From the NCBI RefSeq assembly GCF_003072485.1, contig NZ_CP025989.1, positions 660,001 to 692,000 of the forward strand: a DNA stretch of 32,000 nucleotides, in the 5' to 3' direction. Shown here in pieces: positions 1 to 32,000 of this stretch; the first letter of the stretch is position 1, and each line of letters starts with the position of its first letter. A program made the position numbers and the translations under genes. Under the pieces are notes generated by a model. The model did no database searches, was not told the DNA's origin, and saw nothing but the letters and a program-made list of their open reading frames with translations. The stretch comes from Candidatus Fokinia solitaria (GTDB lineage Bacteria > Pseudomonadota > Alphaproteobacteria > Rickettsiales > Midichloriaceae).

Positions 1-159
1 GAAAATATAGAAGATGAGAGAAGGCTCTTATATGTAGGCATGACGCGAGCACGACATAAGTTATGTATGTCGCACTCGAAATGCAAGTTACGCAGTGGAA
101 AACAAATTCACAACACTCCGTCAAGATTTATAGCAGAAGCCGAGTTAACAACTGAATGA
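1..159 (+). CDS. UvrD/Rep/PcrA-family DNA helicase, C-terminal end only (gene begins upstream of the window)
   Basis: Frame 1 is open from base 1 to TGA at 157-159. The translation ENIEDERRLLYVGMTRARHKLCMSHSKCKLRSGKQIHNTPSRFIAEAELTTE carries the SF1 helicase motif VI pattern (RLLYVGMTRAR) and the PSRFI tail typical of UvrD-like helicases. Confidence 0.7.
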   Translation, partial: ENIEDERRLLYVGMTRARHKLCMSHSKCKLRSGKQIHNTPSRFIAEAELTTE

Positions 160-286
160 GTTACTGAATCGTCGGTAAATACCGTAACGAAGCCTTATGT
201 CCAAGATACTATAAAATACGAAAAATTCAGCCGAATGTATCTTCAGTAACTCGCAAGACATTTCATTCAATTACTCAGGTAGATAT

Positions 287-1048
287 CTAATAACTACTCT
301 CTGCATTCTCTCCTCCACCATGCACCGTTTTCACCATTTTATATCCGTATCCTCTAATGGTTTTGATATCAATACTACTAGCATGCTTGAGTATAGATGA
401 ACGTAATCTCGTCATATGAACGTTCAATATCTTATCTTTATCATGCTGCATCTCCATAGTAGTACTATTCCAAAGCAGTGCTATAATTTTATCTCTCGAG
501 ACAAGCTTCTCAGAATTCATCAACAGCAATTGACACAACTTAAACTCTATTGGCCCTAAAGTTATCTCGTGCACGGTACCATTTCCTTCCATCGTACACG
601 CATGTCTTCTAAGATCTAATGTCAATTCCATAAACTTCAGCACATCAGAATCCTCTATTGCACTTCTTTTTAATAGATTCTTCACTCTTAATACAAGCTC
701 TTCTATAATAAAAGGCTTCTCAAGATAATCGTCTGCACCCTTTTTCAAGCCTGTAATTTTATGCTGCCCTTTACTATGACTAGAGATCATTATAATTCTT
801 AGATCCTTCAGATCTGGAATACCGCGCAACTCCTCGCATATTTCTATACCGGATTTTTCTGGCAGCACCCAATCTAAGATGATCAAATCCGGCCTTTTTT
901 CTTCAACAATCTTCGTACAATTTTCGCCTGTTGAAACTGATATAACGAGATATCCTTCCGAGATCAAGCTATACTCCATAAGAGATAACATAGCAGAATC
1001 ATCCTCTACTATCATAATCTTCTTTTGAATTGTTTTTTCCTTTTTCAT
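287..1048 (-). CDS. OmpR/PhoB-family two-component response regulator (PhoB-like)
   Basis: 253-aa ORF. It has a receiver domain (IMIVEDDS, DLIILDWVLPEKSG, KKGADDYLEKPF) and a C-terminal winged helix (LGPIEFKL, VSRDKII..LW, NVHMTRLR, IRGYGYKM). It is collinear with E. coli PhoB by eye. Confidence 0.85.
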   Translation of the reverse strand: MKKEKTIQKKIMIVEDDSAMLSLMEYSLISEGYLVISVSTGENCTKIVEEKRPDLIILDWVLPEKSGIEICEELRGIPDLKDLRIIMISSHSKGQHKITGLKKGADDYLEKPFIIEELVLRVKNLLKRSAIEDSDVLKFMELTLDLRRHACTMEGNGTVHEITLGPIEFKLCQLLLMNSEKLVSRDKIIALLWNSTTMEMQHDKDKILNVHMTRLRSSILKHASSIDIKTIRGYGYKMVKTVHGGGENAESSY

Positions 1049-1182
1049 TATGAGTAAAAAATTTTTAACGTGTTTTATCTAAAACAATATGCAATTGCAT
1101 TTCTCTGTGATAAAAGCATAACGAATAGCTTCTACAACTTTTATAATACTTTTTCAATCAATATATTAAGTAAAATCACAAT

Positions 1183-2082
1183 ATGTACCTAATACGGGCA
1201 TTCAAAGTAATATTGATCATCTATAAGAAATCTATTCAAAATCTCCTGGAAAAAAATGCGTACGAATATTCAGGGTATCTCGTTTTTTTGATATTGCTCG
1301 GTCTCTTTCCTTCTCTGATTTTTTTTACTGCGGTCAGTACCTTAGTTGCAACGCAGTATCGAGATCTTTTTCATGTCACATTAGATATTGACGAATTCAT
1401 TACAAATTCATTGCTAAGCAGTAAAGCGCATGCATTCGTAGATAGCGTTAGCAACAGAATTCTTGAAATACTACGCACACCACCGGAAAGCATGCTGACA
1501 TTCGCAATGTTAAGCGCTATATGGAGTGCTTCTGGATTATTTGACGGGATCTTACTATACGTGTACATGATATACGGTACAACGGAAGACTGTCATTATA
1601 TAAGAAGAAGAATTATCAGCATACTGCAATTCATGGCTTTTTCACTACTTCTAATATTCTTTATTTTATGTTTTAAGCTAATTCCACTTGTATTAATACA
1701 GTGTGCGCAATTTATAAAATTGGAAAGCACGTTATATGATATATTGAACTTTGTTATCAAAATTGAACATTACGTCCCTACGGTATATATCGCACTATTT
1801 GGAATGCTATCATACATACATTACACCTTTCCAAGGCAACATGTGAAAATACGACAAATTATGCCAGGAGTAGTGAATACTATACTTTTTTGGGAAATTT
1901 TTTCTGAAATCTTCGGATATTATATACAAAGCGCAGGACAGCTTAACATCATATATGGAAGCATGGTAGGCATCTCCATATCGATCTTATACATATATTT
2001 TGCTTCTATTATTTTTCTATTTGGATTGGAAATAAATGGAGTAATATATAAAATGAGAAATATGCAATCTGATGTTGTGTAA
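1183..2082 (+). CDS. YihY/BrkB-family integral membrane protein
   Basis: 299-aa polytopic hydrophobic ORF. The blocks FLILLGLFPSLIFFTAV and AIWSASGLFDGIL resemble the conserved N-terminal YihY (former RNase BN) family blocks. Confidence 0.65.
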   Translation: MYLIRAFKVILIIYKKSIQNLLEKNAYEYSGYLVFLILLGLFPSLIFFTAVSTLVATQYRDLFHVTLDIDEFITNSLLSSKAHAFVDSVSNRILEILRTPPESMLTFAMLSAIWSASGLFDGILLYVYMIYGTTEDCHYIRRRIISILQFMAFSLLLIFFILCFKLIPLVLIQCAQFIKLESTLYDILNFVIKIEHYVPTVYIALFGMLSYIHYTFPRQHVKIRQIMPGVVNTILFWEIFSEIFGYYIQSAGQLNIIYGSMVGISISILYIYFASIIFLFGLEINGVIYKMRNMQSDVV

Positions 2083-2285
2083 AGACAGATCTCACACATA
2101 ATTTGTCAAAAGTACGAATAAGAGCTGCGCATTCGCGTATATGCTTTCCTTTATTTAAAATACTGCATCATCAAGAAAATACGTATTAAATATATCGAGA
2201 AAATTAATATCTCGCATATATTTATAGATAATAATATATATAATTTATATAATAATATTGATATATAAATTGTAATGTCATCATT

Positions 2286-5147
2286 ATGCAGAACTCAGAT
2301 CACACAAGTACTTTCAAGAAAAAGATAGAGAAACAGCAGAAAAAAACGCAGCTTTTGGAACAACAAATTCAACAACTAGAAGACGAAATACAAAAGAAAG
2401 ATGAAATGATAAAAAAGACGAGTGATTCAATAATGAAAAAAATGAAGGATTTTATCTTAAGAAGACCTAAGAATTTAGACTTAGAAGCAAAGAGAAAAAA
2501 AATAAAGACAGAAAAAGCATTACTTCAAAAAGATGTTAAGATAGCGCAAGCAGAAGAGAAAAAATATCGCTATAACAAAGTAAAAAAGCTTAAGAAGCAA
2601 CAAAAAATAGCAGATGAAATAAAATCCGAAAATTTTACATTAGAAGATTTAAAAAATTCTAAGACCTTGGAAAAAATACAAACAGAAATGAATGACATAA
2701 CGAAGAAAGTGCAAGATGCAGGAGGGCAGTCGAAGATCTCAAAAGATTACAAGAACAAAGCAAAGGAAATACAGAACTTAGACAGTAAGCGTGCTGAGCT
2801 GGAAAAATTAGATACTGAGCTGAAAAAACTACTCGGACCAGTAAAGAGACAAGCTCCACTCGGTGCATCGCAATTCTCACAACTCGATATGAATAATGCA
2901 CAAAACTCGCAACTTAATGCGGGTAAAGCGCAAGAAGAACAATTTGATAATCAATCTAAAATAAGTAGCTTGCAAATTTCACAATTCGATATGAGTAAAG
3001 CGCAATCATTCCAACTTAGTGCAGATAATTTGCAAAAGTCACAAAGATCAGCGGTACAAAAACAAAACAGCGCTCCAAGTGCTATAGCACAGGGACAAGA
3101 AATGGAGATACAAAATCTTTCGCAAGAAGCTATTCAAAAAGAGGCTATTCAGCAAAAATTCGATACTCTTGATAAGGAAATTCAAGAACTAGCAAAGATA
3201 AAGGAACTTTATGAATTATCTCAGAGAGAAAAACAATTAAAAACAGTTCAAACGGCTATTGAAAAGTATATTAAACTTGAAGAGGAAAAAGCCACTTTAA
3301 AAGCACGATATAAACAATCGAAACCACAGCAGCAAGAGCAGCAAATACAAGAAGAATCACAAATACAGCAAGAGCAACAATCACGTAGAACATCAGAATT
3401 ATCACAGAAGTCACGAGTATCACAAAATAGAAAATCGACGTTGGTAGAAATATCAGATGAAGAAGCCGAACAGCTGCTGAAAAAGCGAAACCCGAAATCA
3501 CAGCAAAAAAAGCAATTACAGCGGGCAAAATCGGAAATTCAGCCACAATCGAAAATCCAGCAGCTACAGAAAGAAGACCAATCGCAAGTGCTACCACAGC
3601 GGTCACTATCACAATCGGCAACGCAACAGCAAAAAGAGCAATTACAGCAGGAGCAGCAACAGCAAGAAAAGCAATTACAGCAGTCGCTATCACAGCCACT
3701 ATCAGAAATACAGCAAGAAAAGCAATTACGGGAGTCAAAATCAGAAATACAGCAAGAAAAGCAAGAAGAGCAATTACAGCAGGAGCAGCCACAACTTAAA
3801 AGAGGCACAACGATGGATGATTACGCAAGAAAAGTCATTGAAACGATAGGCCCTTCACGTTATTCACCGTCTTTTGAGAAATTCTGTACTAGAGAAAATA
3901 TGGATTACATAATCAAAGTTTTAAAGAAAGACGGGAAATTCAACTCTCTATCAGATGCAGAAAAAAATGAATCGATAATAAACGTAGGTGTTACACTCGC
4001 AGCACAAGCAGCTATAAACTCGAATGGATTAAAAGGAAATGCAGCAGATCTCTCTCGAGACGATCAAATTGCACTATTAGAGTACATGAGAGGTAAAGGG
4101 ATATGTACCCAAATATTAAGTTCTCCGGAACAATTAGAAAGAGCAGTAAAATACGATCCGTATGAGGTTTTAGACAAAAAAGATAGAGATAGGCCAAATT
4201 TTCTTAGCAAAGCTATATTAAAAACAGACGCCAAGGAAAGAATTAATGAAGACACATCCGGAAAAAAATTCGCTGCATATATTGCGGGATACATTGCACT
4301 CGGACCTTTAGGATTATTAATTGCAATAATTTTTGCAAAATATTATTTATCTAAAGCAAAACGCCGTGAAGGAAAGGATATACGCGCGCTTCTCGATGCA
4401 AAACAGAATTATCGTCCAGCACCGGAAGGAAATTCAACGCAAAAAAATAGTCAAGCACTACAGCAAGATGTAAACAATATAAAATCGGAAAACACAGTAC
4501 TAGGGCAAAAAACAAAAGACCAGGTACAGAATGAATTGCACGAATTACTACAAAATAAACAATTTACGTCCTCTGAATTACTGAAACAAGCTATGCAAGC
4601 AATCAAAATAGCGGAAAAAATTCAAAAATATGATACAGAAAACCCCAACTCTTTTGAGGCACGCAAATTGGCAAAACCGTTAGAAGAGCTTATCGCAGAA
4701 CTTGTACAGAAAGGGCGAGAAAGATTAAAACGCGGTACAGATGATGACGGAGCGCTACGGTTGACAGAAAGTGAAATAGCACAGGATAAAATTTCACAAA
4801 AGAAGCTCGATGAAATAGAAGCGCAAGTCAATAATCTAGTGCAGAAGAAGGAAATTCCATCACAAATTCGCAATGAAGAGAGTGACTTTCTTAATAAAAG
4901 CTCGAATAGTATCATTGTAAATCAAAGCAGATTGTCAGAACGCTTTTCTCTTGACCTGAATGAAATCTCAGCTATTCAAAAAGGGGAAGGCGAAATACTT
5001 GCAAAAGATACCAACTCGCGAAACAATAGCATAATAAAGATACTTGAAGGAATGAATCTGCCTAATGCAGTAAACCGCTCGCAATCAGTTGACATAAGCA
5101 AAACATCATCACACGGCAGCAATGATAAATTCAGACATCACTCCTAG
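2286..5147 (+). CDS. Large K/E/Q-rich coiled-coil/low-complexity protein with one TM helix; orphan, putative surface or effector protein
   Basis: 953-aa ORF; the only competing ORFs are low-complexity shadow frames. There is no N-terminal signal peptide. It has a Q-rich block, a short globular-looking region, and a TM helix FAAYIAGYIALGPLGLLIAIIFAKYYL (nt about 4270-4350). No family recognised. Confidence 0.75.
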   Translation: MQNSDHTSTFKKKIEKQQKKTQLLEQQIQQLEDEIQKKDEMIKKTSDSIMKKMKDFILRRPKNLDLEAKRKKIKTEKALLQKDVKIAQAEEKKYRYNKVKKLKKQQKIADEIKSENFTLEDLKNSKTLEKIQTEMNDITKKVQDAGGQSKISKDYKNKAKEIQNLDSKRAELEKLDTELKKLLGPVKRQAPLGASQFSQLDMNNAQNSQLNAGKAQEEQFDNQSKISSLQISQFDMSKAQSFQLSADNLQKSQRSAVQKQNSAPSAIAQGQEMEIQNLSQEAIQKEAIQQKFDTLDKEIQELAKIKELYELSQREKQLKTVQTAIEKYIKLEEEKATLKARYKQSKPQQQEQQIQEESQIQQEQQSRRTSELSQKSRVSQNRKSTLVEISDEEAEQLLKKRNPKSQQKKQLQRAKSEIQPQSKIQQLQKEDQSQVLPQRSLSQSATQQQKEQLQQEQQQQEKQLQQSLSQPLSEIQQEKQLRESKSEIQQEKQEEQLQQEQPQLKRGTTMDDYARKVIETIGPSRYSPSFEKFCTRENMDYIIKVLKKDGKFNSLSDAEKNESIINVGVTLAAQAAINSNGLKGNAADLSRDDQIALLEYMRGKGICTQILSSPEQLERAVKYDPYEVLDKKDRDRPNFLSKAILKTDAKERINEDTSGKKFAAYIAGYIALGPLGLLIAIIFAKYYLSKAKRREGKDIRALLDAKQNYRPAPEGNSTQKNSQALQQDVNNIKSENTVLGQKTKDQVQNELHELLQNKQFTSSELLKQAMQAIKIAEKIQKYDTENPNSFEARKLAKPLEELIAELVQKGRERLKRGTDDDGALRLTESEIAQDKISQKKLDEIEAQVNNLVQKKEIPSQIRNEESDFLNKSSNSIIVNQSRLSERFSLDLNEISAIQKGEGEILAKDTNSRNNSIIKILEGMNLPNAVNRSQSVDISKTSSHGSNDKFRHHS
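3330..3795. repeat. Cryptic CAG/CAA-rich low-complexity repeats inside the 953-aa ORF
   Basis: Reiterated modules include tcagaaatacagcaagaaaagcaa (twice, about 3703 and 3739) and gagcaattacagcaggagcagc (twice, about 3636 and 3768). They encode SEIQQEKQ / EQLQQEQ units. Confidence 0.6.
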
Positions 5148-5216
5148 AAATAAGCGAGCCGACACCATAGGAGTGGTAGATCAATCTTCCTATGCGCAAT
5201 CTCATGCAGAACAAAC

Positions 5217-6338
5217 TTACTGCTGCAATAATTTTTGCAGAGTTACTTTATCATTCTCTTGAATTGCGTCTATAAACTCATTTTCCGTTATCGTTCTGAT
5301 AGCTTTTTCTTGAAATAGAAGTAAGATAATCAGTTCTGATATCTTAGATGAGGGAGTGCTACGTAGCGCTTTGATCAGATCGCTTTTTTGCTTATTCGAT
5401 AGAAATATATGCAATTCAAGCATTGCGTTCATCACTTCTGCATCTGAGGAAAATTGTAAGCATATTTGATGTAAAGTGGAAAGTTTCACATAATATGATT
5501 GCAACCAACGCAACGCTGCAATATCAAGAGTTGTTTCAAGATTGACGCGATAATAGAAATGACGTTCACGAAAAAGAAGATAATGTGCTATATCCAACAA
5601 TGCGATATCATTTTCAAAAGGAAAAAATACTTTTATTTCTTCTTCTGAAACGCTTATTCTGCACACATTAATATGCTTTTTATCCGACAAATCAAACACA
5701 TCACATTCGTGTTGTGCGCTAATACACATTTTTTCAATAGCATTCACTATCTCCATTCTACTCGTGCAAAGAATAATATGAGTACTCAGTAGTGAATCAG
5801 GACAGCCAAGTAGGATTGTAAGCTGTAGCCTATTCTTGGATAGCAAATACAGCCAAAAACTCTGCTTTTCCTGCTCTGAAGGAGAATAAGAATGAAATAA
5901 GGCAATATGTCGCGCAACCGATGGTGATTCAAAAAAGCGTCTTGTTTTCATATTTTTCTTCAAACCGCTTCCTATAACAGCAATAAACGTATTACGCGAT
6001 GGAGTGGAGATATGCTTACTCAGACGCTGAGACAACTCAGCAGAGATATCATTTGAAACAGAATCTATCACTATTAATTTATTCTCTTTTTTCTGACCAA
6101 ATAAGCTATAAGATCTCGTAACTTCATTTAGCAATTCTGGCTCCGCGTTCAATTGCTTGAAATTGATCTCATGTATCGAGAGAGTACCTCCATTTGCTGC
6201 AGCTTGAGACTTCAATTTACTTTTAAGTACCGACAATATAAAACACACTCCTCCATACTCTTCTCCAAAAGCAAACCATAAATTTTTTAGATTTTCTGCA
6301 TTAATCTCGCGTTCTAAACTATGATGTAGGTATTTCAT
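5217..6338 (-). CDS. Possible DNA polymerase III delta subunit (HolA-like); weak call
   Basis: 373-aa ORF that starts 1 nt after the ffh stop. NLWFAFGEEYGG resembles the N-terminal yLlyGeE block of delta subunits. SLFGQKKENKLIVID resembles the slFg..rlvvv block. The overall length and helical C-terminal half fit. By-eye similarity only. Confidence 0.4.
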   Translation of the reverse strand: MKYLHHSLEREINAENLKNLWFAFGEEYGGVCFILSVLKSKLKSQAAANGGTLSIHEINFKQLNAEPELLNEVTRSYSLFGQKKENKLIVIDSVSNDISAELSQRLSKHISTPSRNTFIAVIGSGLKKNMKTRRFFESPSVARHIALFHSYSPSEQEKQSFWLYLLSKNRLQLTILLGCPDSLLSTHIILCTSRMEIVNAIEKMCISAQHECDVFDLSDKKHINVCRISVSEEEIKVFFPFENDIALLDIAHYLLFRERHFYYRVNLETTLDIAALRWLQSYYVKLSTLHQICLQFSSDAEVMNAMLELHIFLSNKQKSDLIKALRSTPSSKISELIILLLFQEKAIRTITENEFIDAIQENDKVTLQKLLQQ

Positions 6339-6339
6339 A

Positions 6340-7719
6340 TTATCTCTTAAACATATTCTGCATAATCTTCATTTGATCTCCTAATCTCATATTTTTCATT
6401 TGTTTTAACACTCCTGCGATCATATTATACTCTTTTAACAAAGCATTGACGTCTTGCACTTTAGTACCTGAGCCATTTGCAATTCGAAGCTTTCTTTTTC
6501 CATCTAAGATATCCGGCTTTTCTTTTTCTTTTGCCGTCATAGACGATACAATCGCAATCTGATTTCTCACTTTTCGCGCTAACTCTTGTTGCTGCTTTTG
6601 ATCTATCTTTGGCAAACCAGGAAGAAGCCCGATCATAACGCTAAGTCCTCCCATTTTGCCAATTTTCTTCATATACTGCACATAATCCGTAAGTGTAAAT
6701 TTTCCACTTTGCACTTTCTTCATAAGCTGTTCTTCACTCATCTCATCTACAACATCAGAAGCTTTCTCTATCAGCAAAGCGATATCCCCTAAGCCCATAA
6801 TCCTTGAAGCAATTCTAAGCGGATGAAATATCTCTATTGCGTCTAACTTCTCCCCCGAAGTGATAAATTTGATTGGCGCGCCTACCGCACGCTTCATACT
6901 TAGCATGCTTCCTCCCTTGGCATCTCCATCAAGTCTCGTAAGTATAATGCCAGTAATTGGCACCGCTTCCGCAAATGCTTTACCGATGATAGGCGCTTGT
7001 TGCCCTAGCATAGCATCACATACAAAGATTGTTTCAGAAGGCTTTATCGTATTGTGAATCTCTGCAATCTCTGCCATTAACGCAGCATTAACATCTGTTC
7101 TTCCAGCAGTATCCAAAATTATTACATTCGATTCTCTTGTATGCGCAAGTTTCACACACATACTCGCCTTTTCAACAATATTGGAGAAACCTTCACAATC
7201 CAAAAATTCTACAGCACTACCTTCAACTAAAGTCTTCAGCTGTTCTTTTGCCGCGGCTCTAGTTTCATCAAGCGATGCAACTACAACTTTCTTACTCAAC
7301 TTTTGCGCCAATAAAGTAGCAAGTTTCGCTACAGTAGTAGTTTTTCCTACACCTTGTAATCCAAGAAATAGTATAACATTAAGGCCATCCTTGATATTCA
7401 GCGTTTTCTTAAGAAGTGTAAGATTATTTTCAGAATGCACTTCTTCTTGAATGCTATCAGATAAAAAATCCACTATTTGATTCTGCATGGCATCGCATAT
7501 TGCTTTACCATAGTTTATGACACCCTTCTCATTAATTACTTCAATCTTCACTCGTAACTCGTGCACGAAGATATCCGCTAGCTCAAGACTGAGATCAGAA
7601 TCTAAAAGTGCAACTCTTATTTGCTTAAGTAAAACATCAATTTCATCATTGTTAAGATGAGATTTAGTACTTAATTTCTTTGCTAGAGTAGAAAATTTTT
7701 CTTTTAAAAATGTCAGCAT
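6340..7719 (-). CDS. ffh: Signal recognition particle protein Ffh
   Basis: 459 aa. It has the P-loop GLQGVGKTTTVAKLA, DTAGR, TRLDGDAKGG, and a Met-rich M domain (MKKIGKMGGLSVMIGLLPG). Confidence 0.95.
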   Translation of the reverse strand: MLTFLKEKFSTLAKKLSTKSHLNNDEIDVLLKQIRVALLDSDLSLELADIFVHELRVKIEVINEKGVINYGKAICDAMQNQIVDFLSDSIQEEVHSENNLTLLKKTLNIKDGLNVILFLGLQGVGKTTTVAKLATLLAQKLSKKVVVASLDETRAAAKEQLKTLVEGSAVEFLDCEGFSNIVEKASMCVKLAHTRESNVIILDTAGRTDVNAALMAEIAEIHNTIKPSETIFVCDAMLGQQAPIIGKAFAEAVPITGIILTRLDGDAKGGSMLSMKRAVGAPIKFITSGEKLDAIEIFHPLRIASRIMGLGDIALLIEKASDVVDEMSEEQLMKKVQSGKFTLTDYVQYMKKIGKMGGLSVMIGLLPGLPKIDQKQQQELARKVRNQIAIVSSMTAKEKEKPDILDGKRKLRIANGSGTKVQDVNALLKEYNMIAGVLKQMKNMRLGDQMKIMQNMFKR

Positions 7720-7943
7720 AATGATGAAGTCTTGGCATACTCAGTACGCTCACATTACTACATATTTTATTCATAAATCAATATAGCATCAATTTGAAAT
7801 CTCGTATGTATTCGCATGACAGCTATAATCGCACTCGCAATTTCTTCTTATCTGCAATTTCTTCTCGTTTAATCTTCAAGGAAATATATTTCATGTAATA
7901 TTCATATTGACTCTCGTAGAGAAAAATTCCACTCACTTGAGTA

Positions 7944-7972
7944 TTGTAACGATCATGAGTCTGTAATATAAT
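7944..7972 (+). promoter_or_regulatory. Sigma70-like promoter candidate for the small ORF at 7999
   Basis: TTGTAA (7944-7949), a 17-nt spacer, then a perfect TATAAT (7967-7972), 27 nt upstream of the ATG. Confidence 0.35.
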
Positions 7973-7998
7973 TCTCATGTTCGTTATTCAGTTTTGAA

Positions 7999-8220
7999 AT
8001 GGCCATGTCAAAGAAAATCACTGCTTCCAAGAACAATATCGCAATGCGCGGTAAAAAAGCTGCTCTTAGGAAAATCGGGGACAAGACTGTGAGTCCTGTA
8101 CTATATCATGGTATAAAGCTGGGACATGGTACTTATATGGCTGCGCAATTTGAAGACGGTCAGTTAGCACTTGACACTTCTGGTAGACCGATTCCATATA
8201 ATGCTGCTGCACAGCAGTAA
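7999..8220 (+). CDS. Small hypothetical protein (73 aa), basic N-terminus
   Basis: This is the only ORF in an 817-bp gap between ffh and murA. It has a promoter-like element upstream and a strong hairpin immediately downstream. No family recognised. Confidence 0.5.
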   Translation: MAMSKKITASKNNIAMRGKKAALRKIGDKTVSPVLYHGIKLGHGTYMAAQFEDGQLALDTSGRPIPYNAAAQQ

Positions 8221-8221
8221 T

Positions 8222-8256
8222 GACAGTAAGTGAGGTAGCAACGCTACTTCACTGTC
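8222..8256 (+). terminator. Stem-loop directly after the small ORF stop (no clear T-tract)
   Basis: GACAGTAAGTGAGGTAGC-aac-GCTACTTCACTGTC forms about 10-11 contiguous pairs (8229-8239 with 8243-8253) plus 3 outer pairs. Confidence 0.35.
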
Positions 8257-8536
8257 CAAGAAGAGATATCTGGAGGTATTTACAAGTTGTATTTATCACT
8301 TCTACGCTATTTGTCTTAGTTCTCTAAGTAGGATTATCGCAGATCAGAGTATTGTTTATACAGTTGCAAAGTTCGAAGAGAAAACAAAGTACGATGAAAT
8401 TTCCGTTATACATTTTCTAGATAGAGAATGGACACAGCGGATAATCGCTTTCTCCGCATGAGTTCCTTCGCGATTTGTATTCCGCTTTCGGCTAGTTTGA
8501 CGATGAAAAATCGTTCAGTTGCGCGATATATCAGTT

Positions 8537-9883
8537 CTATTGTTCTCTTGTTATTTCGAGAGTAGTATTTTTTAGTCTTTGCGGTATATTTCCGTACCCT
8601 CTTTCCAACTTGTCTGCATCGTCTAATATAGTATCGCCTTTTGCAAGAACTGCTGCAATAAGATAAGCTAATCCAGCTCTGATATCAGGTACAACTATAG
8701 GCTCTTTCAATGCGTGCAGTTCCGTTTTACCTTTTACTATCGCACTATGCGGATGATAGTATCCTCTATAACGACAATTTGAGCTACCAAGACATGAGTG
8801 AAATATAGAAATATCAGCACCTAATTGATTCAACATATCAGTATAACCTAGTCTATTTTCATATACCGTCTCATGCACTACTGAAGTGCCACGCGCTTGA
8901 GTTAGCATTACAGTAAACGGTTGCTGCCAATCAGTAGAAAAGCCTGGATATACGTCTGTTTCAAGCACAAGTGGCGATATTACGCTATTATATTCGCTAT
9001 AAAATCGTATTGAATTTTCTGAAAGAATTTCGAATCTACCTCCTGCCATATTCAAATACGACAGAAAGATACCAAGAAGCTCAGGATTAATCCCTTGCAA
9101 CGTAATATCACTACCTCTTACAGTGCATGCAAGTAACGCCCACGATACCGCTTCTATTCTATCTCCTATAACATGAAAATTCACGCCTTTTAACTGCTTT
9201 ACTCCATGCACAATCAACTCTCGATTCGGATTGATGAAGATCACAGCGCCCATGCATCTTAACATGGAAATTAAATGCATTATTTCCGGTTCCATCGCTA
9301 TGTTTTTTATGACACTCATACCATCAGCTAATACAGCTAGAAATAAGCATGTCTCAGTAGCGCCAACTGAAGGATATGGAAGAGTAAAATGAGTACCAGA
9401 CAATTTATGATTTTTACGCGCACGAAAGCAATTATTACCGACCTCTACCTCTCCGTTAAACATTCTTATAGCTTCAACGTGAAAATCGACTTTTCTTTTA
9501 CCAATCTCATCACCCGTAATAGTAGGCACTTCTACTTCATCGAACAATTGTAATAATACGCTAAGAAGCAATATCGGAATTCTATTTGTAGCAGAATCCG
9601 GCAATACAACTATTGCTTTAGATATAGAACGAGGATCGATCGTCACTTTACCAAAGTGAGAGTTATCATCTCTATCAAACTTCACATCAGCACCTGTCAT
9701 CTCTATCATTTTTCTTGTAATCTCTACGTCTCCGATATATGGCATATTCCACAAAGTACTCTCAGTACTACCAAGCATCGATGCAAGCATCACTTTTGTT
9801 GCAAGATTTTTAGCACCTAAGCATTGTATATTACCTATAATTGGAGTACCGCCGCGTATTTTATACCTTATTTTCGTTGTCAT
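8537..9883 (-). CDS. murA: UDP-N-acetylglucosamine 1-carboxyvinyltransferase MurA (Asp in place of the catalytic-loop Cys)
   Basis: 448 aa. It has GAKNLATK (Lys22 region), the loop ITGDEIGKRKVDFH, STDWQQP and PDIRAGLA. It is collinear with E. coli MurA by eye. Confidence 0.9.
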   Translation of the reverse strand: MTTKIRYKIRGGTPIIGNIQCLGAKNLATKVMLASMLGSTESTLWNMPYIGDVEITRKMIEMTGADVKFDRDDNSHFGKVTIDPRSISKAIVVLPDSATNRIPILLLSVLLQLFDEVEVPTITGDEIGKRKVDFHVEAIRMFNGEVEVGNNCFRARKNHKLSGTHFTLPYPSVGATETCLFLAVLADGMSVIKNIAMEPEIMHLISMLRCMGAVIFINPNRELIVHGVKQLKGVNFHVIGDRIEAVSWALLACTVRGSDITLQGINPELLGIFLSYLNMAGGRFEILSENSIRFYSEYNSVISPLVLETDVYPGFSTDWQQPFTVMLTQARGTSVVHETVYENRLGYTDMLNQLGADISIFHSCLGSSNCRYRGYYHPHSAIVKGKTELHALKEPIVVPDIRAGLAYLIAAVLAKGDTILDDADKLERGYGNIPQRLKNTTLEITREQ

Positions 9884-10425
9884 CGTTTCTTCTTTTCATA
9901 TTTACGATTTTTGACAGGATAAGAAGTAAAGACGTATAATCCGATATCATCATCCCGTGCAGTAGCTTTTAGCACAACATTCGCACGTTTTAAATTCATT
10001 TTCTCACCATCATTCTGAATACCGAAGCCTATTTCCTTAGATGCGTCCGTAGTGACAAGCAATGAGGCTTTCTTTCTTTTATCGCCATTTTCCTTTACTT
10101 TTCCGATATTTTCTAACCATTCACATATTTTATCCTTATTCTCTTTTAATGCTTTTCGGATAGTTTCATTTGCAGATTCTTCGCTAAAGTACGTCGATAC
10201 AAAGCTTACACTTCTACAATGCATTTTACTTTTCAGCCATTTTTCACTTTTTCCAATGTGCTCTGAATATGTATGAGAAAAAAACATACGATCATTTTCA
10301 CTGACGTCAAATTTTGCAGCATACTGCAGCAATTTTCCTTCACATACCGTCTTCTTCTCTTCTGCTAGACTAACGGTAGCGGTGCATACCGATAATGCTA
10401 GTAATGCATATATTAATCTTTTCAT
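9880..10425 (-). CDS. Signal-peptide protein with bacterial RNase A-like (CdiA-CT / RNAse_A_bac type) toxin domain
   Basis: 181 aa. The leader is MKRLIYALLALSVCTATVSLA followed by EEKK. The mature part has SHTYSEHIGKSEKWLKSKM ... ANETIRKALKENKDKICEWL ... ANVVLKA ... LYVFTSYP. This matches my remembered pattern of the family (GHT..RHVGKt...L..R ... a...l..n...i..Wl ... vvl ... y.lTaYP). The stop overlaps the murA start as ATGA. Confidence 0.55.
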   Translation of the reverse strand: MKRLIYALLALSVCTATVSLAEEKKTVCEGKLLQYAAKFDVSENDRMFFSHTYSEHIGKSEKWLKSKMHCRSVSFVSTYFSEESANETIRKALKENKDKICEWLENIGKVKENGDKRKKASLLVTTDASKEIGFGIQNDGEKMNLKRANVVLKATARDDDIGLYVFTSYPVKNRKYEKKKR

Positions 10426-10628
10426 ATTACTTGCGATATTTCCTTTCTCTTTTACATTAGCTTGCTTCTCCTTTCTATAATTACTTGAGAGTACTCATAC
10501 ATTTTTCAAGTATTTGTCGTAAATTTTCTCTCATCATAAAACAACGGAGTGCATTTCAACTTCTCAAGATTATTGTGCTACATGTAAACAATATCGTTGT
10601 ATATAAGCATTTAAACTAGTAAATGTGC

Positions 10629-11000
10629 GCACGTAGTATATAAGCCGAGTTCTGTAGTGCTAATAGCACCGAGAGTCATTTCTCTAGCCTTGCCGTCTCC
10701 AGCAAGTTCCAGCGATCTACCCTAGAACAATTACTCTCAGAAGAGGAGAGGCAAGAAATAAATCTTGCATGTTCTGCTACTTGATCTTGCTTCAAATGGG
10801 GTTTGCAATGCAAATCTCGTCACCGAGATCACGGTAAGCTCTTACCTCACCTTTTCACCCTTACCATAAAGGCGGTATATTTTCTGTTGCACTTTCCCTT
10901 AGGCATTAATACCTAGCTAGGCATTACCTAGCATTTTTCTTCAGCGAAGCTCGGACTTTCCTCTATACTTTAAAAGTATAGCGACTCTCCAACTACGTAC
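10629..11000 (-). ncRNA. rnpB: RNase P RNA, bacterial type A
   Basis: The minus strand reads ...AGAGGAAAGTCCGAGCTTCG... (P4 5' strand), AAGTGCAACAGAAAATATACCGCC, and GGTAAGGGTGAAAAGGTGAGGTAAGAGCTTACC. It also has ACAGAACTCGGCTTAT (P4 3' strand, with a change compensatory to the 5' strand). A P1 helix joins GTACGTAGT (about 11000-10992) to ACTACGTGC (10637-10629). The ends are approximate. Confidence 0.9.
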
Positions 11001-11034
11001 CTACTTATTGTACATGAACTGCTTTCTGATGCAA

Positions 11035-11460
11035 TCATTGCACATCTACTTGCTTTGTATATTTTCGCATAAGTGCACTGAATGCCCGTAAATAGTCGCG
11101 ATACAAAGTATCGATATCGGATACTGCTGCTTCTTTACGCAAGATGAGTACAATATAGATCGTTTTATCAGCTAACTTATGCAATTTCGCATGCTTTCTC
11201 GCTACCTCTCGAACTAACCTCTTCACATGGTTGCGAAGTACAGCGTTGCCGACACGTTTACTTGTGACGGTACCAAAGTAATATCCACAACGAGTTGCAG
11301 TATTTTTCACATCCATGAACATTACAAAGCTTGATACTATAAATCTCTTAGCATCATGTAATATGGATTTTATCGAATATTCAGACTCTTTAATCAATGC
11401 AAAATGAGACGATCGCTGCAGTGAAGAACTTGCAGGCATTCTCGCGACTCTAAATTTCAT
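11035..11460 (-). CDS. rnpA: RNase P protein component
   Basis: The block FGTVTSKRVGNAVLRNHVKRLVREVAR matches the RNR-motif region of RnpA (..a..RNr.KR..Re..). ATG at 11460 is preferred over the TTG at 11463 listed in the ORF track. Confidence 0.8.
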   Translation of the reverse strand: MKFRVARMPASSSLQRSSHFALIKESEYSIKSILHDAKRFIVSSFVMFMDVKNTATRCGYYFGTVTSKRVGNAVLRNHVKRLVREVARKHAKLHKLADKTIYIVLILRKEAAVSDIDTLYRDYLRAFSALMRKYTKQVDVQ

Positions 11461-11468
11461 CAAAATAT

Positions 11469-12560
11469 CTATATCGCGTATACATCGTTACAGAGGACAT
11501 CCTCACTTGGAAGCTGTGAGTCTTCAGCAAACTTTGCAGCTGCATACACTATTGATTTTACTTTCTCATTAATAGCATTGAGATCCTTTTCGCGTTCTTT
11601 GGATATGGAGAGAATTTTATCTTTAAGTACAGTTATAGGATCGACATTCTTATACTCTTCCACTTCTTCTTTTGTTCTATATTTTGCAGGATCTGACATT
11701 GAATGCCCTCTATATCTATACGTTTTACACTCTACTATTATAGGACCATTATTAGACGCGACATAATCTCGTGCTTCAATTAACTTACAATGCGCTTCTT
11801 CTACATCCATACCATTAATTACAAAACCTGGAATACCGAAAGAAACACCTCGTGCATACATCGTATTCGGAGTACATGATGCTCTATTCACAGACGTACC
11901 CATACCATATTCGTTATTCTCTATTATGTACACCACAGGTATATTCCATAACTTTGCCATATTGAATGCTTCGTACACTTGCCCTTGATTTACAGCACCA
12001 TCTCCCATTACTACGAAACATACTGCATCTTTTTTCTGATACTTCATAGACATTGCTATTCCAGTACCAACTGACACCTGTGCACCTACTATACCATGTC
12101 CTCCATAGAATCCTCTTTTTATATCAAACATATGCATTGAACCGCCTTTCCCTGCAGAACATCCAGTAGCTTTACCTAAGAGTTCAGCCATGATAGCGTT
12201 TGGATCTCCTCCAATTGCAAGCATCATACCATGATCTCTATAACTTGTGATTATAGCGTCCTCCGCCTTCATACACTCAGACAAACCAACGGCCACCGCT
12301 TCCTGTCCTATGTACAAATGACAGAAACCACCTATCATGCCCATACCATATAATTGCCCTGCTTTTTCTTCGAATCTTCTCAATAAAAGAGCTTTTTCAT
12401 AGAAGCGCAACAATTCTTCTACATTGTACGACTTTGCTACTGCATCACTCTTTGTATCAATATGCGAAAACGCAGCAGCAAGCTGTGCTACACCCTCATT
12501 TACGCTTTTTGGAAAGAAGTGCTGCGTCGTACCAAAGTTTTTCGAAGATTGCTTGTGCAT
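11469..12560 (-). CDS. pdhA: Pyruvate dehydrogenase E1 component, alpha subunit
   Basis: 363 aa. It has YRDHG, the TPP-binding GDGAVNQGQVYEAFNMA...NN motif and YRYRGHSMSDP. Confidence 0.92.
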   Translation of the reverse strand: MHKQSSKNFGTTQHFFPKSVNEGVAQLAAAFSHIDTKSDAVAKSYNVEELLRFYEKALLLRRFEEKAGQLYGMGMIGGFCHLYIGQEAVAVGLSECMKAEDAIITSYRDHGMMLAIGGDPNAIMAELLGKATGCSAGKGGSMHMFDIKRGFYGGHGIVGAQVSVGTGIAMSMKYQKKDAVCFVVMGDGAVNQGQVYEAFNMAKLWNIPVVYIIENNEYGMGTSVNRASCTPNTMYARGVSFGIPGFVINGMDVEEAHCKLIEARDYVASNNGPIIVECKTYRYRGHSMSDPAKYRTKEEVEEYKNVDPITVLKDKILSISKEREKDLNAINEKVKSIVYAAAKFAEDSQLPSEDVLCNDVYAI

Positions 12561-12587
12561 GCACAGTTAATTAAGGTTAAAAAAATC

Positions 12588-12845
12588 CTACCTTTTTATA
12601 ATATTTTTCTCCGTACACAAGGACATCAGTTTAGCGACTCTTTTCGAGACCTGTGCACCTTGTGAAATCAGAAACTCTGCTTTCTCAAGATCTATCTTAA
12701 ATTTATCTGATGGTTCGCAATTTAACACAGGATTATAATATCCGAGATTATATTTAAATTTACCATCTCTCGGCGCTCTGACATCAGCGGCAACAATACG
12801 GAAAGGCTTTCCTCTGGTACGCGCTAACCTAATCTTTAAAGACAT
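12588..12845 (-). CDS. rpsP: 30S ribosomal protein S16
   Basis: The internal ATG at 12845 gives [39 protein letters not shown]..., a typical S16. The longer ORF-track start (13022) would read through the tRNA. Confidence 0.9.
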
Positions 12846-12875
12846 ACTAATTACGTGAATTATTATTTTGTCACG

Positions 12876-12958
12876 TACCTCTGACTGGACTCGAACCAGC
12901 ACATCCGCAAAGACAGCAGATTTTGAGTCTGCCGCGTCTACCATTCCGCCACAGAGGC
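12876..12958 (-). tRNA. tRNA-Leu (anticodon CAA)
   Basis: The minus strand reads GCCTCTG-TG-GCG-GAATGGTAGA-CGC-G-GCAGA-CTCAAAA-TCTGC-(long variable arm)-GCTGG-TTCGAGT-CCAGT-CAGAGGT-A. It folds as a cloverleaf with a 7-bp acceptor stem, a T-loop TTCGAGT and a class II variable arm. No CCA is encoded. Confidence 0.9.
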
Positions 12959-12967
12959 ATATATTGG

Positions 12968-12996
12968 ATACTATACCAAAACTGTAAGGACTGCAA
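12968..12996 (-). promoter_or_regulatory. Sigma70-like promoter candidate just upstream of tRNA-Leu
   Basis: The minus strand has TTGCAG (12996-12991), a 17-nt spacer, then TAGTAT (12973-12968), about 9 nt before the tRNA 5' end. Confidence 0.3.
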
Positions 12997-13068
12997 TAAA
13001 CACATTCACTAAGCTGCAACAATCAGATATTATCATATAAACTTGCTTTTGAATCATATGCAAAGTTA

Positions 13069-14124
13069 ATGAAACAGAATATTCTAAACTACTCTAAACA
13101 GGAGGTGGCAAATCATTTTGTAGAAAACAATATCGAGAAAGGATTTAGAGCGGCGCAAATATTCTCATGGTTATACGACAGAGGCATTACCTCTTTTGAT
13201 ATGATGCATAATGTACCGATCATACTAAGAAAGTATCTCATTGAAAATTTCGATATCACAATACCAATATGTAGAAAAGAATCCATTTCAACAGATGGTA
13301 CAATAAAGTGGCAATTAAGCACTGAAGAAAATGATCCAAAACTTGATATTGAGACCGTATATATACCGGAAATGGAGAGAAATACGTTATGTATATCTTC
13401 ACAAGTAGGATGTCCTATAAGATGCACATTCTGTCATACTGGCACACAAAAATTTGCTAAAAATCTCACAGCAGGAGAAATAATCGGGCAATTACTATTT
13501 GCTTATAAGAGACTTCAAGTACTCAGAACGGAAGCAGGTAATATATCTAATGTTGTTTTTATGGGCATGGGAGAGCCATTGCTGAACTACAATAATGTAG
13601 TGAAAGCAATCAAGACTATTACAACGGCGAAAATCTTCAACATCACATCAAAGAAAATTACTGTATCAACATCTGGCGTAGTACCTCAAATCAAAGCTCT
13701 TGGAAATGACACAAAAGTGAAGTTAGCAATCTCTTTGCACGCAGTAAAAGATGAAATAAGAAATCACTTAGTACCATTAAATAAGAAATATCCAATACCG
13801 GTACTACTGGAGGCATGTGAAGAATATCATCAAATTACGAAGGAAAAAATAACCTTTGAATACGTTATGCTGAAAGATATCAATGATTCAGATGACGATG
13901 CGTATACAATGATCAAAGCAGTACAAAACGTAAACTGTAAAATTAACCTCATCCCCTTTAATAGATGGGAAGGTAGTCGCTATTGTTCTTCAACAAATGA
14001 ACAAATTCTACGTTTTCAGCAAATTCTTAAAAATGCGGGATATGCTACAACTGTGAGAAAAAACAGAGGACAAGACATTATGGCAGCGTGTGGACAGTTA
14101 AAGTCAAATTGTAATACGATATAA
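13069..14124 (+). CDS. rlmN: 23S rRNA/tRNA adenine-C2 methyltransferase RlmN (radical SAM)
   Basis: 351 aa. It has the CPIRCTFCHTG radical-SAM cluster motif, GMGEPLLN and the C-terminal AACGQL. Confidence 0.92.
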   Translation: MKQNILNYSKQEVANHFVENNIEKGFRAAQIFSWLYDRGITSFDMMHNVPIILRKYLIENFDITIPICRKESISTDGTIKWQLSTEENDPKLDIETVYIPEMERNTLCISSQVGCPIRCTFCHTGTQKFAKNLTAGEIIGQLLFAYKRLQVLRTEAGNISNVVFMGMGEPLLNYNNVVKAIKTITTAKIFNITSKKITVSTSGVVPQIKALGNDTKVKLAISLHAVKDEIRNHLVPLNKKYPIPVLLEACEEYHQITKEKITFEYVMLKDINDSDDDAYTMIKAVQNVNCKINLIPFNRWEGSRYCSSTNEQILRFQQILKNAGYATTVRKNRGQDIMAACGQLKSNCNTI

Positions 14125-14182
14125 GTTGCTAATACTGCCATTTCGTTATAGAATCGTGGCATGCAATACATTTAGAAATGAG

Positions 14183-15046
14183 ATGCGTAATATGAGTCAC
14201 CTAGGGAAAGGGTTATCAGCCTTAATCTCGGAGGCAAGTACTTCATTTACACAAACAGAATCTCTTCGAGGATCATCGCTTCTACCTCTCAACATTATTA
14301 CCTTTAATCCAGCACAACCGCGAAAAACGATTGATACAGATGAGTTGAACGAATTAGCTTCCTCTATAAAACAATTTGGTGTGCTACAGCCAATTATCGT
14401 AAGAAAGATGGATGATAAATTATATCAAATAATAGCAGGTGAGAGACGGTATCATGCTTCTAAAATAGCAGGATTAGAAGAGATTCCTGTAATAATAAGA
14501 AATTCTGATGAGCTTGAATCTATGGAAATCGCCTTAGTGGAAAACACACAGAGAGCCGATCTGAATACTATAGAGGAAGCTGAAGCATATAAGAAATTTT
14601 CTACAGACTTTGGGTATACTCATGAGATGCTTGCTGAGAAATTCGGCAAAAGCAGAAGTTATATTGCAAATACAATAAGACTACTTAAGTTGCCGGAAAA
14701 AGTAAGGAAAATGATAATTAATGGACAGATTAGTGCCGGACATGCAAGAGCAATGGTGTGTACTGATAATCCTGAAGAAATAGCGAACAAAATCGTAGAG
14801 AAGAATCTTACTGTGAGAGATGTAGAAAAGCTTGCTAAATCGGAAGAAGAGGAAGGAAATAGCAAGAAAAGTACAGCTATGCCCGATAATGCATTACTGG
14901 AAATGGAAAAATTATTAAGCAGTGCACTGAATGCGAAGGTAAAGATATCGGCAGGAAATAAAAACTATAAACTCACTATTACATGTAAAGAGTTAAACGA
15001 ATTGGATAACCTTGCATTTAAAATCACATTAGGTAATGCTAAGTAG
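14183..15046 (+). CDS. parB: Chromosome partitioning protein ParB
   Basis: It has an LGKGLSALI N-terminus, a ParB box (YQIIAGERRYHASKIAGL..IPVIIR) and an HTH region (SRSYIANTIRLLKLP). ATG at 14183 (or 14192) is preferred over the TTG at 14126 in the ORF track. Confidence 0.88.
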   Translation: MRNMSHLGKGLSALISEASTSFTQTESLRGSSLLPLNIITFNPAQPRKTIDTDELNELASSIKQFGVLQPIIVRKMDDKLYQIIAGERRYHASKIAGLEEIPVIIRNSDELESMEIALVENTQRADLNTIEEAEAYKKFSTDFGYTHEMLAEKFGKSRSYIANTIRLLKLPEKVRKMIINGQISAGHARAMVCTDNPEEIANKIVEKNLTVRDVEKLAKSEEEEGNSKKSTAMPDNALLEMEKLLSSALNAKVKISAGNKNYKLTITCKELNELDNLAFKITLGNAK

Positions 15047-15048
15047 CT

Positions 15049-15888
15049 TTATGTAAGTTTAATACCTCCAAACTGCTCGTTCAACACTCTCTTATCAAGC
15101 CCCTCTCTGCCGCTGAACAGTAGCACTGTTCGTAATGCATTATTCATGCTTACCGATACAGTAGACACATCTCTACACTCCCAAAAATCAGCAGTGGCAT
15201 TTACAGGTCTTTTCTCCGCTTCTAATATAGAAAATTCTACTCTACTAGAATCTTCAATAACTGCCCCGTTCCATCCACGTGGACGAAATATACATATAGG
15301 TGTCATTGCAATACATCTTGAATTTAATGGTAATATAGGACCACGTGCTGCAGAGTTATATGCAGTACTTCCGGCAGGAGTTGCTACTAATATACCATCT
15401 CCAACAATATTTCCCATATTCGTAGAATTCAGATATATTTCTATTTTTGCGCTTTGCTTCGTCTGCCTAATCAAAGATACTTCATTTACTGCGTGATATA
15501 CACTCATCGAACCGTCACTATGCCTTACTTCCATAGCTAACGTTGGCAGCATTACTATTCTAGCAGTAAGTATATCGTTCATCAGTACGCCTACAACATA
15601 CTTGTTCAGCAAAAACCCTACAGTACCTGCATTAATTCCGTAAATCTGAATACGATATTCGAGTAACGCATGAATTGCCTTCAACATGAATCCATCTCCT
15701 CCTATAACTACAACAACATCGCATTTAATATCGCTGAATCTCAATCCACTATCATACTCACAAGAACAAACACGTAAATCTGAAACAGTGAGTAGGTAGT
15801 AATCTGATATCCCTTCTCGCTCTTTGACAATATGCCAAACTGCTAAAGCCTTCTGAGAATCCTGATCTACAGCAAAGCATACAATCAT
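15049..15888 (-). CDS. nadK: NAD(+) kinase
   Basis: 279 aa with GGDGFML, NEVSL and DGILVATPAGSTAYNSAARGPI. Confidence 0.88.
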   Translation of the reverse strand: MIVCFAVDQDSQKALAVWHIVKEREGISDYYLLTVSDLRVCSCEYDSGLRFSDIKCDVVVVIGGDGFMLKAIHALLEYRIQIYGINAGTVGFLLNKYVVGVLMNDILTARIVMLPTLAMEVRHSDGSMSVYHAVNEVSLIRQTKQSAKIEIYLNSTNMGNIVGDGILVATPAGSTAYNSAARGPILPLNSRCIAMTPICIFRPRGWNGAVIEDSSRVEFSILEAEKRPVNATADFWECRDVSTVSVSMNNALRTVLLFSGREGLDKRVLNEQFGGIKLT

Positions 15889-15893
15889 CTTTT

Positions 15894-18359
15894 CTACGCT
15901 ACAACTTTACTACTTGCTTCGATAAATGGCTTCATATCACTTATCGGCACATTGATAAAAATATCTTTTACAAGCGCGATTTCCAATACTTCTTTCATAG
16001 ATTTTACACCTATAATCTTCATATCGTTATGTACATAATTTTGGATATCTTGTAAATCTTTGACATTATCATGAGGAATAATAACAGTCTTGATACCTAT
16101 TCTTCTTGCAGCAAGTAATTTTTCTTTCAATCCTCCAATAGGTAAAACTCTGCCTGTTAAAGTCACTTCGCCAGTCATTGCTACATCATTGCGTACTGGC
16201 ACCTTCAGCATGATTGATGCTATTGCTGTGCATATTGCGATACCTGCTGATGGACCATCCTTCGGCGTTGCACCATCAGGTACGTGAAGATGTATATCCT
16301 TTTCAGAATGTACATTAGGCTCCACTAATACAGTCTCTGCTATACTTCTCATATATCCAATTGCGGTTAGAGCTGACTCTTTCATAACATCACCTAATTT
16401 CCCCGTAATTTGCACATTGCCTTTTCCTGGCATCAACACAGCTTCCAATTCGAGTACCTCTCCACCGTATTCTGTATATGCCAATCCTACCACTATACCG
16501 ATTCTTGCACCGTCATTTATAGGATTATCCTGGTATTTTCTCGCTCCTAAGAGGGTATTTAAATTATCTTCAGAGATTACAATACTCTTCTGAGTTGAGT
16601 TCGCTAATGTTCTTACAACTTTTCTACATACTTTTGCTAATTCACGCTCTAAATGCCGTACACCAGACTCTCTTGTGTAACCGCTAATAATTTCCTTCAC
16701 CGCATTTTCCGATATCTTCACTTCATCTTCGGTAATTTTATGCACCTCTCTCTGCTTTGGTAATAAATGCTGCATAAAAATGTGATACTTTTCTTCTTCT
16801 GAGTATCCAGAAATCTTTATTACTTCGAAACGATCCAAAAGCGGCGCTGGTATATCAAAAGAGTTAGCAGTAGCAACAAAGAATACATTAGAAATATCAT
16901 ATGATAACTCTAGGTAATTATCGGAAAACCTCTTATTTTCAACTGGATCTAATACATCTAAAAGCGTCGAAGCAGGATCGCTTCTATAATCCCTGCCCAT
17001 CTTATCTATCTCATCCAATAATATCACAGGATTAGAAACACCTACCTTTCTCATGGCGTGTATAATTCTACCTGGTATTGCACCAACATACGTACGTCTA
17101 TGTCCTTTTATCTCTGCATCATCACGTACTCCTCCGAGAGAAATCTTGGCTAGCGGACGCCCTAATGCCTGCGCTATAGAAGATGCTACTGATGTTTTAC
17201 CAACTCCAGGAGGACCAACAAAAAGTAAGATCGAACCATAACTATTATTCGTTCTTTTATACACCGCGAGATACTCCAATACTCTCTCTATTACTTTTTC
17301 CATACCATAGTGATGCGCACGTAGCACACTTTCAGCTTTTTCTAAATCTACTTCAGTTTCCAAATTCTCATTCCACGGTAAATCAAGTATACATTCTATG
17401 TAAAATTTGATAATAGCGGCCTCAGATGATATCGCATTTAAGTGGCGCAATTTCTTAAATTCAGAAAGTACCTTTTCTCTCGCTTCCGCAGAAAGTTTTT
17501 TTTGCGCAATCCTTTTTTCTAACTCTTCATATTCTTTATTCGGATCCTCTTCTCCTAATTCTTGATGAATTGCCTTTAACTGTTGAGTGAGATAGTAATT
17601 TTTATGATTTTCCCTAATCTGACTTTGAACTCTTTCCTTGATCGTATACTCAGTCTTCATTACTTCTACTTCTTCTTCTATATGAAAGAGCAATTTCTCA
17701 AGCTTTTTCTCAATATCAATCAACTCTAGAAGTTCTTGCTTTTTGGACACAGAAAGAGTGAGATGCACCGTTACTGCATCAGCAAGCAGAGTTTCATTAC
17801 CGATTTTTAAGATATTATCCAAAACATCAGGCGGAATTTTTTTGTAATCCTTTGCGTACTCCGAAAATGCATTCACTAAAGTATCTCGCAGCAGCGCAAC
17901 TCTTCTGCCATGAGTAGAAAGCACTTTTTTGTACTTGAGTTTTACTACACGTGCAGCAATATAGTCACCATTTTTTACGAATTTTACCACTTTGACTCTC
18001 TCTATACCTTCTGCAAACAGCTTTGCACTGCCATCATTTCCATTAAAGACCTGCAAAGTCTTCGAGAGTGCTCCTATTTTATATAAGTTACTTACCTCTG
18101 GTTCTTCATCTTTCGGATCTTTTTGCGTGACTAAAATAAGAGGTAATTTCTCTTTAGTTGCGACTTCTAATGCTCTGAGAGACGACTTACGTCCTATGAG
18201 AAGCGGCACTATCATTCTCGGAAACATCACTACATCTCGAAGAGGTAAAACAGGATATAGTATGGTATTTTCTGCGCTATTACGACGAGTTTTCTTCGTA
18301 GAGTCCTTTGCTTTATCAGAAAGCTCGCGCTCACGCCGCAGATTCTTGGATGCTGTCAT
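15894..18359 (-). CDS. lon: ATP-dependent Lon protease
   Basis: 821 aa. It has an N-terminal LON domain (LPLRDVVMFP), Walker A GPPGVGKTS and the protease motif PKDGPSAGIA. Confidence 0.97.
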   Translation of the reverse strand: MTASKNLRRERELSDKAKDSTKKTRRNSAENTILYPVLPLRDVVMFPRMIVPLLIGRKSSLRALEVATKEKLPLILVTQKDPKDEEPEVSNLYKIGALSKTLQVFNGNDGSAKLFAEGIERVKVVKFVKNGDYIAARVVKLKYKKVLSTHGRRVALLRDTLVNAFSEYAKDYKKIPPDVLDNILKIGNETLLADAVTVHLTLSVSKKQELLELIDIEKKLEKLLFHIEEEVEVMKTEYTIKERVQSQIRENHKNYYLTQQLKAIHQELGEEDPNKEYEELEKRIAQKKLSAEAREKVLSEFKKLRHLNAISSEAAIIKFYIECILDLPWNENLETEVDLEKAESVLRAHHYGMEKVIERVLEYLAVYKRTNNSYGSILLFVGPPGVGKTSVASSIAQALGRPLAKISLGGVRDDAEIKGHRRTYVGAIPGRIIHAMRKVGVSNPVILLDEIDKMGRDYRSDPASTLLDVLDPVENKRFSDNYLELSYDISNVFFVATANSFDIPAPLLDRFEVIKISGYSEEEKYHIFMQHLLPKQREVHKITEDEVKISENAVKEIISGYTRESGVRHLERELAKVCRKVVRTLANSTQKSIVISEDNLNTLLGARKYQDNPINDGARIGIVVGLAYTEYGGEVLELEAVLMPGKGNVQITGKLGDVMKESALTAIGYMRSIAETVLVEPNVHSEKDIHLHVPDGATPKDGPSAGIAICTAIASIMLKVPVRNDVAMTGEVTLTGRVLPIGGLKEKLLAARRIGIKTVIIPHDNVKDLQDIQNYVHNDMKIIGVKSMKEVLEIALVKDIFINVPISDMKPFIEASSKVVA

Positions 18360-18390
18360 AAAAGTCTCCTAAAATTTATTGTTGAATCGA

Positions 18391-18419
18391 ATATATGTCG
18401 AGGATAGCAGTTTTTCAAA
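18391..18419 (-). promoter_or_regulatory. RpoH (sigma32)-like promoter candidate for lon
   Basis: The minus strand has TTTGAAA...(TTTG-N18)-CATATAT in the ftsB-lon gap. It is followed by AGGAG 6 nt before the lon ATG. The same TTTG-N17-CATATAT arrangement occurs upstream of dnaK. Confidence 0.35.
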
Positions 18420-18467
18420 CTTTTAAAGAGAGTATATGTAAATAAAAGACTGTTAGCACTCAAAGTA

Positions 18468-18749
18468 CTATTCTTTCATAAGTACTATAATCTCTTTTTC
18501 ATCAGAAAACCCCATCACTCTCCTTAGAGTTTCTTCAACATAATCTCTCGATAAACTCTCCTTCAATAACTTTAATTCGTGCTCTAATGCAGCTTTTTCC
18601 CCTCTAAGTTCTTTTAATTCATCCGAGATTGCGTCATAATGAGAGTCTAGAACAAAATATGCACCGATACTATTTTCTCCTTGAAATAGATGATACATTG
18701 GATAAAGCAGAAGAACACCATATATGAGAAGCATTCTGTACCATTTCAT
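18468..18749 (-). CDS. Septum formation initiator family protein (FtsB/DivIC-like)
   Basis: 93 aa. It has an N-terminal TM helix (MLLIYGVLLLYPMY) followed by a leucine-zipper-like coiled coil (ISDELKELRGEKAALEHELKLLKE) and a short C-terminal tail. Confidence 0.6.
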   Translation of the reverse strand: MKWYRMLLIYGVLLLYPMYHLFQGENSIGAYFVLDSHYDAISDELKELRGEKAALEHELKLLKESLSRDYVEETLRRVMGFSDEKEIIVLMKE

Positions 18750-18853
18750 CGTTTTGCACTTCTATCGTTAAATGAATTTTCACTTACCAATTGAAAGGTA
18801 AATGTAAATTGTGCTACCATGTGTGATTATGAACCAACCTGTATTAGATTACA

Positions 18854-19201
18854 ATGCAGAATAAGATCGCAGTAGCAAAAAGCGCACCTATTAAAACAAG
18901 CGCTTTCAAAGCAAGTTTAGTTCTTTCTCTCGTAAGAGGACTTGATGTTCACGCTGCACTTTTGCAGTTGCAGTTTTCTAGAAAGAAGATTGCATACGAT
19001 GTGCATAAGCTTGTACGTTCCGCGATTGCAAATGCTGAACATAATTGCAATATGGATGTAGATAGATTGTACATCAGTAAAATACTTGTAAATCATGCAT
19101 TCTATCTAAAAAGATTCATGCCACGTGCTAAGGGGAGAGCGAATAGAATTATGAAGCCGTTCTCTAGAATATGTCTAGAACTTTCTGAAAGACAGATATA
19201 G
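18854..19201 (+). CDS. rplV: 50S ribosomal protein L22 (divergent, outside an S10-type operon)
   Basis: 115 aa. KASLVLSLVRG, VRSAIANAEHN and KRFMPRAKGRANRIMKPFSRI match L22 blocks (KarlvadlIRG, SAiANAe.N, kR..pRA.GRa..i.k.tsHI). Confidence 0.8.
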   Translation: MQNKIAVAKSAPIKTSAFKASLVLSLVRGLDVHAALLQLQFSRKKIAYDVHKLVRSAIANAEHNCNMDVDRLYISKILVNHAFYLKRFMPRAKGRANRIMKPFSRICLELSERQI

Positions 19202-19260
19202 TACCTTGCGCGTTGTAAGAGCAGTTTTGTTTCAAGTGTGTAGTTTGTTGATTGTATTTT

Positions 19261-21147
19261 ATGAACAGGGATGGTATGGACGTTGGACAGTCAGTTGATA
19301 ATTTTACTTGGCTTTTCAAAACTCAAGAAGAAGACGTTTTGCGTAACGTTAGAAGGCGTCATAATATATCTGAGATCGTAGCGAAAATACTTATAAATAG
19401 AGGCTATTCTAAGCAGGAAGAGATAGACACTCTACTACATGTAAAATTATCTAAAATACTGCCTAACCCTTTCTTATTCAAAAGAATGAAGGAAGTAACG
19501 GCACTACTTCTCGATTCTATAGAAAGAAACGAAAGAATATATATTTTTACTGACTACGATACTGATGGTACAAGCGCAGCTGCTACTCTCATTACATTTT
19601 TCAACTCTATAAAATATAGCAACTTTGCAGTCTACATACCTAATAGAGCAACTGAAGGATATGGTCCTAATAACACTGCGATCTTAAAAATGAAAGAAGA
19701 CGGTGCAAAAATCATCGTCTATATGGATTGCGGTACTAATTCAGTATCTCAGATGGCGTTTGCAAATTCACTTGAAATGAAGTGTATAGTGCTAGATCAC
19801 CACAATGTAGAAGTAACAGATGAAGTGAATAACGAAACTATTATCATTAACCCTAACACTCACGGAGAAACTTTTCCATACAAGCAAATTTGCGCCACCA
19901 CGGTAGTACTCATCGTTGTAATAGCACTTAGAGCTGTGATGAGAGAGAAAAAATATTTTCAAAAGATTAACATCTTAGAGCCGGATATCACACCACTTAC
20001 GGCTTTTGCGGCATTAGGCACAGTATGTGACGTAATTCCTCTCAATCCATTAAATAGAGCGCTGATAATAGTTGGCATCAAAACAATGCGTAATCGCAAA
20101 ATATTAGGACTATCCGTAATACTAGATTATCTCAAGCTTGGCGATAAACTCAGCGTCTTTCACATAGGATACATGATAGGGCCTAGACTAAACGCAGGAG
20201 GAAGGATGGATACAGCAAACATAGCGCTTTCTCTGCTTATTGCGGACACCGTTGAAAACGCTAAAAAAGCGGCATTAACGTTAGAAGCACTAAATCAAGA
20301 AAGAAAAGTCGTTGAAGGCGATATCATGCATGAAATACTAGCAGAGATAGTACAAAATGATAATGATGGTAAAAGAGCAATCATTATCGTCAAAAATAAT
20401 CTACCTGCTGGCATAATGGGAATATTAGCAAATAGAGTCAAAGAGTATTCCAAAAAAACAGCTATCATAATTTCGATAGATACGGCACAAGAGAAAATTA
20501 AGGGCTCAATTCGTTCAATAGATGGTATCAATATTGTATCAATGCTGATGCATACAAAGCAAAACGGATTATTGTACGACGCAGGAGGGCATCCAATGGC
20601 CGGAGGATTTAATGCATCACTTCACAATTTACCAAAGATTGTAGAAGAATTTGAATCTTTCATGAATAAGGCGGAAGATTACGATATATATTCGCACAAA
20701 ATGAAGACTTTAGAGATAGATGCGATATTATCAGTCACAGCAATGGATGAAAGATTAATTAAAGAAATTAGAATACTTGAACCTTTTGGCGCTGGATATC
20801 CATATCCAAGATTTTTGCTGCAAAATGCTAAAATCATTAGAGCGGTAGTAATTCAAAATATTCATGTCAGCGTCACAATAGCGCCACCTTTTCCACGTAA
20901 ACAAAAAAATATTACATGTTTTCTCTTCAGAGGCGCAGAAAGTAAAATAGGAAAATTCTTAATGAATAATATAGGAAATATAGTAGATGTAGTAGGCGTA
21001 TTTAAAATAGAAGGTAATCTAGGTGCGAAATTCAGTATCGCTATAGAAGATGCATCCTCTATTGTAAGGCAAAAACGCGCGAATACAAAACGTTATCAAG
21101 AGACAAGGTATAAAAAAAATAGAGGAGAACGTATAGTATCGCGGTAA
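19261..21147 (+). CDS. recJ: Single-stranded-DNA-specific exonuclease RecJ
   Basis: It has the DHH-family motifs DYDTDGTSAAA, DCGT and LDHH, plus the DHHA1 motif GGHPMAGG. ATG at 19261 is preferred over the TTG at 19252. Confidence 0.9.
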   Translation: MNRDGMDVGQSVDNFTWLFKTQEEDVLRNVRRRHNISEIVAKILINRGYSKQEEIDTLLHVKLSKILPNPFLFKRMKEVTALLLDSIERNERIYIFTDYDTDGTSAAATLITFFNSIKYSNFAVYIPNRATEGYGPNNTAILKMKEDGAKIIVYMDCGTNSVSQMAFANSLEMKCIVLDHHNVEVTDEVNNETIIINPNTHGETFPYKQICATTVVLIVVIALRAVMREKKYFQKINILEPDITPLTAFAALGTVCDVIPLNPLNRALIIVGIKTMRNRKILGLSVILDYLKLGDKLSVFHIGYMIGPRLNAGGRMDTANIALSLLIADTVENAKKAALTLEALNQERKVVEGDIMHEILAEIVQNDNDGKRAIIIVKNNLPAGIMGILANRVKEYSKKTAIIISIDTAQEKIKGSIRSIDGINIVSMLMHTKQNGLLYDAGGHPMAGGFNASLHNLPKIVEEFESFMNKAEDYDIYSHKMKTLEIDAILSVTAMDERLIKEIRILEPFGAGYPYPRFLLQNAKIIRAVVIQNIHVSVTIAPPFPRKQKNITCFLFRGAESKIGKFLMNNIGNIVDVVGVFKIEGNLGAKFSIAIEDASSIVRQKRANTKRYQETRYKKNRGERIVSR

Positions 21148-21181
21148 TTTAACATTGATATAAATAATTCTACAAATTGCA

Positions 21182-21209
21182 TTTGCTTTTAAAAGAATCC
21201 AACATATAT
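21182..21209 (+). promoter_or_regulatory. RpoH (sigma32)-like promoter candidate for dnaK
   Basis: TTTG (21182-21185), a 17-nt spacer, then CATATAT (21203-21209), 35 nt upstream of the dnaK ATG. The -10-like heptamer is the same as the one upstream of lon. Confidence 0.35.
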
Positions 21210-21244
21210 CTACGGATATAAGTGTCTAATTATTAAATTGTTTT

Positions 21245-23161
21245 ATGAGTAAAGTAATCGGTATCGATCTGGGCACAACAAATTCTTGTGTCGCAATTAT
21301 GGAGGGAAAAAATCCGAAGGTGATAGAAAACGCTGAAGGTACAAGAACTACTCCATCTTTCGTCGCATATGTAGAAGGTAATACTACTGTAGTAGGTGCG
21401 CCCGCAAAAAGGCAAGCAATCACCAATCCATCTAAGACGATATTTGAAGTCAAAAGATTAATAGGAACGAAGTTTGACGATAAGTTTGTACAAGATTCTG
21501 TAGAACATCTACCGTATAGAGTCGTTGCAGGGCCACATCAAGATTCTTGGGTAGAAGTAGATGGAAAAAAGCTCTCTCCAAGTCAAGTAAGTGCGGAAAT
21601 TTTGAAAAAAATGAAAGCCACTGCTGAAGCTTTCTTAGGTTATAAAGTAACGGAAGCTGTTATTACTGTACCAGCATACTTCAATGATTCTCAAAGACAA
21701 GCTACAAAGGATGCGGGGAAAATAGCAGGATTAGAAGTACTGAGAATAATAAATGAGCCAACTGCTGCAGCGCTGGCATACGGTCTTGATAAAGGAAATA
21801 AAAGTCAAACAGTTGCAGTATATGACTTAGGTGGAGGTACGTTTGATGTATCGATACTGGAAGTGAGTGATGGAGTATTTGAAGTAAAATCTACAAGCGG
21901 TGATACTACTCTCGGAGGAGGTGATTTCGATAATAGAATCATCCAATTCTTATGCGATGAGTTCAAAGCGCAAAATAGTGTAGATTTAACAAATGATAAA
22001 TTTGCATTACAGAGACTTAAAGAAGCAGCTGAAAAAGCAAAAATAGAGCTTTCCAGCACAATGGAAACTGATATTAACCTTCCGTATATTACGGCAGATG
22101 CATCAGGGCCTAAACATCTGACAGTGAAGATGACTCGCGCAAAACTTGAAAGTATTACAAAAGATCTGATAGAAAAGACAGTCGCGCCATGCCAAAATGC
22201 TCTAAAAGATGCAGGAGTTAGCATAGGACAAATAGACGAAGTAATCCTTGTAGGAGGAATGACAAGGATGCCAGCTGTTGTTGAGAAAGTTAAAGAAATA
22301 TTTGGCAAAGAACCGCACAAAGGAGTAAATCCTGATGAAGTTGTTGCAATAGGTGCCGCAATACAAGGCGGTATCATCAAAGGTGATATAAAAGACATCC
22401 TTTTACTTGATGTAATTCCTTTAACACTCGGTATAGAAACTATGGGAGGAGTAGCAACACCTTTGATCCCTAAAAATACCACAATTCCATCGAAGAAATC
22501 ACAGATATTTTCCACTGCAGCTGATAATCAAACTGCCGTTACAATACGTATAGTGCAAGGAGAGCGCAAATTTGCAAAGGACAATAGAGAGTTAGGTATA
22601 TTCACGTTAGAAGGTATCCCCCCTTCTCCTAGAGGAATACCACAAATTGAAGTTGAATTTAACGTAGATGCAAATGGTATATTGCATGTATCTGCGCGCG
22701 ATAAGTCCAGTGGTAAAGAACAGAGAATTACTATACAGTCTTCTAGCGGATTATCCGATGATGACATACAGAGAATGATAAAAGAAGCAGAACAAGCAGC
22801 AGAAGAAGATGCTAAAAAGCATACTCTAGTAGAGTTAAGAAATAGTGCTGATTCAGCAATTCATTCAGCCGAAAAATCCATGTCAGAACATGGAGATAAG
22901 ATCTCGCAAGAAATTAAAGATTCTGTAAATAATGCAATCTCTACTCTTAAATCCGTGATGGATTCAGATGATCCAGAAGTATTAAAAGAAAAGATACAAG
23001 CATTGAATAATGCTTTGATCGCTATAGGGCAGCATATGCATCAAGGTAGTGAAACAAGCAGTAATGGAGAAAATGCTCAGACAGATCAAAGCGGCGAAAA
23101 GAAAGAAGATGAGTATGTTGATGCTGATTACGAAGAGGTAAAAGAAGACGAGAAGAAATAG
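21245..23161 (+). CDS. dnaK: Molecular chaperone DnaK (Hsp70)
   Basis: 638 aa with [33 protein letters not shown] and an acidic C-terminal tail. Confidence 0.98.
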
Positions 23162-23545
23162 TACCACGATGAACGTGTTCGAGTGCCATGCATTCGATTC
23201 ACGTTTATCATCGCTAATATGCGTATGTGTAAGCTACTTGCAAAACATCAGTAGAGAGTATAAGCAGCATGAATAATGCAATCTGCGTAGTTAGAAGCAT
23301 CGTTCATCAAATGCCGCTACAGTACTAATCATATAGTGCTAAAACACGATAAAGAATAATCTCAACAATTTACAATCAACGATTTCTATCATTCTGAAGT
23401 CTTCATGATTATCAAAAATTAGCTGAAAAAAGCTACTGATAGCAATAACGCTACAATTAAAACTATCACATAGAAAAGCTCTCATTACGAAGTCATCACA
23501 CTACTACTACCTCTTAATCGTTCCGCAATTTCCGCGACAAAGGTA

Positions 23546-23574
23546 TTGAAAATAGCCCTGTAATTACTTAGCAT
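23546..23574 (+). promoter_or_regulatory. Cassette promoter, copy A (diverged)
   Basis: TTGAAA (23546-23551), a 17-nt spacer, then TAGCAT (23569-23574), 28 nt before the ATG at 23603. Copies B, C and D have the same architecture and the same -10 hexamer. Confidence 0.45.
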
Positions 23575-23602
23575 GCAGGTACTTCAATTTTTACACATAG
23601 AT

Positions 23603-23863
23603 ATGCCTTTTTCCGCCTTATGCTTTGTGATATACACATCGCTAATGACTTTGATATTTCCTCAAAGCAATGCAATTGCGGAAACTGAAATCTCATATAA
23701 TACCGAAGTAAGTACCATTACTAAGATGGTACTGAGTGCTGAAATCGCTGATGAAATTCAGCGCAAAAAAGTTGGATATCATTATAGAAAAGGACATTCT
23801 TGCACTAGCAAAAAAGGTCGTACTTATTATAGAAGAGGACATTACTATCATAGAAGAAAATAG
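23603..23863 (+). CDS. Secreted small protein, family member A (leader + ETEISYN motif + Y/H/R/K-rich basic tail)
   Basis: The start is moved to ATG 23603 so the N-terminus MPFSALCFVIYTSLMTLIFPQSNA/IAETEISYN aligns with the leaders of members B-D. The ORF-track ATG at 23573 lies inside the predicted -10 element. Confidence 0.6.
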   Translation: MPFSALCFVIYTSLMTLIFPQSNAIAETEISYNTEVSTITKMVLSAEIADEIQRKKVGYHYRKGHSCTSKKGRTYYRRGHYYHRRK

Positions 23864-23942
23864 TAAGTCAAAGAATAGTAGTAGCGGGAGTTTTTCACCT
23901 TCTGCAAATCTAAAATAGCGTCGCAGTGCTATAACTTTTCAA

Positions 23943-24065
23943 GTGTTGCAAGTTGTGTTGTGATTATCTAGCATACGCATGTTTTAATTCTCATGTGTAG
24001 ATATGCCTCTGCTGATCTTGTGCTTTGCAGTGTGTGCATCGCTAATAACTCCCCTTCTTCAAAGC
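23943..24065 (+). repeat. Partial (123 bp) copy of the promoter + leader module
   Basis: It aligns to 26203-26325 and 27019-27141 without gaps, with about 5 mismatches to copy C by eye. Similarity ends right after the leader (caaagc). Confidence 0.85.
23946..23974 (+). promoter_or_regulatory. Cassette promoter, copy B
   Basis: TTGCAA (23946-23951), a 17-nt spacer, then TAGCAT (23969-23974), 28 nt before the ATG at 24003. Confidence 0.45.
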
Positions 24066-26066
24066 GATGCAGCGATAAAGCCAAATAAATTTCGCACTTA
24101 TTCTAACAATAATCATGGTAATGATGAGCTTTATAATGCAATAGTGCAAGCGGCTATCGCTAGAGAGTTCAGCCAGCCATTACCACCTACTCAGCATGAA
24201 CAGGAACTGCTAGATTTGGCGCAAGCTAAGCATGATGCTGAAGTTGAAAATCTGAAAGAAGATAATAAAAGGAAAGAAGCGGCGAGAAAAGAAGCAGCTG
24301 AAATAGCAAAATGGGAAAGGTTAAAGGCGGCAGCAGACGCTGAGAAAGCAAAATCAGAAAAATTGAAGGCAGATTCAGATGCGAGGAAAGCAATAGAAGA
24401 GAAGATAAAAAATATAGCAAAAGATGCACAATATATATCAGTTATAGATGACATTGAGGCGAATAAAGTGAAAATGATGAGAATACTAAAGAGAAATCCA
24501 GAAATGCTGGAGAAAATGCAGAATGATTCTGCGTTAGAAGAGTATATAAATAAAATAATGAGTGACGCCTATAATACTGAAACTAAAAGATATGAATTTA
24601 ATATAGGGAGTCTTGCGACATTTTATACTAAGTATGGCCTTGAAAGGGAAGATGCTAGAGAGCTAGCGTGGTTATGTAGAAGAATTTTAAAAGAAACTGG
24701 CTTTTTGATGGCTGTTACAAGAGCGAAAGGCGATATCATTAGTGAGCGATATAATACACTAGATCTTGAAACATTGATGATGGAGATTAGAGAGAATAAA
24801 AGTGATATGATAGATACTTATTTGCAAAGAGTAAGGACGGCAACACTGACGCAGATGACAGGTGAATTATTATCATTAAAAGAAAGGGGCGTTATATCGC
24901 AGAAAAGATATGACGGCATAATTGAAGATATATTTCCAGAAAACAGTATACTATCTCCTTATTCACAAGAGATGTATGAAGAACTTACTAATAAAAAACA
25001 TGCTTCATATGGAACAAAGGAAGCGCGGGAGGAATATGATATTAATTACGAGGAAGGAAAAGAGAACGATGAACGGCAAGAGGATAATGTATCAGCTGTA
25101 GTAGCTAATATGAATAATAATGATGGTAACGATGTTACTGATGATACTATTACTGGAGGAGACGGAGATAATGGCGGTGATAATATCGTTAACAATCCTC
25201 CGGCTAACAATAACGATGGCGGTAGTATCAAGAATAATAAAATTAATAGCGCGCATCCTATAGGAATGGACAATGATACGGCCAATGCTATGGCGGATGC
25301 TAAGAGTATTATTAATGCGAAGAACTTTCGAGATTTACCAGGTGGACAAATAGCAAGCGCAATAGCAAAATCAGCGACAAAAGCCGCTATTGAATTACCA
25401 ACAGCACCTGATCAGATTATTCGTTTTGTTGGAGATTTAATACAACGAGGAGTAAAAGGGAAGAAAAATTTTAAGCCAATGAGGCCAGTATTAGATTACG
25501 CATTAGATGCTTCGGATAAAGCATTACCAGGTATAAGTAAGACATTAAGGCCTCTTGCAGATGTGTTCTCTTTAGAAGGGCAGGCTAGATTGGCGAAAGA
25601 GGTAGGACTAGAGGATAATTTAGGACTGACTCGAGAGGAGAAAGATAATCCTATAGCGAATACAGCTGCACATATAGCGGATTTCGCTGTAGGGTATGGT
25701 AAATTAAATACTCCATTAAAAGCGATGAAAGCTATAAATCCGACTGTAGCATTAAACGTATTTCGAAAAGATATCCCGAACGCACTAAAGGAAGGCGGTA
25801 AGATAGCCAAAGATGTTGGATCATGGATCGGAAGTAAAGGAGAGAATTTACCTAAAGTATGGCAAGGAATTAAAAAAGCAAAAGAAGGGATGACATCGGC
25901 ACTAAGAGAGACGGTTAAATCAAAGGGTACAAATATAGCAGAGATGGTAGCGCGAAGTAAAATAATACCACATTCTCTACTTAATGCTGCGAAAGGCGCG
26001 GGTAAAATACTAGTATATGAAGTAGCACGTGGCAATCTCAAAGGAGATGATATCTATGTACTATAG
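24003..26066 (+). CDS. Secreted large protein, family member B (leader, K/E/A coiled coil, N/D/G-rich linker, unknown C-terminal region)
   Basis: 687-aa ORF with the leader MPLLILCFAVCASLITPLLQSDA. The antisense ORFs within it are shadows. No family recognised. Confidence 0.8.
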   Translation: MPLLILCFAVCASLITPLLQSDAAIKPNKFRTYSNNNHGNDELYNAIVQAAIAREFSQPLPPTQHEQELLDLAQAKHDAEVENLKEDNKRKEAARKEAAEIAKWERLKAAADAEKAKSEKLKADSDARKAIEEKIKNIAKDAQYISVIDDIEANKVKMMRILKRNPEMLEKMQNDSALEEYINKIMSDAYNTETKRYEFNIGSLATFYTKYGLEREDARELAWLCRRILKETGFLMAVTRAKGDIISERYNTLDLETLMMEIRENKSDMIDTYLQRVRTATLTQMTGELLSLKERGVISQKRYDGIIEDIFPENSILSPYSQEMYEELTNKKHASYGTKEAREEYDINYEEGKENDERQEDNVSAVVANMNNNDGNDVTDDTITGGDGDNGGDNIVNNPPANNNDGGSIKNNKINSAHPIGMDNDTANAMADAKSIINAKNFRDLPGGQIASAIAKSATKAAIELPTAPDQIIRFVGDLIQRGVKGKKNFKPMRPVLDYALDASDKALPGISKTLRPLADVFSLEGQARLAKEVGLEDNLGLTREEKDNPIANTAAHIADFAVGYGKLNTPLKAMKAINPTVALNVFRKDIPNALKEGGKIAKDVGSWIGSKGENLPKVWQGIKKAKEGMTSALRETVKSKGTNIAEMVARSKIIPHSLLNAAKGAGKILVYEVARGNLKGDDIYVL

Positions 26067-26360
26067 CACGCCATTCTGAGGGATATAAGTGGTGGGAAAA
26101 CAGTTATCTCATACGATAATGGTACTCTGACAATTCGCAGTCATTTCCATCACTACCCTCTTCTACAAACTCAGACTGATACGGTATTTTATGATTATCT
26201 GAGTATTGCAAGTTGTGTTGTGATTATCTAGCATACGCATGCTTTAATTCTCATGTGTAGACATGCCTCTACTGATCTTGTGCTTTGCAGTGTGTGCATC
26301 GCTGATAACTCCCCTTCTTCAAAGCCACGCAATCACGAAAACTGAGATTTCATATAGTGC
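26057..26360 (+). repeat. 304-bp direct repeat, copy 1 (tail + 18-mer + promoter + leader + first about 9 mature codons)
   Basis: It aligns to 26873-27176 at a constant offset of 816 bp with no indels and 9 mismatches by eye (about 97 percent identity). Confidence 0.95.
26206..26234 (+). promoter_or_regulatory. Cassette promoter, copy C
   Basis: TTGCAA (26206-26211), a 17-nt spacer, then TAGCAT (26229-26234), 28 nt before the ATG at 26263. Confidence 0.45.
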
Positions 26361-26862
26361 TTCTGAAGATGCTGCTTCTGAAGAGAAGTTGATTAAGCTG
26401 TACGATGAAGCGATCTCGCTATTAAATCAGCTCATAGAAAGTACCAGGGAACACACTTCACTCCTAGAACAAGATATTGAACTAGAGAAAGTGTTAACGC
26501 TTTGTAAGAAGCGGACAGGACGAGATAACTGGCAGTACTGGTCTAATAATGCCATATATTCTCTTTGCCAAGAAAAACGTGATTCACAAATAGCACTACG
26601 GAAGAAAAAGATTCAGCTGTTGGAGTACTATAAACAAATGTGCCATAAAGAGAAGGAAGTAAGAGAACAAATTCATAACATCTATAGTGCTATGGCTAGC
26701 AACGAAAGAGAAATAGTACGAGAGAAGCGAGCAAAGGCAATCTTTTTGGCAAAGCAGTGGGATAATGAAATCTCGCAACACGATCGGCAAGTTGACTTAT
26801 TAAAGAAAAATATAAAAGAATATGAAACAGAACTACTAAAATATGGTTACGTCTTTGAGTAG
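26263..26862 (+). CDS. Secreted helical protein, family member C
   Basis: 199-aa ORF with the leader MPLLILCFAVCASLITPLLQSHA/ITKTEISYS. The mature part is charged and helical-looking and cannot be aligned by eye to B or D. Confidence 0.75.
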   Translation: MPLLILCFAVCASLITPLLQSHAITKTEISYSASEDAASEEKLIKLYDEAISLLNQLIESTREHTSLLEQDIELEKVLTLCKKRTGRDNWQYWSNNAIYSLCQEKRDSQIALRKKKIQLLEYYKQMCHKEKEVREQIHNIYSAMASNEREIVREKRAKAIFLAKQWDNEISQHDRQVDLLKKNIKEYETELLKYGYVFE

Positions 26863-26872
26863 CTCGTAAACT

Positions 26873-27176
26873 TGTACTATAGCACGCCATTTCGAGGGAT
26901 ATAAGTGGTGGAAAAACAGTTATCTCATACGATAATGGTACTCTGACAACTCGCAGTCATTTCCATCACTACCCTCTTCTATAAACTCAGACTGATACGG
27001 TATTTTATGATTATCTGAGTATTGCAAGTTGCGTTGTGATTATCTAGCATACGCATGTTTTAATTCTCATGTGTAGACATGCCTCTACTGATCTTGTGCT
27101 TTGCAGTGTGTGCATCGCTAATAACTCCCCTTCTTCAAAGCCACGCAATCACGAAAACTGAGATTTCATATAGCGC
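26873..27176 (+). repeat. 304-bp direct repeat, copy 2
   Basis: See copy 1. Identity ends within 3 nt of the same position (tag[t/c]gc), after which C and D coding sequences are unrelated. Confidence 0.95.
27022..27050 (+). promoter_or_regulatory. Cassette promoter, copy D
   Basis: TTGCAA (27022-27027), a 17-nt spacer, then TAGCAT (27045-27050), 28 nt before the ATG at 27079. Confidence 0.45.
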
Positions 27177-27462
27177 CATTGAAAAAAGTGCTTTCGAAGA
27201 TAAAGTACAAAGCTGGGAGAGAAGAATCAGATACTTAAAAAGAGAAGTAGAAGATTTGCGCACCAAAATCTCATATAACACTGCGGGAAAAAAGAAGATT
27301 GAAGGTTTATTATGGGAGATTAGGAGTTTAATGCTTGAGATCGAAGATCTAAGAGCTACCACCTCATATCCTTCTGTTATCTCAGATGAATGCACGCGTT
27401 TAGAAGTAGAGATCAAATGGCTAAAATTCGACTTAGAATGGGAAGTACGATACTTAAAGTAA
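27079..27462 (+). CDS. Secreted coiled-coil protein, family member D
   Basis: 127-aa ORF with a leader identical to C at the protein level. The mature part has an internal repeat (EVEDLRTKISYNT / EIEDLRATTSYPS). A 122-aa antisense ORF is judged a shadow. Confidence 0.7.
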   Translation: MPLLILCFAVCASLITPLLQSHAITKTEISYSAIEKSAFEDKVQSWERRIRYLKREVEDLRTKISYNTAGKKKIEGLLWEIRSLMLEIEDLRATTSYPSVISDECTRLEVEIKWLKFDLEWEVRYLK

Positions 27463-27555
27463 ACTGGTAAAGAGGGTAAAGTAGCAGATTTATGTATTTT
27501 CAAATTATTTAAAGACTGCTATCATCTACTTGGTAAATGAGTGATACGGTATTTT

Positions 27556-28014
27556 ATGAACATATTTCATAATACTTTTACAAGGCTCTTCGCTTCTTTT
27601 GTTTCGCAAGATAAATACGGTAATAAGTACTATACATCAAGGAAATTCTCGAAATACTTCTTAGCTTCATCATCTTCCAGGAGATGGGTGGTGTACTCTA
27701 ATTTTTGGGGAGATTATTTTCGCAATGAATCTACTTCTATCGATAACAGCAATTTCAACTGGCTATACCATAGACAATCATCATCCGCACATAAGGATGA
27801 GACATTACATCACAAATACGATAAAGTATTTCTGAATGATTCAGGCCGCACACCAGCGACTGATGACAACGTAGAAACTTACATTGCGCATTGCAATTCC
27901 AAAGAGTTACCTAATACACCGAATCTTACTGGCACCGTAGCGCGCATGATGCATACTAGCTATGGTTGCAAGAATCGGCTTGTTGATGTAGAGTATTTTC
28001 CTTGGAATTACTAA
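27556..28014 (+). CDS. NADH:ubiquinone oxidoreductase subunit NDUFA12 (B17.2)-like protein
   Basis: The blocks DKYGNKYY, RRWVVY, NWLYH and NLTGT are typical of alphaproteobacterial NDUFA12 homologues. ATG at 27556 is preferred over the GTG at 27541. Confidence 0.75.
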   Translation: MNIFHNTFTRLFASFVSQDKYGNKYYTSRKFSKYFLASSSSRRWVVYSNFWGDYFRNESTSIDNSNFNWLYHRQSSSAHKDETLHHKYDKVFLNDSGRTPATDDNVETYIAHCNSKELPNTPNLTGTVARMMHTSYGCKNRLVDVEYFPWNY

Positions 28015-28032
28015 CACTTATTCCTTTTATCT

Positions 28033-28260
28033 ATGAAAAAACGCATGACTGAAGCATTGCTGCAAAGATTTCCGGACGCAGTCCTTTCGATACAGGAAAT
28101 TGCATGCGATGAGATGCATTATCATATATCAATTCAGACTGCTGAGTTCGTCGGAAAAACACTTCTCGAGCAACATAAGATGGTATATTGCACGATAGGA
28201 GAGTATGTCGGTAACGAAGTGCATGCGGTAAAAATAAAAACTGCATCGCCATCGTATTAA
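28033..28260 (+). CDS. BolA-family protein
   Basis: 75 aa. HYHISIQTAEFVGKTLLEQHKMVY...VHAVKIKTASP matches the BolA pattern (H..v.v.S..F.G...l.rHr.Vy ... iHAl.l.t..P). Confidence 0.8.
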   Translation: MKKRMTEALLQRFPDAVLSIQEIACDEMHYHISIQTAEFVGKTLLEQHKMVYCTIGEYVGNEVHAVKIKTASPSY

Positions 28261-28281
28261 ATATATTTTTATGATTATGTT

Positions 28282-29679
28282 ATGAAAGAGTATGATATAG
28301 TAATCATCGGTAGTGGTCCGGGCGGATATGTTGCCGCAATAAGAGCTGCGCAACTCAAGATGCGAGTGCTGATTGTGGAAAAAGAAGCACTAGGAGGTAT
28401 ATGTCTAAACTGGGGATGCATCCCTACAAAAGCACTCTTAAAATCATCTGAAACTCTTTACCATCTCAAAAAGGCACATTTTTCTGGTATAATAGCGAAA
28501 GATATTTCATTCGATTTACAGAAAATCGTTCAGCAATCAAGAGATGCATCCACTCAATTAAACAGAGGAGTCGGTACTTTACTGAAAAAGAACAATGTAG
28601 AGGTAATTTTTGGACATGCTACTATTAAAACAAAGCATGAATTGCATATATTAGGAAATGATAATAAGGAGTATAACGTTAAAGCAAAGAATATCATAAT
28701 CGCCACTGGTGCATCGGTACGTCAGCTTCCAAATGTACCTATAGACGGTAAAATAGTATGGTCGTACAAAGAAGCAATGACACCTAAAACATTACCACAA
28801 TCATTACTCGTTATAGGGAGTGGCGCTATAGGCATGGAATTTGCAAATTTCTACAGCGTTTTAGGGACGAAAGTCACGATTGCTGAGAAAATGCCACGAA
28901 TAATGCAAACAGAAGATCACGACATTTCCGCGCTCATGCATAAAGCAATGGAAGAACTTGGAATATGTATCAAGACTTCTGCTACTATCGATAAATTTGA
29001 AGTAAAAAACGAAAAAGCATGCGTTACAATCACTACTAATAAAAAGTCAGAAGAAGCTTTCTTTGATAATGTTATTTCTGCAGCTGGAGTTGTACCAAAT
29101 ACTAAAGGTATAGGATTAGAGAATTTAGGTATTCTCTTATCTGACAACGGTAAAATCATCGTGAACAATAAAATGTGCACAAATGTAGATAATGTTTATG
29201 CAATAGGCGATATAAACGATAAACCGTACATGCTTGCTCACAAAGCAAGCCATGAAGGAATTATTTGCGTAGAAGCAATATGTAATATAAATTCACATGA
29301 CTTAGATTATAATGCTATTCCAGCATGCATATACACCACTCCACAAGTCGCAAGTATCGGATATACAGAAGAAGCAGCTAAACAATTGAATTGCAAAATT
29401 GCTGTAAGTAAGTTTCCTTTTATTGGAAATGGAAAAGCTGTAGCAACTCATACTACAAATGGCTTAGTAAAAATTATTACAAATGTCGATACTGGAGAAG
29501 TGCTCGGCGCGCATATGATAGGAGAAAATGTAAGCGAAATGATATGCTGCTTCGGCGTACTAAAAGCGTCAGAAGGGACAGTTAATGAAATACTTTCAAC
29601 AATATTTCCGCATCCTACAATATCAGAAACTATACATGAAGCTGCACTCGGTGTATATAATCGTACAATTCATTTATGA
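28282..29679 (+). CDS. lpdA: Dihydrolipoyl dehydrogenase (E3)
   Basis: 465 aa. It has the FAD-binding GSGPGGYVAAIRAAQL, the redox disulfide CLNWGCIPTK, the NAD-binding GSGAIGMEFA and the C-terminal HPTISE. Confidence 0.95.
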   Translation: MKEYDIVIIGSGPGGYVAAIRAAQLKMRVLIVEKEALGGICLNWGCIPTKALLKSSETLYHLKKAHFSGIIAKDISFDLQKIVQQSRDASTQLNRGVGTLLKKNNVEVIFGHATIKTKHELHILGNDNKEYNVKAKNIIIATGASVRQLPNVPIDGKIVWSYKEAMTPKTLPQSLLVIGSGAIGMEFANFYSVLGTKVTIAEKMPRIMQTEDHDISALMHKAMEELGICIKTSATIDKFEVKNEKACVTITTNKKSEEAFFDNVISAAGVVPNTKGIGLENLGILLSDNGKIIVNNKMCTNVDNVYAIGDINDKPYMLAHKASHEGIICVEAICNINSHDLDYNAIPACIYTTPQVASIGYTEEAAKQLNCKIAVSKFPFIGNGKAVATHTTNGLVKIITNVDTGEVLGAHMIGENVSEMICCFGVLKASEGTVNEILSTIFPHPTISETIHEAALGVYNRTIHL

Positions 29680-29853
29680 TACCGTATCTTTCTGTAATCT
29701 ACGACTCATGAATGTCTAGTTTATGAATACTACGTCAGAAATTAGAAAAGAAAAAAGACTCTCCTTCTATACAGCATTGGTGTAGTAGTGATAATATAGT
29801 CGTTATTTATCATTTCGTTTTATCTCTCTTACAAGAAGGAAAGGCATGCACAA

Positions 29854-31365
29854 ATGATAGAAACAATACGTGAAAAAGCTATGGCATTGAATAGAAATAG
29901 AGAAAATATCGGAAGAGGCAATGATGGCATCAATGCGAACATGCTGTCATTTATAGGTAATCTCTTTATAGGAGTAATTGGTACAAGTATAGTATCATTA
30001 ATAGGAAATAGCATGCGTAGTCTCGGCAAAGCAGAAGTAGGATGCGTGAATGAAGTGGAAGAGTACTTTAAGAGAGTATGCGAGGAGGATGAGCTGCAGA
30101 ATTTAGAGAATAAGAGGGAGAAAGGAGATGATAAAGTGGCAAAGGTAGTGCAAGAAGTGGCGAAGGAAGAAGAGAAGGTAGTGCAAGAAGTGGCGAAGGA
30201 AGAAGAGAAGGTAGTGCAAGAAGTGGCGAAGGAAGAAGAGAAGGTAGTGCAAGAAGTGGTGAAGGAAGAAGAGAAGGTAGTGCAAGAAGGTAAGAAGGAA
30301 GAAGAGAAGGTAGTACAAGTAGGTAAGGAGAGAATAGTAGAGGAAGAGAAGAGGAGAGAAAGATGGGAAGGATTAAGTGAGGAGCAGAAGAAGAAAATGG
30401 AGAAGCTGCAGATCTCAGAAGAAAGCAAGAAAAAAACTATTATTAGAAGGCAGGAGGAGATCAAAGCATATCCAGAGGTAAAAGATTACGACGATAAGAT
30501 GATGTTCATTCGAAAAAAGCTAAGCGAGAAATCGCTTCAATATGAATTACTAGTGAATCAGATAAAACAGAAGAAATTACTAGGAGAGTTAGATTCTATT
30601 CTGGAAATGGAAAAACAAAAGAATGAGAGAGAGTATGAGCAATGGGTAATAAGAGAAGAGAGAAACCGTGATCAGCTGAAACATGTACAAGAGCAGGAAT
30701 TGCCAAAGTTTATAATCACTGAAAACGATAGAAGAGCAATTGTGTGGAAAGAAGCATCGGAAAAGCTTCTTCAAGCAAGTGTAATAGCAGCTCAAGCGTG
30801 GCAAATGGAATTAAAAGGAGATGTAGGAGGAGCTGCTGCACTTCGAAAACAGTATCATTCTCCTCTCATGGAGGATGCTTATAAGATCAGCATGAAATTA
30901 CACGATCTATACAGTATTGCACCGTTTGCTCCTGCTAGATTAGAAGATAAAGATGTTGTGATGAAAGGAGGTACGAGAACAGATTACAGGACTTATACCT
31001 CTCCTAATAATCCAAATGTGTTATTCACTCACAGTTCAAAGAAGTTTTATAATGCATTTAAGGACGTTATACATAAGATACACTTCTGTAAACCTATGAA
31101 AGTAGGAGACTTCAATCCTTCTATATTCGAAGGTGATAGAAAAAAGGAAATAATGGTCGCTCCTATGTGTACTTCTCCTCATTGTTGTCCAGGAACATCA
31201 GAGTTAACTCCTAGAGAGTTTTTTGTCACAGATGATCATTACAACAATGCCGATGTATTTACCCTCTCTACCAATGATATGTTATACACTACATACGACG
31301 GTGTAGTTCATCACAATGGCGGCATCGATTCCTCCATACTTCATACAGATAGCGTTATATCTTAG
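29854..31365 (+). CDS. E/K-rich tandem-repeat protein with N-terminal hydrophobic segment and unknown Cys/His-containing C-terminal domain; putative effector/surface protein
   Basis: 503-aa ORF with a hydrophobic segment MLSFIGNLFIGVIGTSIVSLIGNSM. It has 11-aa repeats VVQEVAKEEEK (three exact copies plus two variants). No family recognised for the C-terminal 200 aa. Confidence 0.75.
   Translation: MIETIREKAMALNRNRENIGRGNDGINANMLSFIGNLFIGVIGTSIVSLIGNSMRSLGKAEVGCVNEVEEYFKRVCEEDELQNLENKREKGDDKVAKVVQEVAKEEEKVVQEVAKEEEKVVQEVAKEEEKVVQEVVKEEEKVVQEGKKEEEKVVQVGKERIVEEEKRRERWEGLSEEQKKKMEKLQISEESKKKTIIRRQEEIKAYPEVKDYDDKMMFIRKKLSEKSLQYELLVNQIKQKKLLGELDSILEMEKQKNEREYEQWVIREERNRDQLKHVQEQELPKFIITENDRRAIVWKEASEKLLQASVIAAQAWQMELKGDVGGAAALRKQYHSPLMEDAYKISMKLHDLYSIAPFAPARLEDKDVVMKGGTRTDYRTYTSPNNPNVLFTHSSKKFYNAFKDVIHKIHFCKPMKVGDFNPSIFEGDRKKEIMVAPMCTSPHCCPGTSELTPREFFVTDDHYNNADVFTLSTNDMLYTTYDGVVHHNGGIDSSILHTDSVIS
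30145..30309 (+). repeat. 33-bp in-frame tandem repeat, 5 full copies (degenerate copies flank it to about 30130-30345)
   Basis: The unit gtagtgcaagaagtggcgaaggaagaagagaag occurs at 30145, 30178 and 30211 (identical). Variants follow at 30244 (1 change) and 30277 (about 4 changes). Confidence 0.95.
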
Positions 31366-31464
31366 TTCGTCCTCGCTTCCAAGTACAGCAGCACGTATTT
31401 GGAAGCTTTCCATCTTACTTCTTCTTAGCTCCTGTTTTCCCTCTCATACTCCATTTATAGAACA

Positions 31465-31701
31465 ATGTTCTTTTCTCTTCTACCTCTTATACTCTTCTTA
31501 CTATTATTTCTCTCTTCTGGCTTATACTTCTCTATAAATGCCGTTCAGAATCCTTTCTACCAACTCTCTCCTTTACTCATAATCCTTCCTTGCATCGCTT
31601 TAAGCTGGATTCTCCATAATGGTACTTCGAAAACTAAACAATCCTCTTTCTTAAATGGCATCGCTAATCATGACATCCTCACGACGTGTATACCAGCTTA
31701 A
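31465..31701 (+). CDS. Hypothetical small hydrophobic protein or 5' remnant of a membrane-transporter gene
   Basis: 78-aa ORF with two hydrophobic helices (LLPLILFLLLFLSSGLYF, LSPLLIILPCIALSWIL). It lies in a CT-rich stretch and overlaps the ftsH stop by 4 nt in convergent orientation. Coding status is uncertain. Confidence 0.25.
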   Translation: MFFSLLPLILFLLLFLSSGLYFSINAVQNPFYQLSPLLIILPCIALSWILHNGTSKTKQSSFLNGIANHDILTTCIPA

Positions 31702-32000
31702 GACTCGTCATTATTTCTAATTTTCTCACCTTTTACTATCATCTTCACTTCTTCTACAGTAAGAGTTTCGTACTTCAGTAGTGCATTTGCTATCAATTCA
31801 AGTTCATCTTTATGTTCTCTAAGAATTCTTTGTGCCACCATTCTCGCACCTTCTATAATAGCTTTTACCTCTTCATCTGCAATTTTTGATATCTCTTCCG
31901 AACAATTACGATAGTATGATTCTTGTTCCTGTACTTTTACATGCCCTATTCTTTCACTCATACCAAAATCTATTACCATTCTTTTAGCAATCTTCGTTAC
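31698..32000 (-). CDS. ftsH: ATP-dependent zinc metalloprotease FtsH, C-terminal part (gene continues beyond the window end)
   Basis: MVIDFGMSERIGHV...SEEISKIADEEVKAIIEGARMVAQRILREHKDELELIANALLKYETLTVEEV matches the FtsH C-terminal helical domain. The frame is open to the window edge. Confidence 0.9.
   Translation of the reverse strand, partial: VTKIAKRMVIDFGMSERIGHVKVQEQESYYRNCSEEISKIADEEVKAIIEGARMVAQRILREHKDELELIANALLKYETLTVEEVKMIVKGEKIRNNDES

Follow-up and report, generated by a model that had tools for sequence, protein, structure and literature searches.

A stand-alone RNase A-like protein with a predicted Sec signal, conserved beside murA in two Fokinia species

The bacterial RNase A-like family PF18431 was founded on CdiA-CT(Ykris) of Yersinia kristensenii (PDB: 5E3E), a toxin whose RNase activity depends on His175, Arg186, Thr276 and Tyr278, as shown by mutagenesis (Batot et al. 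2017, PMC5435912). CdiA-CT(Ykris) is the tip of a multi-thousand-residue CdiA protein and is accompanied by a cytoplasm-entry domain, a CdiI immunity gene and CdiB. Stand-alone prokaryotic RNase A/EndoU open reading frames (ORFs) are already on record (Mushegian et al. 2020, PMC7297114), including a PF18431-related domain with a putative signal peptide in Thermococcus sp. (WP_099209516); these are sequence survey mentions from other lineages, with no link to obligate endosymbionts. In Pseudomonas aeruginosa, Ribocin (RbcN, PA14_21120 / PA3318) combines a Sec signal with an RNase A-like fold and the residues H60/K75/T159/Y161, and it cleaves eukaryotic 25S/28S rRNA at H69 while bacterial H69 is not cleaved (PLoS Biol 2026, PMC13189344). 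Stand-alone, exported proteins with the PF18431-type domain are also described by the 168-position NCBIfam profile NF041883, "RNase A-like domain-containing lipoprotein". Secreted or periplasmic RNases of other folds include Escherichia coli RNase I (T2 family), Bacillus barnase with its inhibitor barstar, and the type II-secreted Legionella T2 RNase SrnA, which helps intracellular growth in amoebae; all three are Sec-dependent, non-specific cyclising RNases that are active outside the cytoplasm. Their folds and catalytic residues are unrelated to those of the protein described here, and barnase requires the intracellular inhibitor barstar, no counterpart of which was seen beside the Fokinia gene.

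That gene, Fsol_00614 of Candidatus Fokinia solitaria, lies on the minus strand of the window, i.e., the whole 32 kb stretch of DNA that was analyzed. The product of the ORF is 100% identical to the NCBI entry; it begins with MKRLIYALLALSVCTATVSLA, carries the motif SHTYSEHIGKSEKWL at residues 50–64 and has ...VVLK...LYVFTSYP near its C terminus. A first-pass annotation, made from the letters of the window, had described this motif, the catalytic positions and the C-terminal ..LYVFTSYP, and all of them are present in the ORF sequence. The codons of H56, K67, T167 (9925–9927) and Y169 (9919–9921) were read off the window sequence by hand. The features of the locus are as follows.

8537–9883, minus strand: murA; EPSP_synthase match at 6e-50; the RNase stop codon and the murA start codon overlap in ATGA.
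9880–10425, minus strand: RNase A-like gene Fsol_00614; an ORF of 181 amino acids plus stop codon, matching PF18431 at 72 bits.
9911–9940, plus strand: TTGACA-18-TATAAT, a perfect sigma-70 consensus that runs antisense to the RNase gene at its 3' end.
9916–10278, minus strand: RNase A-like catalytic domain PF18431, residues 50–170, from Pfam, a subfamily profile and Foldseek.
9919–9927, minus strand: codons of T167-S168-Y169, equivalent to Thr276-Gly-Tyr278 of CdiA-CT(Ykris).
10225–10227, minus strand: codon of K67, equivalent to Arg186 of CdiA-CT(Ykris); 11 residues past H56.
10258–10260, minus strand: codon of H56, equivalent to the catalytic His175 of CdiA-CT(Ykris).
10279–10362, minus strand: subfamily-specific N-terminal extension, residues 22–49, with the motif I..Y...FD[IV]...D and C28.
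10363–10425, minus strand: predicted Sec signal peptide, residues 1–21; MKR, then LIYALLALSVCTATVSL, then SLA, with the predicted cut before EE.
10625–11000, minus strand: rnpB (RNase P RNA); Rfam RF00010, 272.8 bits; 199 nt upstream of the RNase ATG.
11035–11463, minus strand: rnpA (RNase P protein); PF00825, 1e-13; immediately upstream of rnpB.

The first-pass annotation had assigned the protein to the bacterial RNase A-like family, and this assignment proved right. PF18431 (RNAse_A_bac) matched with 72.2 bits and E = 8e-20, above the gathering threshold (cut-off 27) and over the whole domain (profile positions 1–113 of 113), and a subfamily profile aligned end to end with 5e3e_B at E = 3e-20. 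An AlphaFold2 (AF2) model of the protein (pLDDT 88.5, pTM 0.81) was compared with the PDB by Foldseek, which recovered the Y. kristensenii fold in 5e3e_B at E = 5e-8, with a target TM of 0.86, an rmsd of 2.7 Å and 20% identity; 5e3e_B and 5e3e_D were the only significant matches, the remainder having E > 0.1. Family and fold are thus common to both proteins, in which the catalytic His, the basic residue at +11 and the T-x-Y-P motif line up. H56 is invariant in 22/22 subfamily members and, in 5E3E, corresponds to the second His of GHLIDRH; K67 occupies a column that is Arg in most relatives and aligned to the R of NRV; T167/S168/Y169 are at least 90% conserved in the subfamily and aligned to ITGYP. 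Judged by sequence and predicted structure, Fsol_00614 is a genuine RNase A-like family member with conserved catalytic residues.

Two features could point to an RNase fold that has lost catalysis and now works as an RNA-binding or structural envelope protein: Lys replaces the Arg186 of CdiA-CT(Ykris), and the Fokinia protein has a 16-residue insertion relative to its relatives (about residues 105–120, pLDDT 73). All four catalytic positions are, however, kept or conservatively replaced (Arg to Lys at K67), including the invariant His, and a Lys fills the same basic-residue role in RNase A (Lys41, PMC5435912) and has been proposed to do so in Ribocin (K75, PMC13189344). We therefore regard a non-catalytic protein as highly improbable. 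A further difference from CdiA-CT(Ykris) is the 28-residue N-terminal extension, which lies outside the Pfam domain, yet is conserved in 22 stand-alone relatives and is modeled as helices (pLDDT 85–97). The mature protein contains three Cys residues, as first counted (C28, C70 and C101), and C28 and C101 are kept in F. crypta.

The genomic setting was also described correctly in the first-pass annotation, which had the RNase stop codon overlapping the murA start and rnpB about 200 nt upstream: TCAT on the plus strand at 9880–9883 reads ATGA on the coding strand, so the stop overlaps the start, and the gap to rnpB is 199 nt. The order rnpA-rnpB-X-murA is identical in F. crypta, where the RNase gene (8001–8555 of locus L001) and murA (8552–9898) have the same 4-nt overlap. 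The F. crypta ortholog is 67% identical, with a dN/dS of about 0.13 compared with 0.03–0.22 in five neighboring genes, values that are approximate because dS is 1.3–1.9, near saturation. Fsol_00614 is under purifying selection in the two Fokinia species. A recent horizontal insertion was considered and rejected: the GC content of the gene (0.35–0.365) is near that of its flanks (about 0.34–0.42) and of the genome (35.8%), and this match, together with the position common to F. crypta, leaves no sign of recent acquisition. No conserved promoter was found between rnpB and the RNase gene, where the sequences of the two species can be aligned well only in the stretch directly before the ATG, and promoter and terminator scans stayed at background level. 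Pfam scans of 20 ORFs in the window returned housekeeping families only, with no match for four ORFs.

The plus-strand TTGACA-18-TATAAT site is the sole instance in the 32 kb window, against 0.03 expected by chance, and could be an antisense promoter. In F. crypta, 10/12 consensus positions are matched with identical spacing; the codons of the catalytic motif confound this conservation.

The closest relatives of Fsol_00614 are all stand-alone, and those that carry a taxonomic label are Midichloriaceae: a 1.08 Mb metagenome-assembled (MAG) chromosome, a Fokinia-labeled MAG and Lyticum sinuosum, each with a single gene among housekeeping genes. Of the 91 relatives examined, about half are short and have a signal-like N terminus; in 19, the PF18431 domain is at the C terminus of a long protein. 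The stand-alone form is common in the family, and Fsol_00614 is hence no oddity, which makes it a plausible host-directed enzyme rather than a new kind of system.

Searches for a partner gene agreed with the earlier statements that the protein has neither an adjacent immunity gene nor a delivery domain. The 199-nt upstream gap and the downstream flank contain no immunity ORF, only short antisense ORFs, and the conserved ORFs among those in the gap or antisense are mere shadows of coding or rnpB sequence. Across 10 loci (Fokinia and nine relatives' loci), the RNase gene has no recurring small ORF as a neighbor. A 67–70 aa ORF over the RNase end and secA start in two of them (L010 and L011) is missing from L009, and DUF2793, which lies upstream of the gene in two MAGs of Midichloriaceae, occurs neither in the Fokinia window nor at the other loci; both were rejected as partners. 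Within the 181 residues, only the signal peptide and the 28-residue extension precede the RNase domain, with no delivery, pretoxin or cytoplasm-entry domain. The Pfam scans of the 20 ORFs found no cdiB/TpsB, T6SS or Rhs genes in the 32 kb window, so that none of the marks of a CDI system or another polymorphic toxin system of the Rhs, T6SS or T7SS type (delivery fusion, downstream immunity gene, secretion genes) accompanies the gene. There were no PADLOC matches, and we do not consider it an anti-phage defense gene.

These absences bear on the idea that Fsol_00614 is an orphan antibacterial toxin, a polymorphic toxin tip that is either a remnant or free-standing and is directed against bacteria in the same host cell. 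Polymorphic toxin/immunity cassettes swap rapidly, unlike a gene whose position is conserved and which is under purifying selection in two species, and the closest relatives are not toxin tips but stand-alone proteins. The family was, on the other hand, defined on a CDI toxin (PMC5435912), the long-protein architecture does occur among the relatives, and another symbiont lives alongside a related Fokinia species in the cytoplasm of Paramecium (PMC5118934). We consider an antibacterial role very unlikely.

The N terminus of Fsol_00614 has a positive n-region, a hydrophobic core of 17 residues and small residues at −3 and −1. This layout is kept in F. crypta (site VGLA/EE), and comparable small-x-small sites with an acidic residue after them occur in relatives; one relative is named "exported hypothetical protein" by NCBI. 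The AF2 pLDDT is low at residues 1–20 (62–63). The cleavable leader proposed in the first-pass annotation is therefore matched by predicted Sec-signal features, and the protein is probably exported. A lipoprotein reading, suggested by the match to NF041883 ("RNase_A_lipo"), was rejected. All 22 subfamily members match this profile weakly, Fsol_00614 scoring 47.3 bits against a cut-off of 200; LSV/C, with Val at −1 to C14, departs from the canonical lipobox; and F. crypta has Phe in place of C14, which argues that no lipobox is present. The low score and the missing lipobox together place Fsol_00614 in a different clade and indicate that it is not a lipoprotein. The first-pass interpretation of the gene, a candidate secreted ribonuclease effector or periplasmic RNase without an immunity partner, is supported.

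A Sec signal is the only export signal found; no signal for an outer-membrane secretion system was detected in Fsol_00614. This is what would be expected of a purely periplasmic RNase with a role like that of E. coli RNase I, degrading RNA fragments and oligonucleotides that enter via porins, in which case the folded enzyme would never be in the host cytoplasm. The strand common to murA, rnpB and rnpA and the overlap with murA also have the look of a housekeeping gene, and a periplasmic RNase would suit an organism without nucleotide synthesis (PMC5905368). Large RNAs would, however, probably not get into the periplasm, neither a 2',3'-cyclic phosphodiesterase nor a 3'-nucleotidase turned up in the window as a periplasmic partner, and Ribocin, which also has a Sec signal only, still reaches host ribosomes (PMC13189344). 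We give the periplasmic alternative perhaps one chance in four.

Fokinia lives naked in the Paramecium cytoplasm, surrounded by a rim that is free of host ribosomes (PMC4701390), and it makes no nucleotides (PMC5905368). For Fsol_00614, the ribosome-free rim is a correlate only. Similar halos occur around other cytoplasmic Rickettsiales.

The reading we prefer, with a probability of roughly 0.55, is that Fsol_00614 is a competent, metal-independent RNase that is exported by Sec, folds outside the cytoplasm and most likely acts on host RNA. The protein would be made with a cleavable Sec signal, cross the inner membrane unfolded and fold only once outside the bacterial cytoplasm, where a C28–C101 disulfide is possible. 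In the folded enzyme, His56 may serve in proton transfer and Lys67 in transition-state stabilization, with Thr167/Tyr169 completing the site, as proposed for CdiA-CT(Ykris). Such a protein would not fold in the cytoplasm of its producer and has no re-entry or translocation domain, so an immunity protein would not be needed. The naked cytoplasmic life and the lack of nucleotide synthesis make host RNA (rRNA, tRNA or mRNA) the most likely substrate, which the enzyme would reach after leaving the periplasm by some route. Its activity there could serve nucleotide scavenging or a local, Ribocin-like tuning of host translation; ATP/ADP translocases do not accept the 2',3'-cyclic or 3'-phosphates that RNase A-type enzymes release, and scavenging would therefore need extra steps.

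By analogy, Ribocin is the closest functional precedent for Fsol_00614. Both are small (166 and 181 aa), stand-alone proteins with a Sec signal and an H / K / T-x-Y-P layout, both have 5E3E as the closest solved structure, and each comes from a bacterium that lives with a eukaryotic host. The basic residue is 15 positions past the His in Ribocin, whereas it is 11 in Fsol_00614, and the Ribocin target has been demonstrated (H69 of eukaryotic rRNA), whereas for Fsol_00614 host RNA is the presumed target. Membership in a Ribocin family was rejected: hhalign gave a probability of 2% over 11 columns, with only the TxYP strand aligned, and Ribocin has no match in Pfam, PF18431 included. Without detectable sequence homology, the target specificity of Ribocin is not transferable to Fsol_00614.

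More speculatively, and with appreciably less confidence than in an RNase acting outside the cytoplasm, the stand-alone PF18431 proteins of Midichloriaceae (Fokinia, Lyticum and uncultured members) may be lineage-conserved, host-directed RNase effectors. These would be released into the ciliate cytoplasm and cleave host rRNA or tRNA in the manner of Ribocin or angiogenin, and the cleavage would feed the nucleotide-auxotrophic symbiont or damp host translation locally. Cleavage of host RNA might then produce the ribosome-free rim around Fokinia, and an antisense transcript from the perfect promoter sequence may control the RNase instead of a protein immunity factor.

The genome, at 837 kb, has shed both the Krebs cycle and nucleotide synthesis, and retention of the gene in it argues for an important role. 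If Fsol_00614 is a periplasmic scavenging enzyme only, the finding amounts to a routine replacement of the label "hypothetical protein". Well-defined stand-alone members are also added to the bacterial RNase A/PF18431 side, which bears on the debate over the origin of vertebrate RNase A (PMC7297114). If host RNA is the target, the Ribocin principle, in which RNase A-fold enzymes exported by Sec alone act against eukaryotic RNA with no immunity protein, would extend to obligate endosymbionts of protists, and Rickettsiales biology would gain a concrete, testable effector.

Fsol_00614, the NCBI protein 100% identical to the product of the RNase A-like ORF, is encoded on the 837,348-bp contig of Fokinia solitaria. 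Fokinia belongs to the Midichloriaceae (Rickettsiales), lives as an endosymbiont of Paramecium, and in 2018 had the smallest known Rickettsiales genome (PMC5905368). The gene and its upstream neighbor are placed as follows:

10425 down to 9880, minus strand: RNase A-like ORF, 181 aa (ORF call)
10625–11000, minus strand, the same as the RNase gene: rnpB (273 bits)

The rnpB end lies 199 nt upstream of the RNase gene's ATG, in line with the approximately 200 nt given in the first-pass annotation. The ATGA described, in which the RNase stop codon overlaps the start codon of murA, was also found (TCAT at 9880–9883 of the plus strand), and the identity of murA was borne out by Pfam. Further upstream, rnpA and pdhA lie beyond rnpB on the same strand, and the base composition of the RNase gene is that of its surroundings. 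In both Fokinia species, rnpA sits directly upstream of rnpB with 34 nt between them (window 10625–11463, minus strand; 6907–7742 in the Ca. Fokinia crypta locus, L001). This side-by-side arrangement of the RNase P subunit genes is unusual, the typical neighbors of rnpA being rpmH and yidC. A mechanical ORF of 144 aa (12588–13022, minus strand) overlaps a tRNA gene (12876–12958); in F. crypta, rpsP (85 aa) is flanked by the tRNA gene and pdhA, so the real gene here is probably that for ribosomal protein S16, read from an internal start codon.

Membership of the bacterial RNase A-like family, as originally proposed, was upheld by the Pfam profile: Fsol_00614 matches PF18431 (RNAse_A_bac) with E = 8e-20 and 72.2 bits (threshold 27), residues 50–170 covering profile positions 1–113 of 113. 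The motif SHTYSEHIGKSEKWL occupies residues 50–64, and the C-terminal ...VVLK...LYVFTSYP is present as described. A single-sequence PDB search barely reached the Yersinia kristensenii CdiA-CT toxin structure (PDB: 5E3E; E = 0.2); a profile of 22 close relatives matched chain 5e3e_B with E = 3e-20 (chain residues 2–113). The AlphaFold2 model built from the 22-relative alignment was confident (mean pLDDT, 88.5; pTM, 0.81), and Foldseek against the PDB recovered the expected CdiA-CT fold (E = 5e-8; target-normalized TM, 0.86; rmsd, 2.7 Å; 20% identity). Both significant matches were CdiA-CT chains, and the rest had E > 0.1. Activity of CdiA-CT requires His175, Arg186, Thr276, and Tyr278 (Batot et al., PMC5435912), and these align with the residues predicted for Fsol_00614 (H56, K67, T167, and Y169, respectively). 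In the 22-member subfamily alignment, the H56 column is invariant, the T167/S168/Y169 columns are at least 90% conserved, and most members have Arg at the K67 column. Set beside this conservation, the reading of Fsol_00614 as an inactive derivative is very improbable.

The leader MKRLIYALLALSVCTATVSLA was read in the ORF as reported. Residues 1–21 begin with a positive n-region (MKR), followed by a hydrophobic core 17 residues long; the c-region reads SLA|EE, small residues occupying −3 and −1 of the predicted cleavage site. The F. crypta ortholog retains this layout (VGLA|EE), and in relatives an acidic residue comes after a comparable small-x-small site; one relative is named "exported hypothetical protein" by NCBI. 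A lipoprotein reading was rejected because the C14 position is Phe in F. crypta. All three Cys residues of the mature part are present (C28, C70, and C101); C28 and C101 are kept in both Fokinia species, and relatives have other Cys pairs, a pattern that would fit an extracytoplasmic protein.

The F. crypta ortholog is 66%–67% identical and identically positioned, and both species share the order pdhA, rnpA, rnpB, RNase gene, murA, with a 4-nt overlap with murA. Between the orthologs, dN/dS is 0.13, an approximate value with dS near saturation (1.3–1.9); the equally approximate values for five neighbors, also with dS near saturation, are 0.03 (murA), 0.08 (ffh), 0.10 (pdhA), 0.12 (a 373-aa ORF), and 0.22 (rnpA). 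The RNase gene is thus conserved in Fokinia and not recently arrived.

A perfect sigma-70 consensus (TTGACA-18 nt-TATAAT) lies at 9911–9940 of the plus strand, antisense to the RNase gene inside the GLYVFTSYPVK codons; it is the sole one in the 32-kb window, with 0.03 expected by chance. The F. crypta counterpart, TTAGCA-18-TATAAT, matches at 10/12 positions. The site could drive a regulatory antisense RNA; its conservation is inseparable from coding constraint. The ffh-murA intergenic gap (7720–8536, ~800 nt) falls to a GC of 0.29 in part and holds zero ORFs of ≥100 aa and zero Rfam matches; its F. crypta equivalent has a 71-aa ORF on the opposite strand (L001 10301–10516) without a Pfam match. 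Four other ORFs lack a Pfam match at E ≤ 0.01:

2286–5147, plus strand: 953 aa, no PADLOC match
5217–6338, minus strand: 373 aa, no PADLOC match
24003–26066, plus strand: 687 aa
26263–26862, plus strand: 199 aa

These are candidate lineage-specific proteins of a very small genome; the 373-aa ORF is kept in F. crypta (70% identity; dN/dS 0.12, approximate with dS near saturation).

Searched exhaustively with a profile, 1.84 billion representative proteins yielded 82 relatives (E ≤ 1e-3), of which the top scorers are 149–237 aa long. Nearly half of the relatives classified (44/91) are short with a hydrophobic signal-like N terminus, some of them from GC-rich organisms; 24/91 are short without a clear one, and the domain is C-terminal in a long protein in 19/91 and N-terminal in 4/91. 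Among the nearest relatives, the Pfam domain is preceded by a common extension of 28 residues (motif I..Y...FD[IL]...D). Taxonomic labels include a 1.08-Mb "Ca. Midichloriaceae bacterium" chromosome, a MAG labeled Fokinia solitaria, an "Alphaproteobacteria bacterium," and Lyticum sinuosum, also a Paramecium endosymbiont. In all nine other loci, the RNase A-like gene (X) is single amid housekeeping genes, in two further arrangements besides these:

DUF2793, X, fliR: two Midichloriaceae MAGs (L002 5622–7484; L003 5516–7450; also listed, L004 and L006)
X, secA, ribE: three AT-rich genomes (L009 5001–8516; L010 2792–6274; L014 4001–7571)
aminoacyl-tRNA synthetase, X, dxr: Lyticum sinuosum GCA_034471385.1 (L012 4001–4693), a 230-aa stand-alone member

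The product of fliR belongs to the flagellar type III export apparatus. Two of the three secA-ribE loci have an ABC transporter upstream of X, and one of the three genomes has a neighboring Rickettsia 17-kDa antigen family gene and an ankyrin-repeat gene. Among Paramecium symbionts, Lyticum is a "killer" whose toxin is not known to have been identified; any connection between its RNase A-like protein and that trait would be purely speculative. The MAG "Candidatus Fokinia solitaria isolate HRS-ES7-bin-76" is probably mislabeled because its copy is ~30% identical to Fsol_00614, its synteny differs, and it has fliR despite flagella not having been seen on Fokinia (PMC4701390).

The stand-alone, signal-bearing architecture is therefore common in the family. 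Stand-alone ORFs of the superfamily are on record, among them one from an archaeon whose product has a putative signal peptide (Mushegian et al., PMC7297114), and automatic annotation already names the proteins of F. crypta and Lyticum "RNase A-like domain-containing protein." Fsol_00614 does not reach the NCBIfam stand-alone lipoprotein model (47 bits versus 200), and our literature search found no discussion of the RNase gene in Fokinia or Midichloriaceae. It is an uncharacterized addition to a known family rather than categorically new.

The claimed lack of an immunity gene also held: no ORF adjoining the RNase gene in the window is a candidate immunity gene. When 150 small ORFs from ten loci, each within 1.5 kb of the RNase gene, were compared all against all, no partner recurred across genera; apart from DUF2793 in two related MAGs, every match was the antisense shadow of a conserved gene. 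A 67- to 70-aa ORF of two relatives (L010 and L011) was rejected as a candidate, having no L009 counterpart. CdiB, T6SS, Rhs, and immunity families were not found in the 32-kb window, where PADLOC gave zero matches. The reading as an orphan antibacterial toxin is very improbable. Folding of Fsol_00614 only outside the cytoplasm would explain why it needs no inhibitor.

The first-pass observation is thus confirmed and its interpretation supported. Sequence features point to a Sec-exported, active, metal-independent cyclizing RNase. Fokinia can make no nucleotides (PMC5905368). A strictly periplasmic scavenging RNase is a rather unlikely reading; we favor, with a probability of roughly 0.55, an exported RNase that acts on host RNA. 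The best precedent, by analogy, is Ribocin of P. aeruginosa, which is 166 aa long and carries a Sec signal; its RNase A-like fold is nearest 5E3E (PMC13189344). Its cleavage is abolished by alanine at H60, T159, or Y161, with K75 as the proposed fourth catalytic residue; it reaches the host cytoplasm and cuts eukaryotic rRNA at helix 69, bacterial H69 not being cleaved according to the authors (PMC13189344). Ribocin has no Pfam match, and the two proteins are not sequence relatives (profile-profile comparison not significant), so Ribocin is a guide to the capabilities of such an enzyme and not to the actual role of Fsol_00614. Because of this precedent and the endosymbiont setting, a bench test of Fsol_00614 is worthwhile.

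Follow-up and report, generated by a model that had tools for sequence, protein, structure and literature searches.

Genes that share their 5' ends and diverge in their bodies are known from several host-associated bacteria, and the array described here would, by analogy, belong to this pattern. In the Erp proteins of Borrelia burgdorferi (OspE/F-related, 'upstream homology box'), promoter/operator DNA, leader and first mature residues are conserved and the rest is diverse by recombination (PMC10016077). The clustered Vpma/Vsp genes of Mycoplasma agalactiae and M. bovis have a highly conserved 5'UTR and signal-peptide sequence, and their mature regions contain repeats and lack significant homology; the products are lipoproteins (AAKC motif), and Vpma undergo high-frequency phase variation via a molecular switch (PMC2268961). 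An exchange unit of the same kind as that discussed below has been described in the lpl cluster of Staphylococcus aureus (Tsuru and Kobayashi 2008; PMC2568036). Genes with the phytoplasma SVM signal motif (PF12113; effectors such as SAP11 and SAP54) seem comparable in architecture. Among eukaryotes, conotoxins combine a conserved signal and pro-region with a hypervariable mature part; a conserved export signal with fast mature divergence after tandem duplication may also mark anuran antimicrobial peptides and mussel CRP-I.

Candidatus Fokinia solitaria, a Paramecium endosymbiont of the Rickettsiales, carries four co-oriented genes, A to D, within the 32-kb window that we analysed (the whole stretch of DNA, from whose first letter coordinates are counted; all features are on the plus strand). 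As a preliminary description of the locus had placed it, the array is flanked by dnaK (21245–23161), its left boundary, and by NDUFA12-bolA-lpdA, all three of the latter assigned by Pfam, with the NDUFA12-family gene (27556–28014) as its right boundary; the 441 nt between dnaK and A are non-coding. Genes B, C and D are Fsol_00630 (24003–26066, 687 aa), Fsol_00631 (26263–26862, 199 aa) and Fsol_00632 (27079–27462, 127 aa), and A is an 86-aa ORF annotated by RefSeq only (23603–23863, WP_145958131). All four begin with a hydrophobic leader of 23–24 aa that ends in S-x-A (codons 1–24 in A, 23603–23674; codons 1–23 in B; 26263–26331 in C; 27079–27147 in D), and recomputation gave exactly the mature lengths reported before: 62, 664, 176 and 104 aa. 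The motif I[AT][EK]TEISY[SN] directly follows the leader in three of the four, as had been noted (TEISY at 23684–23698 in A, 26341–26355 in C and 27157–27171 in D), and is missing from B, which has AIKPNKFRTYS in its place. For all four payloads the annotated frame has the best coding potential of the six. We read A–D, with a probability of roughly 0.55, as a tandem family specific to this lineage, whose K/E-rich products, small to medium in size, are alpha-helical and probably Sec-exported, and which was shaped by tandem growth, 5' homogenisation and divergence of the bodies.

The likeness to Borrelia is one of architecture only, with conserved upstream DNA, leader and first mature residues ahead of a divergent remainder; Erps are lipobox lipoproteins that bind known host ligands, and their genes occupy allelic sites on several cp32 prophage plasmids, whereas the Fokinia genes lack a lipobox and form one chromosomal tandem array. 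No homology links A–D to OspE, OspF or Elp, and Pfam, NCBIfam and PHROG gave no match. With Vpma/Vsp the array has in common its clustering, its conserved 5' part and its divergent, repeat-bearing mature regions. The Vpma switch, however, is a site-specific recombinase that moves a single promoter by inversion, whereas the Fokinia genes are co-oriented, each with a putative promoter of its own, and a recombinase domain is absent among the ORFs of the window. The layout of the C/D 300-nt repeat is the same as in lpl, but the lpl genes are homologous from end to end and have a conserved recombination site at their centre, while those of Fokinia are conserved at the 5' end and unalignable in their bodies. 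Phytoplasma SVM genes lie dispersed over mobile-unit regions and encode Gram-positive-type Sec substrates, in contrast to four adjacent genes of a diderm member of the Rickettsiales, and PF12113 SVM_signal has no match in A–D (Pfam scan, E <= 0.1). Eukaryotic secreted-peptide families differ in being exon-structured and driven by positive selection for their roles as toxins or in defence, and have no mechanistic link to the Fokinia locus. A–D have no homologues, each forming a singleton cluster, and none of them has a match in Pfam (E <= 0.1), PHROG, NCBIfam or PDB. The earlier view that they belong to no described family holds for the sequence family, which on these searches is undescribed, but not for the kind of architecture, which is known from Borrelia Erp/UHB, phytoplasma SVM and Mycoplasma Vsp/Vpma.

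Upstream of each gene we found TTG[A/C]AA, a 17-nt spacer, TAGCAT and 28 nt to the ATG, in full agreement with the positions and spacings reported earlier. The -35-like hexamers start at 23546, 23946, 26206 and 27022, the TAGCAT elements at 23569, 23969, 26229 and 27045, and the ATGs at 23603, 24003, 26263 and 27079; the block of A (TTGAAA, 17 nt, TAGCAT) spans 23546–23574. A search for further copies of the module, proposed in the preliminary description and run within the window, returned four, all in the array: with 3 mismatches allowed, a degenerate pattern of the promoter block matched exactly four sites in 32 kb (chance 0.03), and one of the leader DNA exactly these four (chance 0.05). 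The block matches the sigma-70 consensus weakly, at 8–9 of 12 positions, and a generic promoter scan gave no excess in this region (17 sites against 16.9 in shuffles), so conservation between A and B–D is the sole evidence for a promoter. Each gene would probably be transcribed from its own weak, sigma-70-like promoter; the 5'UTRs are short and lack an SD, as is usual in this window.

Copy A is an old one. Across the module, A and C differ with a dS of 1.18 and a dN/dS of 0.26, or 0.16 over the TEISY segment, and their upstream regions are identical at 38 of 61 positions (62%), with the identities concentrated in TTG-AA and TGTRATTAYYTAGCAT. These comparisons indicate that the module, comprising leader, TEISY and hexamers, is under purifying selection in A, and promoter, leader and TEISY may be maintained in this way in the family at large. 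The claim that the module is functional rather than a relic finds support in A, where selection is seen and the hexamers persist at a dS of ~1.2 and a dN/dS of ~0.26, but the identity among B, C and D does not come from selection.

A 130-nt tract is common to B, C and D at 95–97% identity (23942–24071, with copies at 26202–26331 and 27018–27147), which begins 4 nt before the -35 hexamer and ends with the final codon of the predicted signal peptide. C and D share a 300-nt repeat, 97% identical (copy 1, 26057–26356; copy 2, 26873–27172). Copy 1 starts inside ORF B and takes in its final 10 nt, among them the last two codons and the stop, which is supplied by the repeat; it further contains a 117-nt 'tail', a 21-nt copy of the NDUFA12 junction, the promoter block and both leader and TEISY of C. 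Leader codons 1–21 show only two differences among B, C and D, both synonymous, and the spacer and UTR are near-identical; near-identity that includes such positions suggests that the copies of the tract arose from one source not long ago. The limits of identity (-61 to +69 for B versus C/D, -206 to +94 for C versus D) are sharp and do not coincide, and these abrupt, pair-specific tracts run across an ORF end, an intergenic region and the next ORF start, as in concerted evolution. Sharp, pair-specific ends and identical synonymous sites argue that the 5' identity of B, C and D goes back to a recent event, segmental duplication or gene conversion, rather than to selection; one genome was compared, and the pattern is compatible both with gene conversion and with recent copy-and-paste of a 130–300-nt segment before other sequence. 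On the tandem-family reading, the 5' ends would have been homogenised recently by gene conversion or unequal crossing-over. The same features, namely identity that covers spacer, UTR and synonymous sites and ends abruptly at pair-specific points, give no support to the notion of a cassette that selection maintains for reuse.

A selected cassette of promoter, signal peptide and TEISY might still have been copied before independent sequences, yielding new exported proteins with truly unrelated payloads, an origin that has been proposed for the erp genes of Borrelia (PMC10016077). The B versus C/D tract, starting so close to the -35 hexamer and ending exactly at the last predicted signal-peptide codon, would suit this; the C/D tract, however, is no clean functional cassette, since it also takes in the end of ORF B and 145 nt of non-promoter sequence further upstream, and the copies in the 32-kb window are four only, all adjacent. 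No payload pair has detectable protein or DNA similarity beyond residue ~42 (z -1.2 to 0.7, with neither blastn nor tblastx matches), as independent origins would predict, but up to that point, ~11 residues past TEISY, C and D remain similar, with 7 of 11 residues identical beyond the 97% tract; past the 300-nt repeat, a further 31 nt are ~65% identical. Moreover, the mature part of D consists of three ~33-aa repeats of the TEISY unit (27154–27261, 27262–27357 and 27358–27459), each opening with [TK]xISY or TTSY (first versus second repeat, z = 9.1, 0 of 1,000 shuffles). All four payloads have a K/E-rich composition in common, and structure prediction, carried out for B and C as had been suggested, modelled both as helical, with no PDB match: AF2 gave C a three-helix bundle with long helices at 34–84, 97–143 and 150–193 (pTM 0.67), and the body of B, which is low-complexity and N/D/G-rich at its centre, is helical at low confidence. 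We consider capture of independent sequences unlikely; the payloads, which had been called unrelated, are on these comparisons not clearly so. In the tandem family that we favour, the mature parts would have diversified by very fast divergence and by internal duplication, the latter evident in D and in the basic, Tyr/His-rich tail of A, which contains a 15-aa tandem duplication (45 nt; 23763–23807 and 23808–23852).

In its h- and c-regions the leader is, by its residues, like a type I signal peptide: a core at L3–I15 (LLILCFAVCASLI) precedes the helix breaker Pro17 at -7, and every one of the four copies has Q-S-[HDN]-A, which puts S at -3 and A at -1. To this extent it is signal-peptidase-like, as had been claimed, and it has no lipobox ([LVI][ASTVI][GAS]C): Cys7 follows LIL or SAL and lies too near the N-terminus, Cys11 follows FAV, and the residue at -1 to a leader cysteine is never G, A or S. 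The resemblance breaks down at the n-region, which starts MPLLIL or MPFSAL, has no Lys or Arg before the hydrophobic core and carries a charge of 0, whereas a canonical signal peptide elsewhere in the window, MKRLIYALLALSVCTATVSLA/EE (MKRLIY...), does have a basic n-region. A leader that lacks these basic residues, has an uncharged run of 19–20 aa able to span the membrane (9-residue hydrophobicity, KD9, 3.3; KD19 2.35) and is modelled by AF2 as a single helix at residues 2–19/20 (B and C) could be an uncleaved signal-anchor, leaving helical proteins tethered in the inner membrane and facing the periplasm, neither released nor at the surface. This, too, we find improbable: Pro17 breaks the stretch to a core of 13–15 residues, typical of signal peptides; Q-S-x-A, with its small residues at -3 and -1, has not varied even in old copy A; and TEISY, under purifying selection just past the putative cut, fits a defined mature N-terminus. 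In the AF2 model of C, an unstructured linker separates the leader helix from the first mature helix. The products of the tandem family would probably enter the Sec pathway through their very hydrophobic 23–24-aa leaders, signal peptidase I would cut after S-x-A, baring I-[AT]-[EK]-TEISY in A, C and D, and the proteins would most likely be periplasmic, surface or extracellular, dealing with the host cytoplasm.

F. solitaria evolves fast and under drift (PMC5905368), and the array could be the decaying debris of a recent duplication, with function left to a single copy, perhaps B, while A, C and D drift as truncated ORFs without a role. The array does contain relic sequence, as a 54-codon frame of the 'tail' is open in copy 1 and interrupted by a stop codon in copy 2; shuffled windows each hold about two ORFs of 86 aa, the size of A, and the lack of any homologues of A–D fits such decay as well. 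Even so, we hold this to be quite improbable, since A keeps its start, spacing, hexamers, hydrophobic leader, S-x-A and TEISY despite a dS of ~1.2. C (199 aa) and D (127 aa), whose annotated frames score best, are far above chance length, for shuffled windows contain practically no ORFs of at least 127 aa. In silico, C adopts a coherent bundle, and the D repeats retain a heptad-like helical character.

We give very little credence to a phase- or antigenic-variation locus with expression switching among payloads, because although the architecture may recall Mycoplasma vsp/vpma and Borrelia erp and the 130–300-nt direct repeats could drive deletion or duplication of units, each copy has its own promoter block, all are co-oriented, the 32-kb window has no recombinase gene, the modules have no flanking inverted repeats, promoter and leader are free of homopolymer and short-repeat tracts, and the ciliate host has no adaptive immune system. 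The earlier proposal of effectors or an antigen diversification locus likewise finds no support, with recombinase, inverted sites and promoter repeat tracts all missing.

The growth of the array has left a trace next to its right boundary. A 21-nt copy of the 5' junction of NDUFA12, GACTGATACGGTATTTTATGA, is found upstream of C (26174–26194) and again upstream of D (26990–27010; z = 9.1). The original lies at 27539–27559 and includes the NDUFA12 ATG at 27556; the copy comprises the 17 nt upstream and the first 4 nt (ATGA) of the gene, and similarity reaches ~45 nt with decaying identity. Judged by their sequence and position, the junction copies are a duplication footprint, and the array probably grew by tandem duplication at its NDUFA12-proximal end. 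The 117-nt 'tail' is unlike the 3' flank of D apart from its last ~45 nt, a mismatch indicating that the rearrangement history was more complex than a single simple duplication.

Judged from their sequences, four co-oriented ORFs, A (23603-23863), B (24003-26066), C (26263-26862) and D (27079-27462), constitute a real, previously undescribed and lineage-specific tandem family whose 5′ ends appear to evolve in concert and whose members are probably exported helical proteins. The array lies between dnaK upstream and NDUFA12, BolA and LpdA downstream; the proteins encoded by B, C and D are identical to Fsol_00630, Fsol_00631 and Fsol_00632, and the 86-aa product of A is a RefSeq-only protein, WP_145958131. 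The bacterium, F. solitaria, lives as an endosymbiont in Paramecium and belongs to the Midichloriaceae (Rickettsiales); its genome is of 837 kb and its sequences evolve fast, and the paper describing that genome does not discuss these genes (PMC5905368). Each ORF carries the same module, a promoter-like block followed by a 5′UTR and a hydrophobic leader; the layout reported in the preliminary description, from the hexamers, 17-nt spacer and 28 nt to the ATG through the leaders and the TEISY motif (in A, C and D) to mature lengths of 62, 664, 176 and 104 aa, was confirmed.

Even with three mismatches permitted, degenerate patterns of the leader DNA and of the promoter block each matched these four sites and no others in the 32 kb (0.05 and 0.03 expected by chance, respectively), and tblastn with the leader peptides found no further copy in the window, intact or degenerate. 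Against contigs of other genomes the leader DNA pattern gave 13 matches, all unrelated and at chance level, and a metagenome search with the four-sequence leader alignment gave 124 pattern stretches, none confirmed. We found no relatives in metagenomes, where the best LpdA match had 46% identity and lay on a contig whose gene content was not syntenic with the Fokinia locus.

The modules of B, C and D are nearly identical: a 130-nt tract (-61 to +69 relative to the ATG) is common to all three at 95% identity, and C and D have a longer one in common, 300 nt (-206 to +94) that are 97% identical, with ~65% identity over the next 31 nt. Spacer, 5′UTR and synonymous sites in these tracts are conserved as strongly as the hexamers, leader codons 1-21 differ among the three by two synonymous changes only, and identity drops to background within a few bases, at a position that differs from pair to pair. 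Because the tract ends are abrupt and pair-specific and neutral sites are equally kept, the pattern appears to be the product of recent duplication or gene conversion rather than of purifying selection on a functional module, and it gives no support to the earlier reading of a reusable cassette. The old copy, A, is more informative. Between A and C, synonymous sites are saturated (dS ~1.2), yet dN/dS stands at 0.26 for the module and 0.16 for the TEISY segment; hydrophobic residues are swapped for other hydrophobic residues, and over the 61 nt upstream identity is 62% and clusters in TTG-AA and TGTRATTAYYTAGCAT. The dN/dS of 0.26 at this divergence, together with the conserved hexamers, bears out the argument, originally made from A, that the module is functional; it is this conservation in A that points to functional constraint, for which the close match among B, C and D gives no basis.

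How the array was built is partly legible at its junctions. Directly before the promoter blocks of C and D, GACTGATACGGTATTTTATGA (26174-26194 and 26990-27010) is a 20/21 copy of 27539-27559, a source segment that takes in the start codon of NDUFA12 and one base more (z = 9.1); the likeness to this junction reaches ~45 nt, with identity falling off. Exactly the GACTGATACGGTATTTTATGA junction would result if a segment running from just before a module to the fourth base of NDUFA12 had been duplicated in tandem. The 300-nt C/D repeat begins 10 nt inside ORF B, provides the last two codons and stop of B, runs on through the intergenic tail, a 117-nt stretch with a second copy before D, and terminates in codon 31 of C. 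The unit exchanged thus appears to be a 3′ ORF end, an intergenic region and a 5′ ORF start, the same exchange unit as that described in the S. aureus lpl cluster (PMC2568036). The tail otherwise has no match in the 3′ flank of D, so the history was not that of a single clean duplication.

The tail shows weak similarity to the region upstream of A (z 3.8). We rejected it as an RNA element, with fold z-scores of just -1.8 and -2.8 and no Rfam match. Its predicted fold, the same in both copies, has a long-range stem GAGGG...GUGGUGGGAAA / UUUCCAUCAC...CCCUC (26078-26160) and a hairpin CUCAGA...UCUGAG (26169-26204) that adjoins the -35 hexamer; no U-tract occurs in this region. At 26064-26234 the frame of B stays open for 54 codons past its stop, until the TAG of the next -10 box, and encodes KTVISYDNG...TDTVFYDY, akin to TEISY-type motifs; the second copy (26880-27050) has a TAA in the same frame. 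This open frame may be left over from an earlier coding sequence; similarity of the tail to module coding DNA was not significant (z 1.2-1.7), and we rejected the tail as a decayed module.

Signal peptidase I features are evident in the leaders, whose core (L3-I15) is very hydrophobic and which have Pro at -7, an invariant Q-S-x-A and, in all of A-D, no lipobox; most likely they are cleavable signal peptides. That the leader is instead a signal-anchor, holding the protein in the membrane, is a live rival that we rank lower: the leader n-region has no basic residue, in contrast to that of an RNase A-like ORF in the window (9880-10425, minus strand), which has a textbook signal peptide, MKRLIYALLALSVCTATVSLA|EE. 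A-D lack a Shine-Dalgarno sequence, as is normal for this genome. The promoter block is a weak consensus match in a region where a generic promoter scan is uninformative, a sigma-32 reading was unconvincing by eye, and no intrinsic terminators were found on the plus strand between the array genes.

The mature parts, or payloads, had been thought unrelated. Past residue ~44 no protein similarity was detected between any pair (z -1.2 to 0.7), and a search for frameshifted or hidden DNA homology in any frame, with blastn (word size 7) and tblastx, gave nothing below E ~0.03. This does not make them demonstrably unrelated, however: C and D share 7/11 residues just beyond their 97% tract, a K/E-rich composition is common to all payloads, and the mature part of D comprises three ~33-aa units opening with TEISY, TKISY or TTSY (first versus second unit z = 9.1, 0/1000 shuffles), so that TEISY is part of a protein repeat unit and not only of the leader cassette. 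A contains a 15-aa tandem duplication. Of the six frames, the annotated one scores best for codon usage in every payload; in shuffles, ORFs of at least 127 aa do not arise and 86-aa ORFs do. The model of B, of low confidence (pLDDT 43), is helical and its N/D/G-rich centre disordered; that of C has three long helices (pLDDT 69, pTM 0.67) and resembles generic three-helix bundles only.

None of A-D matched Pfam, PHROGs, NCBIfam or PDB sequences. In a 5.8-billion-cluster collection, queries with C, B and concatenated A+D retrieved only themselves; this search did not retrieve A with its own sequence, although A is a cluster representative there, and returned no leader-only matches (21 identical residues) at E <= 10, so its negatives for short proteins need care, as it probably misses both classes. 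When B was searched exhaustively with HMMER against 1.84 billion representatives, no homologue emerged except a highly repetitive 795-aa protein, P0004 (E = 7e-9), which aligned to the amphipathic C-terminal region of B in many registers; we judged this match compositional or repeat-driven, not homology.

Two local coincidences were seen in the coding DNA. In TEISY, the E-I-S codons fall within a near-palindrome of 10 bp, TGA[A/G]AT[C/T]TCA (23686-23695, 26343-26352 and 27159-27168), whose A version, TGAAATCTCA, is through two synonymous changes exactly the reverse complement of TGAGATTTCA, the version of C and D; it underlies an inverted repeat found in the window and is probably fortuitous. 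B (24288-24311) and dnaK (22019-22042) share 23/24 nt, in frame in both (KEAAEIAK versus KEAAEKAK; blastn E = 2e-4 within the window), either by chance in A/G-rich Lys/Glu codons or through micro-conversion.

An architecture of diverse bodies behind a conserved leader, conserved upstream DNA and a conserved start of the mature protein is already well known, being that of the Borrelia Erp/UHB (PMC10016077) and Mycoplasma Vsp/Vpma (PMC2268961) genes; the phytoplasma effectors SAP11 and SAP54 likewise both bear the SVM signal-peptide motif, PF12113 (PMC8026896). The Fokinia genes have neither a lipobox nor sequence homology to any of these families, do not match PF12113 and, unlike Vsp/Vpma, are without recombinase or inversion sites. 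By analogy they would work like these families yet belong to none; the preliminary description was right that they fit no described family, but their architecture has precedents in Borrelia, Mycoplasma and phytoplasmas, and the array reveals no new mechanism.

A more ambitious reading holds that promoter, leader and TEISY form a selection-maintained export cassette, repeatedly pasted by local recombination onto independent or de novo sequence to make new exported proteins for coping with the ciliate host, with TEISY as a post-cleavage sorting or processing signal comparable to Borrelia lipoprotein sorting residues; we think this unlikely, at somewhat under one chance in five. F. solitaria had the smallest Rickettsiales genome reported at publication (2018); a locally expanding, probably exported orphan family whose expression and export module is kept by selection offers concrete candidates for host-interaction factors. 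The array also shows in compact form how new secreted proteins can arise in a genome that is shrinking, through tandem duplication, 5′-end gene conversion and internal repeat expansion.

Fsol_00636 (29854-31365, plus strand; 503 aa), an orphan that matches neither Pfam nor NCBIfam, has about six tandem 11-aa repeats (VVQEVAKEEEK) in a region of strongly positive GC and AT skew. Fsol_00609 (2286-5147, plus strand; 953 aa) has no Pfam domain and a coiled-coil-like N-terminus, and a 373-aa ORF (5217-6338, minus strand), also without a Pfam domain, is only weakly holA-like (NCBIfam E = 3e-7, below cutoff). K/E-rich helical proteins confined to this lineage seem common in the genome. Class A RNase P RNA (10625-11000) and a tRNA gene (12876-12958), both on the minus strand, are ordinary housekeeping RNAs. 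The 181-aa RNase A-like ORF, whose stop and the murA start have 4 nt in common, matches PF18431, 'Bacterial CdiA-CT RNAse A domain' (E = 8e-20), and, below cutoff, the NCBIfam 'RNase A-like domain-containing lipoprotein'; it is a putative secreted toxin-type RNase within a highly reduced endosymbiont.
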